DNA from: Candidatus Latescibacterota bacterium
GTDB lineage: Bacteria > Latescibacterota > UBA2968 > UBA8231
Direction: 5' to 3'
DNA: 64,000 bases
NCBI GenBank assembly: GCA_965197905.1
Contig: CBDAOB010000003.1
Location: 896,001 to 960,000, forward strand
Shown here: in pieces, positions 1-64,000 of the stretch
Numbering within the stretch: the first letter of the stretch is position 1
How the letters are laid out: every line of letters begins with the position of its first letter
The notes under the pieces: model-generated
What the model saw: only the letters and a program-made list of their open reading frames with translations
Databases searched by the model: none
What the model was told of the DNA's origin: nothing
Translations under genes and position numbers: made by a program

Positions 1-192
1 GATGGCAACGAATTCAGCGGTGGGGGTGCTTCCGTCGGCGCCGGGTACGAGTTCAAAAAGAACTGGACCGTTGAAGCGGACTACAGCCTCGGCAGTCCCA
101 GTGAGGACAAGTCGCTGTTCGGAGAGAAGGTTCTCGAAGCGGAGGTGACCGGCGCCACCCTCGGGATCACGATCAATCATATCTGGTACTGA
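1..192 (+). CDS. Outer-membrane beta-barrel protein, C-terminal part (runs off window start)
   Basis: Frame +1 reads DGNEFSGGGASVGAGYEFKKNWTVEADY...TLGITINHIWY*: amphipathic beta-strands ending in an aromatic residue; stop at 190-192. Not in the ORF track. Confidence 0.7.
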   Translation, partial: DGNEFSGGGASVGAGYEFKKNWTVEADYSLGSPSEDKSLFGEKVLEAEVTGATLGITINHIWY

Positions 193-216
193 TTTCCGCC
201 GACCTGAGGATACCAC

Positions 217-1806
217 GTGACCCGGCTTGCCGATGTAAACACCACTGACATTCGAGATGCGATCCGCCTCGGCTGCCAGGCTATGGGCAAGGCCTTCAAC
301 TCGGACGACGGCGACATTCCGTACCGAGGCGCGTCCATCCGTCCCATCGCCAAGCTCGGCGGTAGCTCAGAATCCCACACGCCCGGTCGCCACCTTAATG
401 CCTTGCTCAACGCGGAGGACGCAGCGGGCATATCTATCGATGAGTCAGTCATCGAGAACCACACCCGGGCGGCGATGTACTCTTATTCCCGCGCACCCCT
501 GCCGCTACAACGGGTACGGGACCTAGAGGGGATGGGCTACGGAGAACCGGTTGAGCTGGAGGATCACGATCTTCGCGAAGGGTTCCACGCCCTCACGGCG
601 TTGGTCCGGTTCCGCGGCTCAGAGAAAGCCCGAGTTCTAGCAGAAGACAGCATTCAAGCTGTCCTCGACTACTGGATTCCAGATGAACGCTGGAACCTGG
701 AAGCTCTTCGAGAACAGTTTCAGATGACGGAGAGGAAGCCTGGCTACCAGACCTTCATCCAACGACTCGCCCGTTCAATCGGTCCCCTGGTCAAACTCTA
801 CAACGTCACCGCGCATCAACCGGCGCTCGATCTCGCGATCGCATTGAAGGAGAAGGCGATTCGGGAATTTTTCACCGAGGAGGGTGATTTTTCCACCGAG
901 CTGTTTGGCGCCCATGCGCATTCCACGACATGCGTCATGTCCTCTCTGGCGCAACTCGCCGATCTTACCGACGATCGAGTTCTGTTGCAGCGGGTGAAGT
1001 CGTTCTATGACAACGGGTTGTGGCAGATGCGGGATCAGGTCGGATGGTCCATCGAAAACACGCGGACCGAAGACAACTGCGGTCGTGGGGAAGCCAACAA
1101 TACGGGAGACATCGTGGAGACCGCTTTGCTCCTGGCGCGCAATGCAGATACGGATTATTACGCTGACGCCGAGCGCATTCTGCGCTCTCATCTGCTGCCC
1201 TCGCAGTTGCGTGACGTCTCCTTTGTGATCGAGCCGGACAATCCGAACGGTCTTGACGGATTGCGCAACGTAGCCGAGCGGCTCCGAGGCGGGTTTGGCT
1301 TTCCCGCCCAGTATGGCCACGAACCGGCCGGCATCTGGGAATCGAATAAGCCGCGCATCGATTTCAATCTGGATATTGTCGGTGGTGCCGTCGATTCCCT
1401 TTGCGCCGCCTATCGGGCAGTGACCCGATCGGACGAAACCGGTCACTGGATCAACATGCTATTCGATCACCAATCCCCGGATCTGGAGGTGCGGTCGCCC
1501 TATAGCCACAAACGGCTACAGGTGAGCCTCAAGCGGCCCGGACCGCTGCACGTGCGGGGCATACCTGGTCTGGCCGTCGCGCCGGTTGGCATCGATTCGT
1601 CTGATGTCCCGCGCCTCGAAAACGGTTCTCTGGTCATCGACGATCCGGACGTGGGCAAGTGGATCGAGTTCGAATGCGAATTGCCCATCCACGACGAGCT
1701 CTTGACCTGGGAGGGCACCGAAACCCGCGCCCGGTTCAGGGGTGATGAGGTGGTCGCCATGGAGAATTTTGGCACGGACCTGACCTTCTTCGAATCCCTG
1801 GACTGA
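217..1806 (+). CDS. Hypothetical glycoside-hydrolase-like protein, distantly GH127 (beta-L-arabinofuranosidase)-like (alpha/alpha)6 barrel
   Basis: 529-aa ORF, GTG start after GAGGA. Helical segments with HAHS, GEANNTGDIVE and YYADAERILRSHL resemble GH127-type proteins; beta-rich C-terminus. Confidence 0.5.
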   Translation: MTRLADVNTTDIRDAIRLGCQAMGKAFNSDDGDIPYRGASIRPIAKLGGSSESHTPGRHLNALLNAEDAAGISIDESVIENHTRAAMYSYSRAPLPLQRVRDLEGMGYGEPVELEDHDLREGFHALTALVRFRGSEKARVLAEDSIQAVLDYWIPDERWNLEALREQFQMTERKPGYQTFIQRLARSIGPLVKLYNVTAHQPALDLAIALKEKAIREFFTEEGDFSTELFGAHAHSTTCVMSSLAQLADLTDDRVLLQRVKSFYDNGLWQMRDQVGWSIENTRTEDNCGRGEANNTGDIVETALLLARNADTDYYADAERILRSHLLPSQLRDVSFVIEPDNPNGLDGLRNVAERLRGGFGFPAQYGHEPAGIWESNKPRIDFNLDIVGGAVDSLCAAYRAVTRSDETGHWINMLFDHQSPDLEVRSPYSHKRLQVSLKRPGPLHVRGIPGLAVAPVGIDSSDVPRLENGSLVIDDPDVGKWIEFECELPIHDELLTWEGTETRARFRGDEVVAMENFGTDLTFFESLD

Positions 1807-1808
1807 CC

Positions 1809-3701
1809 TTGCAATACCGGATTCCACAGCAGGTCTATCCCGAAGATCCAAGACTCAATCAGAGCGGAGACGACCGTCCAAACACCGGGCTGCGCGAGGG
1901 CAACATTCCGCACAGCGAAGTCAACGACACCATCCGCACCTGCGCGAAAACCGTGATCTTCGGACAGCAGACGCGTTTGCGGAACGGCGAGCTCCTGCCC
2001 GATCAAAAGCTGCCCCGTTTCCACGCGGGCCACGATCTGGTCAAATTCTTTTATAGCGCCGTGCGTCAATTACCGCCCTATCTAATCGATGCCCTGCTGG
2101 AGAACAATGTCAGTGTCACGCTGGTCCAAGGCCCCTCGTTGCTGGTATTCCACGATTCCCGTGAGCACCAGTCATTCCACATGGGCCGCACCCGTAGGAC
2201 ACTCTACATCCCCGAAAAAATATTGCGAGAGGCCGCCGACAAAGGGTACGATTATTGGGCGATCAGTGAGGTTCTCATCCAGGAATCGTTGCCGCTACTC
2301 AATTACATTCTACTCTTGGAGACCATCCGTCGGATTCAAGAACATCTCAAGATCCATCTCACCATCGGGTATTACATCATCGCGGATACGCTCCGACGCT
2401 TCAACCACCATCTGGTCGACAACGAGGAGAAGGACGAGGACGAGTTTCGCATCTTCTTTCGCTACTACGCGGACGCCCTCTACAGCTTGAAACCATCGGA
2501 TCTTAAACGGGATCCGTATCTCATAGTCGACGACATGATCGACGAAAAGCGCGAGCGTTTCTGGGCCCAGCTCAAGCTGCATGACATCTGCGACGTCTAC
2601 CGCTATCCCACCTACTTCGCCGTCGACCGGGACATCTGCCACGGCGCCGCGTTTCGATTGGCTCGAGAAATCTCGTTGCCTCTTGAACCGGAGACCATCG
2701 ACGATGTGATGCACGATCTTTGGGATGAGGGTCGTTTCAAGCTCAGTCGTTCAGTCAAGACCGAAGAACTGTTGGAGCAGCTCATCCGAATTGGTGCCGA
2801 TGGGATTACCGCATTCGTGGCGGTGGTAGCTGAAGAGATCGTCGGGGGTTACGCTTACGTTACGGCCAACCGCATGGATGGCTTCAACATTGCCGCGGGG
2901 TTCAAACGCATGCTGCAGTCGTATTCCACCACCCGCCGTGCGGATCTTCCAGGTTGTCTAGGATTTCACTTCAAGGCGCTTACGGAATATTTTATGGAGC
3001 AAAAGCGGTACGAATTCTTCGAGCACTTCAAGGAGATGGAGCCGCGAGCGCAAGAAGAGAACCTGGTGGAGATACGTCAGCTACTCTACCGTGTCATAGA
3101 AGTACGGCTGCGCCCTTCTCAGGCTCCCGACTTCAAGCGCCGGGTGGAGCTTGCGGACAGTGCCCGGGTTCTAATCGACACCGGGGAGGGATTGCTTCGA
3201 AAACCGGAGGAGAAGCAGGCCACGATAGCGATCTGCGGTCTGCTGGCCAAACTCGATCGCCACCCGCTCTATCATACGCTATTGCTTGAACAGTTCCGCG
3301 AGCTGTCCGGAAATGACGCGGTGGTCCTGAAGGAGCATCTTGCCCCGGAAATAGAGCGACTTGCCGAGTACCTACCCTCGCCCCTCCACGACTACAGCGC
3401 AGATCCACACGGTGTCACCTCCCGTTACCGAAAATTCGAAGAGGTGCGCCGATTCGATCCGAACAGTGCGGAGCTCTTGGAGCTGCTGGCGGCACTATTC
3501 GTGCGACTCGATCGGGCGGAAAACTACGACGAGCTGGTGGAACAAACCCGAGCTCTTGGAGAATACGCGGTGCCGGCGTTGCAGGAGGTTGTCGAGAATA
3601 CCGATCTCTTTGGCGACAACCTCCGGGGGGGGATTCGCGACCAGTGCAAGGAGCTGTTGGATGAGCTGTCGGCCCGGGAGCCGACGGCGCAGGCGAACTA
3701 G
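1809..3701 (+). CDS. Conserved hypothetical protein (unrecognised family; paralogue of 53646-55802)
   Basis: 630-aa ORF starting 2 nt after the upstream stop; long near-identical blocks shared with the ORF at 53646 (KLPRFHxGHDLVKFFYS, HQSFHxGRTR, KGYDYWAISEV). Confidence 0.8.
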   Translation: MQYRIPQQVYPEDPRLNQSGDDRPNTGLREGNIPHSEVNDTIRTCAKTVIFGQQTRLRNGELLPDQKLPRFHAGHDLVKFFYSAVRQLPPYLIDALLENNVSVTLVQGPSLLVFHDSREHQSFHMGRTRRTLYIPEKILREAADKGYDYWAISEVLIQESLPLLNYILLLETIRRIQEHLKIHLTIGYYIIADTLRRFNHHLVDNEEKDEDEFRIFFRYYADALYSLKPSDLKRDPYLIVDDMIDEKRERFWAQLKLHDICDVYRYPTYFAVDRDICHGAAFRLAREISLPLEPETIDDVMHDLWDEGRFKLSRSVKTEELLEQLIRIGADGITAFVAVVAEEIVGGYAYVTANRMDGFNIAAGFKRMLQSYSTTRRADLPGCLGFHFKALTEYFMEQKRYEFFEHFKEMEPRAQEENLVEIRQLLYRVIEVRLRPSQAPDFKRRVELADSARVLIDTGEGLLRKPEEKQATIAICGLLAKLDRHPLYHTLLLEQFRELSGNDAVVLKEHLAPEIERLAEYLPSPLHDYSADPHGVTSRYRKFEEVRRFDPNSAELLELLAALFVRLDRAENYDELVEQTRALGEYAVPALQEVVENTDLFGDNLRGGIRDQCKELLDELSAREPTAQAN

Positions 3702-4450
3702 CAGGCCGTCGCTGTGGCTCTTACTTGACCTACGCATCGGCGCAGCGCCGGGACCGGGTCCTTCACATCCCCTTCATATTCGATCACCACATATCCGACC
3801 TTGGCATTCGATTCGAGGTGTTCCGTTAAGCCGCCGAGATCGAGATTTCCCGTTCCCACCACCACGTCCTCCGGAACACGGCCGCGATCGAAAACGAAGT
3901 CCTTGATATGCACGCCGTAGAGCCGGTCGCCAAAGTGCTCAGCCAGCGCGAGCGGATCCTCGCCGGCGTCCAGGGCCCAGGCAGTGTCGAGGCAGAATCC
4001 AATGCGCTCGGAGGAAGCTGAAAAGAGGTAGTCGAGCATCTGTTTCGATCCCAGCCAATGGCGGCCACCATGGTTGTGCACGCAAAGATGGAGATCGTAA
4101 TCCTCCGCCATCTCTGTCGCCGTCTGCCAGCTGGCGGGAGAGGAATCGGGCAGAAAGTGGACACTTATGAAACTAGCTCCGGCGAGTCGAGCGAACTCGA
4201 AAATGGGGCGCTCCACCTCGCGGTCGCCACGCAGGGTTTCGACCCCGATGCTGACGATCTCGATGCCGGCCTTGTGGTATTCATCCACGACGCCCTGATG
4301 AGAATCCACATCGTCGAAGTCGGTGTGTACTCGGCATAGCTCGACAGCGGCAACTTCACACCGTTTTAGACCGTCGATCACTTCTGGGTGGGTTGAAAAA
4401 CCTCGAAAACAATAACTCTGGATGCCCAGCTGTTTGGATATGGATTTCAC
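3698..4450 (-). CDS. Sugar phosphate isomerase/epimerase (AP endonuclease 2-type TIM barrel)
   Basis: LGIQSYCFR start, VHNHG, CLDTAW, VHIKD and IEYEG metal-binding motifs. Confidence 0.85.
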   Translation of the reverse strand: MKSISKQLGIQSYCFRGFSTHPEVIDGLKRCEVAAVELCRVHTDFDDVDSHQGVVDEYHKAGIEIVSIGVETLRGDREVERPIFEFARLAGASFISVHFLPDSSPASWQTATEMAEDYDLHLCVHNHGGRHWLGSKQMLDYLFSASSERIGFCLDTAWALDAGEDPLALAEHFGDRLYGVHIKDFVFDRGRVPEDVVVGTGNLDLGGLTEHLESNAKVGYVVIEYEGDVKDPVPALRRCVGQVRATATAC

Positions 4451-4454
4451 GAAC

Positions 4455-6544
4455 TCACTTTTTCTCCGGTAAGATTTTTGTTGCTGAAGTCTGAGGATTC
4501 GAGTGGCCCCAGTAGGTGCGAAGGATGTTGGAGGCTGCGTTCGCCTGAATGCCTCGTGTCACAAGATTTCGTAGGTCATTGGCGCCGCCGATCTGTTCCC
4601 CTTCGAGTGCTCCGTGGATCTCAACGGCTTCAGAATAGGTATTCTCTGCCCGTTCAACATCTCCCAAGGCGAGATAGCTGAGGGCCAGGTTGAAATGCGC
4701 ATGGCTACTGGGGGTTGATTGCAGTACCTGGCGAAACTGGCCGATGGCACCTTCCAGATTCCCCGCTTCGAAGAACGACCAGCCTAGGTTGACGCGGGCC
4801 TTGACATTGGCAGGGTCCCACCTCAGGGCTTGGGCAAAGGCATCTACAGCCGCCTTCTGGTCATTCTGCAGCCAATATTTAACGCCGAGCTGGACGTAAG
4901 CCTGCCCAAGCGCGCGCCGCGTCATCGCTCGCTGAGGAGCGTAATGCAATGCTTGTGTCAACGCGCGTACAGCCCGACGAGGTTGATCGTATCGGGAATA
5001 CCCGACGCCCATATTGTAATACGCGGCCGACAGATTGCGATCGAAATCTATCGCGAAACCAGCTGTCTGTGCCCGTCTCGAGGTCGAATCGATCCACGCT
5101 CTCCAATGAGCACTGTCGGGACTTGAAGTTTCCAAAAGATAAACGGCGCCCAGGGCCGTCAGCCACAAATTGTCGGGAAAACGATCGGTAGCTTTCTGCA
5201 GGACGGGTCCCGGGTCATCACCCAAATAGAGAAGGGCATAGGACAACCTCGCGTAAGCGTCTGCCAGGGGAATCGTCGACGGGCTATGGTTAACTGCACG
5301 GCGCAGTTGCTGCGCCCCGAGGGCATTGTCACCATTGCTGATGTAACTGCGCCCCGATGTATACAACCCTAAAGCTTCCACCCGCTTGAGGCTCTCGAAG
5401 CTCGACACCATGAGGATGAAATAACACAACATGATCGCCGGTTGATAGAGCCGTCCGACCTTCGAAAACAAATATCGCAAGAGCCAAGCGAGGAGAACGG
5501 AGGTTCCGGCACTGGCGCCGTATAGATAGCGAGACGGTCCCGAGGGCAGGTCGAGCACGATTCGTTCGTTGAGCAGCGAAAACGGCAACAGACTCAGCAG
5601 CACCCACAACGCCCAGAGGCGGAGTCCGTGGTTTCCTCGAGTGACCAACGGAATCAACAGCACCACCAGCAGCCCGAAGCCGACGTAGAGTTCCCAGGGG
5701 TGCCGCGTATAGAGGGCCATGGGAACCCAGTGCGCGGTGGTAACCAGCCGACTCAACAACCACAGTAGAACACCGGTCGCCCCTCCGATGGTGGAACTCG
5801 AGCTCTTCGCCGAATAGCCGTACGACTCTATGGCCTGCCAAGTGCTGGTCTCGTCGGCCGCCCAAAGGAGCCCGAGTAAGATTGCGGGTACACTTACGCA
5901 TCCGCCCCACGCGAAAAGACGAAGAGACCCTCGGACGTCGCCCCGCCGCTGCCAGTACCAGAAGGCGCAAAGCGGCCAGACGACAGCTGCGGACAGGTGC
6001 GAGAGGGTGCCGAGGGCGAGGCATGCCAGCCACGGACCCCTCCACAACGGTCGATTCTCAAATACCAGAACCCGAACGAAATCAGGAAAGCCAGGGCCAA
6101 CGATAGCGCCAGCGGATAGTCCATCGCCGAGATGTACTGCACCGCCTGGAAATGACCGACGTTCACGAAAAAAAGCAACGCGGCGCACCAGCTGAAGTCC
6201 CGGCTTTCCCCTAACTGCCGAATCCAAACGGCAAGTAGCACTGTCGCCAAGCCATGCAAACATACCGACAACAGGTGGAACCACTTGGGATCGTTCCCGA
6301 AGGCGAGAAACGCAAGCCACTTCGTCAGCTCGGCGGTTGGCCTTCCTGATGGAACCTCCTTCTCCGAAGAGAAGAAAAAGGAGAAATCATTGCTGATGGC
6401 GACATTGTCGCGAAATGTTTCCGCATCGTGAGTGTCGAGGAGGTGATCGGCCAGTGCGCCGAAATAGATCCATCCGCAAGCGCCAACCGCGATCAGGAAT
6501 GGAAGACAATAAAGGTAGGCAGATTTTCTTGGACTTTTGGTCAC
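4455..6544 (-). CDS. Multi-pass membrane protein with C-terminal TPR repeats (TMTC/GT-C-like architecture); frameshift near 6060-6085
   Basis: The N-terminal ORF 5894-6544 (DTHD loop, GRP, hydrophobic helices) continues in the frame of 4455-6320 (TM helices, SRYLY, TPRs such as AYYNMG, ARVNLG, AHFNLA). Confidence 0.75.
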
Positions 6545-6588
6545 GACGCATTCTTAGACGAGGAAGAGCACACCTCTGGTACAAGCTC

Positions 6589-8268
6589 TTACTTCCAGGC
6601 GTGAGTCGCAATGTCCAGCCGGAGCTTACTCTTCGAGCGAAGTCGCAGCTGTGCCGTGTCAAACACGACAGGTGAGGTAGCGGACTCGCCCCTTTTCTCC
6701 ACGACTATTTCCAGCCGATTTTCACCGCGTTTTACCTGCCCGGCATCGAGGTGTCCTTCCAGCCATTGACCCTGTTGTGGATTCCTTCCTGGATCCGCGG
6801 GTTCAAGACCATCGATCGACACTCCGTTCAGTTTCACTGCGATGTCATCACCAGGAACGTGATTCCACAGGTGGATGCGGAAATCGGTGCTGTGAGAGCG
6901 GGCAGCACTCACATCCTCGCCCACCTGAAAGCCGACGGCAAAGGAGACGCCAGGCTCCAGGTCCACTTCCTCCACGTGATGGAAGCTGCTTTCGCCTTCG
7001 AACCGGTCGACGCCATAGATACGGTCCTTTCCCGCCATCGTCTCCACCTCGCCGATCTCGAACCACCACTGGGGTTCGCCGAGGGCCGGGTTGAAGATGT
7101 AGAGCCCATCGGCGCCGGCGTTGAACAAGTTCATGGCAGCGCCGCGCCAGGAAGGAAAGGTGCCCTCCCACGCATTGAATACCAGGATGTACGACGGTAA
7201 GCCCGTGCGGTCCACCTGCCCCCCGTACAGGGTTTCGAGCCAATCGGCGTACTGACGGAAGCGGCCGTCATTGTGATCCAGGTACACCCAGCGATCCCAG
7301 AATGCCCACGAGATGCACGGGTAGACAGGAATCTCGTACTTGTGTCCCAACTCGATAATCTCGGTATAGGAATCGCGAAAGACCGACTCTTGGCTGCCGC
7401 CGGGGCAGAACTGGTCGATCAAATCTTCCTTCAGCCAGGTCTCAAGATCGACCCCGGCGTGGATGCAGTCCTCCAAGCTGAACGGCGTGTGGGCGGACAG
7501 CAGCAAGGGGCGGCCACGACGTTCGCCTACTTCGTCAGCCATGCGCCGGATGCGGCGCAAGAGATCGTTCATTATCTCCATGTGCTCTGGGGTGACCGGA
7601 TCTCCGCCCAGCGACTCGCGGAAGAACGGCCAGTATTTGAAGAACTCCATGCCGATAAGGTCCACATCGTAGTTCTGAGCCACCTCCTCGATGATGGCGA
7701 AGATGTGCTCGCGCACCTCCGGCTTGGCGAAATCCAATCGCGTCCATTGCCCGTGCAAGCGGTGTTGACCGTGCTTCTCCCAGGCGCCTTCCTCACCCAT
7801 CAAACAGTCGGGATGCTCTCGTTTGAACGGCGCGATCCCGTAGGTCCAGCGGCGGCTTCCAGGCGGAAAGGCGTCGTGGACATCGTTCATACGCAGGCAC
7901 CATGCGGCTTCCATGCCGTGCTCGCGGCTGAAGTCCAGCTGAATCTCGAGGGTGTCGCGCCCGTACTTCTCCACCAGCTCCAACGGAACTTCTTTGCCGT
8001 AAAAGCCACCGAGCTTGGTGTGATGGGAGAAGGTCAAACCGGCCATGGCGCTGGCGAACCAGTTGCTGTCCACCTGCGACCCGATCAGGGGGGTGCTGCG
8101 GGCGTCGAGGAAATCCTGAACCAGGTCTCCACTCGAGCGCACCATGAGGGATTCGGCGACGTCGTGCCCGTGCTCGACTCCGGAGCGGGCTTCCAACGCA
8201 TCGTCGCCGTCGTTGTTGTAAATAATCCGGCGTCTCCGCCAGCGTGCTTTCTCTCGTGCCGCGTCCAT
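6589..8268 (-). CDS. Glycoside-hydrolase-like TIM-barrel protein (GHL10/DUF187-like)
   Basis: RRIIYNNDG, RMNDVH, FKREHP, LDFAKPEVR, YDVDLIGMEF and GADGLYIFN motifs; C-terminal beta-sandwich. Confidence 0.65.
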   Translation of the reverse strand: MDAAREKARWRRRRIIYNNDGDDALEARSGVEHGHDVAESLMVRSSGDLVQDFLDARSTPLIGSQVDSNWFASAMAGLTFSHHTKLGGFYGKEVPLELVEKYGRDTLEIQLDFSREHGMEAAWCLRMNDVHDAFPPGSRRWTYGIAPFKREHPDCLMGEEGAWEKHGQHRLHGQWTRLDFAKPEVREHIFAIIEEVAQNYDVDLIGMEFFKYWPFFRESLGGDPVTPEHMEIMNDLLRRIRRMADEVGERRGRPLLLSAHTPFSLEDCIHAGVDLETWLKEDLIDQFCPGGSQESVFRDSYTEIIELGHKYEIPVYPCISWAFWDRWVYLDHNDGRFRQYADWLETLYGGQVDRTGLPSYILVFNAWEGTFPSWRGAAMNLFNAGADGLYIFNPALGEPQWWFEIGEVETMAGKDRIYGVDRFEGESSFHHVEEVDLEPGVSFAVGFQVGEDVSAARSHSTDFRIHLWNHVPGDDIAVKLNGVSIDGLEPADPGRNPQQGQWLEGHLDAGQVKRGENRLEIVVEKRGESATSPVVFDTAQLRLRSKSKLRLDIATHAWK

Positions 8269-8294
8269 TTATTCAGCTCCCTTCGCCGTCGCCT

Positions 8295-9206
8295 TCAGGA
8301 CGGCATTTCCAGTTTTTCCGGGTCGATAACGCACCACTTGTGCCGGCCGCCACGACCGGCGCCGTCGAGCAGCTCGGGGCTCGTAACAACGGTCCCGAAT
8401 TCGAGTGGGGTCATGAAGTCGGTTTCCCCTTCCGGCGTCCGGAAGATGTTGTAGTCCTCGTGCGCCTCCTCCTGCGCAAGATCCGCTAAATCGCGCATGC
8501 GAAAACGCCGCACGGCGCTGTTGCCTATCGCCGCCAGACCGACCCGGCCCCGATCCTCGAGCATGCGGCCGAGGCGGTTGAAGTCGGGATGGCGCGAGCC
8601 GTAGTATCCTCCATCACTAGGTTTGGGCTGGTAATCGATCATCGGTTGCTCGTAGACAGTTCCATCGTCGCGGCGCACCTTCGCAGTCATGTCGATGGTA
8701 TGCCGGTAGGGCACATCGCAGAGAAATTCGGCGAAGTGATGGCTTGTGGAGCTGGCGTAGGTCAACCCCAGCATGACCACCTGCGTTCCCAACCCCAGCA
8801 TTACACCGAAACAGGAGCGGGGGTCGAACGCGGAATTCGCGGGGTCAACCTGGGTTATGACTTCGGCCCTGCGACCGATGGCAGCGAAGCTATGTCGATA
8901 CGCGGTGCTGCGCAGCGCTTTGGGCCGGCGACGCGCTGCTTCTGTGATGGCGCCCATCTCTGATGGATCCGAGGCGGGATCGATAATCGGATCCTCTTCG
9001 CCTTCGTGGGCAAAGGTGAACGTGGGAACGATCAATGTACCGCGCTCGCCAAGAATCTCGAGCAAGACATCTACAACGGTGTCGGCACCGCCCTCGACAC
9101 GACCCATGGTGCGCATCGCCGTATGCACCAGTACCGTATCGCCCTCCTGCAGGCCGAGGCGACGGAAGCCCTCGGCGATTTCACTGCGTGTCAGTTCCCT
9201 TGCCAT
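8295..9206 (-). CDS. AAC(3)/YokD-family N-acetyltransferase
   Basis: LGLQEGDTVLVH, GTLIVPTFT, MGAITE, HSFAAIG and HHFAE motifs; ATG at 9206 (MARELT) after GGAG. Confidence 0.85.
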   Translation of the reverse strand: MARELTRSEIAEGFRRLGLQEGDTVLVHTAMRTMGRVEGGADTVVDVLLEILGERGTLIVPTFTFAHEGEEDPIIDPASDPSEMGAITEAARRRPKALRSTAYRHSFAAIGRRAEVITQVDPANSAFDPRSCFGVMLGLGTQVVMLGLTYASSTSHHFAEFLCDVPYRHTIDMTAKVRRDDGTVYEQPMIDYQPKPSDGGYYGSRHPDFNRLGRMLEDRGRVGLAAIGNSAVRRFRMRDLADLAQEEAHEDYNIFRTPEGETDFMTPLEFGTVVTSPELLDGAGRGGRHKWCVIDPEKLEMPS

Positions 9207-9414
9207 ATCCGAACTCCGTGCTCCAATACCAAGACAGATGGGGGCGGAAACTATCAAAGCTGTGCGGGGCCTGCAACTACAGCGAAGGCCAATCATTTGG
9301 AATCCGCAAAGGTGGATTGCTATTATCTTGGTTCAATCGGCCGCCATGGTTCGCACTTCGTTTATCCTCGCGATCGGCCGAGGGACCCATTCCATCGCAG
9401 ATAGGAGAGCAACA

Positions 9415-10938
9415 GTGAGTAACAATGGCCCTACCCTTAAACCGTTCGTCGACTGGTATGAGATCTGGCCCGGTCAGGCCGGCAGGAGGACGGATGACGA
9501 CGGCAGCTGGCTGCAGGATCCTCCCGAGGGTGTCAGGCTCTCGATTCAGGAGGCACGCCGGTCGGAGCCGATCGTGCGGGCCAAAAAACCGTGGGAGGTG
9601 GATTCGGTCGTCTACCCCTGTGTGATCCACGAAAATGGTCGCTATCGCATGTGGCACTGGTCACAGACGAAGGAGGGCCGGTTCAACTGTTATCAGGAAA
9701 GCGGCGATGGCATGAACTGGGAGCGGCCAGAATTGGGATTGGTCGAATTTCGGGGTTCTACCGCCAATAACCTGATCTCAAGCCACGAAGAGTTTGAGAT
9801 CGATTCCGTCTTTGTCGACCCGACGGCCGGTCCGGAGGAGCGTTACAAAGCGATCTGCCCCAAAACGATCTTCTTTCGCGATGGTGTTCTGGACCCCGAC
9901 ATGGACTGGCCCAAGTTCCGCGAGCTCGGGCAGCAGACCGGAGCCGCAAGCGACCCTACCCGCAATACGATGACCGAGGTCCGCGAACAGTTCGGGGTCT
10001 GGAGGGACAATGTGGTGCTCGGCGCCGTTTCCGCGGATGGTCTGCGCTGGCGTCTTCTGGAGGACCCGCTGGTGAACGTCGGGAGCACGCCGCTGGACAC
10101 GCAAAACGTCGCGGCATTCAACCCTGACACCGGTGAATACCTAGCGTTTCTTCGGGGATTTCCAGAGGAGCCGGAGTACGGTGTTCGCGGACGCCGGGTA
10201 TTGCGTCGGACCGGGGGCAAGGAGTTCGGAAACTGGCATGAGCCGCGGTTTGTGCTGGCCGCCGATCCTCAGGATCCGCCGACCGACGATATATATACGC
10301 CGGCGTACTGTCGCTACCCGGGTGTACCCGGACTCTATCTGATGTTCCCGTCGATCTACCACCGCCTCGATTCGGAGCTCGACGTGCAGCTGGCGATCAG
10401 CCGCGACGGCTGGAGCTGGGCTCGTCCCGAGCGCCGGCCGATCATCACGAGAGAAAGCGGTGACAGCGAGTACGGCATGATCCACGCCGGCCCCAATCTG
10501 GTTCCCTTGAACGACGACGAGTGGGCGGTGGCGTACGACGGACGGTATGGTCGGCACGATCACGGAACTCCGGACGCGCCGTGTGAGATTCGTTGGGCTA
10601 TCTGGCAACGCAACCGACTCGTCGCCCTGGAGGCACCGGTGGAAGGGCGGGTGACCACCATAGGCCGGCCTTGCCACGGCAGCGAGCTGCGCATCAACTT
10701 CCGCACTCAAAGGGCAGGCTGGGTAAAGCTCGAACTGGTTACGCCCCCAACTTTGCCAATTAGCGAGACCAAGGTGCTGGAAGGGTTCAGCGCAGCCGAG
10801 ATGGAGACGCTGACCGGAGACGAGCTCGATAGAGTGGTGACCTGGAACGGAAAGAGCGATCTGTCTGCGTTGAGGGGGATGACGATCTCGGTGCGTCTGC
10901 AGATGGCGCGGGCCGAGGTGTTCTCCCTGGAGTTTTAA
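9415..10938 (+). CDS. Five-bladed beta-propeller glycoside-hydrolase-like protein (GH32/43-like clan)
   Basis: GTG at 9415 after AGGAGAG; Asp-box-like SxDGxxW repeats, WERPELGLVEF, VFVDP...ERYK; C-terminal beta-domain. Confidence 0.7.
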   Translation: MSNNGPTLKPFVDWYEIWPGQAGRRTDDDGSWLQDPPEGVRLSIQEARRSEPIVRAKKPWEVDSVVYPCVIHENGRYRMWHWSQTKEGRFNCYQESGDGMNWERPELGLVEFRGSTANNLISSHEEFEIDSVFVDPTAGPEERYKAICPKTIFFRDGVLDPDMDWPKFRELGQQTGAASDPTRNTMTEVREQFGVWRDNVVLGAVSADGLRWRLLEDPLVNVGSTPLDTQNVAAFNPDTGEYLAFLRGFPEEPEYGVRGRRVLRRTGGKEFGNWHEPRFVLAADPQDPPTDDIYTPAYCRYPGVPGLYLMFPSIYHRLDSELDVQLAISRDGWSWARPERRPIITRESGDSEYGMIHAGPNLVPLNDDEWAVAYDGRYGRHDHGTPDAPCEIRWAIWQRNRLVALEAPVEGRVTTIGRPCHGSELRINFRTQRAGWVKLELVTPPTLPISETKVLEGFSAAEMETLTGDELDRVVTWNGKSDLSALRGMTISVRLQMARAEVFSLEF

Positions 10939-10940
10939 GA

Positions 10941-12398
10941 TTGAAGCATCTCTTCATAGACGATCACGATATCCAGCAGATTGACAACCTGGCGCGCACG
11001 CTGCACCAACTCGAGCACTTCCCAAACAATGTGGTGCTGCGTCCCGAGTATCGCTGGGAGAATGCGGGCATACAGCTCGGCACTGCACCAATCTGGGACC
11101 GGTCCGATGCGAAGTTCAAGACGATCTACGTGGCCGACGGCGCCCCGGAGGACAGCGATGAATCCGGGCGCCGCAGCTATTCCTGTTACGCGGAATCCGC
11201 CGACGGCATCAACTGGGAAAAACCGTTTCTGGGTCTCTGCGACTATCCAGAACCGACGTGGACCGGTAAGCCCATCGGCCGGGAGAACAACATCCTTCCG
11301 AGCCTCTCCGGCGTTTTGCGCGGTCCCCTCTACGACTCTGTGGACGAGAATGACCAGCGGCGTTACAAAGGTTTTTTTCACGGCAGCAAGGGACTGCACC
11401 GTGTCGTCTCCCCGGACTGTCTGCATTGGGAGGAGATGGAAGGCGACCCGCTGCCCAGTCATGATGTCGCTCAGCTGACGCTGCAGGAGGATCCACATCT
11501 ATTTATTGCCATGGCCAAACAGCACGGACCGTACGGCCGCTCCTACTGCCTCACCACCAGTGAGGACTTCGTCAACTGGAGCGACCAGGAGCTGGTGTTT
11601 CACGCCGACCAGACCGACCAGGAGAACGGCTTCAAGCGCCTGCGTCGATTCTACGACGATCCGAGATACAAGACACCTATCTACAATCGCCCCGAAGAAT
11701 GGCGCACCGACATCTACAACTTTCCCGTCATTCCGTACGAAGGCCTTTACCTGGCGCTGCCGGTCATGCATCACTGGGCCGGTAAGAAACCACCGCTTTA
11801 CGAGAATGTGGAAAGCCGCAAGTCTTTAGAGCTGGCCGTGAGTCGCGATCTGCGTCACTGGGAGCGGGTGGCAAGCCGGAAGCCGTTTCTGGAGCTGTCG
11901 CCGGTTGGAGAGGGCAGCGCCTACGATCTGGCGCAGCTGGTCTCCACCGAGGGTTTTGTGCTCCGCAACGAGGAGCTATGGTTCTACTTGACTGGGCTCA
12001 AGCACAGAGCCTTGTCTATGGCTGACTCCAAGGGCGGGAAGTTGTTTGACAGCTCCGCGGTTTATATGACCAAGCTGCGGGTCGACGGGTTTGTTGGGTT
12101 GAAGGGAGGTGTCGAGTCGGGATCGGTGGTTACGAGGCCTCTGGATGTAACGGCGCCGATCCTCAGTGTAAACGTCGACTCGTGGGGGGGGGAGCTGCAG
12201 GTAGAGGTGTTGGATCCGGAAGAGAACAGAGCTTTACCCGGCTTTGGAGCCGAAGATTGTATACCAATCACCGTGGACCGCATCGACGAGAGGATTTGCT
12301 GGAAAAAGAAGCGGGACATGGGCGATCTTATGGGACGCACGGTGCGGCTGCGATTCTCACTCTTGCAAGCCGAGCTCTACAGTTTCTGGTTTCGCTGA
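10941..12398 (+). CDS. Five-bladed beta-propeller glycoside-hydrolase-like protein
   Basis: HLFIDD start, SADGINWEKP, SEDFVNWS, SRDLRHW, LRVDGFV; tandem with the upstream paralogue. Confidence 0.75.
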   Translation: MKHLFIDDHDIQQIDNLARTLHQLEHFPNNVVLRPEYRWENAGIQLGTAPIWDRSDAKFKTIYVADGAPEDSDESGRRSYSCYAESADGINWEKPFLGLCDYPEPTWTGKPIGRENNILPSLSGVLRGPLYDSVDENDQRRYKGFFHGSKGLHRVVSPDCLHWEEMEGDPLPSHDVAQLTLQEDPHLFIAMAKQHGPYGRSYCLTTSEDFVNWSDQELVFHADQTDQENGFKRLRRFYDDPRYKTPIYNRPEEWRTDIYNFPVIPYEGLYLALPVMHHWAGKKPPLYENVESRKSLELAVSRDLRHWERVASRKPFLELSPVGEGSAYDLAQLVSTEGFVLRNEELWFYLTGLKHRALSMADSKGGKLFDSSAVYMTKLRVDGFVGLKGGVESGSVVTRPLDVTAPILSVNVDSWGGELQVEVLDPEENRALPGFGAEDCIPITVDRIDERICWKKKRDMGDLMGRTVRLRFSLLQAELYSFWFR

Positions 12399-12507
12399 GC
12401 ATGGCGAACCGCCCGCCAAGAAAAGTCGACGAGGACACAATTTTTTCGTTGTCGCCATTTTCGTATGCTGACCTACAAATGGAATATCTCACAAGAAGGA
12501 AAGGGCT

Positions 12508-13535
12508 ATGCTCGAAACAACCGTAGTTGGCAGTTATCCGCAGCCGGACTGGCTGATCGACCGCGATCGCCTGCAGAAACGGCCGCCGCCGCGAGCTGTG
12601 GCTAAGGAGTTGTGGCGGATTCCGGAGGAGTATCTAACCGAAGCTCAAGACGACGCGACACGTCTGGCCATCAACTACATGGAAACCGCGGGTATCGATA
12701 CGATCACTGACGGCGAGGTTCGCCGAGAGAGCTACTCCAATCGATTTGCGAACGGTCTTTCTGGCATCGACATCGATAACCAGGTGTCTTCATCGAACGA
12801 AACGGTCGGGAGAATTCGGCGCCCCGCATCGTTGGTCCGATCCGTCACAAGGGGGATGTGGAGGTGAGCGACGTTCAGTTCCTACGCGCCAACTCCGACC
12901 GGAAGATCAAGATCACCATACCGGGTCCCTTCACCATGACCCAGCAAACCCAGGACGACCACTACGGCGACGAGCAGGCGATGGCCCTGGACTTTGCCGC
13001 GGCTGTCAACGTTGAGATCAAACATCTCTTCGCCGCCGGCGTCGATGTGGTCCAGCTGGATGAACCATACCTCCAGGCGAAACCAGAAAATGCCCAGGAG
13101 TACGGCGTCGAGATGATTAATAAAGCGTTGGAAGGGGTGACGGGAACCACCGCTTTGCACATGTGTTTCGGCTACGGATTTTTCATCAAGGACAAACCGG
13201 CCGGTTATTCCTTCCTGGAGGAGCTCAACGACACCACCGTGAATCAGCTGTCGATCGAAGCCGCGCAACCGGGGTTAGACGTATCCATTCTCAAGGCGAT
13301 TCCGGAGAAGATCATTATTCTGGGGGTCATCGACAACTCCAGCCTAGATGTGGAAACACCCGAACTCGTGGCAGACCGGATCCGCACGGCCCTTGAATAC
13401 GTTCCTCCAGAGCGATTGATGCCTGCGCCAGATTGCGGCATGAAATATCTGCCGCGGGATGCCGCGATGGCGAAACTAAAAGCCCTGGTTGCAGGCACCG
13501 AGATCCTGCGAACCGAGATGGCAGGGTCGATATAG
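12508..13535 (+). CDS. Cobalamin-independent methionine synthase II (MetE catalytic-domain-only) family; frameshift near 12780
   Basis: TTVVGSYPQP, ITDGEVRR, VQLDEP and Zn ligands HMC...E...PDCG. One extra C at ~12780 gives continuous DNPGVFIERNGRENSAPRIVGPI. Confidence 0.85.
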
Positions 13536-13614
13536 AGTCATGCTGCGGGTCGGCGGCTCAGTCACACCTACTGGTTCGAGGAAAGAAACGAACTCCGTAT
13601 AGAACCAGTGACCG

Positions 13615-14853
13615 ATGCCGAATCAATCGGGTTTACCGCCGCTGCGACGAGTTGCGGGACGAAACTACGCCTATTCCACACTCGCCGGTGTCACGTCCGG
13701 TACGTGGCAGCCAATAATTGTGTTGCACCTGGCGGACCGCAACCTTCCGCTGGTCGCGTTCGGCGTGCTCACCGCTTCGGTGGGCATCGCACATTTGATT
13801 TCAGAAGTCCCCACTGGCGTGATCGCCGACCGCATCAGCCGGAAGTGGAGCCTCACCCTCGCCTCGCTGCTACATGCCGTCGCGATGTTAATGCTCGCAT
13901 GGGCTCCAAACGTCCCCATGCTTGTGCTCGTCGGCGGCCTTTATGGTTTGGGGGCGTCGTTCCTTTCCGGTGCCGGAGAGGCTCTTCTCTACGACAAGCT
14001 CAAGGATCATGGGTTGGAAAAGCGCGCCCATGAGGCACTCTCGTCGGACGCGTCGTTCAGCCTGGCTGGAACGCTGATCGGCATCATGGTTACCAGCCTG
14101 ATGATCCAGATCACGGAACTGTGGGTGCCACTGGTCGTCGGTGCCTCCGCGGCGATGGCCGCTGCTGGCGTCGCGGCATCGCTTGTCGAGCCGGTCGTGC
14201 TCCAGCAAACACGTACCGCTCAATCGGAAGGTAGCAGCTTCATTGCGAGTGTTCGCCATGTAGGCGTCAGTCTCCGAGCGATATCCCACGCTCCTGCACT
14301 GAGTATCGTCGCGGTGTCGGTGTTCATTCAGCGTATCTTTCAGTTCGTTCCCAACTTCTTCGCCCAACTTCACCTGAGAGCGCTGGGTCTGTCCGCCTCA
14401 GGGATCAGTAGCCTGTACATCCTGTTCAGGTTAGGAGCCCTCGCCGGCGCCAGGAGTTCGGGGCGGATTACCAGCCGCTTCGGTGAGAACGAACGTTGGC
14501 CAATTACTCTGGTGGTGACCCTTGCCATACTCTCACTCGCACTCTTGAACGCGGTGCCTATCGTTACCGCGGCGGTGCTTGCGTTAGTGGGAATCAATTT
14601 CATGGCAGGTGTCCATGGACCGCTCGTGTCGGCGAGCCTCAATCGACGCCTTGCGAGTGAGACTCGGGCCAGCGCGCTGTCCTTTGTGGGCATGACTCAC
14701 AGTTTAAGCCAAATCGTTGTCACGCCGGTGTTTTCGGGCATTGCCGACGCGACATCTCTCGACGCCAGCATGAGCCTGTTCGGTTGGATATTCTCCGCTG
14801 GTTGTCTCGTCGCACTTGGATTCGTTTGGATGACTCTGTCAAACGGACGGTAG
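13615..14853 (+). CDS. MFS transporter
   Basis: About 12 hydrophobic segments; motif A EVPTGVIADRISRK; SGAGEALLYD. Confidence 0.85.
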   Translation: MPNQSGLPPLRRVAGRNYAYSTLAGVTSGTWQPIIVLHLADRNLPLVAFGVLTASVGIAHLISEVPTGVIADRISRKWSLTLASLLHAVAMLMLAWAPNVPMLVLVGGLYGLGASFLSGAGEALLYDKLKDHGLEKRAHEALSSDASFSLAGTLIGIMVTSLMIQITELWVPLVVGASAAMAAAGVAASLVEPVVLQQTRTAQSEGSSFIASVRHVGVSLRAISHAPALSIVAVSVFIQRIFQFVPNFFAQLHLRALGLSASGISSLYILFRLGALAGARSSGRITSRFGENERWPITLVVTLAILSLALLNAVPIVTAAVLALVGINFMAGVHGPLVSASLNRRLASETRASALSFVGMTHSLSQIVVTPVFSGIADATSLDASMSLFGWIFSAGCLVALGFVWMTLSNGR

Positions 14854-15032
14854 GAGCCACCAATCGGAACTGCAGGGTGCCACGGTAGAGCGGCAGCAAC
14901 GAAGACGCGAGGCGGCGTTGACCTCAGGCGGACATTCATGACCACTACCCAAACTCGCCAGCGCTTTCAGACCGCGCTCGACACCCTCCTAACAGGTGCG
15001 GGACGACCGGCACGCCGAGCTCGAGATAGGCT

Positions 15033-16418
15033 TCAATCTTCGGCGAAGCCGAAGAGCCACTTCTGCTCCGAAGCGACGGACAACACCAGGGACCAGCCGG
15101 TCTCAAGTGGCCCCCAGAGATCCTCGTCCTCGATGTAGAGCCCGTACCGCTGGGTGCCGTCATCGTCCGTGACAATCTCGCTCCCCTGGGCGAAGCGGAA
15201 GCGGGTGCCCCTCAAATCCTTCGCTTCGTCACACGCCCCCTTGTCTCGGTAGACGGTCAGTTTGCCCAGCTCGAACTCCCAGGCAAACAAACAGCTAACA
15301 CAGGGCTCCACCGGCACGGCTCCCGTAATCTCGTAGGAGAGCTCGCAGGTTGCACCGGTGCCGACGTTCCGCTCGAAGCGGATGCGGCCGTTACCGGTAT
15401 CCGTGTCGATAGTGCCCGTCCATGAACTGCGGTCGCCGCAGCCCCAGCATTCGCACCCGGAGCAGGGAGGAACCCCTTCTGACCGGACGAAGAATCCGAC
15501 TGAATCCACCGAAGCGGAAGCGAAGAGGCCGATCCCGTTCTCGATGTTGAACAGGGGCCGCTGAAATCCCTGGCCGGCTTCTCCTGCGCCCCGGTCCGCA
15601 TCGACGTTATCGGTGCGGACAAGGTCGAACCAATTCTGGTCGACGGCGAAGAGTTTGACCTTGTGCCGTCCAGCGAAGAAGATGCCCTGCCACGGCAGGT
15701 AAAGGGCCGCTTCGTCCAGTCTCAGGAGTGGTGAGGTCTCCAGGCGCTCGAGGTCTTCCACATCCTCGTCGCTGATCAGGTCACTGTCGAACAACAGCGG
15801 ACTGGTGTTCTCCAGGTTCTGCACCCCGAACTGGTAGGAGGCGGCATCGCCGGCGAGCTGCAGCCGGACTTCCAGGGCGCCGACCGTATACTCAAGCTGG
15901 TTCTCGGGGGCCTGGTAGACACCGTCGCCAATGTCGTCGAACAATCTCAGGCGCCGTAGTTCCTTCTCCAGGTCATCGTCCAGCAATACAAACTCGGAGA
16001 TGCGCATGCGTGGTGGGGTCTGGGTTGTCGCACGAATCTCTGGGTGTCCTGTCGAGATGACAGACAACTCGTAGGTGGAGGCGGGGGCCACGGGCGGCGC
16101 TCCATCTGGAGGCAGGTAGCGTCCCGGTGTCGACTGATCGGGTAGATAGTCGAAAACTGCGTCCGCGGTCTGAATCGAGACCTCCGCTCCGCTAAACGCC
16201 GTTGCGGCCGCCAAGTAGGCCAAGCCAGGCGCCACCGTGATCCGCAGATCCACGTGGGGCAAGGGGGCGTCGACGATGAGGATGGCGTCGACCACCACAG
16301 TGTTGTCCTCGCTGGGGCCGAACAGGTCTTCTGGATCCCTGTCCGCCTTGAGGGGCCCGGGCGCGTCGCAAGCCAGCAGAGTTACAAGAGAGAGGAACAA
16401 AAAGAGTAATGCACCCAT
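15033..16418 (-). CDS. DUF4249-like lipoprotein associated with the TonB-dependent receptor; Cys-rich C-terminal extension
   Basis: Lipobox LLAC; NIENGIGLFAS motif typical of DUF4249; directly downstream of the receptor gene. Confidence 0.7.
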   Translation of the reverse strand: MGALLFLFLSLVTLLACDAPGPLKADRDPEDLFGPSEDNTVVVDAILIVDAPLPHVDLRITVAPGLAYLAAATAFSGAEVSIQTADAVFDYLPDQSTPGRYLPPDGAPPVAPASTYELSVISTGHPEIRATTQTPPRMRISEFVLLDDDLEKELRRLRLFDDIGDGVYQAPENQLEYTVGALEVRLQLAGDAASYQFGVQNLENTSPLLFDSDLISDEDVEDLERLETSPLLRLDEAALYLPWQGIFFAGRHKVKLFAVDQNWFDLVRTDNVDADRGAGEAGQGFQRPLFNIENGIGLFASASVDSVGFFVRSEGVPPCSGCECWGCGDRSSWTGTIDTDTGNGRIRFERNVGTGATCELSYEITGAVPVEPCVSCLFAWEFELGKLTVYRDKGACDEAKDLRGTRFRFAQGSEIVTDDDGTQRYGLYIEDEDLWGPLETGWSLVLSVASEQKWLFGFAED

Positions 16419-16421
16419 CGC

Positions 16422-19016
16422 TCAGAACCTGAAGTCGATGCCGAAGGTGGGAAGGACCGGGAACATCCTGACCACGTTTGGTTTCTTGCTGGAATCCTCG
16501 GTGTCGTATTCGACAAACCATTCGTTGCGTCGGTTGTAGATGTTGAAGACCTGCACGTAGAGCTCGGCGTTGACCCCGTCGCCAAACATCGTGAGCGTAC
16601 GCCGCGCACCAACGTCCAGACGGTGATAGGGCAGCAAGCGGGCCGTGTTACGCCGCGCTGCGAGCAGCCGGTCTACGGGCTGGTCGGAAGCCGGGTTGCG
16701 CAGTGTATAGCGGGCACCGGCGGGGGTAAAGGCCTGGCCGGTTCCGTAGACAAAATTGGCAGTCAGAATCCACCCACCGCAGGTGGGACAGAGGGGGGCG
16801 AAACGATAGGTGGCAGTCAGCGAAAGATCGTGGCGCCGATCGTACTTCGGTGGGAAGGACTGGCCTGCATCGATCTCCGGGAAGGTTCGCCGCGTCCTGC
16901 CAAGAGTGTAGCCCAACCAGCCGGTTAGGCGGCCGCTGCGTTTCTCAGCGAACAGCTCCAGGCCGGCGGCGTACCCCTTGCCTCCGGTCTTGAACACGTC
17001 TTCGGAGGTCTCCTGCTCCCTGTTCTCCTCCCGCTCCTCGTCGATGACGACCAGATTCGCCAGATCGGTGTAGTAGGTCTCGGCGCTGAGCCGGTAGGCG
17101 TTGGAAGGTTCCCATTCCACGCCCGCCACCGCCTGCCGGGAACGTCCGGGTTCCACAGTCTCGTCCAGCGGGACCCAGCTGTCGGCGCCGCTGAAACCCT
17201 CTGTCGACACCAGCTGCAGGTACTGCCGGTATTGCCCCGCGGCGAGCTTGAGGCGCAGACCCTCCTGCAGCAAATGGCTGACAGACAGACGTGGATTCAC
17301 CGACAGGTGATCCCCCTCTTCGTAGTAGGTACCCCGAACGCCGAAGCGAGCTTCTGTTAGCTGAGTGAGCTGCCAATCGTCCTGGAGGTAGGCCGAGAGG
17401 AGGAACGGTTCGATGGACAGATTGTCTCTGTACTGATCGAACCGGAAGCCGTAGTCGAAGCGGAAGAAGGTGAGATCGAGCCCCGTTCGCAGCGTGTGAT
17501 CGGTCGCGGCGTAGTAGTCCAGGTCCCCCTTCAGGGTTATATCACGCACGCGGTTGCGGATGGCGATGGGTGTATCGAAGATGTCCAGGGTGATGTCGCT
17601 CTGGTATTTGGAGAACATCGCGATAGCGCGTCCGAAAACCGCTGGGGAGAAGACGTGGGTCCAGCGACCGGTCAAGGCCCGGTTGCCCCAGCGCATATCG
17701 AAGGCGAGACTGTCGGCTCCTTCGCTCACACCGACGTTGAGATCGTCGTCGCCCCCGTAGACACTGATCATGAGGTTGTCATCTGGTGTGACCTGGGTGT
17801 TCACCTTGCCGTTGATATCGTAGAAGTAATAACCAAGGCCATCCAGGTTGTCCGAAGCGCCACGAATCGCGCGCAGAACCGGATCGATGTAAGTGCGCCG
17901 GCCGGCCACCATCCAGGAACCCCGACCCAGAGGTCCTTCGACCATGAGGCGGCTGGAGATGAGGCTGACGCCGCCGCTGGTGTTGAAGTCGCGGCGATTC
18001 CCATCGCGATTCTGTACGTCGAGGACCGCGCCCAGGTTGCCGCCGTACTGGGCGGGATAGGCGCCCTTGTAGAAGGTGACGTCCTTGATGGCGTCCGGAT
18101 TGAAGGTGGAGAAGAATCCGAAGGCATGGGAGGGGTTGTAGAGCCGCACTTGGTCGAGCCGGATCCCGGTCTGGTCGGGGCCACCCCCGCGCACGTAAAG
18201 CCCGCTGCTGAAGTCCGACGCCGTCTGCACCCCCGGCAGCAGCTGCAGGCTGCGCAGCAGGTCGGGTTCCGCCATGGCCGGCATGCGCTGCAGCGTCTGC
18301 ATTTTCAGGGCGACGACGCTCGGCTGCTGGCGCAGCTCGTTTTTGACCGGGTTAGCCTCCGCTTCCACCACAACCTCACCCAGGATCAAGGTCTCCCGCT
18401 CCAGCTCGATGTCTAGGCGCAGGTCCTCTCCGGGGGTCAACTCCAAGGTGTCGCGGAACGTGGTGTAACCCACATAGGACACCGCAACTGCAGAAATCCC
18501 TGCGGGGACGCCCTTGATAGCGTAGTAACCTTCGGTGTTGCTGAGAGCGCCCATATTTCGCTCCCCGAACCTCACCGCCACGGTGGCGTTTGGAAGGCTT
18601 TCGCCGTCCCTGCGATCGCGCACGAAACCACTGACGGTGCCGACTCGACGCTGTTTGCCCGACCGTTTCGAGGGAACAATGGCCAACTGACCCTTTTCGG
18701 TAATGTGCAGCTCCGTTCCGGTCTTATTCATCACGTAGAGCAAGGCTTCCAGGGCTCGTACGTCTTTCATTCTGATCGTAATCTTCTCGTTGACCGGAAT
18801 GCGGTCGCGATTGTAACTCAAAGTGAAATCACCCTTGTCGGCGATATCGACGAGGGCCTTCTCCAGGGGGACATCGGTGAGATCGATGGATATGACTGTG
18901 AGAACGGCTTGCGGAAGGTTGCGTCCGCTGAGCTCGATGAAGGAGGCGGGACGAGCGGTTGAGGGAGCGATCAAAGCGGCAATGGCGGCCACCAGGACGA
19001 GCCAGGATCTTGTCAT
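16422..19016 (-). CDS. TonB-dependent receptor with N-terminal STN-like signalling and carboxypeptidase-regulatory-like domains
   Basis: Signal peptide; VPLEKALVDI...FTLSYN (STN-like); VSGFVRD...GESLPNATV; plug LQLLPGV...YVRGG...NPSH; C-terminal Phe. Confidence 0.9.
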   Translation of the reverse strand: MTRSWLVLVAAIAALIAPSTARPASFIELSGRNLPQAVLTVISIDLTDVPLEKALVDIADKGDFTLSYNRDRIPVNEKITIRMKDVRALEALLYVMNKTGTELHITEKGQLAIVPSKRSGKQRRVGTVSGFVRDRRDGESLPNATVAVRFGERNMGALSNTEGYYAIKGVPAGISAVAVSYVGYTTFRDTLELTPGEDLRLDIELERETLILGEVVVEAEANPVKNELRQQPSVVALKMQTLQRMPAMAEPDLLRSLQLLPGVQTASDFSSGLYVRGGGPDQTGIRLDQVRLYNPSHAFGFFSTFNPDAIKDVTFYKGAYPAQYGGNLGAVLDVQNRDGNRRDFNTSGGVSLISSRLMVEGPLGRGSWMVAGRRTYIDPVLRAIRGASDNLDGLGYYFYDINGKVNTQVTPDDNLMISVYGGDDDLNVGVSEGADSLAFDMRWGNRALTGRWTHVFSPAVFGRAIAMFSKYQSDITLDIFDTPIAIRNRVRDITLKGDLDYYAATDHTLRTGLDLTFFRFDYGFRFDQYRDNLSIEPFLLSAYLQDDWQLTQLTEARFGVRGTYYEEGDHLSVNPRLSVSHLLQEGLRLKLAAGQYRQYLQLVSTEGFSGADSWVPLDETVEPGRSRQAVAGVEWEPSNAYRLSAETYYTDLANLVVIDEEREENREQETSEDVFKTGGKGYAAGLELFAEKRSGRLTGWLGYTLGRTRRTFPEIDAGQSFPPKYDRRHDLSLTATYRFAPLCPTCGGWILTANFVYGTGQAFTPAGARYTLRNPASDQPVDRLLAARRNTARLLPYHRLDVGARRTLTMFGDGVNAELYVQVFNIYNRRNEWFVEYDTEDSSKKPNVVRMFPVLPTFGIDFRF

Positions 19017-19065
19017 CTTAACGGAGCCCGTTCATGGCTCTCGCATCAAGATCATCGTCGTTCTT

Positions 19066-20085
19066 TCAGTCTTTCGATGTCAACCGGACCACATCGCCAG
19101 TTCGCTGATATTCCAGATCCGTCAATGCCGAGCTCAGCTCCAGAACACCCTCCAGGGACTCAGCGTCGATATGCAACGTAAGCTGCTCCGCAGCAATAGC
19201 GGTATCCTCAGTAATAAATCGCACATCGTACCAGCGTTCTAGTTGATGCAGGATCTCACTCAAGGGAACGCTGTCAAAGAACGCTTCCCGATGCAGCCAG
19301 CCCAGATGTTTCGCTATCTCCACAGCACGCGGTTTTGCTGGCAAACCGTCCTTCGGACACACGCTCATCTCTCCCTTCCCGATCCCCACATCCTGCCTTC
19401 TGTCCCCATCAGCACCGAATGAGACTTTTCCTTCCGCAACCGCGACGGTGACCCTCTGTTCCCCCTGCCACGCTCTCACATTGAACCGAGTTCCCAGAAC
19501 CCGGATTCTCGCGTCATCGGCGCGTACGACAAACGGCTGGTTCGTACGGGACGCCACCTCGAAATACCCCTCGCCGGAAAGCCGCACCGCGCGCTCTTCT
19601 CCTTCGAACGTTGCGGGATACTCTAGAACGCTTCCGGAATCCAATCGAATCCGGGTGCCGTCGCTGAGAGCGAGTTGGCGATGAGCACCGCTCTCCACCA
19701 CCATCTCTTCCCATTCGATCCGTTTCTCGAACGGGAAAACTCCTGCTTCCCGCGCCCCGTAAAACGCCACCGAGGTGGCGATGAGCAAGACAGCGGCTGC
19801 CGCATACCGACGGACAGGATGAAACCAATCGACGAAACGGCCGGCACGGCGGGTTTTTACGGCCGGCACGGTTATTCCCGTCTTCTCGGCGATGTCGTGC
19901 CACATTCCGTTCAGATCAGAGGTGACAGGCTGTGGTTCCGACGTATTCCACACGGTGCTCATGATCGCCATAAGCCGCCGATTTTCCGGGTCGGCAGCGA
20001 TCAGCTCTTCCACTGCTGCCTTTTCTTCCATCGAGCATTCACCCGATAGATAACGTGCGAACAACGCGTCGGATGTCTCGCTCAT
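19066..20085 (-). CDS. fecR: FecR-family anti-sigma factor
   Basis: LSDGTRIRLDSGS, RAVRLSGEGYFEV, VLGTRFNV, LERWYDV; ATG at 20085 after GGAGGAG. Confidence 0.9.
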   Translation of the reverse strand: MSETSDALFARYLSGECSMEEKAAVEELIAADPENRRLMAIMSTVWNTSEPQPVTSDLNGMWHDIAEKTGITVPAVKTRRAGRFVDWFHPVRRYAAAAVLLIATSVAFYGAREAGVFPFEKRIEWEEMVVESGAHRQLALSDGTRIRLDSGSVLEYPATFEGEERAVRLSGEGYFEVASRTNQPFVVRADDARIRVLGTRFNVRAWQGEQRVTVAVAEGKVSFGADGDRRQDVGIGKGEMSVCPKDGLPAKPRAVEIAKHLGWLHREAFFDSVPLSEILHQLERWYDVRFITEDTAIAAEQLTLHIDAESLEGVLELSSALTDLEYQRTGDVVRLTSKD

Positions 20086-20185
20086 GTCTCCTCCATAGTC
20101 CCAGCCTGCCAACCTGTCAGAAACTCACCGAAAGCTTTGCGCCCAGACTTCCGTTCTCTGGATTGAGAGTGGGACTCATGCTCAT

Positions 20186-20791
20186 CTAACCGGCAGACTT
20201 TCCGTATTTGAATCTCACCGCGTCCCGCTTTCGCTCAATCGTCTTGATGCCGTCAATCCAGTCGTGAAGGATCTGACCTACCAGCAAACCTGCTCCGAGA
20301 ACGACGAATGGCCCGCCCCCACCCCCATCGGTTTTTCGCTCCAGTTTCCTCAGCTTGTAGGTCAAAACACCGCCCTCGTCCTCGATCGGTATCTTCTCGT
20401 AACGTCTGACCCTGCCGCGCACTCCGGTCACATCGACGATCTCGAAGTTGGTTTTCTCCCATCTGTTCTCCTTCTTGTCCCTCATGGATGCGCCAAGGAC
20501 AACGGATACTCCCCCCAATACGGCGGCGCCCACATGCATCCAGCCTTCTCTCTTCTCACCGGCATAGAAGTGCAACGTCCCGGGGAGTGGGACCGACATC
20601 AAAATCAAGCCGACACCCAACCGGCGGTTGGCGTCTCTGTACTCCTCCAGGGTCATTTCAGCCGGTACCGGCCATATGGGAACCTCATTAAGCATCTCGT
20701 TGCCACCATGACTCTGTGCCGTTGAATCTTCGACTACGACGATCGATGATGAGAAGAGCAGGACTGCGAAAACTCCGATGATCTCTTTCAC
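20186..20791 (-). CDS. Hypothetical membrane/exported protein
   Basis: GTG at 20791 after GGAGGT; signal-peptide-like N-terminus, PLPGTLHFYAG motif and two hydrophobic segments. Confidence 0.6.
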   Translation of the reverse strand: MKEIIGVFAVLLFSSSIVVVEDSTAQSHGGNEMLNEVPIWPVPAEMTLEEYRDANRRLGVGLILMSVPLPGTLHFYAGEKREGWMHVGAAVLGGVSVVLGASMRDKKENRWEKTNFEIVDVTGVRGRVRRYEKIPIEDEGGVLTYKLRKLERKTDGGGGGPFVVLGAGLLVGQILHDWIDGIKTIERKRDAVRFKYGKSAG

Positions 20792-20963
20792 GATAACCTC
20801 CAGGATGGGCTGAAAAACTACGATCTTGGACCGGAATACTCGATAAAACACACCACTGATACCCCTGAGTCAGAAGTTACCCTGACATCGATCACAAAAA
20901 AACTCCACCAATGAATGTGCCTGCGACGACGTGGAGGCGCGAGTCTCAGAAAATGGGAGGCGC

Positions 20964-21515
20964 TCAGAGCAGGTGGGCGAGTCGTTCCCGCAAGAATCTC
21001 AGGGCATGCCCCATCTGTGTTTCCACAGTCTTGATGGAAACGCCCTGAATCTCGGCGATCTCGGTGTAGGTCAAATGATCGAAGCGGTTCATGGAAAAAC
21101 AGATCCGAGTTTTTTCAGGGAGTGCCTCGACGGCCTGGTGAATTGCAGTGGAAATCTCCGTACCCTGCAACTCATCCTCCGGCGTCTTTGGTCCGGGAAA
21201 CTTCGGAGTTTTGTCTTCCAGGCTCCGGCGCACCACGTCTCCATGCCTCAGGTGCTTCAGCGCCCGGTTCTTGGCGGCGGTGTACAGGTAGCTCTTCACG
21301 CTGAGGGTTGGATCGAGCTGGGTCCTGTTCCCCCACACGGAGAGAAACAGATCCTGGACGAGATTCTCCGCAGTTTGAATATCGCGTACATAGCGGCCGA
21401 CGAACTGAATCAGGGGTTGACAATATGAGCGGAAAAGTTGCTCAAACGCCTTCCCGTCGCCGACGCGAATATTCCGGACCCATTCGGCTTCAATATGCTT
21501 TGACACGTTGGGCAC
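20964..21515 (-). CDS. ECF RNA polymerase sigma-70 factor (FecI/Bacteroides-type)
   Basis: GDGKAFEQLF, AENLVQDLFLSVW, SYLYTAAKN, LTYTEIAEIQGVSIKTVETQM. Confidence 0.92.
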   Translation of the reverse strand: MPNVSKHIEAEWVRNIRVGDGKAFEQLFRSYCQPLIQFVGRYVRDIQTAENLVQDLFLSVWGNRTQLDPTLSVKSYLYTAAKNRALKHLRHGDVVRRSLEDKTPKFPGPKTPEDELQGTEISTAIHQAVEALPEKTRICFSMNRFDHLTYTEIAEIQGVSIKTVETQMGHALRFLRERLAHLL

Positions 21516-21660
21516 ACTGACCTAGCTCCAATAACACGCTATATCAACTCCTCAAGGAAAATAGACTGTCCACTTGGCGATACAACAGGTTCCAGCCCGA
21601 TGTGCCACAATGGCGGCGCCAACTACGGGAGGTCCACTGAAAACGCCGACCAGTTTTTAC

Positions 21661-21689
21661 TTGCAATGGTTCACCTCTCCTGCTACTAT
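21661..21689 (+). promoter_or_regulatory. Sigma70-type promoter for the ankyrin gene
   Basis: TTGCAA (21661-66), 17-nt spacer, TGc-TACTAT extended -10 (21681-89). Confidence 0.7.
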
Positions 21690-21695
21690 CCCCGT

Positions 21696-21826
21696 CAGAG
21701 CGCGCCAGGGCGCTTCCGGTCCGCGGGCAGGGCAGAGCCCACCTGATACATTTTCGTTGAACCACATTCGACGAACTCTTCTTACCCGTTACGCGGACAT
21801 CGGGTGCTGCCTTCGAGGAGGTCGTC
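21696..21826 (+). promoter_or_regulatory. Candidate structured 5' leader RNA
   Basis: Hairpins AGCGC/GCGCT, GGGC/GCCC, TTCGTTGAA/TTCGACGAA and ACCCG/CGGGT; long-range GTCCGCG(21719-25)/CGCGGAC(21792-98); RBS GAGGAGG at 21815-21. Confidence 0.45.
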
Positions 21827-24522
21827 ATGGCTGCATCTAATTCCCCCCAGGGGTCTCGTTCCCTTCCGGAACATCCCGATCTTCACCAACTCAAGAAACA
21901 GGCCAAGGAACTGCTCAAGGGCTATCGCTCTGGTAATTCGGCAGCGGTAGCTGAGGTGGAAACCCACGAGCGGGAGCCGGATCCAGGAAGATTCTCCCTG
22001 AACGATGCGCAGCGGGTGTTGGCCCGGGCATACGGGTTTACCAGCTGGGCGCGGCTAGTTGAGCGCGTAAACGGCTTTAGCGCCGAACGCTTTTGGGTAG
22101 CCGCCCAAGAGGGGGATCTGCAGACCCTGAAGTCGATGGTTGCCAAACGACCTGCGTTGGTCATGATGGCACGGCCCAGCCACGGCAATCCGTTGCATTG
22201 CGCCGTGCTCAACCGGGACGTTGCATGCGCTCGCTTTCTGCTCGAAAACGGAGCCGATCCTCACAAAGGTGTCTATCCGCACCGTGAGTCCACTTCCCCG
22301 CTTGTTCTGGCACAAGAAAGGGAATTCGACGACATCGTAGAGGTCATTGAAACCGAGCTCCAGCAACGGAGGTTACGGGTCGGCGCCACGCGATCAGATA
22401 CGAGAGACGTTGCAGAGGCGATCCGCAAAAACGATGAGGACGCCGTGTACCGGTTACTAGAAGCGGACGCTGAACGCGTGACGGCCGTCGACGAACGGGG
22501 CCGCAAGCCCCTGCATCACACTGCTGCGGCGCGCAATCGGACGCTGACCGCACGCATCTTGCAATTGGACCGCAAACTCTCCGAACCTGACGTCGACGGT
22601 TTGAGCCCGATCGACTGCGCCGTGTTGGCGGCCGACTGGACGCAGAGAGAGGAAACTACGAGGGCGGGCAGATCCGTGGCCGAACTCCTGTTAGAGCACG
22701 GAGCGGATCCTACGCCGCGAAGCGCCGCAGCGACCGGAGACTTGGCGTATTTGCAATCACTGAATCGCACAAACCTGGAGGCATGCGCCATAGACGGTGG
22801 TGGTGGGTTGTTGACACTGGCCGTGAAATACGGCCAACGGGAAGTCTTGAACCATCTGCTGGAATCAGGTCTGGACCCGGATGAGCGCGTGCAACTCGAC
22901 GATGCAGAGGAAGAGATCTACACCTGGGGAATGCCGCTCTGGCACGCCGCTTCCTACTCCGAATACGAGATGGCGGAATCGTTGATCGCTGCCGGCGCTG
23001 ACGTTAACGCGGCAGTTTATGGTGCGCCGTGCTAAGGCGCACATCTTCAGTGGGTGCGAATCCCACCCGGCAAGGGTCGCTCCAGCCGGTAGCAATCGGA
23101 GCAGTGGTGGAGGCGACGAAGCCGCTGAAGCCTCCGGTGTAGAGGGTCGCCTTGGGCGACTTGGCGAGCACACAGGCCGTAACGTGAGTAAACGCTGAGC
23201 AGGCCTCGAAAAGTGTAATGCGGAAGCCGACCTGCCCGTAAACCAGGGAAGGCCGCTGCAGCTGGGGAAGTCGAGCGACAAGCGCACTCAGCTGTTCCGC
23301 CGGGGTAGTGGCGACAGCATGTGTGTAAGAGGAGATGTGGCGCAACACGGGAAGCCTCATCCGGTGGAAGCAGCGAGTGCCTCCAACCGGTAACCCGCGA
23401 GGGCCAGACTGGGCTGGATGAGGTGGCGGACAGGCGCGTAGTACCGAGGAAGCCGGGTAACTCCGGTGGAGGGAAGGGGCCTGACTTCGGACATGCTGCG
23501 GAAGTGCAGAGGGTTGGAGAGTGGCGTGAGCCTATTGCCTCCAGCAGTAAGACTAGTATGCATCGGAAGCAGCTTGACTACCAGGTGAAGTCCTTGTGGC
23601 GTGTGCCTGGATGTGACGTTCGTCGGGAAGCCGGATGCGGGAGATCCGCACGTCCGGTTTGAGGCGGCGGGAACTGGAAACGTAGCGATGGGAGTCGGAC
23701 TGAGGGCTATGGCGAAAGCCATGGGGAACCCACCGAACCCTAAGGCTGGCGCGCCAGTTCTCGACCCTACCCAGCGGTTCACCGATGGACCGGGCTTACG
23801 GTGCCGACGATGAGAAGATGAAGGTCTTGTTGCGTCGCCACGGTGCGTTCACTAGCGTCGAAACCATGGGACTGTATCGCGACACCGAAGCGGCACGAGC
23901 AGTCCTGGAAGGAAGGACGACCGCGTACTCTCATCCCGACCCGGTCAGAGACGGTTCTACCGCAGAGAATATGCTATGGGGGGCGGCCTGTGGGGGCGAT
24001 CCCGAGATCGTCGCCATGTGTCTCGCCCGCATCGACCGTGCACCGGACGATTCATGGTGGGCGGTAATCCTCCTGCAACCCATGCGCACGTGGAACCATG
24101 GTTACCACCGACGCCATTCGGGCTTCGACAGGTCTACCTATACGCAATGTCTCGACTTGCTGTTGCAGCACGGCATCAATCCGGACGTTACGGATCAACG
24201 GGGGTTCACTGCGCTGCACGATCTTGCCCACGGCTCTTGTTCAGGTTCCTGGAACATGACGGAAAAGGAGGAACTCGAATTCGGCCGCCTGTTGTTGGAT
24301 GCCGGCGCCAGTTTGGCAGCGCGCGATCCGCTACTAAGGTCAACGCCTCTGGGATGGGCTTGCCGCAACGGTCGAATTCGGCTGGCTGAACTAATGATCG
24401 AACGCGGCGCTGCCGTCAACGAACCGGACGCCGAACCCTGGGCAACGCCACTTGCGTGGGCAACGAAGATGGGTCACGAAGAGATTGTGACGCTGCTTCG
24501 AGGTCGCGGGGCGAAGGCGTGA
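21827..24522 (+). CDS. Ankyrin-repeat protein, 648 aa after splicing: join(21827..23021,23771..24522)
   Basis: Ankyrin repeats in both exons (NPLHCA, LLENGAD, TPLGWA, TPLAWA). Removing the intron gives in-frame ...DVNAAVY-A-SGSP-MDRAYG... N-terminal LPEHPDLHQLKKQAKELL...AQRVLARAYGFTSW domain. Confidence 0.9.
23022..23770 (+). mobile_element. ORF-less group II intron (IIB-like ribozyme), 749 nt
   Basis: 5' GTGCG; domain III-like element ~23431-23483; domain V AAGCCGGATGCGGGAGATCCGCACGTCCGGTTT (23628-60) with AGC triad; domain VI ending CTCGACCCTAC with candidate branch A at 23764 and terminal AC; EBS1 CGTAAAC (23237-43) pairs with exon end GTTTATG; no RT ORF. Confidence 0.95.
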
Positions 24523-24532
24523 GGTGGATACC

Positions 24533-24703
24533 ATGACCAAAACACCTATAGACTCAGTTCGCCGCGTGGCGCGACTCTACGCTTCCAACAGAGATGCGGC
24601 GGCCGCGCTTGGAATCGACCTTCGCAGTTTCGGACGTATCTGTCGGCGACACAACATCGAAACACCATACGTGAGAAAGCGCAGACGCAGATCCTTGGCG
24701 TAA
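24533..24703 (+). CDS. Small basic Fis-like helix-turn-helix protein (56 aa)
   Basis: GAGGTG RBS at 24521-26; MTKTPIDSVRRVARLYASNRDAAAALGIDLRSFGRICRRHNIETPYVRKRRRRSLA; NxxAAxxLGI HTH pattern. Below the ORF-track cutoff. Confidence 0.75.
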   Translation: MTKTPIDSVRRVARLYASNRDAAAALGIDLRSFGRICRRHNIETPYVRKRRRRSLA

Positions 24704-24739
24704 GTAGGAACCCAATGTCATCATCGATATCATTCTGAC

Positions 24740-27700
24740 ATGCAGAAGTACCTACTACCCCGCCTTTCCGTAAACCGGCCCGTCACCGTCGTGATGGCGC
24801 TCACGGCGTTGTTGGTGGTCGGATGGATTTGCCTATCTGCGCATACCGGTGGCTCTCGAACCCAAGGGCGAGGCCAAACCGGTTCTTTGGGCATGGCTTC
24901 CTTTTCCGAACGCCACCGCCCCCCAGGTTCTTGAGGAGATCGTCATTCCCCTGGAGGACGCATTAGCCACGCTTACGGGCTTCAAAGGCACCAAAGCCGG
25001 CGCGCAGAGAGACCGGGGTCATTCGATGGTCTATTACCACAAAGGCACCGATATGAAACGGGCATGGCTCGAGCTGTTGGAGCGCATGGATTGGCTGTTC
25101 GCCCAACTTGACTACGACGCCACCCTCAAGCGTCGTGAGATCGACATCGGCTGGTTGGATTCGGGGGATGAAAGTTTCCGCGTGATGGGGATCCGCTGTC
25201 TCTTCGACCAATCGGTGACGCGGCCGGGACTGCTGCTCGAAGAAACGATAAAACCGGCTTTGATGCGCATCGCCGGCGTCGCCGGCGTTGGAGTCTGGAG
25301 TGGTCCCGACCAAGAGCTTCTGATTGCTTTGGACGAGGACAAGGTGCAGAGCCTCGGTGCCGATGTCGATCAGGTGCTGGAACGAATCACGGAGGACAAC
25401 TTCGCCCTCTCCGGCGGCCATGTCATCGAAGGAGGTCGTCGCATTAAGGTGCGTTCGATGGCGAATCTGAACTCGGTCGAGAAGTACAGGAATCTTCTTG
25501 TTGATCCCCGGCGCGGCCTGCGCCTGCGCGACATCGCCGATGTCCAGCTGAACACCGATACCGGTATCCGGTTCACCCGCATCAACCGCAAGGACGCGGT
25601 CTGGATCGGAATTCAGCGTTCCCCTGACGCCAATATCGTTGCAGTCTGTGCCGAGGCGCGCAAGAGTCTGGAGAAATTCGCCCAAGATCCACGAATGGCA
25701 GGAGCCGAATTGAGAGTTGTCTGGGATCAGGCGGAATACATCACGGCGTCGATCGACAATCTCAAGATTTCGGGACTTTGGGGCGGACTGTTTGCGGCGA
25801 TCATACTGGTGTTCTTTCTGCGCAATATTCCCATGACCTTGATCATCACCAGCGCTATACCACTGTCGATCCTCGCCAGCATGACTGCCGTTTATTTCTA
25901 CGGTTGGACGTTGAACGTGGCCACCATGATGGGTTTGATGTTGAGCCTTGGATTGGTAGTCGATAATGCTATCGTAGTGGTGGAGAACATTTTTCGTAAG
26001 CGCGCGGAAGGAATCGACGCGCGGGAAGCTTCCATCCAGGGTGCCGGAGAAGTCGGTCTGGCCATTACCATGGCGACATTAACTACGGTCGTCGTATTTC
26101 TGCCCCTGATCCTGATGACCGACGATGATTTTTTCTCCTTTTGGATGTGGCGAGTAGGGATGCCCGTCACGCTAGGGCTTTTCGCCTCCCTCTTCGTAGC
26201 TTTGTTTCTGTTTCCGCTGGCGGCCCAGCGTTTTTCCAGTCGTGGGGCGCAGAGGGAGCGGAGGGCAATTCGGCAGCTTGAGCGCAAATACGGATCCTCT
26301 CTTCGATGGGTCTTGTCACACCGTCTGGACGCCTTGATCCTGGTGGTGGTTGTGGGGGCCAGTGCATGGATCCCATACGAAGGCATCGAGCAGACCGACC
26401 GGGCATCCAAACGGCGCAGTTACGCCTGGATGAAGTTCGACATGCCCCGGGGCTATTCGCTGGAACAGCTGAACGAGTTCATGACCACCGTCGAAGATAC
26501 CCTCATGAACCAGCGCGAGCGGTACAACGCCGATCAGGTTCGGATTTCCTACTACTACGGCTTTGGTGGGCGGGCTTCGATCTCGTTGCAGAAGGAGGAG
26601 CGCCTGGAATGGTACGAGGTGGTCTGGAGCGGTATTCTCGATCGGCTCGGCATGCTGGAAAAAACGAGACTGGACTACGACGAGCTGATCGCCGACTTGA
26701 GGCAGCGCCTGCCGACCCGGCCGGGCATTTTCTTGAGAATCAACGACGAACAGGGCGAAGAGAGCGACGCTTCCCTGACACTGAATATCTGCGGTAAGGA
26801 CTATCTGGTGTTGACGGAGCTGGCGCTGGAGGTGCAACGGCGCCTGTCGAGCATTCCCGGTTTCCTTGCTGTGCACACCGACATGGATCGCGGATCATCG
26901 GAGGTCCAGATACAACTGGACCGCGAGAAGATGGAGCGCTACGGGATCCAGCCGCGCTCCGTGTCCAACGCCATCAGCATGCGCTGGCCCATCGGCGCTC
27001 AACCGATTGACGAGATCGGATGGACTCGTATCGGTAGCGATCGCGAAATCCGCATCAAAGCCCAGTTGGAGGATGAAGACGGCCGCAGTCTTCAACAGCT
27101 GCGAAACCTGACGTTCAAGGCAAACGACACTACCGAAATTCCGCTCACAGCCTTCGCTGCCTTCTATTTCGACAACACCCTCGACTTAATAAGGCGCTAC
27201 AATCGTCAGACCATGGTGGCGGTGACGGACTACGCCACCAAGGACGATGCCAAGGGTCTCTTCGACCAGGTGGACGCGGCTATGGCGGACCTGGAGATGC
27301 CCCGGGGATACCGCTGGGACAAAGGTGCGCGCTTCATCCGCATGGAGGAGACTGACAAAGCCCAGCAGTTTGCCATAGCGCTGTCAATCACGTTCGTGTT
27401 TCTGCTCATGGGGGTTCTGTTCGAATCGTTCGTGTTGCCGCTGTCGGTCATCGTCTCTATTCCGTTCGCCGGCCTGGGGGTCTACTGGACCCTCTACGCT
27501 ACCGGTACGCCAATGGATGACATGTCCCGTATCGGCATGGTGATCCTGGTGGGGGTGGTAGTGAACAATGCTATCGTCCTGGTGGATCTGGTCAATCGAC
27601 TGCGCAATGAGGGCATGGAGCGATACGAGGCCTTGGTGCAGGCCGGCCGGCACCGGTTTCGACCGATCCTCATGACTACCTTTACGACAATCTTCGGTTT

Positions 27701-27917
27701 GATCCCCATGGCGGTAGGAAACCCGAATGTCGTCGGCACCGATTACGCACCGTTGGGTCGGACGATGATGGGGGGATTGCTGGCGTCGATGGTGTTAGCC
27801 CTGTTAGTTGTGCCTCTATGCTACACCTTTTTCGACGATCTCCGCGAGGTGGTGGGGCAAGCCATGAGATCGGCGGCGCGGTCATCGGCGCGCCGACTTA
27901 CGCAAGGTGTGGCGTAG
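24740..27917 (+). CDS. RND efflux permease (AcrB/AcrD/AcrF family); frameshift near 24828
   Basis: SVNRPVTV N-terminus, GLVVDNAIVVVENI, VVNNAIVLVD, RFRPILMTT. Deleting one T at 24828-30 joins the 24740 and 24849 frames. Confidence 0.9.
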
Positions 27918-27938
27918 CCGAACGAGCTGGTACCACCG

Positions 27939-29051
27939 TCAACCAGTTACGCTCTCGTGCTCGACGGTGTACTCCTCCAGCAATTCAGGATCGGGTTGCG
28001 GCAGACCTTCCAGAAATGGCGTGAAGGTCAATCGCTCGGTCAATTTATTCTCGGGTTGCGACAGATCGCGCGCATAGAAACGCTCCGATGGAAACAGGTC
28101 TCCGGGATAGGTGAAGTTCGGCAGGGTCGCCAGCTCGATGCAGATCGCACCGCCAAGCGCGCTCTCCAGCATGCCGCCCACCCAGACCGGCACCCCGGCG
28201 TCGGCGCAGATATCGTGGATGCGCACGGAATTCGCCAACCCACCCACTCGCCCGGGTTTGATATTTACGAGCTTGCAAGCACCGATCCGCAGAGCTTGCT
28301 CGACCTTGTGCGGTCCGGTGATGCTCTCGTCCAGACAGACGGGTGTCGCGATGGTCGCCGCTAGCTCGGCGTGATCCAACAGATCATCGTGGCCCAACGG
28401 TTGCTCGATGAACTCGAGATGGAACGAATCGATTCTCCGGAACATCTCCAAATCTTCCAAACCGAATCCGGAGTTGCAGTCGATGTGAATCCGCAGGTCG
28501 GGAAAGGCGCCGCGAACCGCAGCCAGCATGTCCACATCCCACCCCCGCGCGAACTTGAGTTTGATACGTGGAAATCCACGATCGACCGCCCCTTGAATAT
28601 TGCCGAGCAGCATATCGAACGAGTCCTGAACCCCGAAGTCCGCGCCCGCTGCAACCTCGCGTGTATCGCCTCCCAAGAGGCGGTGCAGTGGTTCTCCGGT
28701 TTTTTTACTCTGGGTCGTCCACCAAAGAATCTCAAGTGCCGCTTTGGCGAATTGATTTCCTTTGTAGGCCGCAAGTAGGTCGTTTAATGCCTCCGCTGAT
28801 TCGATCTTTTTGCCGATCAGCTGCGGTCCGAAGAACTGGACGATATTCCTGAACGCGGTGCCTGCACCTTCCGTCAGATACATGGGTCGCTCCAATGGGC
28901 AACTTTCAGTCCAGGCCGTGGTCTCGCCTGCCCGGCCTTTGACCAGCACGGAGTGGATCGCCCAGTCTTCCCCATAGGAAGTCCGCCATGGGTACAACAG
29001 CGGCATGGCGACGTGATAGACATCAAAGCGATCAAAATGAACGGGCATCAT
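27939..29051 (-). CDS. menC: o-Succinylbenzoate synthase / N-acylamino acid racemase (enolase superfamily)
   Basis: RIKLK, IDCN, IEQP, CLDESI, NIKPGRVGG, WVGGMLES, YPGD. No other men genes nearby, so the racemase role is equally plausible. Confidence 0.8.
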   Translation of the reverse strand: MMPVHFDRFDVYHVAMPLLYPWRTSYGEDWAIHSVLVKGRAGETTAWTESCPLERPMYLTEGAGTAFRNIVQFFGPQLIGKKIESAEALNDLLAAYKGNQFAKAALEILWWTTQSKKTGEPLHRLLGGDTREVAAGADFGVQDSFDMLLGNIQGAVDRGFPRIKLKFARGWDVDMLAAVRGAFPDLRIHIDCNSGFGLEDLEMFRRIDSFHLEFIEQPLGHDDLLDHAELAATIATPVCLDESITGPHKVEQALRIGACKLVNIKPGRVGGLANSVRIHDICADAGVPVWVGGMLESALGGAICIELATLPNFTYPGDLFPSERFYARDLSQPENKLTERLTFTPFLEGLPQPDPELLEEYTVEHESVTG

Positions 29052-29207
29052 CGTAGCGGAAGGATGGGTGTTAAGCCGAGCGAGTCAAGAGCGGGTCCGG
29101 AGCGGCGGTCGCTCCTGCCGAATTCGCCCTCGATCGACTGGATTGGAAACGAACTAGGGAGCATCTTCAGACGAGCCTGGCGCCCAATCCACATCCATTC
29201 CAGTCGC

Positions 29208-31232
29208 ATGAGTGATTCCAACAAGCCCAGATCTACCTACCCTATAGAACACGCGAGCCCGCCGGGTAATGAGCCGGACGTGAGTACGGAGGAATCCGCT
29301 GCCGAATGGCCGCGAATCCGCTGGCGCGCTGTCCTTCTCTCGATGCTGTCGATCGCGGCGATGTTCTTCTACGTGATCCAGGTTTCCGAGCGCCAGCGCT
29401 CCGGCGCCTTTACCCATTCTCAGTACCCGCTCACCGCCTTCATTCCGTTCGTGGTGTGGCTGGTGGCCAACGTCATACTCAAGCGGATCTGGCCCAGTAT
29501 CGCCCTGAGTCGGGGCGAGCTCCTGACCATATTCACCATGACCTGGGTCGCCGGCGTCATTCCCTCCTGGATCAAGATCTGGGCTTCGATCCTGACCACG
29601 CCAACCGTATTTGCATCCCCGGAAAACCAGTGGGAATTGATTTTCGATTTCCTGCCCTGGCATGTGCTGGCACCGACCGCGCCGGAGGTCGTGGTAAACT
29701 ATTGGTACGGCCGACCCGAAGGCATGGATATTCCGTGGGTGCTGTGGATCGGTCCGCTCTTCCAGTGGTTGAGCGCTACCACCGCCGTGGTTGTGTTCGG
29801 GTTTTGTCTCGTTTTGCTCTTTCAGCGTCAGTGGGAACGACACGAAAAGCTCACCTTTCCGCTGGCGCAGCTGTCGCTCGATCTGACCGAGGGCCTCGAC
29901 GGACCTCGGCGGATGCCGGACCTGTTCCGCTCCAATCTGTTCTGGACCGGTGTTGTGTTGGTTCTTGTTCCAATGGCGTACCGCATCACCACCTATTTCA
30001 TGCCGAGCCTCCCGGAGCTGAACATTCTGTGGGAGCACTATTGGCTGAGCTGGGGAGATGGGGGGCTATTCTTCCGCGTTATGCCCGTGGCGATGGCAGT
30101 GGTCTATCTCTGCCCCCTGGACATCATGGGAAGCATCGCGCTCTTCCACGTCCTCGGCTCGGTCAAAGGCACGCTGATGCGACGCTACGGGACGCCGGAC
30201 TTCGGTTTTTCCGGTTCCACCATAAATCCCACCTTTCCTGATTCAACTCAGGTACTGCACGGAGAAAGTTACGGGGCGGTCTTTTTTATTGCCTTGTGGT
30301 CGATCTGGCTGGCGCGTCGGCATCTCAAGGATGTGTGGAAACAGGTCAGGAGCGGAACTGGCGATCGAGCCGATCTGTTTCGCTACCGGCTGGCTCTTGT
30401 TGGCATGCTGCTGTCCGGGGGGTACGTCATCGCTTGGGCGATCTTCATGGGAGTACACCCATTAGCGGCGACGCTCACCTTCCTGCTTATGGCCCTGGTC
30501 TACTTCGTCACCGTGAAGCTGGTAGCGGCCACCGGTTTCGCCTATCTGTTGCCCAACCGACCTCACCTCAAGGGTGAGTTTATGGTGGTGGAGATGATCG
30601 GATCCGCCTACATGTCGGCACGCAATCTCGTCGCTTACAAGGTTTTTACCAGCTATGCGTTTTTCGGTCACATCCTCATTCCGGCATGGCCTGCGCTGCC
30701 GCACCATCTGCGTATCTTCTCTTTTCGGAAACAGCCAGCATGGGTTATGGGCACGGTGCTGATCGCCTTTGTTGGAGGTTTTCTGGTCGCTTTTTGGGCG
30801 CTGTTGGATATGACTTACACAGAAGGCGCGATCATCCTCTCGGGTAACCGGGTGCCACGAGATTACAATGTTGCCGTGAACCTGATGAACAACCCGATCG
30901 AATTCCGCTGGGAGAAATGGGCGCTCTGGTTCATCGGATTCTTCGAATCGGCCTTTCTGGTTTTGTTGCGCACCCGGTATCACTGGTTTCCGATCCATCC
31001 GATCGGCCTGGCGTTTCAGATGACCGTCGGAACCTGGGTCTACTGGTCTACCCTGTTTATGATGTGGATGGTGAAGATAACCCTGCTACGTCTTGGGGGC
31101 GTGAAGATGTACCTGGCCGGCAAGCCGTTCTTTTACGGCATGGGCATCGGATATATGGTCGGGGTCATCGCCAGCACCGTAGTGGACCTGATCTGGTTTC
31201 CCGGTGCCGGCCACCGCATCCACTGGTGGTAA
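29208..31232 (+). CDS. DUF6785/DUF6784-type polytopic membrane protein (putative transporter)
   Basis: Many TM helices; FASPENQWE, RQWERHEKLTFPL, WFPIHPIG, KPFFYG. Start ATG at 29208 is a best guess. Confidence 0.75.
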   Translation: MSDSNKPRSTYPIEHASPPGNEPDVSTEESAAEWPRIRWRAVLLSMLSIAAMFFYVIQVSERQRSGAFTHSQYPLTAFIPFVVWLVANVILKRIWPSIALSRGELLTIFTMTWVAGVIPSWIKIWASILTTPTVFASPENQWELIFDFLPWHVLAPTAPEVVVNYWYGRPEGMDIPWVLWIGPLFQWLSATTAVVVFGFCLVLLFQRQWERHEKLTFPLAQLSLDLTEGLDGPRRMPDLFRSNLFWTGVVLVLVPMAYRITTYFMPSLPELNILWEHYWLSWGDGGLFFRVMPVAMAVVYLCPLDIMGSIALFHVLGSVKGTLMRRYGTPDFGFSGSTINPTFPDSTQVLHGESYGAVFFIALWSIWLARRHLKDVWKQVRSGTGDRADLFRYRLALVGMLLSGGYVIAWAIFMGVHPLAATLTFLLMALVYFVTVKLVAATGFAYLLPNRPHLKGEFMVVEMIGSAYMSARNLVAYKVFTSYAFFGHILIPAWPALPHHLRIFSFRKQPAWVMGTVLIAFVGGFLVAFWALLDMTYTEGAIILSGNRVPRDYNVAVNLMNNPIEFRWEKWALWFIGFFESAFLVLLRTRYHWFPIHPIGLAFQMTVGTWVYWSTLFMMWMVKITLLRLGGVKMYLAGKPFFYGMGIGYMVGVIASTVVDLIWFPGAGHRIHWW

Positions 31233-31295
31233 ACGCAGATTCGAAACGCACGCAATGACACCTGGACACACCCCTAGCAGAAGGAGGTTAATAAA

Positions 31296-32413
31296 GTGAA
31301 GATTGTAGATCTCAAGATTCTTCCCATCAACTCGGACGTTTTCGTGCAGATCGTAACGGACGAAGGCCTGACCGGGATCGGAGACGGTTCGTTGAGCGGG
31401 CGCTCGCAAGCGGTGGTGGGTGCCCTGGAGCACATCCGGGAATATCTCATAGGACAGGATGCCACGCGTATCGAGCACATCTGGCAGGATATCTTTCGCG
31501 GTACCTTCTGGCGCGGTGGCCCGGTGCTGCAGTCGGCACTGGCCGGCATCGACATTGCACTCTGGGACCTGGCCGGCAAAGCACTTGGAGTTCCCACTTA
31601 CCGGCTGCTCGGAGGTGCCAGCCGCGACGGGGTGATGGCGTACCGACACACCGGGGGTGGTCCTCCCGAAGAGCTGATCGATGATGCCCACAGATTGATG
31701 GAAGAAGGATGGCGGGCCATTCGCATGTCTCCCATGCGAGGTTCCAAGCCGTTCAATCAGAAGGCAGCTACTAGACGCGGCATCGAACACATGGGCGCTT
31801 TGCGGCACGCCGTTGGCGATGATCTGGAAATCATCATGGAGGTGCACACGCGGTTGACGCCAACGCGCGCCATCGAACTCTGCAACGGCATCGAACCATT
31901 TCAGCCGTATTTCGTGGAGGACCCGATTCGCTCCGAGAACCCAGCATCGTTCCGTACCCTGCGGCAGCATACCAATGTGCCCATCGGCACCGGCGAGCAG
32001 CTGCCGACCAAGTGGTTGTTCGCGAGCTGATCGAGGAAGAGCTGGTCGACTACCTGCGCGTGGACCTCTCCCACACCGGAGGCATAACCGAAGCCCGCAA
32101 GATCGCGGCTATGGGCGAGGTGCACTATCAGGAGATGGCCACCCATATGACCGGAACCGTCGTCAACACGGCAGCAAGTCTGCACTTGAACATGTCGGTA
32201 GCCAACTGCGCGGTGCAGGAGTACCGCCCGCCGCAGGACTGGGAAAAGGAGGTCTTTCGGTGGGACTTCCGCGCTGATGACGGCTTCCTGATCCCATCAG
32301 ATGCCCCCGGGCTTGGGGTCGAGCTCGACGAGAAAGCAGCCGCGGCTCATCCACCCGTACATTCTGAGTCGCAGCACTGGCGTCGGCCCGACGGCTCGGT
32401 GACGGATTGGTAG
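31296..32413 (+). CDS. Mandelate racemase/galactonate dehydratase-like enolase-superfamily enzyme; frameshift near 32021
   Basis: AGGAGG RBS; IDIALWDLAGK, EVHTR, VEDP, TGEQ, GGITEARKIA, PGLGVELDE. One extra C at ~32021 gives KWLFRELIEE. Confidence 0.85.
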
Positions 32414-32426
32414 GGGAGCGAAGGGT

Positions 32427-33773
32427 ATGACGACGCAAAGACGACCCAACATTGTGGTCTTCTTCACCGACCAGCAGCGTTGGGATAGCACCGGGTTGCA
32501 CGGCAATCCAATGGACATCACCCCCAATTTCGATCACATGGCGATGGAGGGTACCCATTGCCAGAATGCCTTCACCTGTCAACCGGTCTGCCTGCCGGCG
32601 CGTATGGTGATGCAGACCGGTCGTTACGCCTCTCAATGGGACTGCTATTGGAACGGCGGAGAGCTGCCCCTGGGAACGAGGACCATCGGCCACCACTTTC
32701 GCGATGCCGGATACCAAACGGGGTACGTAGGCAAGTGGCACCTGTGCCACGAAGAGCCGGTTCCGCAGGAGCGCCGCGATGGATACGACTACTGGGTCGG
32801 CTCCAACGTGCTCGAGTTTACTTCCGACGCGTATCAGACGCGCATGTACGATGGCGACAACCAGCCGGTGGATCTTCCGGGTTATCGCGTCGATGCGTTG
32901 ACCGACGCAGCCATCCGCTACGTGGACTCCCACCGCCAACACCCGTTCTTCCTGTTCTGCTCTTACATCGAGCCCCACTTCCAGAACCATCGAGACGATT
33001 ACCCGGCGCCCACCGGATACGCCGAGCGTTACCTTGACCCCTGGGTGCCGCCCGACCTGCGCGCCCTGGGCGGTTCCTCGGCAGGGCACCTGCCCGGTTA
33101 TTACGGCATGATCAAACGACTGGACGAAGCGTTCGGCCGCCTGCTGGACGCGCTGCGCAGCTTGAACCTGCTTGACAATACTATCGTTCTGTTCACGTCG
33201 GACCACGGCTGTCATTTCAAGACCCGCAACAGCGAGTACAAACGCAGCTGTCACGATGCTTCCATGCGTGTTCCGATGGCACTGACCGGTCCCGGCTTCT
33301 CTAGCGGGGGCCGTTTACAGGAAATGATCAGCCTGGTGGACGTCCCGCCGACCTTGCTGGATGCTTGCGGGATCCCGGTTCCTGCCGATATGCAGGGACG
33401 TTCGTTCGCGCCGCTGACTCGAGGAAGATTGGCGGATTGGCCGGAGGAGGTGTACGTGGAGATCTTCGAGACCAACCTGAGCCGCTGCGTGCGCACCAAG
33501 CGCTGGAAATACTCGGTGCGCAAAACCGAGAAGGGCCCGGAGAAGGGGAGCTCGTGGGAGTTTCGGGAAGACTGTCTCTTCGACCTGCTGGCCGACCCGT
33601 ACGAGCTCAACAACCTTGCGGGGCTCGAATCCCACCGCAAGGTGGCCGACGTCATGCAGGAAAGACTGATTCGCCGCATGACCGCGGCAGGCGAAGACAA
33701 ACCGGTCATTGATCTGGCCGCGATCGTTCCGGACCGGCGGTTGCCGGTCAGCGAAGAAGAGACGAGGCACTAG
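32427..33773 (+). CDS. Cys-type (formylglycine) sulfatase
   Basis: RPNIVVFFTDQQR, CLPAR (CxPxR), GKWH, SDHG. Confidence 0.92.
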   Translation: MTTQRRPNIVVFFTDQQRWDSTGLHGNPMDITPNFDHMAMEGTHCQNAFTCQPVCLPARMVMQTGRYASQWDCYWNGGELPLGTRTIGHHFRDAGYQTGYVGKWHLCHEEPVPQERRDGYDYWVGSNVLEFTSDAYQTRMYDGDNQPVDLPGYRVDALTDAAIRYVDSHRQHPFFLFCSYIEPHFQNHRDDYPAPTGYAERYLDPWVPPDLRALGGSSAGHLPGYYGMIKRLDEAFGRLLDALRSLNLLDNTIVLFTSDHGCHFKTRNSEYKRSCHDASMRVPMALTGPGFSSGGRLQEMISLVDVPPTLLDACGIPVPADMQGRSFAPLTRGRLADWPEEVYVEIFETNLSRCVRTKRWKYSVRKTEKGPEKGSSWEFREDCLFDLLADPYELNNLAGLESHRKVADVMQERLIRRMTAAGEDKPVIDLAAIVPDRRLPVSEEETRH

Positions 33774-33925
33774 CCCTCCTCTCGAGGAAGTCGCCTGCGG
33801 GAGGACGCCTCCGAGGACTTTTCAGCTGGATTAATCGACGCGACTCTCCGTCGATACTATCGTTCGGTAACAACAATGGTTGGCCGTTTTTACTTCCTCT
33901 AACCATAAACGTTGGAGCTCCTCCA

Positions 33926-35049
33926 ATGAACAACCTCGAAGGGCCGCGTCCGGCGAGACCGGACGAGTTGGACGACATCCTCGTGCTGGCCAACGCAGTC
34001 ATGCGCGAAGGGCGGGCGCCGACGATCGCCACCGATTACAAGTTCATCTACAACGACGAGAATGCTGGCAACATCATCATCGTCCGGGACGGCGACCGCG
34101 TCGTCAGCACAACTGGCATCTGGATGAACACGGTCGAGGCGGGGGCAGGACGGATACGGGCGGGTGGTATCAATTGCGTCGCCACTCTGTCCGGTTATAG
34201 GGGGCAGGGCCTGGCCACAAAGGTCATGTACAAGGCCATGGAGCACATCGCAGGGCTGGGCTGCCATGTGGGTCGCCTGACGACGAATATCAATGATTGG
34301 TACTACCGCATGGGTTGGGAGAATGCCGGCTCTCTGTACACCTATCGGCTGAACCATTCGAACGTCGATCTGCTGCCAGGTTTAGCCGAAGGACTGACAG
34401 TCACGGACACGACCGAATTCAACGATGAGCTTCTCACCGCTGTTGTCGAGCTGCGCCGGGCCGACCGGCTCGGTGGCGTGCGCATACCGGCGATCATGCG
34501 TGCCCTCCTTGAGGCCGGGAGTGACCCCAAATTGATGGGCAGCAAGAAGCTCGTGGTGGCATGGAAAAATGACGCGCCGCTCGCCTACTGCCTCGATACC
34601 GAGCGCGGTATCGTCGAATGGGGTGGAGAGGGGAGGCTGGTCGCCGGTCTGCTCCGCGAGTGGTTCGGTCGACGCGTCGGCCAGCGAGGGGGGAGCTGCC
34701 GACGGGATCCGAGGAAAAGGTCGCGGCAAGCCACGAGCTCGCCGTTGTCGCGCCAAAGATCGGGCACCCATTCCTCGAGCTGCTCGACACCCTGTCACTG
34801 TCCGCGAACCATGAATACTGGGGCATGCTCAATGTCATCGACCCCCGCGGCATCCTCGACGCCTTTGGTCTGGAGTCTATCGACTTGAGCGAAGCGGACG
34901 GGATGTTCACCTTGAGTCGGGGAGGTGAGTCCGTCACCGTGACGTGCCAGGCGCTGGCGAAACTGCTGTTCGGACGGGAACGCATTACCGACTTTGCCGC
35001 GGACCAGTTACCGCTCCTGTTCTGGGAATGGCCCCTGGAGCACGTATGA
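33926..35049 (+). CDS. GNAT (Eis-like) acetyltransferase; frameshift in G-run at 34688-93
   Basis: GGINCVATLSGYRGQGLA acetyl-CoA motif, YYRMGW; C-terminus continues in the 34618-35049 frame (LAKLLFG...PLLFWEW). Confidence 0.8.
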
Positions 35050-35155
35050 GATTCTGCCACAGCCCGCCGGGTTGGTCTGGTCTAGTGCATACTCGAGTGG
35101 CTATGGCGGCTGGCGGCGATCGCCAGCGCACGCGAATTCTGATTGGAGAGATTGA

Positions 35156-36244
35156 ATGCTGATATTCGATGGTGATTATCCGATGGCGTTCGGGGGCATG
35201 GAGATCAACCGGGATCTGACTCTGCCGATTGCGGAGCTCCGTGCCCAGGACGAAACACCAGGCAACGTAGCATTCGCATCGCTGCCCGAACTGCGCCGGG
35301 CGGGTGTAACCGCGGCGCTCATGAAGTTCACCGTGCGGCGCAAATACGCAGGCAGCGTCTCATCTGGATACAACGGCGCCGAAGCCTGCCATGCCGCGGC
35401 CAAAGGGCAGGTTGCGTACTACCACATTCTTGCAGAGCGTGGTGAAGGTGTGGTGATAACGACCAGCAAACAGCTGGCGCAGCAGATTTCGAGCTGGGAG
35501 CAGCAGGAGGACAGGTCATCGCTGCCGGTCGGGTTTGTGCTGGGGATGGAAGGTTCAGATCCGGTCCTGCATCCGGAACAGGTGCACGAATGGTGGGCTC
35601 TCGGGGTCCGCGTCGCGAGCCTGACCCATTACGGTCCCAGCGCCTACGCCCACGGCACCGGGACGGAAGGCGGGCTACTGGGCGAAGCCGTGGCATTGCT
35701 GAAGGAGATGCAGGTGTGCGGCATGCTGCTGGACATGACCCATATCGACGACCAGAGTTTTTGGGAAGCGTTGGAACATTACTCGGGCCCGATTCTTGCC
35801 AGCCATCAGAACTGCAGGGCGCTCGCACCGGGCCAGCGCCAGTTCAGCGACGAGCAGCTGCAAGCAGTCATCGAGCGCGGAGGGGTCATTGGCGCTTCCA
35901 TGGATACCTGGATGTTGTGTCCGGAACAGGTGATCGAGTGGAGCAAAACCGCGACTTTCACTCGCCGGGACGTGTTTCCGCGCGAATCCATAACCCTCGG
36001 AACCCTGGCCAACCATATCGATCACGTGTGCCAGCTTGCCGGCAATGCCGACCACGCCGCCATCGGCGGTGATACCGATGGACAGGGAGGGGTGGACGGG
36101 GCGCCCCACGAGATCGATACCGTGGCCGACTACCAACGATTGGCCCCCATCTTGAGCGAGCGCGGATACAGCGACGAAGACGTGGCCAAGATCATGTACC
36201 GCAACTGGCAGCGGTTCTACCAGGAGCACTTACCGGCCGAGTGA
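35156..36244 (+). CDS. Membrane dipeptidase (peptidase M19/amidohydrolase) family
   Basis: LGMEG, SLTHYG, LDMTH, ASHQN, IDHVC, IGGDTDG, NWQRF. Confidence 0.88.
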   Translation: MLIFDGDYPMAFGGMEINRDLTLPIAELRAQDETPGNVAFASLPELRRAGVTAALMKFTVRRKYAGSVSSGYNGAEACHAAAKGQVAYYHILAERGEGVVITTSKQLAQQISSWEQQEDRSSLPVGFVLGMEGSDPVLHPEQVHEWWALGVRVASLTHYGPSAYAHGTGTEGGLLGEAVALLKEMQVCGMLLDMTHIDDQSFWEALEHYSGPILASHQNCRALAPGQRQFSDEQLQAVIERGGVIGASMDTWMLCPEQVIEWSKTATFTRRDVFPRESITLGTLANHIDHVCQLAGNADHAAIGGDTDGQGGVDGAPHEIDTVADYQRLAPILSERGYSDEDVAKIMYRNWQRFYQEHLPAE

Positions 36245-36245
36245 G

Positions 36246-37292
36246 ATGAAGACCGACGAGTTTCGGCTCGGCATCGTTGGGTGCGGCGGTATCTCCGGCC
36301 ATCACGGAAGGGGTTCTCTGGCAGCCGAAGGGATTAGGCTGGTCTCCTGCTGCGACGTGCGACCCGAGAGGACGGCAGAGTTCGCCGATCGCTTCGGCTG
36401 CGACACGCAATACGATGACTACCTGCAGATGATTCGGGAGCAGGAGCTGGACGGTGTCTTGCTCGCGACCTGGCCGAATCAACACCGGGAGCAGGTGGAG
36501 CGCTGCCTGGACGCTGGCGCGCGAAACATTCTTTGCGAGAAGGCGCTGGCTCTTACCAGCGAAGAGGCTGCAGAGATTCGCAACCTGGTGCAGAGGGCGG
36601 ACGCCTTCCTGATGGAAGGGTTCATGTACCGCCACCATCCGGTTATATCTGAGATCGAGAAGCTGATAGCAGCCGGAGAGATCGGACAGATCGACTCCGT
36701 CCGCGGGGTATTCAGCAGCTTCGATCCGGAAACTGCGGCAGCCACCGATGCTGAGCGCAACTGGCGGCAGCGGCGGGAATGTGGCGGTGGTGTGCCGCAC
36801 GACTTTGCCTGTTATGCCACCGATGCCTGCAATCACTTCTCCGGCAGCGTTCCGGTGCGGGCGTACGGCCTCGGCGGCATCAGTCCGCGATACGACACCG
36901 TCAATCGAATGTTCGGTTTGATCGAGTATGAGAACGGTTGCGTCGGAATGATGGAGAGCAGCAAGGGGGCCAATCACAGCCAGGAGCTGAAGATCACCGG
37001 TTCGGCCGGGATCATTACGCTGCCGATTGCGTGGACGATTCTGGAGGAAGCCACCTATTTCGTCAGCCACTGTGAGGATTGGGCCCACGTAGAAACCGAG
37101 CGTCGTCAGATGGGCGCCGCCGACAGCTACCAGCTGCAGCTGGAGAACTTCGTCGACACAGCGCGCCGGAAAGCTGAGCCTGGGATGCCGCTGTCCGACT
37201 CCGTGACCAATTGCACGACGATAGAAGCGCTGGTGCAAAGCATCGCGGTTGGCCACCACGTGGACATCGAAACTAGACTGGTGCCAACATGA
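36246..37292 (+). CDS. Gfo/Idh/MocA oxidoreductase
   Basis: GIVGCGGI, LCEKA, MEGFMYRHHP, GGG..D..CY. Confidence 0.9.
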   Translation: MKTDEFRLGIVGCGGISGHHGRGSLAAEGIRLVSCCDVRPERTAEFADRFGCDTQYDDYLQMIREQELDGVLLATWPNQHREQVERCLDAGARNILCEKALALTSEEAAEIRNLVQRADAFLMEGFMYRHHPVISEIEKLIAAGEIGQIDSVRGVFSSFDPETAAATDAERNWRQRRECGGGVPHDFACYATDACNHFSGSVPVRAYGLGGISPRYDTVNRMFGLIEYENGCVGMMESSKGANHSQELKITGSAGIITLPIAWTILEEATYFVSHCEDWAHVETERRQMGAADSYQLQLENFVDTARRKAEPGMPLSDSVTNCTTIEALVQSIAVGHHVDIETRLVPT

Positions 37293-38152
37293 GACTGGGT
37301 GGATTTTTCGGGGCCCCCAGCGAAGACGAATTGGCGCCCCTGTGCGCCAAGCTGGACCAGTACGGTCTATCCGCAATCTCCGCTCCCTCTGCCTGTGCGG
37401 AGATGGCAGATGACGATGTCGCTTCCTATGGCGAGACTGCGCGTGGCCTTGGGCTCGTCGTCGGGGAGTGGGGGTACTGGAACAACATGATGACGCCAGA
37501 TGAGTCCGAGCAGGAGCGTCGTGTCCAGGGTCTGCGCAATGTCCTCCGAAAAGCGGAGGTGATGGGCGTTCCCTGTGTGGTGACCCTGGTGGGAACCAAG
37601 GACGTGTCCGACCACGCCCTCGCCCCCGACCCGTATATGTTCACCGAGGCCTGCAAGGCGGAGTTTCGCGAGCTGGTGTTACGCGTGCTCGACGGACTCC
37701 ACCTGGAAACAGCGCGTTATGCCATCGAGCCATGGTGCAATACCTTCTTCTACCAGCCGGAGGATATCCTTTCCTTCATCGACAGCGTTGGCCATCCGCG
37801 CTTCGGTGTGCACCTGGATCAGATGAACATGGTGAGCTTTGCCGACTTCTACAGCACCACCGATCTCATCAACCGCACCTTCGACCTATTGGGCGAACAT
37901 GCCTGCAGCGTTCACCTCAAGGATATCGCCTGGGACTACTCTCACATGTTCCTGAAATGGGACGAGGTCTACATAGGTGATGGTGTTATGGACTACGATA
38001 CCTACCTTAAACGGCTGGCGCAGCTGCCGCAGGACACGCCCTGTTACTGCGAGCATATGAGTCAGGAAAGTGATTACGCGCTCAATTTCGAACGCTTGCA
38101 CAAACGTGCGGAGATTGCCGGCGTCCGGTTCCAGCGCAGAAATCCCACATGA
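37289..38152 (+). CDS. Sugar phosphate isomerase/epimerase (TIM barrel)
   Basis: AIEP, HLDQMN, VHLKD, CEH; ATGA overlap with the upstream stop. Confidence 0.82.
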   Translation: MRLGGFFGAPSEDELAPLCAKLDQYGLSAISAPSACAEMADDDVASYGETARGLGLVVGEWGYWNNMMTPDESEQERRVQGLRNVLRKAEVMGVPCVVTLVGTKDVSDHALAPDPYMFTEACKAEFRELVLRVLDGLHLETARYAIEPWCNTFFYQPEDILSFIDSVGHPRFGVHLDQMNMVSFADFYSTTDLINRTFDLLGEHACSVHLKDIAWDYSHMFLKWDEVYIGDGVMDYDTYLKRLAQLPQDTPCYCEHMSQESDYALNFERLHKRAEIAGVRFQRRNPT

Positions 38153-38239
38153 GTCAGCAACGCGCCGGACCGATGGGAGCTCGGCACGAGGTGATGTGAC
38201 CTCCTACGATGATATGTGAAACGTCAAGCGGTTGAATCC

Positions 38240-39031
38240 ATGAAGCTCGATCCTTCTCAAGTGGCCGAATTCGAAGAACGGGGGTTCCTGCTCTTTCCCG
38301 GTCTGCTGGATAGAGATGAGGTGGGTGTGCTTCAACGTGAAATTCCGGCGCTGCTGCAGCGTTCCGGCTCGGAGACGGTCCGGGAGCAGGAAGACCCGTC
38401 AAGTGCCAGGCTCGTTTTTGGCGTCCATCAGTTTTCCGAGCCGTTTCGCCGATTGGTGCACCTGCCACGGCTTCTGAACCCCGTGCAGCAGCTCTTGGGA
38501 GAAGCGGTATACCTGTATCAGAGCCGTCTCAATCCGAAACCAGGATTAGGCGGTGGTGGGAGCTGGGACTGGCACCAGGACTATCCACCGTGGCATTCCA
38601 TAGATGGGGTCCCCGAACCGCGGATGATCATGGCGTCGGTATTCGTCGACGACTGCACACCCGTCACCTCGCCGCTGTTGGTGATACCGGGCTCCCAGGG
38701 TCACGGCCTTCTCGATGCCGAGCTCCATAAAGACGCCAGGGGCCGGGGGTATGACCTGCAGACTATCGAGCCCGAGCTGCTGGAGCCGATAGCAAATAAA
38801 CATGGGATCGAACCCCTTCTCGGTCCGGCCGGGTCAGTGGCTTTCGTTCACGTCAATGTTTTGCACGGCTCTGCAAACAACGTCTCTCCCTGGCGCCGGG
38901 CGATTACCTACCTGATCTACAACGCGGTTTCCAACGCCGCCACGAAGTTCGAGCGTGCCTGGTTTCAATGTGCTCGGGACTTTACGCCACTTGTCCCGGG
39001 TGAAGACGATAGCCTGAAGCGAGCTACTTGA
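38240..39031 (+). CDS. Fe(II)/2-oxoglutarate dioxygenase, PhyH family (EctD/proline-hydroxylase-like)
   Basis: WHQD, LHGS..N.SPW.R facial-triad motifs; alternative GTG start at 38216. Confidence 0.85.
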   Translation: MKLDPSQVAEFEERGFLLFPGLLDRDEVGVLQREIPALLQRSGSETVREQEDPSSARLVFGVHQFSEPFRRLVHLPRLLNPVQQLLGEAVYLYQSRLNPKPGLGGGGSWDWHQDYPPWHSIDGVPEPRMIMASVFVDDCTPVTSPLLVIPGSQGHGLLDAELHKDARGRGYDLQTIEPELLEPIANKHGIEPLLGPAGSVAFVHVNVLHGSANNVSPWRRAITYLIYNAVSNAATKFERAWFQCARDFTPLVPGEDDSLKRAT

Positions 39032-39058
39032 CCCTGCGATGACCGCGTAGAAGGTGTT

Positions 39059-39723
39059 ATGATACTGGTGACCGGGGCCGCAGGAAGGTTGGGGAAGAGA
39101 GTCGTAAACCTGCTTATGGAGCGGGGAGAACAGCACGGTTCGTCCACGTCGATGTGACCAAAGCCGACGAAGTGGACTCCATGGTAAAGGAAGCGGTGAG
39201 TGCCTTCGGGCGTCTCGATTGCGCTCACAACAACGCCGGAGGCGGCAGCTCGATCCGGGCCCCTATCCACGAGTATCCGGAGGAGGACTTCGATCGCATC
39301 ATGACCCTGAATGTGAAGGGGGTCTGGTTGTGTTTGAAGGCGGAGCTCAAACAGATGCTCGCACAGGGAGGCGGCTCCATCGTCAACACCGCTTCCGTAA
39401 TGGGGCTAGTGGGAACGCCACTGGGAAATTTGCCGTACACAGCAAGTAAACACGGCATCGTGGGCATGACCAAGACCGCCGCCATCGTCTACGCCAACCA
39501 GGGCATCCGCATCAACGCGGTGTGCCCGGCCTACATGCAGAATGCCCTGGAGGAAGGGGGTGGTGACGCCGAGGGACGGGCGAAGATCCTGGCGCGTCAT
39601 CCCATGGGACGGGTCGGCAGGGTTGAAGAGGTGGCGGAAGCAGTGGTCTGGCTCTCCTCCGATGCCGCGTCGTTTGTTACCGGACATTCCTTGCCCGTGG
39701 ACGGCGGTTACGTAGCTCAATAG
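39059..39723 (+). pseudogene. Short-chain dehydrogenase with an incomplete or chimeric N-terminus
   Basis: MILVTGAAGRLGKRVV... (39059) is out of frame with the classical SDR body ARFVHVDVT...NNAG...YTASKH...VDGG; junction near 39130. Confidence 0.65.
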
Positions 39724-39773
39724 CTGCCGGTTCCATCTGGTCGTGACTCTCCTACACCCCTGAAGCCAAGTCG

Positions 39774-40523
39774 CTATTCGTCGAACTTGTGGCGGAAGCT
39801 CATCATATTGACCTCCGGCTTGTACCCCAGAATCTCTTTTGCGTCGCTCAGGTCGAGGAAGCCGACGTGCTCTTCAAAGACATTCTCTGAAGCGCCGTAA
39901 GCGATCACGAATCTCTCCGGTCCCTCGTAGTCCACGGCAAGCGTCAATAGCTGCACGAGGTCCGCCGGGGCCAGCAGGGTGCTGCATCGACGCAGGCTCT
40001 CGGGTTCCGCGGTGCCGTGATAGGTGCCGATGCGGAAAGCGATGAACCGCCGGCCGCAAACGTTGACGAGGTACTTGCCGGCCGCCTCCGCCATACATTT
40101 CATGGCACCGTACCAGCCATCCGGGTTTATCTGATCCACCGTGGAGAAGATTGGCGGATCGCTCTTCTCATTCCAACCGCTGGCGTGGTTGGAGCTGGCA
40201 TAAACGATCTTGCCGACGTCGGCTCGATGGGCGAGCTCGAACAGCTGCATCTGCATGCCGATGTCGGTCATGCCCCCATCGAGCTCGCCGACATTGGTCG
40301 CACCCAGGCGGGCCAGTGCGACGAGAACATCCTGGTTGGCACACACTCGTGCCGTGAAGGCGTGGTCCTGCAAGTCTCCCACCTCGACCCGGGACCGAGC
40401 GCCCTCGACCGGGTTCAGGTCCACCAGAGTCAGATCGTATCGATCCTCAGCTTCCCAGGCTGGCCACAACGCCGATCCGATGCGGCCACAGGCGCCGGTC
40501 AGCAACACTTTTGGTTTTGCCAT
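39774..40523 (-). CDS. NAD-dependent epimerase/dehydratase (uronate dehydrogenase-like)
   Basis: VLLTGACGRIG, YASSNHA, PDGWYGAMK, RIG; ATG at 40523 after GGGAG. Confidence 0.85.
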   Translation of the reverse strand: MAKPKVLLTGACGRIGSALWPAWEAEDRYDLTLVDLNPVEGARSRVEVGDLQDHAFTARVCANQDVLVALARLGATNVGELDGGMTDIGMQMQLFELAHRADVGKIVYASSNHASGWNEKSDPPIFSTVDQINPDGWYGAMKCMAEAAGKYLVNVCGRRFIAFRIGTYHGTAEPESLRRCSTLLAPADLVQLLTLAVDYEGPERFVIAYGASENVFEEHVGFLDLSDAKEILGYKPEVNMMSFRHKFDE

Positions 40524-40586
40524 GGTGTTCTCCCGTAGTGATGTTGGAATCACCTGACTGCGTGCCAGGGTGTGAAACCGGCGCCT

Positions 40587-40907
40587 CTACTGCAGCACCG
40601 ACTTGGGGGTTGGCTGTATCCTGCGCACGACGATCTTCTCTCGGTCCATCATTTCGGGAATTTTCGGTGCGATGTCATTTTTCCAGATATCGCTTTCGTA
40701 CACCGCCGCGTATAACTGCTCGCGGCTCTCCTCACTGTCGAAGCGCCTGATCCAGATGTAGAGGTCGTCCTCTTCCTCGCCGACGAAGCTGCCCACTACA
40801 ACCATGCCTTTGGACACCTGGAGCGGTATGATCTTCTCTTCCATGAACTTCACCCAATTCTCCCGTTCTCCCGGTTTCGCACGATACTCTCTGAGCTCGA
40901 AAAACAT
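40587..40907 (-). CDS. NIPSNAP family protein
   Basis: MFFELREY, YIWIRRF, PTPKS; AAGGAG RBS. Confidence 0.88.
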   Translation of the reverse strand: MFFELREYRAKPGERENWVKFMEEKIIPLQVSKGMVVVGSFVGEEEDDLYIWIRRFDSEESREQLYAAVYESDIWKNDIAPKIPEMMDREKIVVRRIQPTPKSVLQ

Positions 40908-41152
40908 AGAATCGTCTCCTTGGAATTGAATTCATCGGGCTGAGTACAGTTATTAATGCCTGGAGTACTGTCAAGCACGGACGGTTGCTACCCCACTGCG
41001 GAGCTTTGAAACGTATACGAGGCCGGCTATTTGCCCAACTGGTGGTCATACGGACCAACCAGCGAGCATTTTGCGACACCAGCAATAGGAACCGAGGCGA
41101 TCATCAAAGATACCATCGCCTCATTGTGGCCAAAATAGGAGGAGTGTGAACA

Positions 41153-42784
41153 GTGACAGGCAATGATGTCATGGCAAGAATTCTGAAAGCGGAAGGTGTG
41201 GAATGGGTCGCAGCCTTCCCCAACAACAAGCTGATCGATGCGATCACCGATGCCGGTATTCGGCCGATCATTACTCGCCACGAACGGGCGGGGGTCAACA
41301 TGGCGGACGGATTCAGCCGCATCAAAAACGGCGACGGGTTCGGTGTCTTTATCATCCAGCAAGGCCCGGGCGCCGAGAACGCCTACGGTGGGGTTGCCCA
41401 GGCGTTTGCAGATTCCATCCCGATCCTGCTGCTGCCGGCTGGTCATGATCGCGGCAATAATCAGTGCCACCCTAACTTCGATGCGGTAGAGAACTACCGC
41501 GGCATCACCAAGTGGTCGGTCAACGCCAACAGCGCAGATCGCATTGCCGAATTCATGCACATGGCGTTTGCCCAATTGAAGCACGGACGACCCGGTCCGG
41601 TGCTGATCGAGACGCCGGTGGACGTGGGAGAGGAGGATTTCCCTGATGCCGACTTCGATTACGAGCCGGTGAAGGCGTTCAAGTCCGCCGCCGACACGGA
41701 TGACGTTCGCGACCTGGTGAAGACGCTGCTTGGCGCGTCGTTTCCGCTGCTCAACGCCGGTCACGGAGTGCTCTGGGCTCAGGCCGCCGACGAATTGAAA
41801 GAGCTCGCCGAGCTCACGCAGATTCCCGTAATGACGACGCTGGCCGGCAAGAGCGTATTTCCGGAGAATCATGCGCTGGCGTTGGGTGCGGGTGGCAATT
41901 CGGCTACCGCCATGGTACGCCAGTTCCTGCCGCGGGCGGATTTCGTGCTTGGCCTCGGATCCAGCTTCTCCAACAACCATTTCAACATCGCCATGCCGGA
42001 CGGTTTGACCCTGGGCCAGGTGACCAACTGTCCCGAGGATCTGGGCAAACATCGGGGCGTGCGCTGCGGAGCCATCGGCGATGCGAAGCTGGTGCTCAGA
42101 CAGATGATCGAGGAAGTAAAGAGCCAGTCCGGGGCCAACGGCCGGCCTGAGAACACCGGTCTGAAGGAGGAGATAGCGAACGCAAAACAGGCCTTTCTGG
42201 CAGAGTGGGCACCCAGGCTTCAATCGGATGAGATCCCGATCAATCCGTACCGGGTTATCACAGAGCTCGCCAAGGCGGTGGACGTATCCAACACAATCAT
42301 CACCCACGACTCCGGGTTCCCCAGAGATCAGTTCGTGCCGTTCTGGGAGCCGGTCTCGCCCAGAGGGTATTTGGGCTGGGGCAAGTCGACCCAGCTTGGG
42401 TACGGACTCGGTCTGGCGCTGGGCGCGAAGATGGCGGCGCCGGAAAAAAACGTGATAAACGTCATGGGGGACGCCTCCTTCGGCATGGCCGGCATGGACG
42501 TGGAGACGGCCGCCCGGGCGGAGATCCCGATCACGACGGTGGTGTTGAACAACGGTGTGATGACCAAGTACTCGACCTACATACCGGTGGCTTCCAAGGT
42601 CTGGAACAGCAACAAGCTAACCGGGGATTATCGCATGATGGGCGAGGCGCTGGGAGCCCACAGCGAACGGGTGGACGCCGTGGAGGAGTTGGTGCCCGCA
42701 TTCCAAAGAGCAGCCGACCGCAATCGCGATGGTCAGCCGGCGCTGGTCGAGGTCATGGTCAAGGAGGAGCCGGTCTTTGCCTAG
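41153..42784 (+). CDS. Thiamine-pyrophosphate-dependent enzyme (acetolactate synthase-like superfamily)
   Basis: RHERAGVNMADG, GRPGPV, TPP motif MGDASFGM...VLNN. Confidence 0.9.
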   Translation: MTGNDVMARILKAEGVEWVAAFPNNKLIDAITDAGIRPIITRHERAGVNMADGFSRIKNGDGFGVFIIQQGPGAENAYGGVAQAFADSIPILLLPAGHDRGNNQCHPNFDAVENYRGITKWSVNANSADRIAEFMHMAFAQLKHGRPGPVLIETPVDVGEEDFPDADFDYEPVKAFKSAADTDDVRDLVKTLLGASFPLLNAGHGVLWAQAADELKELAELTQIPVMTTLAGKSVFPENHALALGAGGNSATAMVRQFLPRADFVLGLGSSFSNNHFNIAMPDGLTLGQVTNCPEDLGKHRGVRCGAIGDAKLVLRQMIEEVKSQSGANGRPENTGLKEEIANAKQAFLAEWAPRLQSDEIPINPYRVITELAKAVDVSNTIITHDSGFPRDQFVPFWEPVSPRGYLGWGKSTQLGYGLGLALGAKMAAPEKNVINVMGDASFGMAGMDVETAARAEIPITTVVLNNGVMTKYSTYIPVASKVWNSNKLTGDYRMMGEALGAHSERVDAVEELVPAFQRAADRNRDGQPALVEVMVKEEPVFA

Positions 42785-42862
42785 GAGGCTGAGTTTGCGA
42801 ACAATCACACATGGCCATTGCCGAGTGTGCGTTGACCTTGCGGCCATAAAGAATTCCTGACC

Positions 42863-43912
42863 ATGGGCGACAGATTTGTAGACGCGGATCGGCTAGAAGA
42901 ATTCGCTGCGGCTTGTTTTCGCTCAGCCGGTTTCAAGAAGACTGACGCGGAGCTGCAGGCGGAGACACTGGTTTGGGCAAACCGTCGCGGCATCGATTCG
43001 CACGGCCTCGTCCTCCTCAGAATTTACCTGGAGTTCATCGAGAAGGGGTTCATGAATCCCAATCCGGAGATCCAGGTGATTACCGAAACCGCGGCCACGA
43101 TCCTCGTCGAGGCGGAGAGGGCGTTCGGCCCCGTGGCGACTGTGCCGGTTATGGAAAAATGCATTGATAAGGCGCGAGATGTAGGCGTCGCCTGGGGGCT
43201 GGTCCGCAATTGCGCCTATCAGGGGGCCATGTCGTACTACACTCAGATGGCCGTTAGCGCAGGCATGGCGGGCATTATTTCCTGCTGCAATTCTCCCGGC
43301 GCAGCCCCTCCCGGTTCTCGGTCGCTAGGCGTCAGCACTGCGCCCCTGGCCATTGCCGTACAGGGCAAGGAACGTGCCCCGCTCAGTTTGGACATGGCCA
43401 CATCCGTTGTAGCGCGGGGCAAGGTGTCGTTTGCCGCAGACCGCGGTGCCAGCATTCCGGAGGAATGGGCCCTCGATGATCAAGGGCGCCCGACGGCCGA
43501 TCCGAACGAGGTCGTGATGATGCAATCGGCGGGGAGCTACAAAGGCTACGGCATGGCTTTGATGTTCGAATGTCTCGCCAGCCTGATGGCGGGCAGCCCC
43601 TTGGTAACTCCAGTTGTCCAGGAGACCGAACCTATCTCCCCCGGTCATAACAACAGCTGGATGTGCGTCGTCGATATCAGCAAGTTCACGGATCTGGAAG
43701 CCTTTCGAACCAATGCCGACGCCCTGGCGGATACGATGAACGGACTGCCCACGGTAGATGGCAGCGATCCGATTCTGGTGCCGGGCGAGAAGGAGACGAA
43801 GGCGTATGAAGAACGAAAACAAAGCGGCATACCGCTGCCGCCTGGGACGGTTGCCAAGTTGAAATGGGCAGCGGCACATTGCGAGGTGCCGCTGCCGACT
43901 GAGCTCGCCTGA
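42863..43912 (+). CDS. Ldh_2 family oxidoreductase (malate/L-sulfolactate/ureidoglycolate dehydrogenase-like)
   Basis: RGIDSHG, LDMATS, YKGYG, VPGE. Confidence 0.9.
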   Translation: MGDRFVDADRLEEFAAACFRSAGFKKTDAELQAETLVWANRRGIDSHGLVLLRIYLEFIEKGFMNPNPEIQVITETAATILVEAERAFGPVATVPVMEKCIDKARDVGVAWGLVRNCAYQGAMSYYTQMAVSAGMAGIISCCNSPGAAPPGSRSLGVSTAPLAIAVQGKERAPLSLDMATSVVARGKVSFAADRGASIPEEWALDDQGRPTADPNEVVMMQSAGSYKGYGMALMFECLASLMAGSPLVTPVVQETEPISPGHNNSWMCVVDISKFTDLEAFRTNADALADTMNGLPTVDGSDPILVPGEKETKAYEERKQSGIPLPPGTVAKLKWAAAHCEVPLPTELA

Positions 43913-43942
43913 TTATTTCGCCAACCTTTCTGCGACAGGACC

Positions 43943-44935
43943 CTATATACTCCGCTCCAACACCCGGCCCTCCACCGCCCGATCCCCCATCTCGAAGGCG
44001 ACTTGCTCGCCGGTTGCCATGAATCCCAACTCTTGGAAGCGCGCCTGTTTGTCGGTGTCCTCGATGGAGAGAGCGAGGTGACAGCGGGTCGCGCCGACGG
44101 TGCGAGCCCAGTCGACGGCTGCCTGCAACAGCGCAGGTAGCGCTGCCATGTGGCGGTCGCGAGCCATCGCGTCCACTCGGCAGTCTCCTTCGCCGATTAG
44201 TCGCGCCGTGGACAACCCGACCGTGCGCCCGTCTTCGGTATGGGCCACAAACCATTCACCACGATCATCCTGCCGGATGGCTTCCAAACGCGGAAACAGG
44301 CCGTTGCACGAGGTCTGCAAGTGACTACGGGTCGAGTAGATCCGGCTTTTGGCGTTGGCATCCAAGACATGCCAGTCGTGGGGCGTGAGCAGCAGCGGTA
44401 CCAGCGGGATCCGTTCGGCGGGTGTAGCAGCCCGCACGGAGGTCTGCTGCTGCGAACGGAAGTACTCGACGAGAAAACTCTCCACCGAATCGCCGCTGGT
44501 TATGTTGGCCATCACGTTGGAGCCAGCGATGCGGCGCCAGCCCAGCCGGTAGTAGACCCGGGCGGCTTCGGGATTGCCGGTCCCGAGGAATATGGCTTTC
44601 CCACCGTTGCCGCGGAATTCCTCGAGTGCGCAGGTGCAGAGCCGCGTGGAGATACCAGCCCGTCGCTGCCTCGGATCGGTGGCAACCTCGCCCAGGGTAG
44701 CCAGCCCGGGAAGCCGCTTCGATCGGCTGACCATGCAAGTGCCGGCGATCTCACCCTCGATCCGTTCCAGGAAGAGCACGTTCTGGCTGTGATCCAGCTC
44801 CGTGCCCAGGAAGAGATCGCGCGTAATATCGGCAATGGGGCCGAAGATTGACTCCCAGAAGCCGAAAAGCTCGTCGGTCAATTCTGCGGATAGGGGAATT
44901 TCGAAACGCATGGCATTCCTGACGTTGGCCTGCAT
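43943..44935 (-). CDS. Tandem GNAT acetyltransferase
   Basis: EVATDPRQRRAGIS, AARVYYRLGW; second GNAT-like domain ending FQELGF. Confidence 0.8.
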   Translation of the reverse strand: MQANVRNAMRFEIPLSAELTDELFGFWESIFGPIADITRDLFLGTELDHSQNVLFLERIEGEIAGTCMVSRSKRLPGLATLGEVATDPRQRRAGISTRLCTCALEEFRGNGGKAIFLGTGNPEAARVYYRLGWRRIAGSNVMANITSGDSVESFLVEYFRSQQQTSVRAATPAERIPLVPLLLTPHDWHVLDANAKSRIYSTRSHLQTSCNGLFPRLEAIRQDDRGEWFVAHTEDGRTVGLSTARLIGEGDCRVDAMARDRHMAALPALLQAAVDWARTVGATRCHLALSIEDTDKQARFQELGFMATGEQVAFEMGDRAVEGRVLERSI

Positions 44936-45140
44936 CTGCCTTCCAGAATGAGTGTGCTCGGTCGACGGCAAGGTAGTACGCAAAGAATCCGTTCGAAGCA
45001 ACGATGCCCCGAGATTTCATGATCGCGTCATCCAAGGAGCGCAGTCCGTGCCAGGACACTCCAGTTTCGTGGCAGTGGTTGACGGGGCCCATCGTATCGG
45101 ACAACTTACGCCACCCAACCTACTCAGGGAGCAGCAACTT

Positions 45141-46724
45141 ATGACCGCAAAACCGTTCGAAGTGCCTGTCAACCAGCGGCAACTCTTTCTGGACGACCGT
45201 GGAGTCGCCGCCATCGAGAACCTCAAACACACCTTGCATCCACCGGAAAAGAAGGGAGCGGTCATAGAGCCACGGCTGCCGCACGAAACCAGCCTGCAGA
45301 TTCGCTGCGCTCCGACCTGGGATCCGGTGGCGGGCTGTTTCCGCATCTGGCTTATGGCCGATGGCGGTATCGCGCTGGCGGAAAGCGACGACGGCCTCAA
45401 CTGGCACCGGCCGGTACTGCGTTGCACCGAGCACCGGGGTTCGTTGGAGAACAGTCTGGTCACCGGTCGGTGCGGCGGCCACGTAATCTTCGATCCCCAC
45501 GATCCCGATACCTCGCGGCGCTACAAGAGCTTGTCCTTGCGCGGCGCCCAGGAACGGGTGGTGAGCCCAATCGCCCAACACTGGAGGCTCGGGCACAACC
45601 CGTGGCGCCTGGCCTATCCTGGCCGCCACGTGCTCAGCAATCCCCGCCAGTACCAGATGAGCTGGGTGATCCAGGTGCAGGAGCGCTCGAGCGCGCCGGC
45701 GGAGGAACGCTATGAAGGCAGGGGTTGCTTTCAGACGCGCGACCTTACCGTGAGTCCGGACGGAATTCACTGGAGGGTGCTCGATTGTCCCGGCCTGCCC
45801 ACGGGGGATGAAGGCAACATGACCTTCGACGAACAGACCGGAACCTACATCGCAACCTTGAAGGAAGGAGAGATGGGGCCCCATGGTCGGTCGATCGCTC
45901 TGGCCACCAGCAAGGATTTCGACAACTGGAGCCAGCCGGAGCTCGTGTTTCACGCCGACGAGAAGGATCTGGAACTGGCGAAAGAGCACATCGCCGAGCG
46001 TCTGGCCAATCCGAAAATGGTGCAGCCTACCTACAATGTGCCGGAGGAATATTTCGTCGACGTCTACAACATGGGCGTCTCCCGCTACGAAGGACTCTAC
46101 ATAGGCATGGCCGCGTTCTTCCATCACACCGGCGACGTGAACGAGAACTCCGACGGTTTTCACATAGTGCAGCTCGCCAGCAGCCGCGATCTACGCAACT
46201 GGAACCGAGTGGGAGACCGGGCAGCGTTCATCACTCCTTCGCCCATTGATTCGGGTCATTACGATCTGAGTCAGATCATGCCGCCGTCGCGACCGCTGCA
46301 CAAGAACGGAGAGCTCTGGTTCTACTACTTTGGCGGCAAGTATCGCTCGCACAAGGAGGACGACGATCCAAAAACAGGAGGCGTCTGCCTGGCGGTGCTC
46401 CGCCGGGACGGGTTTGTCTCCCTGGATGCCGGGGATACAGGCGGTTCGGCGTTGACCGATTCATTCCTGTTGCAGAGTCCATGGTTGTTTGCCAACGTGG
46501 ACGCTGCCAATGGCTCGGTGGAGGTGGAGGTGGTGGACGAATCGGGCCGCTCGATTGCGGAATCGGAGCCGATCAAGGGGGATCATCCCCGGTATCCGGT
46601 GCAGTGGAAGACCGGTGACCTGGCGGCGTCGGTCAACCGCCCGGTGCAGTTGCGGTTCAAAGCGAGCAAGGCTTCGATCTACTCCTACTGGTTTGACGAG
46701 GTAACGGAACCAGCACCCCATTGA
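45141..46724 (+). CDS. Five-bladed beta-propeller glycoside-hydrolase-like protein (close paralogue of 51188-52768)
   Basis: RQLFLDD, SDDGLNW, SPDGIHW, SKDFDNW, LRRDGFVSLDA; ATG at 45141. Confidence 0.78.
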   Translation: MTAKPFEVPVNQRQLFLDDRGVAAIENLKHTLHPPEKKGAVIEPRLPHETSLQIRCAPTWDPVAGCFRIWLMADGGIALAESDDGLNWHRPVLRCTEHRGSLENSLVTGRCGGHVIFDPHDPDTSRRYKSLSLRGAQERVVSPIAQHWRLGHNPWRLAYPGRHVLSNPRQYQMSWVIQVQERSSAPAEERYEGRGCFQTRDLTVSPDGIHWRVLDCPGLPTGDEGNMTFDEQTGTYIATLKEGEMGPHGRSIALATSKDFDNWSQPELVFHADEKDLELAKEHIAERLANPKMVQPTYNVPEEYFVDVYNMGVSRYEGLYIGMAAFFHHTGDVNENSDGFHIVQLASSRDLRNWNRVGDRAAFITPSPIDSGHYDLSQIMPPSRPLHKNGELWFYYFGGKYRSHKEDDDPKTGGVCLAVLRRDGFVSLDAGDTGGSALTDSFLLQSPWLFANVDAANGSVEVEVVDESGRSIAESEPIKGDHPRYPVQWKTGDLAASVNRPVQLRFKASKASIYSYWFDEVTEPAPH

Positions 46725-46736
46725 GGAGAAGCGAAC

Positions 46737-47366
46737 ATGAAGGTATTGGTGATTGGGGCCAACGGTAATACCGCCACGCGTGCGGTGCGGAGATTGAAGG
46801 AAAGCTCCCACGAACCGCTGGCGATGATCCGCAACGTCGAGCATCGAGAGAAATTTGACGACATGGGGGTGTCGACCGTTCTGGCCGATCTGGAATATCC
46901 GATCGATCACGCGGTGCAAGGCTGCGACGCGGTGATCTTTGGTGCTGGCTCGGGCGGACACACCGGGAAGGACAAAACAGTACTGGTCGATCACATCGGT
47001 GCGATCCGTTCCATGGTGACCGCCCAGCTACACGGTGCCAAGCGCTTCATCATGCTGAGTTCGATCAATGCGGACGTGAACAGTGAGTCGCGCATTGCTC
47101 ACTACCACAAGGCCAAGGGCTACGCCGACAAACATCTGCAGGAGAGCGAGCTGGACTACACCATTATTTGGCCTGGTGGGTTGAGGGATGACGAGGGATC
47201 GGGTACGGTCTCGGTCAGCCCCGATCTGCACGTGGAGGGCACAACCTCCCGCGAGAACCTCGCCGCCGCGTTGGTCACGTGCCTCGACCTGGACAACACG
47301 ATCGGCAAACGGTTCAGCATGCTGGAAGGCGATACCCCTTTGGAGGAAGCACTGCGGTCGATGTAA
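46737..47366 (+). CDS. Atypical SDR / NAD(P)H-binding protein (YhfK-like)
   Basis: VLVIGANG, AVIFGAGSG, RFIMLSS, AKGYAD. Confidence 0.88.
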   Translation: MKVLVIGANGNTATRAVRRLKESSHEPLAMIRNVEHREKFDDMGVSTVLADLEYPIDHAVQGCDAVIFGAGSGGHTGKDKTVLVDHIGAIRSMVTAQLHGAKRFIMLSSINADVNSESRIAHYHKAKGYADKHLQESELDYTIIWPGGLRDDEGSGTVSVSPDLHVEGTTSRENLAAALVTCLDLDNTIGKRFSMLEGDTPLEEALRSM

Positions 47367-47451
47367 CGAGTCTCCGGCAGTGGCCGCCCATCAAGGCGGA
47401 GACAGAGCTGGCCGTTTTCGCCATCGCCGCGGAGCATACCAGGAGGATGTC

Positions 47452-48417
47452 ATGAACGTCAATTTCGATCCCGCTGATATTCGCAGCTGGTTATGTGGAC
47501 CGATAGTGGCTGCGGCTACCCCCTTCACCGAGGATTATGCCCTAGATCTGGACGCCTTGCGCGATCACGTCCGTTTCATGGTAGACCACGGAGTCAGGAC
47601 GGGGCAGGGTGCTCTGCTGATGGCGGCAGCAGGTGGAGAGCATCCAACCATGAACGTCGAGGAGCGTAAAGCGGTCATGGAGGCAGCAGTGGAAGCGGCG
47701 GCGGGAGAGGTGCCCGTGCTGGCCAGTATTCAGCACACAGACACACGAGTGATAGTCGAGCTGGCGGAACACGCCGCCAAGGTGGGCATACAAGGAGCCC
47801 AGTTGAATGCCACCTACTACTACCCCGCCAAAGAAGGAGACGTCCTCAGGCTTTTCAAGATGGTTGCTGATGCCTCGGACGTGACTGTCATGATTTACCG
47901 CGTCGGTGTTCTGAAGGAGATGAGCATAGAGTTCCTACAGCGCCTGGCGGAGATAGAGACTGTGCGGGTGGTGAAATTCGGGGCCAACGATCAGGACGAA
48001 TTTGCCAGGGGTGTCGCGATCCTCGCCAAAGACCTGGTGGTCATTGATAACTCCGGCCAGCATGTCTGGGGACACATACTGGGAGCAAGAGGTGTCATCA
48101 CTCACATCAGCAACTTCTGGCCTGAGTATCCTCTCCAGATCTGGCAGCTCCTCGAGCAAGGGGAGTACGTAGCCGTCAAGGACAAGCTGATCGCCTTCAA
48201 ATGGAAGTGGGTGGAGTGGGTTCGCAAGATTACCAAGGTCACGGGAGGAGAAGCCCCCTTCTCAAAGGCGGCGATGGAGACCGTTGGTTTGCGGGCAGGT
48301 CCTCCGCGCCTGCCCGCTGTCCGGCCGCCTCAAGAACTGCTGGATGAGTTGCGCGCGCTTTTCGACTCGGCTGGTGTGCCTCAAGCCCAAGTGACTACCC
48401 AGTCCACACCCCGATAG
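47452..48417 (+). CDS. Dihydrodipicolinate synthase/N-acetylneuraminate lyase family aldolase
   Basis: AGGAGG RBS; TPF...LD, GE..TM..EERK, Schiff-base Lys in VVKF, GPPRLP. Confidence 0.82.
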   Translation: MNVNFDPADIRSWLCGPIVAAATPFTEDYALDLDALRDHVRFMVDHGVRTGQGALLMAAAGGEHPTMNVEERKAVMEAAVEAAAGEVPVLASIQHTDTRVIVELAEHAAKVGIQGAQLNATYYYPAKEGDVLRLFKMVADASDVTVMIYRVGVLKEMSIEFLQRLAEIETVRVVKFGANDQDEFARGVAILAKDLVVIDNSGQHVWGHILGARGVITHISNFWPEYPLQIWQLLEQGEYVAVKDKLIAFKWKWVEWVRKITKVTGGEAPFSKAAMETVGLRAGPPRLPAVRPPQELLDELRALFDSAGVPQAQVTTQSTPR

Positions 48418-48477
48418 TGTGAATTCGCGCCCGCCACCGTTTTGGTTTTTTCAGCGGGCATCCCAGACGTCGGCATC

Positions 48478-49701
48478 ATGAAGATCGACCGCGACCGCTT
48501 TCTTGAAGAGGGCTACCTCACCGTACGGGAAGCGATCCCGCCGAGTCAGCTCGAAGCGGTTCGGGAAGCGTATGAGCTACTCGTTAGCTATCAGAGGAAG
48601 ATCTGGGTTCGGGAGCGCAAACCGGACGACCCGCCCGGTGGCGAATGGGAAATCGCGCGGCAGCCCAGATTGCATCTGAGTCCAATCTCGCCGCGATTGA
48701 CCGGACTTCTAGACCGAATCGATGGCCTCACGATCAAAGCCATCGAGGTATGGATGTTCGAGCGTATTCATGGCGTCAGCTGCGAACTGCTCGGCGTTGC
48801 GGATGCGGCGGTAACGGACATGATGCTGATGTGCAATCCGGTGCGGAATCACGGGCCGGCGAAATGGCACCGGGATATGTACCCGCCGACCAGCGCGCCC
48901 GTGCGGGGCTATTTCAACGATATTCTTGAGAGCGGACCGCGGTACGTTCAGTGGAACATCTCGCTGCATGACGACGACGTACTGTGCGTAATTCCGGGGA
49001 GCCATGTTCGCGCAAACACGCCTGAGCAGGATGCCGCCATCGCCGCTGATCCACATCAGGCACTTCCCGATTTGGTCAGGACCGACCTGAAGGCAGGAGA
49101 CGGTGTGGTGTACATCTTGCCCATCTTACACTGGGGCAGTAACTACACAACCACGAAGCGCCGCTGTATTCACGGCGGGTTTTCGACCTTCACCCGGCAT
49201 CCCGATCTTCGGTTTACCGACTTCCTGCCTCTTAAAAGGCGGGAGATGTTCCGGCGGTGGGCGCAGCGTTCTGAAACGATGAAAGATTGCACCGAAGCAG
49301 CAATGCGTGCGTTCGCTAATCGGGACTCGCAGGGGTACCAAAATGCGCTGGACCAGCTACATCCGGGCCGCGGCCCGAAGGGTAGGGATCTATCGTCCGT
49401 TTATCTGAGCAAAGCGGCCGGATGGATAAACGATCACAAGACCGACGCGGACACGCCACCCGAGCCGAGCCGAAATCCGAGGCCCCGGGCACATCCTATC
49501 ACACTCTACTGGGGCGAGGAGTTCGCAGACAGGTTTACGCGGGATGAGGCCCAGAGGATGTGGCGCCGGTTCAGCCAAGTGGATGAGTTGATGCGCGAGA
49601 AGAACCTGCAGTATGCACCAGGTTTTCAGGGTGGCGAATCCCACTACCAATTTGTCGACATGCCGGATAGCGCCGCCTTCGATGAACTGATCGGGGACTA
49701 A
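48478..49701 (+). CDS. PhyH-family Fe(II)/2OG dioxygenase with C-terminal extension
   Basis: FLEEGY, WHRD, VIPGSH, ILHWGSNY...RR. Confidence 0.82.
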   Translation: MKIDRDRFLEEGYLTVREAIPPSQLEAVREAYELLVSYQRKIWVRERKPDDPPGGEWEIARQPRLHLSPISPRLTGLLDRIDGLTIKAIEVWMFERIHGVSCELLGVADAAVTDMMLMCNPVRNHGPAKWHRDMYPPTSAPVRGYFNDILESGPRYVQWNISLHDDDVLCVIPGSHVRANTPEQDAAIAADPHQALPDLVRTDLKAGDGVVYILPILHWGSNYTTTKRRCIHGGFSTFTRHPDLRFTDFLPLKRREMFRRWAQRSETMKDCTEAAMRAFANRDSQGYQNALDQLHPGRGPKGRDLSSVYLSKAAGWINDHKTDADTPPEPSRNPRPRAHPITLYWGEEFADRFTRDEAQRMWRRFSQVDELMREKNLQYAPGFQGGESHYQFVDMPDSAAFDELIGD

Positions 49702-49702
49702 C

Positions 49703-51020
49703 TTACCCCGAAACGTATCTTCCTTCTGCACGGTATTTGAAGAACCAGACGGCGGTGACGAGCCTGAAACAATTTCGGGCCACCAACGCGAGCCAAATCG
49801 TGGTGATCGAGAGTGTGGTGAGGTAACCGATCGCCAGGACCGGAAGGAAGGCGACCACTAGTGCGCCCACCACGGAGTTGCGCAGGAACCTGTAGTCGCG
49901 GCTGCCGAACAGAATCCCGTCATAAACAAAGACCAGCGCGTTGAATGGCGAAGAAACGACGATAAGCCACCAGTACTGGTCGATGATCGTTGTCAGTGAC
50001 GCGTCGTTCGTAAAGATCAGCTGAATGGGGCGCGCGGCGAAGAAGAAAAGAAGCGAAAACCCCGTGCCGGTCAGAAATCCGAGCAGCAGAAGCCGGTTAC
50101 CCAGTGTTTTCCACTTGTCCGGACGTAGCTCGCCGAGATACTTACCTCCGAGCGAGGTCGCGGTGACGGCGATACCGTCCACAAAAAACGACGCGAACAC
50201 CCATACTTGAAGGCCGATCTGATGAGCGGCGACGATATCCGTGCCAAGTCGTGTCGCTACCGACGCGCCAATGAAGTAGGATCCAGTCAGACAGCCCGTC
50301 CGGATGAACAAGTCCAACGCCTCGCCGCCGAAACTCAGCGCGTCGGAGATCTTGAGCTTAACTTTCTCGAGGATTGCGGAGACGTCGCGGTTCTTCCAGA
50401 GCCAACCAAGGCCCAGCGCGGTCGCAAGCGCAAACGACCCCGTCGTGCCTACTGCGGCGGCCGATGAGTCCCGTATTTAGGACATAGAGCGCGAACCAGG
50501 TGGTGACAACGTTGCTCACCGTTAGCACGGCAATGACGACAAACGAGAACGGAATGCGCTGAAGACCTCGAAGAATGCCAAGCAGCGCCGTCGTCAACAG
50601 CACGAACGGCAACCCGAGACAACGCACGCCATAGTAGGGATTCGCGAGCACGACGAGTTCGTCGGATGCACCCATAACAGTTACGAGTAGCGGCACCATG
50701 AACACGTAGAGCAGGGCCCCGACCACGCACCCGAGACCAAGAGCCGACAAAAGCGCCAGGCGAATATGCGTCCCGAGCAGCCTGCGGTCGCCCGCTCCCA
50801 CCGCCTGTGCAACCCGGGCCGTGACCGCGTAGACGAGAAAGTTGAAGACCCAGGTGAACGCCGTCAGCACGCTCGTCGCCACGGCCAGTCCGGCGAGCCA
50901 GAGTGTATCCTTGCGCCCGACAAACGCCGTATCGACCATGGCTGCGACCGGTTCCATGGCGACGGAAAGAATCGCCGGAATCGAGATCTTGATCAGGTTG
51001 CGATAACTGAGTTCTGACAT
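49703..51020 (-). CDS. MATE (DinF-like) efflux transporter; frameshift near 50460
   Basis: EP....VDTAFVG, GILRG, IRT, AAHQI, DGILFG. Deleting one C joins the 50358-51089 and 49703-50317 frames (LIGAAVGT). Confidence 0.85.
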
Positions 51021-51187
51021 GGGATGTAGCAGACGGCACGGAGATGGTCGTGCGGCCCGAAAACTCGCTCCGAATCGGATAATCCTCAAGGACCGTGGCT
51101 GACCATGTGGCTCACCGTTGACAGCGGTCGCCAGCAGAGTGCAGTATAAAGCACCGTAGAATCAACAAGATTTCATGGAGCTCACAC

Positions 51188-52768
51188 ATGACAGAAAAAC
51201 CATTCGAGGTTCCCGTCGGTCAGCGCCAGCTTTTCCTGGATGATCAGGGGATAACCGAGATTCAAGAGCTCCACCCTACGCTGCACCCGCCCGAAAAGAA
51301 AGGTGCGGTGATCGAACCGGGCGATGACGAACGCAACATTTCGATCCGCTGCGCGCCCGCGTGGGACCCTGAGGAGCGCTGTTACAAGCTCTGGGTGATG
51401 TGTGAAGGAGGTATGGGTCTGGCGGAAAGCGCCGATGGGCTCAATTGGGAACGTCCGATTCTCCGCGTCCGGGAACACAAAGGTTCGTTGGAGAACAATC
51501 TGGTCGCCGGTCCCTGTGGTGAGCAGGTGGCTTTCGATCCCGCCGACCCGGATCCGTCCCGGCGTTACAAGAGTTTGCGATTGCGCGGGGCTCTGGAACG
51601 CATGGTGAGTCCAATCGCCGAGCATTGGAAGCTCCATCACAACCCATGGCGCCTGGCCTACACCCGCGGACACGAGCTGAACGATCCGCGGCAATACCAA
51701 CACAGCTGGGTTATTCAAGTCAGCGAACGGCCAGGCGCTCCGGCTGATGAGCGGTTCGAAGGCATGGGCAGTTTCCAAACGCGGGATCTGGTGGTCAGCT
51801 CCGATGGCATCCACTGGCGCATGCTGGACAGGCCTGGACTGCCCTCGGGTGACGAAGCCAATTTCAGCATCGACGAAGAGACCGGGACCTATATCGCCAC
51901 GCTGAAGGAAGGGGAGATGGGTCCGTATGGGCGCTCGATTTCCCTGGCGACGAGCAAGGACTTCGAGCGTTGGACCCAGCATGGGCTGGTATTTCATGCC
52001 GATGAGAAGGACCAGGAACTGAATGTCGAGGTGATCACGGCGCGGTTTGAAAATCCGTCGCTAACCCATCAGGTGTACAACGTGCCGGCGGAGTATTTCG
52101 TCGATGTCTACAACATGGGGATATTTCGCTACGAAGGTCTCTATATAGGGCTGCCCGCTTTCTTCCACCACACCGGAGATAGGAATGAGAATTCGGACGG
52201 TTTCCACCGCGTCCAGCTGACTTCCAGCCGCGATCTGCATTCGTGGACCCGGCTGGGCGGCCGCGAACCGTTCATCGGTCCGTCGACGATCGAATCGGGG
52301 GCCTACGATCTGAACGGAATCTTGCCACCTTCGAAACCGATTCTCAAGGATGACGAGTTGTGGCTCTACTACCCGGGTGGGCGCTATCGCGAGGAGCCAC
52401 CGGACGCGCGCCCGAAGCGCAGCGCCGTCTGCCTCGCGGTGTTACGGCGGGATGGTTTTATCTCCCTGGATGCGGGTGCGAGTGGTGGTTCGGTGCTGAC
52501 AAACTCGTTTCTACTGCCGAGTCCATGGTTGTTCACCAATGTGGATGCGTCGGGCGGATCAGTGGAGCTGCAGGTGCTGGATGATTCGGGGGGTGTGATC
52601 GCGGAATCCGAGCCGATCACCGGGGACCATCCGCGATACCCGGTGCAGTGGAAGTCGGGCGACCTGGCAGCAACGGTCAGTCGCCCAGCCCAGCTGCGCA
52701 TCAAGGCGAATGACGCTTCGCTCTATTCCTACTGGTTTGCCGAGGTGACCGAGCCAGCTCCCCATTGA
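51188..52768 (+). CDS. Five-bladed beta-propeller glycoside-hydrolase-like protein (close paralogue of 45141-46724)
   Basis: Collinear with the 45141 protein from MTxKPFEVPV to EVTEPAPH*. Confidence 0.78.
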   Translation: MTEKPFEVPVGQRQLFLDDQGITEIQELHPTLHPPEKKGAVIEPGDDERNISIRCAPAWDPEERCYKLWVMCEGGMGLAESADGLNWERPILRVREHKGSLENNLVAGPCGEQVAFDPADPDPSRRYKSLRLRGALERMVSPIAEHWKLHHNPWRLAYTRGHELNDPRQYQHSWVIQVSERPGAPADERFEGMGSFQTRDLVVSSDGIHWRMLDRPGLPSGDEANFSIDEETGTYIATLKEGEMGPYGRSISLATSKDFERWTQHGLVFHADEKDQELNVEVITARFENPSLTHQVYNVPAEYFVDVYNMGIFRYEGLYIGLPAFFHHTGDRNENSDGFHRVQLTSSRDLHSWTRLGGREPFIGPSTIESGAYDLNGILPPSKPILKDDELWLYYPGGRYREEPPDARPKRSAVCLAVLRRDGFISLDAGASGGSVLTNSFLLPSPWLFTNVDASGGSVELQVLDDSGGVIAESEPITGDHPRYPVQWKSGDLAATVSRPAQLRIKANDASLYSYWFAEVTEPAPH

Positions 52769-52806
52769 CCCGCCATCGTGCAACTCCTGGCTACAAGCAG
52801 GCTGCG

Positions 52807-53319
52807 CTAGCGACGGGGGGCGTCTGTCTTGATGAATTGAAGCGGATTCAGGGAGCGCTTTCCCTGAGTTATCATGTAGTGCAGACCAGGAGACGTGGTG
52901 GCTCCGGATTTCCCGATCTTGCCGATCACGTCACCAATACCGACCTGTTGACCCCGCTTCACGGTCGAAGCCTCGAGATGACCGTAGGAGGACTTCACGT
53001 TGCGGCTGTGGTTGATTACCACGTACCTGCCCAGGTGATTGTTCGTCCCGACCTTCTCAACGATGCCGGGCCCAGTAGCGAGCACCTCGGTACCCAGGGG
53101 GCCCTTGAAATGAGCGCCGTGGGGTGAGCTGCATATCGGCTTTTCGCTCGGTGCCGCCGGCTTCAACTTGCAGCCGACCCCCCCACCGCCTGCCGGTTTT
53201 GCGGCGACGGAACAGTCGGAATTCTTGGGGACTGGAGAGCCATTCGGAATGGAGCCGCTGTAAGCGGCATCGGCTGTCTGGCAGAGAACCAGAACGCTGA
53301 GAATTGCTATCAATCGCAT
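52807..53319 (-). CDS. Secreted M23 peptidase-like (LytM domain) protein with degenerate active site
   Basis: Signal peptide; GTEVLATGPG, YGHL, VKRGQQV, IGKIGKSG, SPGLHY, LNP. Confidence 0.8.
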   Translation of the reverse strand: MRLIAILSVLVLCQTADAAYSGSIPNGSPVPKNSDCSVAAKPAGGGGVGCKLKPAAPSEKPICSSPHGAHFKGPLGTEVLATGPGIVEKVGTNNHLGRYVVINHSRNVKSSYGHLEASTVKRGQQVGIGDVIGKIGKSGATTSPGLHYMITQGKRSLNPLQFIKTDAPRR

Positions 53320-53645
53320 GAGAGACCTTCCTTCGGGTTTCCTATAGAATGCAAAGAGCCGGCAAAGGAGGCAATAAAAAAATTTAGCGAAGCGACGGTT
53401 TCGCCGCCTCCGTCAAATCCAGCTCCCGTAGCTCTCCAGCACTTCGTTACGGGTTGTCTGCAGGCGCACGTTGATAATCGTCTGCTTCAAGGCTATCCGT
53501 CAGTTGCTGACGCAGCTCCGCAATCTCCGGCAAGCGACCGATCCAACCCTTTGAGACGCAGGGAACTCCCATCCATTCCGGCGGCAGATCATGGCTACGA
53601 GATGGGAGTCTTTATAGGTTTTGCGTCACCGTTCCACGCAGTGAC

Positions 53646-55802
53646 ATGTCAGATCTAGCCTGGTGGCTTGAGAAATCGAGCATGGATTGCTCTCCAGATA
53701 AGTATTCTGAGGGGGAACCTGTCACCTCCAACGACCTGCGCCCCAACAGTGGTCTGCGTGAGGGCGACATTTCTCACGCCGAGGTAAACGACTTTCTCCG
53801 CGTTCTTCCAAAGACGATCATATTCGGCCAGCAGAATCGGCTCCGCCCCGACGGCTTATTGCTGGATGATGAGAAGCTGCCCCGCTTCCACTCCGGCCAC
53901 GATCTGGTAAAGTTTTTCTACAGCGGCGTACGACAGCTGCCCGAGTACATCGTGGACGCGCTGCTGGCCAGCGGTATAAGCATCACGCTGGTGAAGAGCA
54001 CGGACCTGCTGGTTTACTATCACCCCAGGAAGCATCAGTCGTTTCATACCGGGCGTACTCGTAAGACGATCTACATACCCGAAATGGTTCTGCTGGAGGC
54101 GTACGACAAGGGGTACGATTACTGGGCGATCAGCGAAGTTATCATCGAGGAATCCTGGCCTCTCCTAGACTACCTGCTGATTCTGGATCTGGTCCGTCGC
54201 TCTCAGAGCCATCTTCGTGTTCGGTTTACGCTCGGACGCGGGTTTGTCCTAGAAACATTAAGACAGGCCAACAAACATCTAATGGAGAACGAGGACTATA
54301 CTGAGAACGAGTTCAATCTGTTCTTCGGGCAGTACCAGAACAAATTTCTGGCGATGGGTCGGGAGATCCTTGAAAAGGACGCCACCGAGCTGGTCGATGA
54401 GATCTTCGACGAAGAAAAGGAGCGGACATGGGCAAGCAACAAGCTCTACAGTGTCGTCCAGTCCTTCAACTACCCGACATTCTACAACATCGATCGCGAC
54501 ATCGTGCACCCGGCGGCTATGCGCATTGCCACCAATCGGGGCATTCCAACCGAGCCGCAAACGGTGGAGGATTATCTCCACGATCTTGGAGACGCAGCCC
54601 GCTTCGAGACTGGAGTCCAGATCAAGACCGATGCTATCATCGACAAGCTCATCGCCATCGGCGCACCGGGGATCCGCGGTTACGCCAGCCTCGGCTGGAG
54701 CATGGAGGTGTTTTACGGGGCTGGCTACTACCCCACCCTCGAGTTCAAACGCAAGCTACAGGTCTTTTCAGCCTCTCCCCCCGACGGCATTCCCGGAAGC
54801 ATATCACACGATTTCGAACGCCTGTTGCATCTGGAAGAGTTTGAGGAGCTACATCGGCGCTATCTGGACTTCGACCAACTTCCCTTCAGGCGGAAACGCC
54901 TGATACTTCTGAAATTGCTCGACGCATCGGGCACGGCGGATCGACGTCAACTGACCTTCGAGATCGACAATACACTGTCCTACGCCAACGACGACACTGC
55001 GATCTTGCGCGGACTCGCAGATATTTTCTACGAATACTATCTGAATGTGGATCGGCAAGAGCCCGATTGGGAGAGTTACTTTCTGGGACGCACATTGGTC
55101 AAACTCGATAGACACCCCGAATATCACGAAACGATTCTCCCCCAGTATATGAGTTTGAGTGACCATCCGATCCCGGTCTTGTCAGACGATCAGGGAGCGA
55201 GGGTGATGGCCTTGATGGCGCTGATACCTGAAGACCCGCTACGTCAATCCTTCGATCCGCAGCGTCTGCGGGCCCGTCTGTATCTATTCGAGCAGGCGCA
55301 CGCCACAGATCCCAATGATGGGGAGCTGGTCCCTCTTCTCGTGGGTATCCTACTGCGTCTGGATCGCTGCGAGTACTATGATCAGATTGCGGCAACCGTG
55401 AGAGCCCTGGGTGAAGTGACCAGGCCGATCTGTCTCGAACTGGTTGAACAGATCGGCGAGAAGGACCTTCGGCGGCAGAGGATTCGGCAGACAGCCCTGC
55501 GCCTGCTCGCAAGCTCTGAACCTAGCGAAAAGTCAAACGATGCCGTCGCTGGTGCCGAAGGGGCCATGAATTCTCCGCTGCTGATCCAGGGTTTCTACCA
55601 GGTAATGGGCAAAGAGGCAGCCGTTTTTGACTTTGGAGACGGACCGGTCTTCGGTCGCGACCAGCCAATGATTTCGACGATGAAAGATGAAGGGTTTACT
55701 CGCGAACGGATCGCCGCAGCGCTCACTGCAGAGGATGCTGAAATCCCCCGTGAGCACCGGGCTGTTCTGCGGGTCCTTTTTTGTGGGGGATATAACACCT
55801 AG
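53646..55802 (+). CDS. Conserved hypothetical protein (paralogue of 1809-3701)
   Basis: 718-aa ORF with the same conserved blocks as the 1809 ORF; true start may be ATG 53682. Confidence 0.8.
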   Translation: MSDLAWWLEKSSMDCSPDKYSEGEPVTSNDLRPNSGLREGDISHAEVNDFLRVLPKTIIFGQQNRLRPDGLLLDDEKLPRFHSGHDLVKFFYSGVRQLPEYIVDALLASGISITLVKSTDLLVYYHPRKHQSFHTGRTRKTIYIPEMVLLEAYDKGYDYWAISEVIIEESWPLLDYLLILDLVRRSQSHLRVRFTLGRGFVLETLRQANKHLMENEDYTENEFNLFFGQYQNKFLAMGREILEKDATELVDEIFDEEKERTWASNKLYSVVQSFNYPTFYNIDRDIVHPAAMRIATNRGIPTEPQTVEDYLHDLGDAARFETGVQIKTDAIIDKLIAIGAPGIRGYASLGWSMEVFYGAGYYPTLEFKRKLQVFSASPPDGIPGSISHDFERLLHLEEFEELHRRYLDFDQLPFRRKRLILLKLLDASGTADRRQLTFEIDNTLSYANDDTAILRGLADIFYEYYLNVDRQEPDWESYFLGRTLVKLDRHPEYHETILPQYMSLSDHPIPVLSDDQGARVMALMALIPEDPLRQSFDPQRLRARLYLFEQAHATDPNDGELVPLLVGILLRLDRCEYYDQIAATVRALGEVTRPICLELVEQIGEKDLRRQRIRQTALRLLASSEPSEKSNDAVAGAEGAMNSPLLIQGFYQVMGKEAAVFDFGDGPVFGRDQPMISTMKDEGFTRERIAAALTAEDAEIPREHRAVLRVLFCGGYNT

Positions 55803-55901
55803 CGGCGGTGCGAATCACGACGACCACAGACGCGGACCGATCCGGCCAGGCACGATAACCCGAGCCGGTCGTTGGACGACGCGAGTTTTCCCCTCGGACG
55901 C

Positions 55902-57389
55902 CTAGACGAACTGAATGGAATAAAGACAGGCACTCCTTATTTCCAGGTTTAGACGCACTGGCTTTCCTTCCAGCTGAGAAAGATCAGCCCCTTCCCATTT
56001 CATTGCGTGTTTACCGCTCTTCAAAATCTGGCTCGAATTGTCGAAAGTGAATCCTTCGATCTTGCCGCCGGACTGATCTGTAAGAGATGCACGCACCTCA
56101 CATTCATCGAAGTTCATGACATCCGTCGGAACGCTCTGAGGCACAGATGCGTCCACGTCGATCAGCAGCTTTGAGCCTTTGAAGATGATGGGTCTGGTGA
56201 TGATCCGCCCTTGATTGGGCCCTGCCAGCAAACCAGCCCAACGGTCCTCAGGGGTGGTGGCCAGGTTGACGGTCATGACGCAACGTTCGCCCAGTCTGGT
56301 TGGATTGGAGCTGTGGGCGCCGCTGAAACCGGTGTAGTAGATCCAGATCTGACCGTCGTGCAGGATCGGTCCAGAGGGCATCAAGTAGCCGGCATCGTAG
56401 GAGCCGACCTCGCCGCGATACAGAAAGGGCATTTCACGGTCCACCCAGTTCCAGTTGAAACCGTCGCGACTGCTCATCAGGAAGACATCCCAGACCTGGT
56501 CATGGGTCTTGTGCACCATGAGGAAGCCGAGGTAGAACTCCCCAAAAATCCCGGCGGTAAAGTACTGGTATTGGTGATCGACCCGGTCCTTGGCGTCAGG
56601 TGCCAGCATCATCCGCGTATCCGTCCAGTCTTCGAAGTCATCGCTTTCGGCATACCCTACGGTGCGGATGTGGCGGTGGCTGCCGATGTTGTCGATTTCA
56701 AAGGCAAGAGGGTGACCGGGCCGAAAGTATCCAACGTATTTCTGTCGCAGGTGATCCCATCCCAGCACGGAGTTCGCATCTGCCACGTTCGTAGGGTAGA
56801 GCACGACCGCCTTATTGTTGTAGGTCCAGTGGAGGCCGTCGGGAGAGTAGGCGTTGACCATGCCGCCGGGGGGCTGGTGGCCTCCTGGACCGTGCATCTC
56901 ACCCTGGGCTTTGTAACGCCGCTGCGGGTCGGGATCGCGGGGATCTTTGAAGGTATTGTAGTAGCTCGGCTCGCCGTGTATGCCAAGCAGATTGTTCTTC
57001 GTGGAGCCCTCGAATTCGATGAGACCGAGCTCCGGTTTGTCCCAGTTGTAGCCGTCGGTGGAGGTGGCGTAGCACCAGGGCCGGCGGCCCCTGTCCAGGG
57101 CCCAGGGCACATACCACATCTTGAAGATCTTCTCCTCCTTATCGTAGAGCACTGTCTGTCCCACGATCTCCACGCCTTCGTTCTTGCCGCCATATTTGCC
57201 CTGTTCGCAGGGACGGTCTGCCACCATGACGGGATTGTCAGCATACTTGGTGGGCCGGTACTGATAACGTGAAATGCGACTGGCTTCATCCACCAGAAGA
57301 TCGTCGACGAACAGTTGCTTCCTGTTGCCAATGTCCACGATGCCCGAAGATGGGGTGGACGCGCGTTCGAAAATGGATCCTGTTTTCAC
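55902..57389 (-). CDS. Five-bladed beta-propeller glycoside-hydrolase-like protein
   Basis: KQLFVDD, STDGYNWDKPELG, SPDGLHW, SRDGFNW; GAGGAG RBS with GTG start. Confidence 0.78.
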   Translation of the reverse strand: MKTGSIFERASTPSSGIVDIGNRKQLFVDDLLVDEASRISRYQYRPTKYADNPVMVADRPCEQGKYGGKNEGVEIVGQTVLYDKEEKIFKMWYVPWALDRGRRPWCYATSTDGYNWDKPELGLIEFEGSTKNNLLGIHGEPSYYNTFKDPRDPDPQRRYKAQGEMHGPGGHQPPGGMVNAYSPDGLHWTYNNKAVVLYPTNVADANSVLGWDHLRQKYVGYFRPGHPLAFEIDNIGSHRHIRTVGYAESDDFEDWTDTRMMLAPDAKDRVDHQYQYFTAGIFGEFYLGFLMVHKTHDQVWDVFLMSSRDGFNWNWVDREMPFLYRGEVGSYDAGYLMPSGPILHDGQIWIYYTGFSGAHSSNPTRLGERCVMTVNLATTPEDRWAGLLAGPNQGRIITRPIIFKGSKLLIDVDASVPQSVPTDVMNFDECEVRASLTDQSGGKIEGFTFDNSSQILKSGKHAMKWEGADLSQLEGKPVRLNLEIRSACLYSIQFV

Positions 57390-57595
57390 AGTTCGTTCTC
57401 CTCTTGATTGAATTCACACTGCCAGGCGTTGTGGTCATCAGACGGCGGGCCGCATATAGAGCTGATGCCGGCTTTCGACAATTAACCCTTCGTCATCACC
57501 AAGTCAATGGCAGTAGAGTAACTACTTGTTAATTTACGATTTACGTGGCAATTTCGAAACGTCCCTGACTTTTTTACACAATTGAATAAAAAACC

Positions 57596-57624
57596 TTGAT
57601 CAATTATTCGATAGCTGCTAAATT
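57596..57624 (+). promoter_or_regulatory. Sigma70-type promoter for the wHTH-pentapeptide gene
   Basis: TTGATC (57596-601), 17-nt spacer, TGc-TAAATT (57616-24), AT-rich upstream tract. Confidence 0.6.
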
Positions 57625-57629
57625 ATGTC

Positions 57630-57645
57630 TGCGGGAATTCCCGCA
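57630..57645. promoter_or_regulatory. Perfect 16-bp palindrome, candidate operator
   Basis: TGCGGGAATTCCCGCA equals its own reverse complement and overlaps the predicted +1. Confidence 0.6.
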
Positions 57646-57670
57646 ATCGCAATTACCATAGGCTGGATCT

Positions 57671-58891
57671 ATGAACGACTCGAGTCAGGAAATTTATCGG
57701 CATCTGGTCAAGGAAGCCCAGGCACCGATCCGCGATGGCGTGGTCGCCCAGACCGTTCCGGAAATGTCCGCGGCTGTCGGAAAGAGTGTCCGTTCCGTCG
57801 AGTACGCATTGAAGGACCTAAAGACTGATGGTCTGGTGCTTGAGCGGAAACATCGGTTGACCCGGGTGAAACTGCCCAACGGGCCAGGCCGGATGTTCAT
57901 ACGGGCCGATCTTTCCGGGCGCGACTTGCGAGACATGAACCTCGTAGGCGCCGATTTGTCCGCTGCAAATCTCACCGGCGCGGACCTTCGAGGGGTGAAT
58001 CTACGGGGCGCCAAACTGAATGAAACGACGCTGCGCGATGCGGATCTCGAGGGAGCTTGCATGAGAAACGTCACCGCCTTCAGGGCCGATTTCACCGGTG
58101 CCAACATTGTTGACACGGACGGGGCGGGCGGCCGTTTCCCACGAGTTCAGCTGGCGGGCGCCACTGTGCGGAACTTCCGAGTCGCTACCCCCTTGCAAAA
58201 TCAGAATATGTGGGATCATGCGTCTGTGGAGGTGGAGCAGCTGCCGGAGATGGTCGGGATCGGCCACACGCATTACTTGATGGCTATGTGGATGGAGGAA
58301 GCAATGAAGCACCATCCGCATTCGCCGGCTGTCTCAGGCCTGGTTGAAAGCGAGAGATACGGTTGCTGGGGAGAGTATTTGACTTTCGTGGGTCTGCATC
58401 ACCCCGAGTATCTTCGCGAATTTATCGCAGCCGGGAGGTGCGAAGACACGGATCCAATGTTACAGGAAAGCCTGGAGGAAGGCCTGTCATTCCTGTACGC
58501 TGCGCTGAATGGTGTTCCTGCGATCAAATTCGTCGAGGATCTGCTCTCGCACCCACTGCCCCGAATGTGGGCGGTGCATTATCAGTGGCGGCTGCAGCTT
58601 TTCAAAGATCAAGTCGGCTATAAATCGGTGGTGAGTCCGGAAGAGCTGGACAGCATCGGAGGATGCCCCACCGATCAGTGGGATTCGTTTGATCAACAGT
58701 GGTCACCCGAAACGGTTTTTCTGCCCAAGCTGCTGGACCATGCAACTCCCGCAGTGATAGCCAGGGTTCGAAAGAATATCGAACGAATAGGTCCGTTGGA
58801 GATCCCGGACCTGGCCGCAAAATTCTGCGCGGATTTTGAGGAAAGCGAGTATTCCGCTGGCTCTGGGAGTTATACGGAAGCTGCCGGTTAG
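57671..58891 (+). CDS. Winged-HTH + pentapeptide-repeat protein with unrecognised C-terminal domain
   Basis: TVPEMSAAVGKSVRSVEYALKDLKTDGLV (wHTH-like); A(D/N)Lxx repeats ADLSG-RDLRD-MNLVG-ADLSA-ANLTG-ADLRG. Confidence 0.8.
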   Translation: MNDSSQEIYRHLVKEAQAPIRDGVVAQTVPEMSAAVGKSVRSVEYALKDLKTDGLVLERKHRLTRVKLPNGPGRMFIRADLSGRDLRDMNLVGADLSAANLTGADLRGVNLRGAKLNETTLRDADLEGACMRNVTAFRADFTGANIVDTDGAGGRFPRVQLAGATVRNFRVATPLQNQNMWDHASVEVEQLPEMVGIGHTHYLMAMWMEEAMKHHPHSPAVSGLVESERYGCWGEYLTFVGLHHPEYLREFIAAGRCEDTDPMLQESLEEGLSFLYAALNGVPAIKFVEDLLSHPLPRMWAVHYQWRLQLFKDQVGYKSVVSPEELDSIGGCPTDQWDSFDQQWSPETVFLPKLLDHATPAVIARVRKNIERIGPLEIPDLAAKFCADFEESEYSAGSGSYTEAAG

Positions 58892-58894
58892 TAC

Positions 58895-58939
58895 AAAAAA
58901 ATAGGCGCATCGTCAGGTCGGCAAACTCGCCGATGCGCC
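58895..58939 (-). terminator. Intrinsic terminator for a minus-strand transcript
   Basis: 9-bp stem GGCGCATCG(58904-12)/CGATGCGCC(58931-39) with an A7 run at 58895-901, which is the U-tail on the minus strand. Confidence 0.7.
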
Positions 58940-58981
58940 ATATTGCACAAGGATCACCCTAGGAGGGTTGGACCATGTACG
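58895..58981 (-). ncRNA. Predicted ~85-nt antisense sRNA
   Basis: Lies between a minus-strand promoter and a minus-strand terminator; complementary to the RBS and ATG of the ORF at 58975. Confidence 0.5.
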
Positions 58982-59052
58982 TATCACAATCTACGAATCA
59001 AGAATTCTTATTGCAAGAAAATATTCGTGGCTGCATGCGGGTGGGGCAATAA
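58975..59052 (+). CDS. 25-aa leader-like peptide MYVSQSTNQEFLLQENIRGCMRVGQ
   Basis: AGGAGG (58961-66) 8 nt before ATG; its stop overlaps the next start (TAATG). Confidence 0.5.
   Translation: MYVSQSTNQEFLLQENIRGCMRVGQ
58988..59016 (-). promoter_or_regulatory. Minus-strand sigma70-type promoter
   Basis: TTGCAA (59016-11), 17-nt spacer, TAGATT (58993-88). Confidence 0.6.
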
Positions 59053-59255
59053 TGTCTCGCGCGACCTACCGGCACGTGACCGACGAAGGAATCCTCGAGA
59101 TCGACGAGACTCGAGCCCGCATTTTGATCGAGTCCCGCTACCAGCCCTCCGTCCATGCCGTCATGATGAATGATCTACAGGCTGGCAACCGAATCGAAGT
59201 GCGCAAGGGCCACATTGAAGTGGTGCAAACGTTGTCCGCGGAGGCTGAAGCCTGA
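59052..59255 (+). CDS. Small hypothetical protein (67 aa)
   Basis: MSRATYRHVTDEGILEIDETRARILIESRY...; ATG within the TAATG overlap; weak hairpin and T-run at 59276-59300 downstream. Confidence 0.6.
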   Translation: MSRATYRHVTDEGILEIDETRARILIESRYQPSVHAVMMNDLQAGNRIEVRKGHIEVVQTLSAEAEA

Positions 59256-59686
59256 TATCAGCCCGCTCCGGGCGCGGCCGGTCCATTCGGCCACCTTTTT
59301 GCAAGGCCGCCATGGCCTCGCTGACCATTGATCTCTAAATCTCGCCTCGCCTAACAAACTGCACGGTTTCGCCGCAGATCCCTCGCTAAAATCTGTTCTA
59401 CATCTGCTCGGATCACTTCCTCAGAAACGTGTGTAAGGTCTTCTGGGAGTAAGGTTCCGGCCAAGGATTGACCACAACGCCGAGACTGGCAAATGCCCTT
59501 GCCTAGGACCTCGTGCATCCTCACAGGCCGGTTGGTGTTTCGTCGCGTCCTAGGTAGATTGAGCCGTCGCGGGCGCCGTGACCAATACCTTCATCCATCT
59601 CAAGCGATTTCCCGGCTCCTGCAAGCTCACCATGACAAGGAAGGGCTCCGCAGGGAGCTGTCAACTCGGATCACCAGAGTCATTGA

Positions 59687-60675
59687 ATGTCCCCTAATGA
59701 TGCACTGAAAATCGCGGTTATTGGTGGCGGTAATATCGCTCAGAAGCACCTGCCGGTGCTCAAGGACATCGCTGAGGCCGAGCTTGCAAGTCTCGTCGAC
59801 GCCAACCCGCAGACGTTGCACGAAAGCGCCGATCGTTTTGGTATTCCGAATCGCTGGTCTTCCCACCAAGACCTGCTGGAAAAGGACCGGCCCGATGCGG
59901 TATTCGTCATGGTCAGCGTGTTGAGCATGGCGGAGGTGGCCGCGGAATTTGTTCAGGCGGGAATCCCGACTTTTCTGGAGAAACCTCCCGGACTCTATAC
60001 TTCCGATACGCGTCGGCTCGCTGCGCTGGCTGAGGAACACAATATCCTGGCGATGGTGGGTGTTAACCGGCGCTTCTATTCGACGATGCTCGAAGGCCGG
60101 AAACGGTTGCTGGAGGAAGGTCCCATTCGCAGCATTACCGTTGAGGCGCATGAGAGTATTCAGCGGGTGCGTGACAATGCTGCCAAGTGGCCCGAGGAGG
60201 TTATGCGGCGGTGGAGCGCGGCCAACGGCATCCACGCCCTCGACCAGCTGCGCTTTTTCGCCGGAGATGTGGAAAATATCGATGCACGGCACCATACCGT
60301 GGAAGGTCCGATGCCGGATTGCTGCACGGCATATATCGAGTTCGAGCAGGGGGCCGTAGGCCGGGGCGCTCATGGACTGGTTCGCACCGGGGACCCTTCC
60401 GCTTTGACGTGCGGGCCGTTGGCGCCACCCTCACCTGTGTGGACGGATTCAATCGACTCAGCTTTCAGCGGCGCGGCCACGATGCGGAATTCATCGAGCT
60501 GAACGAGATCGACCGGCGCTACAAGGCCGGTTTTTTTCGACAGGACCAGACCTTCATAGATTGTGTCCGCAGTGGCAAACCGCTTCCTTCCCCGGCGTGT
60601 ACGCTGGACGATGCCGTTAAAACTATGGAGCTGGTGGATGCGGTGGCGGGCACTGGAGAAGTCGAGGAGCGATAG
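59687..60675 (+). CDS. Gfo/Idh/MocA oxidoreductase; frameshift in G-run near 60365
   Basis: IAVIGGGNIA, LEKPPG, VGVNRRFY, IHALD. Deleting one G gives GRALMDWF and the 60187-60675 frame C-terminus (AVKTMELVDA). Confidence 0.85.
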
Positions 60676-60698
60676 GTCGTTAAGGATCACATGTGACG

Positions 60699-62110
60699 AT
60701 GGACACGAGCATTCTTCGGAGCGAGGTCGGCAGGCGGCATTTCATCAAAGCCTGTTCCCTGGCCTCTTTCGCTGCCGTGAGTGTTGTGGATCTAGCAGAA
60801 AAGCCAATCCCCAGGGTTATCAAGACGTGGACGAAGAAATCATCGTGGTAGGAGCAGGTGTGGCCGGACTTGCTGCGGCCAGAAGCTTAACGTGGCAGGG
60901 GTTCAAGGTTACGATTTTCGAAGGACGCGAAAGGATAGGCGGCCGCATCTGGACGGATCGTTCCTTGGGCATTCCCCTCGACCTTGGGGCATCGTGGATA
61001 CACGGTATCCGGCGGAATCCGCTGACCGATATCGCTAACGACGCTGGGATTCGAACGGTCAAGACAGATTTCGACGCGATAAAACTCTACGACATCGATG
61101 GCACCGTGCTGGCGGATGACGATCTAGACGACCTCGAGGAACTCTTCGAGCGGATATTTGAGGACCTACTGGAGGCCAAAAGATCTGCGGGGGACGACGC
61201 CTCGGTGGCCGGCGCTGTCGCTTCGGTTCTGTCGCGTTACGACTTGAGCAATGCGCAACGGCGTGGTGTTGAGTGGGTCATCGCCTCGGAGCTCGAACTG
61301 GAAGCGGCAGCCGATCTGGATGAGCTGTCGTTGCGAAGTTGGGATGAGGACGACGCCTTCAAGGGAGATGACGTGCTCTTTCCAGACGGGTATTCCCAGG
61401 TGCCCGAGCTGCTGGCCGAAGGACTCGAAATCCAGCTGGATCACCTCGTCTCGGAGATTGCGTACGATGAGCGAGGCGTGGCCGTCACCACGAATCGCGG
61501 CGTATTCCGCGGCGACCGAGCGGTGATCACTCTGCCGCTGGGCGTACTTCGCGAAGGCACGGTAAGGTTTTCACCGGTGCTACCGGACAGCAAACTAAGC
61601 GCCATCCAAGATCTACAGATGGGAACGCTGAACAAGATCGCCATGCGTTTTGGCGAACGGTTCTGGCCGGCTGAGCCGCATTTCCTGGGATATCTGGATG
61701 AGACAGCAGAAGAAGCGATGAACTTCCTGAACATGCACACCTACACCGGCGAGCCCGTGATCATCGCTTTCGCACGCGGGGCGCACGCTCGTTCTCTCGA
61801 GCAGCTTCCGCACGATGACATAGTGGAGCGGGTTATGGCCGATCTTCGCAAGATGTTTGGAAATTCGATCAGCGATCCCACGAGTGCCACTTTCACCAAA
61901 TGGCACGCAGATCCATGGGCGCGCGGATCTTACTCCCATGTGCCGCCGGGTGGAAGCATGGCAGACTACGTGGAACTGGCCCAACCCGTCGGAGACCGTT
62001 TGTTCTTCGCCGGCGAAGCGACGACAAGAAGGTATCCCGGAACGGTTCACGGGGCGCTGTTGTCCGGGGAACGCGAAGCCGAGCGAATTGCACAACGCGC
62101 CATCTCCTAA
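60699..62110 (+). CDS. Flavin-containing amine oxidase, probable Tat-exported lipoprotein; frameshift near 60783
   Basis: VVGAGVAGLAAA, RIGGRI, LGASWIHG, GSYS, FAGEAT...GTVHGALLSG. Out-of-frame N-terminus MDTSILRSEVGRRHFIKACSLASFAAVS(GC) carries twin-Arg and lipobox motifs. Confidence 0.85.
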
Positions 62111-62257
62111 CGCCGAGGTTTCTCGCGCCCGCAGTCAACGCCTAACGCCAACAAAACAGAAAGTCTGGATTCGAGCGGCTTAAACGCTTTAGACCGTCGT
62201 TGCGTCTAAAGCAGGTAGATGAGACATCCCTGTCGCCGATCTGCGGAGGATCTGTCG

Positions 62258-63115
62258 ATGACCTGGTGTATGTCCCAGCGGAGCTTCCTGCTTGTGGTGG
62301 CTGCCATTCCAGTTCTGTTGGGCGCGACTCCCCAAGCTGCTTGGGCGGGCGCCTGGGCACAGCCAAAGGGCCAGTACTATACAAAACTCTCCAGCAGCAT
62401 CTACCGTTCGGACGAACTGTTCAACGCGGTCGGTGACCGGCAGCCTATCTCCATCTACGGCTCCGACTTCAGGGCGAATCAGGCTTTCCTCTATGTCGAA
62501 TACGGCGTGCTCGACCGCCTGACGCTGATCGCTCAACTCGGCGCCGCATCTTTGGAGCAAGAGAGCAAGATCCGGCACAATCTACTACGTCTGAACACGA
62601 GTGGTGTCGGTGATCTGGAGTTCGGCGCCAAATACCAGTTGGTGGGTGCACCGATAGTGTTTTCCCCATCGCTAAAAGTGAAAATTCCCACCTCCTACGA
62701 CGATGACCTAACTCCGGCGCTGGGCACTGGTTCCTCAGACGTCGAGCTCGGAGTTTTGGCGGCCCGATCGCTATATCCCTTGCCGCTATACGTCGGTGTA
62801 GAAGCCAGATATCGTGTCCGGGGCGGGCCGTTCTCGAATCAGATCAACGCCGGTGCCGAGTTGGGTTCCAGACCGTTGAGCCGGCTTTTCATCAAAGCGA
62901 CCCTTGAAAACAGCAGAACGCTCAACGGTAACGTCGGACTGTCCGATTCCGGGTTGGTGCAGGTTTCCGAGGGGGGTTATACCAAGCTGGGTGTCATCAC
63001 AGGACTTCGCATCAGCAGTCTGCTTTGGTTGGAGCTCTCATTTGATTCCGTCGTGGCCGGAGAAAACGTGAGTGCCGGCCATTCTTGGGGACTGGGGCTA
63101 TCGCATGCGCATTGA
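62258..63115 (+). CDS. Exported probable outer-membrane beta-barrel protein
   Basis: GGAGGA RBS; signal peptide ending AWA-GAW; YVEYG, GVGDLEFGAKYQ, LGTGSSDVE amphipathic strands. Confidence 0.7.
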   Translation: MTWCMSQRSFLLVVAAIPVLLGATPQAAWAGAWAQPKGQYYTKLSSSIYRSDELFNAVGDRQPISIYGSDFRANQAFLYVEYGVLDRLTLIAQLGAASLEQESKIRHNLLRLNTSGVGDLEFGAKYQLVGAPIVFSPSLKVKIPTSYDDDLTPALGTGSSDVELGVLAARSLYPLPLYVGVEARYRVRGGPFSNQINAGAELGSRPLSRLFIKATLENSRTLNGNVGLSDSGLVQVSEGGYTKLGVITGLRISSLLWLELSFDSVVAGENVSAGHSWGLGLSHAH

Positions 63116-63151
63116 GACATCCGCTCGAATTTCAGACCAGGAGGAAAAGCG

Positions 63152-63328
63152 ATGAGAACAGTTTTCTTGCTGCCGATCTGCACGGCTCTTGGTGCGCTGA
63201 TCCTCAGTTGCAGCCAGCACACCGAAGAGAGAATCGTCGAAGCACCCGGAGCCGGTCCGGACTCCTTCCAGGACCGCACCGGTAAGGTATGGGACTTGAC
63301 TTCTTCGAGTACGTTCTCCAGGTGCTGA
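63152..63328 (+). pseudogene. Truncated lipoprotein gene (possibly a DUF3179-like N-terminus)
   Basis: AGGAGG RBS; MRTVFLLPICTALGALILSC lipobox, DRTGKVWDLT, then a stop after 58 aa inside the antisense of another gene. Confidence 0.5.
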
Positions 63329-63444
63329 AGGCGGCGCGCCGGGCGATCGTCCTGATGTTGCCCGAAATGGTCCGGTTCATCCGCTGGGGCCAGGTGCATA
63401 TCGGAGATCACGGCAATGAAATTAGAAGAGTTGTGTGCGCCCAT
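63295..63444 (-). pseudogene. Truncated metallophosphoesterase N-terminus
   Basis: GGAAGG RBS; FIAVISDMH (DxH motif I) and helix LENVLEEVKS, but no GD/GNH motifs follow; the frame runs into the antisense of the 63152 gene. Confidence 0.55.
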
Positions 63445-63485
63445 TTTGTCCCACCTTCCAAGGTAGCTTCATCGCGACTAGTAAT

Positions 63486-64000
63486 CTACCACCCGTGTAC
63501 CCGGTGCGGGGAGCTGGGAAACCAGATTAGATCTACGATGCTCGAAAGTATCACCCCTGACGCATACGCCACGCCCAATCCGAAAAAGAACGGCTTGCCT
63601 GCCAGATACGCCTTCACGCCGCCGAAGCGTAATAGCGCCAGCTTCAGCAGCCAGGCAATGAGAAAGTTGATCCACAGCCACCAGGTGGCGTGGGTCTGCT
63701 GGTAGATCAGCCCGATCGGATGGATCGGAAACCAGTGATACCGCGCCCGCAGCAATGTAATCACCGCCGCTTCCGCCATGCCAGTGAACCAGATGGCCCA
63801 GCGCGCCAGGCTTGGCTGGGTGGGATTGGTCAGGATGTAGGCGATGCCGTCGTAGAAAACTTCGGTGCGGCCGCCCACATACAGAGTGCCGCCCTCGGTG
63901 TAGCTCAATTCGATCAAGGTCGAGGCGGCCAGCACGAAACCGACGGGAAACGCTACCACAATCGTCGCCAATACCCAACGGGGTTGCCGCCGCAGCGAGA
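63486..64000 (-). CDS. DUF6785/DUF6784-type membrane protein, C-terminal part (paralogue of 29208-31232; runs off window end)
   Basis: LRARYHWFPIHPIG, LRFGGVKAYLAGKPFFFG, VDLIWFP...H.W match the C-terminus of the 29208 protein. Confidence 0.8.
   Translation of the reverse strand, partial: SLRRQPRWVLATIVVAFPVGFVLAASTLIELSYTEGGTLYVGGRTEVFYDGIAYILTNPTQPSLARWAIWFTGMAEAAVITLLRARYHWFPIHPIGLIYQQTHATWWLWINFLIAWLLKLALLRFGGVKAYLAGKPFFFGLGVAYASGVILSSIVDLIWFPSSPHRVHGW

Follow-up and report, generated by a model that had tools for sequence, protein, structure and literature searches.

Within a stretch of 64,000 nt of bacterial DNA, called the window in the following, the forward strand carries an ankyrin-repeat gene that is interrupted by 749 nt devoid of any ORF. 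This arrangement raises the question whether the gene harbors an intron that serves its host, as suggested by the initial annotation, in which splicing was thought to switch between a short and a long ankyrin protein, or whether a mobile element landed there by chance. The first exon (21827-23021) consists of 398 codons and one base, a phase-1 insertion, and the unspliced frame (21827-23035) is terminated after 402 aa by an in-frame TAA at 23033-23035. If the interrupting sequence is removed, the second exon (23771-24522) follows and a protein of 648 aa with a single terminal stop is specified, with ankyrin repeats in both exon-encoded parts. Both product lengths are those given in the initial annotation, and the frame contains no other lesion. 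Close orthologues (78-85%) were detected in three out of 40 relatives, G002 (648 aa), G004 (647 aa), and G020 (577 aa). All three are without the intron, align across the junction, and read VYASGSPMD at this position, as had been anticipated for intron-less versions (VYASGSP). In the G002 protein, 328 of 398 residues before the junction and 220 of 250 after it are identical to those encoded in the window. The claim that the full-length ankyrin protein requires splicing is supported, and the intron can probably splice here, but there is no sign of regulation. A promoter scan around the gene gave one match, compared with a mean of 1.0 in shuffled sequences.

The interrupting sequence shows the features of a group II intron. 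It starts with GTGCG (23022-23026) and ends with AC (23769-23770), in line with the GUGYG...AY consensus, and it contains a domain I fold, EBS-IBS and alpha-alpha' pairings, a domain V with triad and bulge, and a branch A in domain VI. The boundaries at 23022 and 23770 had been placed correctly. Of the two kinds of Rfam models suggested for a check, group-II-D1D4-4 (RF02003) matched at 23048-23187 with 106.8 bits, well over the cut-off of 49, but the match to Intron_gpII at 23626-23738 stayed just below the cut-off of 40 with 39.2 bits, probably because domain VI is long. Domain V (23628-23660) has an AGC triad (23629-23631), an AC bulge, and a loop of 5 nt. Domain VI (23663-23768) comprises about 105 nt and has an unpaired branch A at 23764, the seventh base from the intron end. 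Domain IV (23484-23625) is shortened to about 140 nt and consists of a decayed RT-gene start in which the hairpin around the former start codon is kept, a form common to ORF-less introns elsewhere. The position and triad of domain V, the A in domain VI, and the length of domain IV agree with the initial annotation. In domain I, alpha (GTCGCTC, 23076-23082) is the 7-bp complement of alpha' (GAGCGAC, 23273-23279), which is located in the loop of the stem-loop after the EBS1 stem, the position typical of class E/F (PMC3753933; here and below, statements on cited papers refer to the sections of them that were available). Across related introns, alpha and alpha' form 6.5 pairs on average with their own partners, and 5.1 on average and 5.5 at most when partners are permuted (300 permutations). 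The folding energy of the whole intron was uninformative, being no better than that of shuffled sequences (z -1.58; 2 of 20 shuffles equally good). The marks given for class E/F RNAs, a 5-nt domain V loop, alpha' ending a stem-loop, and a ribozyme of 450-700 nt without the ORF (PMC3753933), are all present; without domain IV the window intron measures about 610 nt. The intron is IIB-like, and it does not belong to group IIC-attC, its triad being AGC rather than CGC and an EBS2 being present by covariation.

Target recognition was analysed by covariation between introns and exons. From 80 related RT loci, 46 of them with both intron ends, and the window intron, a set of 44 introns was obtained after removal of duplicates; these introns are related and not independent, yet the match between guide and own exon recurs for many different guide sequences. 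Intron nucleotides 216-222 (EBS1, CGTAAAC, 23237-23243) show Watson-Crick pairing to exon positions -1 to -7, in 80-91% of cases for -1 to -5, in 66% for -6, and in 55% for -7. The pairing over 7 nt that had been proposed between EBS1 and IBS1 (GTTTATG, 23015-23021), six Watson-Crick pairs and one G-U in the window, is therefore confirmed across the set. Nucleotide 287 (EBS3, G at 23308) covaries with exon position +1, with Watson-Crick pairs in 89% of the 44 introns and all four pair types represented; the corresponding IBS3 is the C that opens exon 2. The partner of EBS2 (GTGT, 23213-23216) is an IBS2 of 4 nt whose first base lies at -15 to -13, leaving 2-4 unpaired bases between IBS2 and IBS1. 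At least 3.5 of these 4 positions fit the own exon in 24 of 39 parsed introns, while 2,000 permutations yielded 4.8 introns on average and 13 at most. Upstream, a TRRC word at -19 to -14 is found in 21 of 44 sites (shuffles: mean 4.1, maximum 11). In the ankyrin gene, the distal target element (23005-23010) is composed of an unpaired TA (23005-23006) and IBS2 ACGC (23007-23010) and contains TAAC, the motif closing the R'' box of integron attC sites (box names from PMC7923331). TAAC as a motif read purely by a protein was considered and rejected, because its last two bases covary with EBS2.

BLASTN searches of the genome, recommended in the initial annotation for finding sibling copies and an RT-bearing parent, revealed 13 copies and one RT-bearing sister intron. 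Twelve copies are full length and one is cut at nt 700, with identities of 99.6-100%. One full copy is identical to that of the window, nine differ at one base (T267C), and one shows T267C and two single-base indels. The cut copy, C3:360466, has 448 nt of 5' flank in common with C2:7475; at least one copy is therefore a DNA duplicate, and the number of independent sites is 12. It is extremely improbable, however, that the copies in general spread at the DNA level by cassette duplication or recombination, or that they are assembly artefacts. For the other 12, the ends are precise, the flanks unrelated, and the targets in agreement with the guides, by which this explanation is largely refuted, and an intron depth of 174-176 versus 8-14 for the exons fits many copies; these depths were obtained from runs X1 and X3, which stem from two studies (X1 may be the source sample). 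At every one of the 12 sites of this genome, the IBS1 score is 5.5 of 7 or higher, the IBS2 score is 3 of 4 or higher, and position +1 is a C; the upstream TA is present at nine. The ankyrin site reaches 6.5 of 7 at IBS1 and is matched at EBS3. Since the copies are nearly identical and the ankyrin orthologues lack the intron, the burst, and with it the insertion in the window, is very recent.

A domesticated intron that switches between the 402-aa and the 648-aa protein might be suspected from its sense orientation, the precise restoration of the frame, the early stop at 23035, the ankyrin repeats on both sides, and the exon 1-intron junction, which was found in contigs of both X1 and X3 without mismatch up to 23050. 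Restoration of the frame gives no support, however, because it results from any precise sense insertion of a group II intron. For all 13 copies, the strand that carries the intron is locally the G-rich one, with a GC skew that is weak (0.011-0.031) and confounded with the coding strand. This placement fits the preference of endonuclease-less introns for the lagging-strand template (PMC4615759), so the sense orientation need not mean selection. As the insertion is fresh, the intact ankyrin frame is no evidence of selection for splicing either. The intron shows 0-1 differences from 10 other full copies, is absent from the three orthologues, and its position is not conserved. Such a distribution is not the stable residence at a single locus expected of a regulatory intron of the C.te.I1 type, and the switch, the central proposal of the initial annotation, was not borne out and is regarded as very improbable.

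The single sister intron (G000:C3:1187174-1189158) is 1,985 nt long and encodes an RT of 441 aa with an intact YADD motif, a candidate for the maturase in trans that had been envisaged before. RVT_1 and GIIM domains were detected in this RT, and no other Pfam domain and no endonuclease domain were found. In a tree of 23 RTs whose references represent g1, g2, g3, and D, with classes according to PMC3552965 (Tables S1, part 1, and S2), it grouped with the two g3 references, the A. caldus fragment (100/97) and Ni.ha.I1 (98/97), and was separated from those of the other three classes. Among these references, the grouping of the cognate RT assigns the window intron to the g3/former class F lineage. 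The sister intron shares a target site with an ORF-less copy, which it follows in head-to-tail arrangement, and the guides of the two are identical; head-to-tail products are known for RmInt2 (PMC4615759). The ORF-less copy adjoining it has G, not C, at +1. Absence of an ORF, many near-identical copies at guide-matched sites, and a related RT intron in the same genome characterize a non-autonomous intron, and the sister RT is likely the helper acting on it in trans. The closest titled relatives of this RT are from Latescibacterota, and the RNA runs containing the intron are sponge metatranscriptomes; the host is probably a sponge-associated Latescibacterota.

The ORF-less intron turned out to be a mosaic. 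Its first 225 nt are completely identical to the helper (225/225) and nearly so to the RT intron of G002 (217/225); the match to the latter shows that the identity did not arise through polishing of a single assembly. Domain IV, in contrast, is only 79/130 identical to that of the helper. The same short domain IV is present in ORF-less introns of another family, with matches in four of 167 other genomes of the phylum; it was seen in G040, G077, and G093 and in two of 14 metagenome loci. Compared with the G040 element, the window intron is identical at 110/141 positions in domain IV and at 181/223 in nt 1-225. The G040 element is itself located in frame within a gene, that of an ABC permease. 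A fresh ORF deletion from the local helper was rejected, since domain IV is old. These comparisons suggest that the ORF was lost long ago and that the 5' guide region was acquired from the RT clade by recombination.

Whether the sister RT is indeed the helper may be questioned, since domain IV, the usual maturase-binding region, is so dissimilar between the two introns. The intron could self-splice without protein and be moved by another RT of the genome, where 12 other RT matches exist, including a g1-like family with 11 RT copies, as opposed to one sister RT, and the C1 RT; the greater similarity of domain IV to distant ORF-less introns than to the sister points in the same direction. The two representatives compared, however, are 29-32% identical to the sister RT and belong to other clades, the TA upstream of IBS2 is typical of the sister's lineage, as seen from the TRRC word, and the sister shares one target site and identical guides with an ORF-less copy. 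Mobilization by another RT is therefore considered improbable, and the sister RT is retained as the likely helper.

The genome contains an integron integrase (TIGR02249, 366.7 bits, C3:204281-205219) and an integrase fragment beside an array on C2. In arrays of ORFs, each is followed by a TAAC...GTTA inverted repeat, and by their ends, their inverted repeats, their number of one per ORF, and the presence of an integrase these repeats qualify as attC sites. They were called by profiles of our own and by layout instead of IntegronFinder. The profiles, trained only on intron-free repeats of this genome, produced 62 hits, and attC-like repeats make up 4,782 of 6.68 million bases. When the intron was removed, four of the 12 emptied sites matched the profiles. 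A fifth occupied attC is long (141 nt; 0 of 200 shuffles), and two further calls are doubtful, one at a cassette end (C2:28623) and one at the tandem site of the helper. Thus five to seven of the 12 sites are attC, four are in genes, and one is intergenic. In attC, the insertion point is on the top strand, that of the cassettes; it lies 16-17 nt downstream of the T in TAAC and directly follows the L'' arm, which pairs with the far side of the hairpin. Intron, profile hits, and cassette ORFs are all on one strand, as opposed to the bottom-strand insertion that defines IIC-attC introns.

Among guide-matching sites with TA, four of five in attC but only four of 46 elsewhere are occupied (Fisher p 0.0013, with thresholds set post hoc). 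Loss of harmful insertions could also enrich attC, and 581 to 584 genomic sites with an IBS1 match of at least 6 are empty; both points, like the post hoc thresholds, weigh against attC as a preferred target. Near relatives bearing an RT and a changed EBS1 (CGTGAAT) were found in the same attC family at two of three sites in G002 and at the single site in G020. At metagenome locus L230, a 747-nt ORF-less relative occupies a site that the profiles miss, although the 3' side of this site and the long attC are identical at 110/127 positions. For more distant RT introns (42 of 80 loci have both ends and enough flank), 0 of 39 sites match the profiles, which derive from the attC family of this genome; a generic hairpin test missed two of four profile-positive sites. 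Targeting of attC throughout the lineage was therefore rejected as far as it is testable; with the caveat that the test derives from the repeats of this genome, the preference seems to be confined to this clade. The genome also holds a second ORF-less intron of a different kind (C3:349429-348603), whose EBS1 fits the other attC family and which is inserted there at the same arm. The insertion site in the ankyrin gene is not an attC: the codons for V-N-A-A-V-Y spell TAAC-N6-GTTTATG|C by chance.

The four genic copies reside in the ankyrin gene, a nuoH-like, a flgE-like, and an FG-GAP gene, all in sense orientation and in frame, and in all four, removal of the intron restores the alignment with intron-less orthologues. 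A separate frameshift is present in the three genes other than the ankyrin gene. The corresponding frequency among sampled genes is 25 of 213, repeated transposase included, and three of four would be expected by chance with a probability of about 0.03. These frameshifts may be assembly errors at homopolymers or real decay. No nuoH was found in G004 or G020 and no flgE in G002, G004, or G020, genomes that are 91-93% complete. The nuoH-like gene was considered as an essential host gene in need of splicing and rejected: it holds the only PF00146 match, but its separate frameshift lies at a G run and is possibly an assembly error.

In two sponge metatranscriptomes, X6 and X8, the intron is covered at a depth of 42-45 with one difference and the exons at a depth of 0; intron cover in RNA could also come from DNA carry-over of a 13-copy element. 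Contigs of four out of 20 listed runs contain no joint that skips the intron, the RNA runs being without exon cover and contigs dropping rare forms. The first base of one X6 contig is exactly 23022, whereas for DNA unitigs a start one position further upstream would be expected; this single contig weakly hints at a free intron end. From these observations it is possible, if rather doubtful, that the ankyrin gene is in effect knocked out, a dispensable gene that is silent or spliced poorly, which would be compatible with a mobile origin of the intron. The excess of frameshifts in host genes over the genome-wide value, the failure to find nuoH, flgE, and close ankyrin orthologues in some or most relatives, and the lack of exon cover in two RNA runs all point that way. 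On the other hand, catalytic and pairing elements of the intron are all intact and its IBS1 and EBS3 contacts are well matched, in vitro self-splicing is known for g3/F introns such as D.a.I1 (PMC3753933), and the other frameshifts are maybe homopolymer errors of the assembly, the ankyrin frame being without any.

Taken together, the intron is most probably a non-autonomous mobile intron of g3/former class F in a recent burst, with guides that fit attC, and its presence in the ankyrin gene an off-target landing. Against this stand, besides the divergent domain IV, the limits of the occupancy data and of the attC calls, the weak GC skew, and the G at +1 of the copy next to the helper, the missing spliced or intron-less junctions in the four runs, whose RNA covers the intron only. 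The intron would be transcribed with host RNAs and spliced with the aid of the sister-intron RT/maturase in trans, and it would reverse splice into DNA (retrohoming) with the same RT. Targets would be chosen by RNA-DNA pairing of EBS1 with -1 to -7, EBS3 with C at +1, and EBS2 over 4 bp starting at -15 to -13, plus the upstream TA. The guides of the clade fit the top strand of one attC family, TAAC of the R'' box followed by the L'' arm, which is occupied far more than other matching sites, and the chance copy of this motif may have drawn the intron into the ankyrin gene. That gene is an accessory gene hit by chance and matters little itself. A more far-reaching interpretation is unlikely, but may be stated. 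An old protein-less lineage would survive by borrowing its guide module from any RT intron that is available; in this clade, the guides would be adapted to the top strand of attC, and EBS2 would read the R'' box. The element would lock cassettes against excision while splicing from RNA, and four in-frame sense insertions in the chromosome depending on one maturase would be a first step of organelle-style intron colonization in a host-associated bacterium.

The precedent for ORF-less introns mobilized in trans is T. elongatus, whose TeI3 introns are mobilized by TeI4c (Mohr et al. 2010, PMC2882425). The TeI introns are IIB1 with an endonuclease-type protein (PMC2882425), whereas here an endonuclease-less g3/F system with one helper is found, a single family in one fresh burst, which is mosaic in structure and prefers attC as its target. 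Bacterial introns without an ORF are rare, and almost all of them occur next to a related RT intron (PMC4424553). C.te.I1 of Clostridium tetani, on which the switch idea is modeled, is likewise an ORF-less intron within a protein gene, but in that genome there is no related RT, and splicing is alternative in vivo (PMC4424553), in contrast to the 13 fresh copies and the helper RT described here. With Ni.ha.I1 and D.a.I1 (PMC3552965, PMC3753933) the system shares an RT-X protein, encoded by the 1,985-nt sister, the 5-nt domain V loop, and alpha' in a terminal loop; the window element differs by the absence of an ORF, the domain VI of about 105 nt, and the 2-4 unpaired bases between IBS2 and IBS1. 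Targeting of attC is not mentioned in the available sections of these two papers, and searches of the open-access literature revealed no g3/F intron and no ORF-less intron inserted in the top strand of attC. The natural snapshot of a non-autonomous burst provided by this genome, with a single helper, insertions at 12 independent sites, and relatives that carry empty alleles, allows the target rules of an endonuclease-less g3/F intron, EBS1, EBS3, an offset EBS2, and the upstream TA, to be read from sequence.

Insertion into attC is shared with group IIC-attC introns such as S.ma.I2, which are inserted at R'' in the bottom strand, in the orientation opposite to that of the cassettes, and have a CGC triad, a short EBS1, and no EBS2 (PMC3001079, PMC7923331). 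The window intron differs in inserting into the top strand after the L'' arm and in its AGC triad, 7-nt EBS1, EBS2, and EBS3. A top-strand IIC intron has reportedly been described for Enterobacter cloacae. In most sedentary integrons (25 of 30), the attC bottom strand is on the leading-strand template (PMC5371416), and the top strand would therefore be the exposed strand favored by such introns. Its strand, position, and chemistry set this route into integrons apart from that of IIC-attC introns, and cassette excision may be altered by it. Non-IIC introns in cassette direction are known from integron arrays, UHB.I2 and H.ha.F1/F2 (Sonbol and Siam 2021, PMC7923331), and the IIB introns described in such arrays are isolated cases (PMC7923331). 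UHB.I2, a CL1 intron found once, lies immediately downstream of an attC, and H.ha.F1/F2 are class E fragments (PMC7923331), while here a g3/F clade is found repeatedly inside attC, in several genomes and including an ORF-less form. An ORF-less intron mobilized in trans is therefore of a known kind; less usual are the repeated entry of g3/F introns into the attC top strand by means of three RNA guides and the mosaic build.

The genome of the window (G000) carries copies of the 749-nt ORF-less intron in genes other than the ankyrin gene. The copy at G000:C1:65627-64879 (locus L169) splits in sense a nuoH-like gene, the sole one of the genome, and just upstream of the copy this gene has an additional apparent frameshift in a G run, with further apparent frame shifts elsewhere in its operon. 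The copies at G000:C5:2488863-2488115 and G000:C4:594290-593542 (together loci L170 and L171) are inserted in sense and in frame, the former in a probable gene for the flagellar hook (flgE-like) and the latter in a probable gene with FG-GAP repeats, both names being assigned by sequence likeness. Each of these two host genes contains a later apparent frameshift.

At a single target site, an ORF-less copy and the RT-bearing helper, the sister intron proposed to act in trans, are arranged head to tail (G000:C3:1186425-1189158; L001, L173). Comparison of the copies of the genome revealed that intron nt 267 is T solely in this adjoining copy and in the ankyrin copy. Contigs from sequencing runs X1 and X3, which belong to two studies, have C at this position.

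Within the window, residues 1-80 of the ankyrin protein (21827-22080) form an N-terminal module without a Pfam match, to which many paralogues across the family are similar. The AcrB-family gene following the ankyrin gene (about 24740-27917) has an apparent frameshift near 24830 relative to its orthologue in the related genome G002. Divergent from the ankyrin gene, on the minus strand, lies an ordinary module of ECF sigma factor, FecR and TonB-dependent receptor genes (16422-21515).

A second ORF-less group II intron in G000, 827 nt long and single-copy, was detected on the minus strand at G000:C3:349429-348603 (in L026 and L177). It is located on the top strand of a site of the commoner attC family, which its EBS1 matches, and its long domain VI resembles that of the 13-copy intron. 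In genome G040, a 756-nt ORF-less relative (L042, region of G040:C5:2226397) has the same short domain IV as the 13-copy intron; it interrupts an ABC permease gene in frame, and the match between its EBS1 and the exon end is poor.

The remaining introns of G000 include an isolated D5/D6 fragment (G000:C5:668275-668349; L025) and one RT intron from a different class (G000:C1:176662-177803; L013), whose RT has a match on C4 in a copy that is partly deleted. A further, unrelated family of RT introns has 11 near-identical copies (L002-L012, for example G000:C3:277843-278535) and was placed as g1-like in the RT tree. Since several of these copies are enclosed in a repeated 3.5-kb unit, this g1-like family may home into another mobile element.

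Follow-up and report, generated by a model that had tools for sequence, protein, structure and literature searches.

A cassette of about 1.8 kb in the 64,000-nt stretch of Ca. Latescibacterota DNA analysed here (the window) is probably a self-contained unit made up of a regulator, an antisense RNA, a coupled leader ORF and a small protein; we hold this with moderate confidence. The antisense RNA and the small protein each represent a new family, joined here by an established logic, and as a regulator cassette of narrow range the unit is undescribed: a literature search, with most subscription papers outside its reach, found no description of it. Read from the sequence, the most likely arrangement is a single mRNA for regulator, leader and small gene, with an antisense block at the leader start. 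That is, one promoter would yield an mRNA carrying all three; the winged-helix/pentapeptide protein encoded first probably represses that promoter through a palindrome at the start site; the small gene, its start folded away or lacking a Shine-Dalgarno (SD) sequence, would be poor at starting alone; ribosomes finishing the leader would reinitiate on it, as the conserved anatomy suggests; finally, a second promoter, inside the leader, would yield an antisense RNA of ~85 nt, the 5′ hairpin of which would pair over the leader SD and start codon. This would silence the leader and the small gene while the upstream regulator stays translated, and the RNA would thereby set the ratio of small protein to regulator.

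Four loci were compared: that of the window (genome G000) and three in G002, a genome of the same genus of Ca. Latescibacterota. L002 is the orthologue of the window locus; L003 and L013 are paralogues. Window and orthologue are 87% identical in DNA, and the four loci, from two genomes, count as three independent lineages at best. All four share one layout: a gene for a CRP-like winged-helix and pentapeptide-repeat protein, an antisense promoter, a two-hairpin RNA (83-88 nt), a leader (25-30 codons) and a small gene (61-68 aa). The layout is retained even in the two paralogues, in which the small proteins are 56% (L003) and 28% (L013) identical to the query; in L002 the figure is 79%. The first-pass annotation had seen four signals here, namely a minus-strand promoter, a minus-strand terminator, an SD and ATG within the footprint of the resulting RNA, and a leader overlapping a small gene. 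All four are confirmed as real: each was recovered at the position given below, and promoter, terminator, leader and overlap are kept at every locus. The elements it described stand, but the unit is larger than it supposed, since the gene starting at 57671, with its promoter and palindrome, belongs to the cassette. Its central proposal, a cis-antisense RNA over the ribosome-binding site (RBS) of a leader coupled to a small gene, came through each of the in silico tests suggested with it. The elements of the RNA are:

58988..59016, minus strand: antisense RNA promoter TTGCAA-17-TAGATT, inside the leader (TTGCAA at 59016-59011, TAGATT at 58993-58988).
58895..58981, minus strand: predicted antisense RNA of ~87 nt with two hairpins, its 5′ end placed from the promoter.
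58944..58980, minus strand: 5′ hairpin of the antisense RNA, with the anti-start-codon and anti-SD bases; it forms in all four single-sequence folds.
58895..58939, minus strand: intrinsic terminator of the antisense RNA, with a 9-bp stem identical at all four loci, an 18-nt loop and U7.

A generic scanner missed both ends of this RNA: the promoter has 8 of 12 consensus matches where the cut-off is 9, and the terminator loop of 18 nt exceeds a limit of 8. The promoter shape was therefore calibrated on the source genome's own tRNA and tmRNA genes. The motif TTG-N20-TAnnnT lies upstream of 23 of these 54 genes; on the opposite strand it precedes only two of the 54, and 200 shuffles average 1.4. 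It is the housekeeping promoter shape of this genome. At the four loci the antisense hexamers are TTGCAA, TTGCGT, TTGCGA and TTGCAA, with TAGATT in three cases and TACATT in one; the spacer is 17 nt throughout, and the distance from the end of the -10 hexamer to the anti-ATG is exactly 10 nt each time. Genome-wide there are 1224 such motifs, three of which lead within 40-140 nt to a stem of at least eight perfect pairs followed by a U-tract; only one of the three, the window locus, has an antisense SD-ATG, by a rule written post hoc.

The terminator arms lie at 58904-12 and 58931-39, and the A7 at 58895-58901 reads as U7 on the minus strand, 2 nt past the stem. The conserved stem after the A-run is GGCGCATCG...CGATGCGCC at all four loci. 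A second perspective supposes that there is no RNA at all: the hairpin, which starts 12 nt after the stop codon of the 57671 gene, would be only the terminator of that gene, or a protein-binding inverted repeat belonging to it, and the small gene would be an independent unit. The arms are indeed sequence-invariant beyond structural need, which would suit a DNA- or RNA-binding site, and the hairpin region on the sense strand (-26 to -32 kcal/mol) could stop or pause transcription even lacking a U-tract. The U-tract, however, is on the wrong strand for this account at all four loci (in the 8 nt past the stem, 7-8 of 8 positions are T on the antisense strand and 0-3 of 8 on the sense strand); the opposite-strand promoter is conserved while the spacer varies; a convergent gene able to use the terminator is present at L003 and absent at the other three loci; and no sense-strand promoter motif was seen between hairpin and small gene, either by reading or with the generic scanner. 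We consider the account very unlikely. As an observation in its own right, the two 9-bp arms are identical in the four loci although synonymous sites of the paralogues are ~73% diverged; invariance to this degree goes beyond what the structure needs and makes a sequence-specific binding site possible.

To return to the cis-antisense RNA, its predicted fold is unusually stable (z = -4.3 at the window locus, with none of 200 shuffles as stable; -3.6 to -8.2 over the four loci), and at each locus folding favours the antisense over the sense strand by 5-11 kcal/mol. RNAalifold finds 22 consensus pairs, two of which change on both sides; both are in the 5′ hairpin, which aligns poorly between loci, and the invariance of the terminator stem means that it offers no support from covariation. 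The loop region of the 5′ hairpin is only 32-58% identical across loci. The 5′ domain of each RNA is predicted to pair with its own mRNA at -65 to -85 kcal/mol and with those of the paralogues at only -25 to -36, so that co-resident copies can be controlled separately.

The RNA might instead act in trans, as an anti-SD small RNA of the SuhB/MmgR type; the leader would then be a by-product, and its AGGAGG just the reverse complement of a CCUCCU motif. The likeness is not empty. The RNA is of similar size, with a CCUCC-type anti-SD motif and a strong terminator, and suhB/MmgR (RF00519) is the best Rfam match in the region (18.4 bits, E 0.5), driven by CCCUCCU and the terminator. SuhB is reported to act with Hfq on the SD region of a trans target (bioRxiv 10.64898/2025.12.09.693200). 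The score, however, is far under the gathering cut-off of 41, which no Rfam family reached for this RNA, and the match is not repeated at the three other loci; Hfq (PF17209) has no match in any of 76 genomes of the family, most of them incomplete; apart from the anti-SD and anti-AUG bases, the divergent loop offers nothing that could serve as a conserved seed; of 910 starts taken as trans targets the best reaches -40.1, a value equalled by 10 of 40 shuffles that keep CCUCC; the RNA is fully complementary to its own cis target; and the conserved ATG, open frame, overlap and locked start would be left unexplained. A trans-acting role of this kind is accordingly improbable.

A different element in nine loci (L025-L028, L030, L032, L033, L036 and L037), unrelated to the cassette, does carry an anti-SD motif, UUCCUCCC, before the same terminator stem. 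The contigs are viral or from marine-type metagenomes, and most of them carry it in nearly the same form; from its sequence it looks like a phage-borne SuhB/MmgR-type small RNA.

The target of the cis-antisense RNA would be the leader, for which the elements are:

58961..58966, plus strand: Shine-Dalgarno AGGAGG of the leader; GGAG stands 7-11 nt before the ATG at all four loci.
58975..59052, plus strand: 25-codon leader ORF, ending TAATG; open at all four loci.
59041..59060, plus strand: 8-bp mRNA hairpin in which the small-gene start codon and an SD-like GGTGGGG are buried.

As had been noted, the SD and the ATG at 58975 lie within the antisense footprint, and the RBS can fold through ACCCT (58956-60) and AGGGT (58964-68); the predicted RNA covers SD and AUG at all four loci. 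For the leader SD, the anti-SD duplex is worth -6.9 to -12.1 kcal/mol. The leaders have 25, 29, 26 and 30 codons, overlap the small gene by 1, 13, 4 and 4 nt, and start 77, 77, 77 and 89 nt before it. The position and translation of the 25-codon ORF thus hold as first described, but the exact TAATG is not conserved. Moreover, wherever the ATG has an A after it, an ATGA overlap arises of itself, and two of the four overlaps are correspondingly weaker evidence. The frame is open at all four loci, and each of the other frames has a stop at two of them; shuffled leader intervals stay open 16-34% of the time, or about 0.02 for three independent lineages. The sole change in length is of 12 nt and keeps the frame.

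The peptide sequence is not conserved between the orthologues, and the residues that are conserved are those forced by the antisense promoter. Between window and orthologue, pN is 0.15 and pS 0.065, while synonymous divergence in the flanking genes is 0.28-0.29; a pS this low indicates constraint on the leader as nucleic acid, not as peptide. The leader would then be a coupling device. At the junction, the lock hairpin has 8 bp in the window; in the orthologue it reaches 11 bp, and a U-G pair there is replaced by U-A. L013 has a different, nested hairpin. The energy needed to open the small-gene start falls at the 94-95th percentile of 250 control starts at three loci and at the 72nd in L003, and a usable SD for the small gene is absent in L003 and L013. 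A start that is either locked or SD-less is the anatomy expected if coupling were obligate. Window and orthologue keep the SD-like GGTGGGG before the small gene (-7.3 kcal/mol), and leader-independent starts are therefore possible there. One ribosome-opening calculation was partly circular and is not counted as evidence. An alternative reading of this region, a 95-aa frame from TTG at 58968, was rejected: it has stops at two of the four loci, and contigs from four of six runs show a second, L002-like strain with a changed TTG.

Upstream of the hairpin, the unit comprises:

57596..57624, plus strand: sigma70-type cassette promoter TTGATC-17-TAAATT; TTGATC-17-TAnnnT at all four RNA-bearing loci.
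57630..57645, no strand assigned: 5-6-5 palindrome TGCGG-GAATTC-CCGCA, 5 nt after the -10 of the cassette promoter.
57671..58891, plus strand: 406-aa regulator with a CRP-like winged helix, a pentapeptide-repeat beta-helix, a helical C-terminal domain and a C-terminal EAAG.

The regulator matches Pfam PF00805 (E 6.8e-21), and its model (pLDDT 82) superposes residues 3-67 on CAP (3kcc; Z 11.4, rmsd 1.4, 64 aligned). A regulator of 406-436 aa ending in [DE]AAG is present at each of the four loci; dN/dS is 0.07 over the last 200 codons. A similarity to NleL/SopA (Foldseek TM 0.23; Z 18.5 at rmsd 5.8; at most 0.83 in the atlas) was attributed to the pentapeptide helix and set aside. The palindrome is perfect in window and orthologue and imperfect, at the same offset, in the two paralogues; two other sites with the exact pattern, in G000 and G002, sit inside ORFs. 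Its 5-6-5 spacing is that of CRP sites, which makes autorepression a reasonable proposal, and the palindrome is probably the operator.

Among 168 genomes the regulator family is confined to G000 (three genes) and G002 (five), at E ≤ 1e-25. Both genomes also have a tandem pair of regulator genes that lacks the RNA and has a receiver-domain gene behind it. In these pairs (L004:7047-10246, at about 1133-1136 kb of G000:C3, and L019/L023), one of the winged-helix/pentapeptide paralogues carries a C-terminal LuxR-like HTH; a single-domain receiver follows, and the genes are convergent with HDOD-like ones, these names coming from reading the sequences. The second gene of the pair has its own 5-6-5 palindrome, TGCAA-N6-TTGCA, in both genomes. 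The [DE]AAG C-terminus (58877-58891 in the window) is found in six of eight aligned regulator paralogues and ends eight of the 4165 long frames in G000, against 0.4-0.5 expected; these include, by reading, an SMC-like and a MoeB-like protein. It is possibly a lineage-specific degradation or sorting tag.

The cassette is patchily distributed: one copy in G000, three in G002 and none found in G001. Where G002 has 1,867 nt of regulator, RNA, leader and small gene at L003, G000 joins the same flanks with 60 nt; in G001, flanks that are 3.4 kb apart in the window are separated by 535 nt, and the cassette and the next gene are absent. The unit is thus present or absent as a block at two orthologous sites. 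Its flanks are chromosomal metabolic genes. Neither terminal repeats nor a target duplication was seen at the empty site, nor a mobility gene in the cassette, nor iteron-like repeats in the window region, and a reading as a replication origin or transposon was rejected on the evidence of the repeats and the duplication. The copy at L013 is found immediately past a duplicated 3′ half of tRNA-Val. A 50-nt duplicate of the tRNA 3′ half delimits the tRNA-Val island itself (L014:4155-8902, in G002), within which a gene pair reads as an addiction module and a further gene as helicase-like; a 244-aa HTH-pentapeptide gene sits just outside the island and is preceded by two 30-nt direct repeats.

Wider searches extended this range little. 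The genome collection returned only two of the G002 loci as further examples. The terminator pattern turned up in 11 metagenome and two viral stretches, none with the cassette layout, and in five other genomes, where the conserved loop is missing. A model of the RNA recovered the four training loci and one weak match in G029 (35 bits) that looks unrelated on reading. Metagenome and viral contigs yielded no locus for the small protein, and the best match among phage records was at E 5, with nothing better than E 5 among plasmids.

The product of the downstream gene, and what may follow it, are:

59052..59255, plus strand: 67-aa soluble protein of a new small family; dN/dS 0.10-0.24, model pLDDT 84.
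59276..59292, plus strand: possible weak terminator after the small gene, from the generic scanner (seven found against 3.9 expected in the region).

The protein is slightly acidic and is modelled as a beta-hairpin, two helices and a second beta-hairpin. Its dN/dS indicates purifying selection, the paralogue comparisons being near saturation. A single query finds seven proteins in the family and a profile finds 13 among 1033 candidates; there is also one fusion, P0010. The family occurs in two of 61 related genomes and in three of 168 from the phylum, one of the three a spurious weak match. This match, in G077 (E 8e-4), sits inside an unrelated long ORF; P0011 is a repeat-protein artefact. The statement that this is not a typical membrane type I toxin is upheld: the best 19-residue hydropathy is 0.23, and in eight of the nine members examined it is 0.09-0.47, with 1.07 in P0017.

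Attempts to name the protein gave little. There is no family for it in Pfam, NCBIfam or PADLOC; PHROG matches are weak and of unknown function (best E 0.0017); sequences of solved structures match only at E ≥ 0.06; Foldseek finds no match to the model in the PDB at E ≤ 0.001. A wide fold search gave at best Z 4.1 with 65 residues aligned at rmsd 5.5, and matches to small uncharacterised phage proteins reach TM 0.6-0.7 at E ≥ 0.02. Language-model features suggest a Crp-like HTH (HTH_46/HTH_Crp_2 at 0.90-0.92). The structure model, with its N-terminal beta-hairpin and two helices, does not clearly bear this out, and among the fold matches listed for it there is no winged-helix protein and none with a name. 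The labels of toxin, anti-repressor and mobile-element control proposed in the first-pass annotation are unproven, there being no homology or fold match to any of these.

What lead there is comes from the fusion. In P0010 the small domain is joined to a receiver domain (E 9e-7), and the best match of that receiver in G000 is the gene directly behind another regulator paralogue (86.7 bits, 45% identical; the runner-up scores 53.5). Each half of P0010 is thus found behind genes of the regulator family, which favours the small protein as a partner of the regulator; the regulatory role suggested in this way depends on one fusion protein. A search of longer proteins gave no further fusions, but it was weak enough to miss the known P0010; a prediction of the complex of small protein and regulator (score 0.00) spoke neither for nor against binding. 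The favoured candidate, at somewhat under an even chance, is a role as partner or modulator, either of the upstream regulator or of the signalling neighbourhood around it; some other function is possible though less expected, and a soluble toxin rather doubtful.

The toxin is nevertheless worth spelling out, as tight translational control and patchy, block-wise spread make it the main rival. Pentapeptide proteins such as Qnr, MfpA and McbG shield gyrase. An addiction module would use the same RNA control, with the 67-aa protein as soluble toxin and the RNA as type I antitoxin, and the pentapeptide protein might add protection. Several features suit it: the tight double control of small-gene translation, the presence of the unit in blocks lacking mobility genes, the adjacency of one copy to the tRNA-Val island and the paralogue specificity of the RNAs; hok, too, is controlled by the same logic (PMC4393325). 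Against it, the protein is not hydrophobic and matches no toxin or defence family in Pfam, NCBIfam or PADLOC, its domain is fused to a receiver in P0010, and the regulator paralogues lacking the RNA sit among receiver and HDOD-like signalling genes. An addiction module is on balance unlikely, but it is not negligible.

Returning to the unit of regulator, RNA, leader and small protein, the cassette resembles copA-tap-repA and sok-mok-hok in its working but is a member of neither: the RNA stays below every Rfam threshold, and the small protein is not a Rep protein and not a membrane toxin. The binding site of CopA is upstream of the tap RBS, whereas the RNA of the cassette is predicted to cover the leader SD and AUG directly. 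In R1, translation of the downstream gene is coupled to that of a leader ORF, and a small antisense RNA blocks this leader (PMC4393325); the reference list of that paper names an inhibitory structure sequestering the repA RBS. The cassette would share both features, an antisense-blocked leader and a lock hairpin sequestering the downstream start, and its predicted coupling anatomy is of this kind, with an overlap at four of four loci, a locked start at three and no SD at two. It differs in that the downstream protein is of 61-68 aa with no Rep similarity, and the unit is chromosomal. In hok/mok/sok the antisense RNA prevents translation of the leader mok, to which the effector is coupled (PMC4393325). 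There too the resemblance is in the complementarity of the predicted RNA to the translation start of the leader; unlike hok, the effector here has no transmembrane segment and an alpha/beta model, the leader overlaps by only 1-13 nt, and the unit also includes a large regulator gene upstream.

Phage immunity regions offer a further comparison. The gene order in P22 is arc-sar-ant (repressor gene, antisense RNA, target), as the cassette has regulator, RNA and small gene. The sar RNA, of 68-69 nt, pairs with ant mRNA and blocks translation initiation (PMC12197685). The cassette has an extra coupled leader and no phage context, and no antirepressor homology of the small protein was found in PHROG or phage records. 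The c4 and IsrK RNAs come from the same strand as their targets, and IsrK activates; the cassette RNA has its own opposite-strand promoter. In P1 and P7, c4 controls a downstream gene via its RBS, and in Gifsy-1 IsrK-orf45-anrP control passes through the leader orf45, which is conserved in nucleotides rather than amino acids (both from PMC12197685). Control through an RBS, and a leader apparently constrained as nucleic acid, are likewise features of the cassette, but Rfam has no c4 or other phage antisense family matching it at the gathering or E-value threshold. The likeness first drawn to hok/mok/sok, copA-tap-repA and c4-icd-ant therefore holds for the control logic and fails for membership: there is no Rep protein, membrane toxin, phage context or Rfam family.

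Plasmid replication, type I systems with membrane toxins and phage immunity regions all provide known cases of antisense control via a coupled leader. In the cassette this three-part logic persists among diverged chromosomal paralogues, in an uncultured group in which Hfq is not detectable, and would guard a soluble protein of no known family. Tight control is usual for proteins for which dose matters, and in this light a new anti-regulator and a non-membrane type I toxin are both good possibilities for the 67-aa protein. A bolder reading, speculative and with the odds well against it, is that the unit is a spreading chromosomal module of a new class. The regulator, with its CRP-like winged helix and pentapeptide repeats, would form a switch or an addiction pair with a small partner whose fold is undescribed, and the small domain would be controlled in two interchangeable ways: in some lineages by an antisense RNA, specific to each paralogue and acting with a coupled leader, and in others by a receiver domain that can be phosphorylated. 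If true, this would be the first described cis-antisense RNA family for this Hfq-less group within Latescibacterota. The narrow range of the cassette, one genus among 168 genomes searched, limits its general importance.

Some observations concern the surrounding DNA. The region of the possible terminator at 59276..59292 is not conserved in a three-locus alignment. Further downstream of the small gene, a patch of ~70 nt (window 59380-59520; L002:1810-1960) keeps 77% identity between the orthologues even though different genes come next, and the L002 copy includes a 30-nt inverted repeat. A 718-aa protein lacking a Pfam family is encoded at 53646-55802 on the plus strand of the window; it has a paralogue elsewhere on C3, and its G002 orthologue reads as a 577-aa ORF. 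Lastly, positions 23048-23187 of the window, also on the plus strand, hold a group II intron D1-D4-4 fragment (Rfam RF02003, 106.8 bits).
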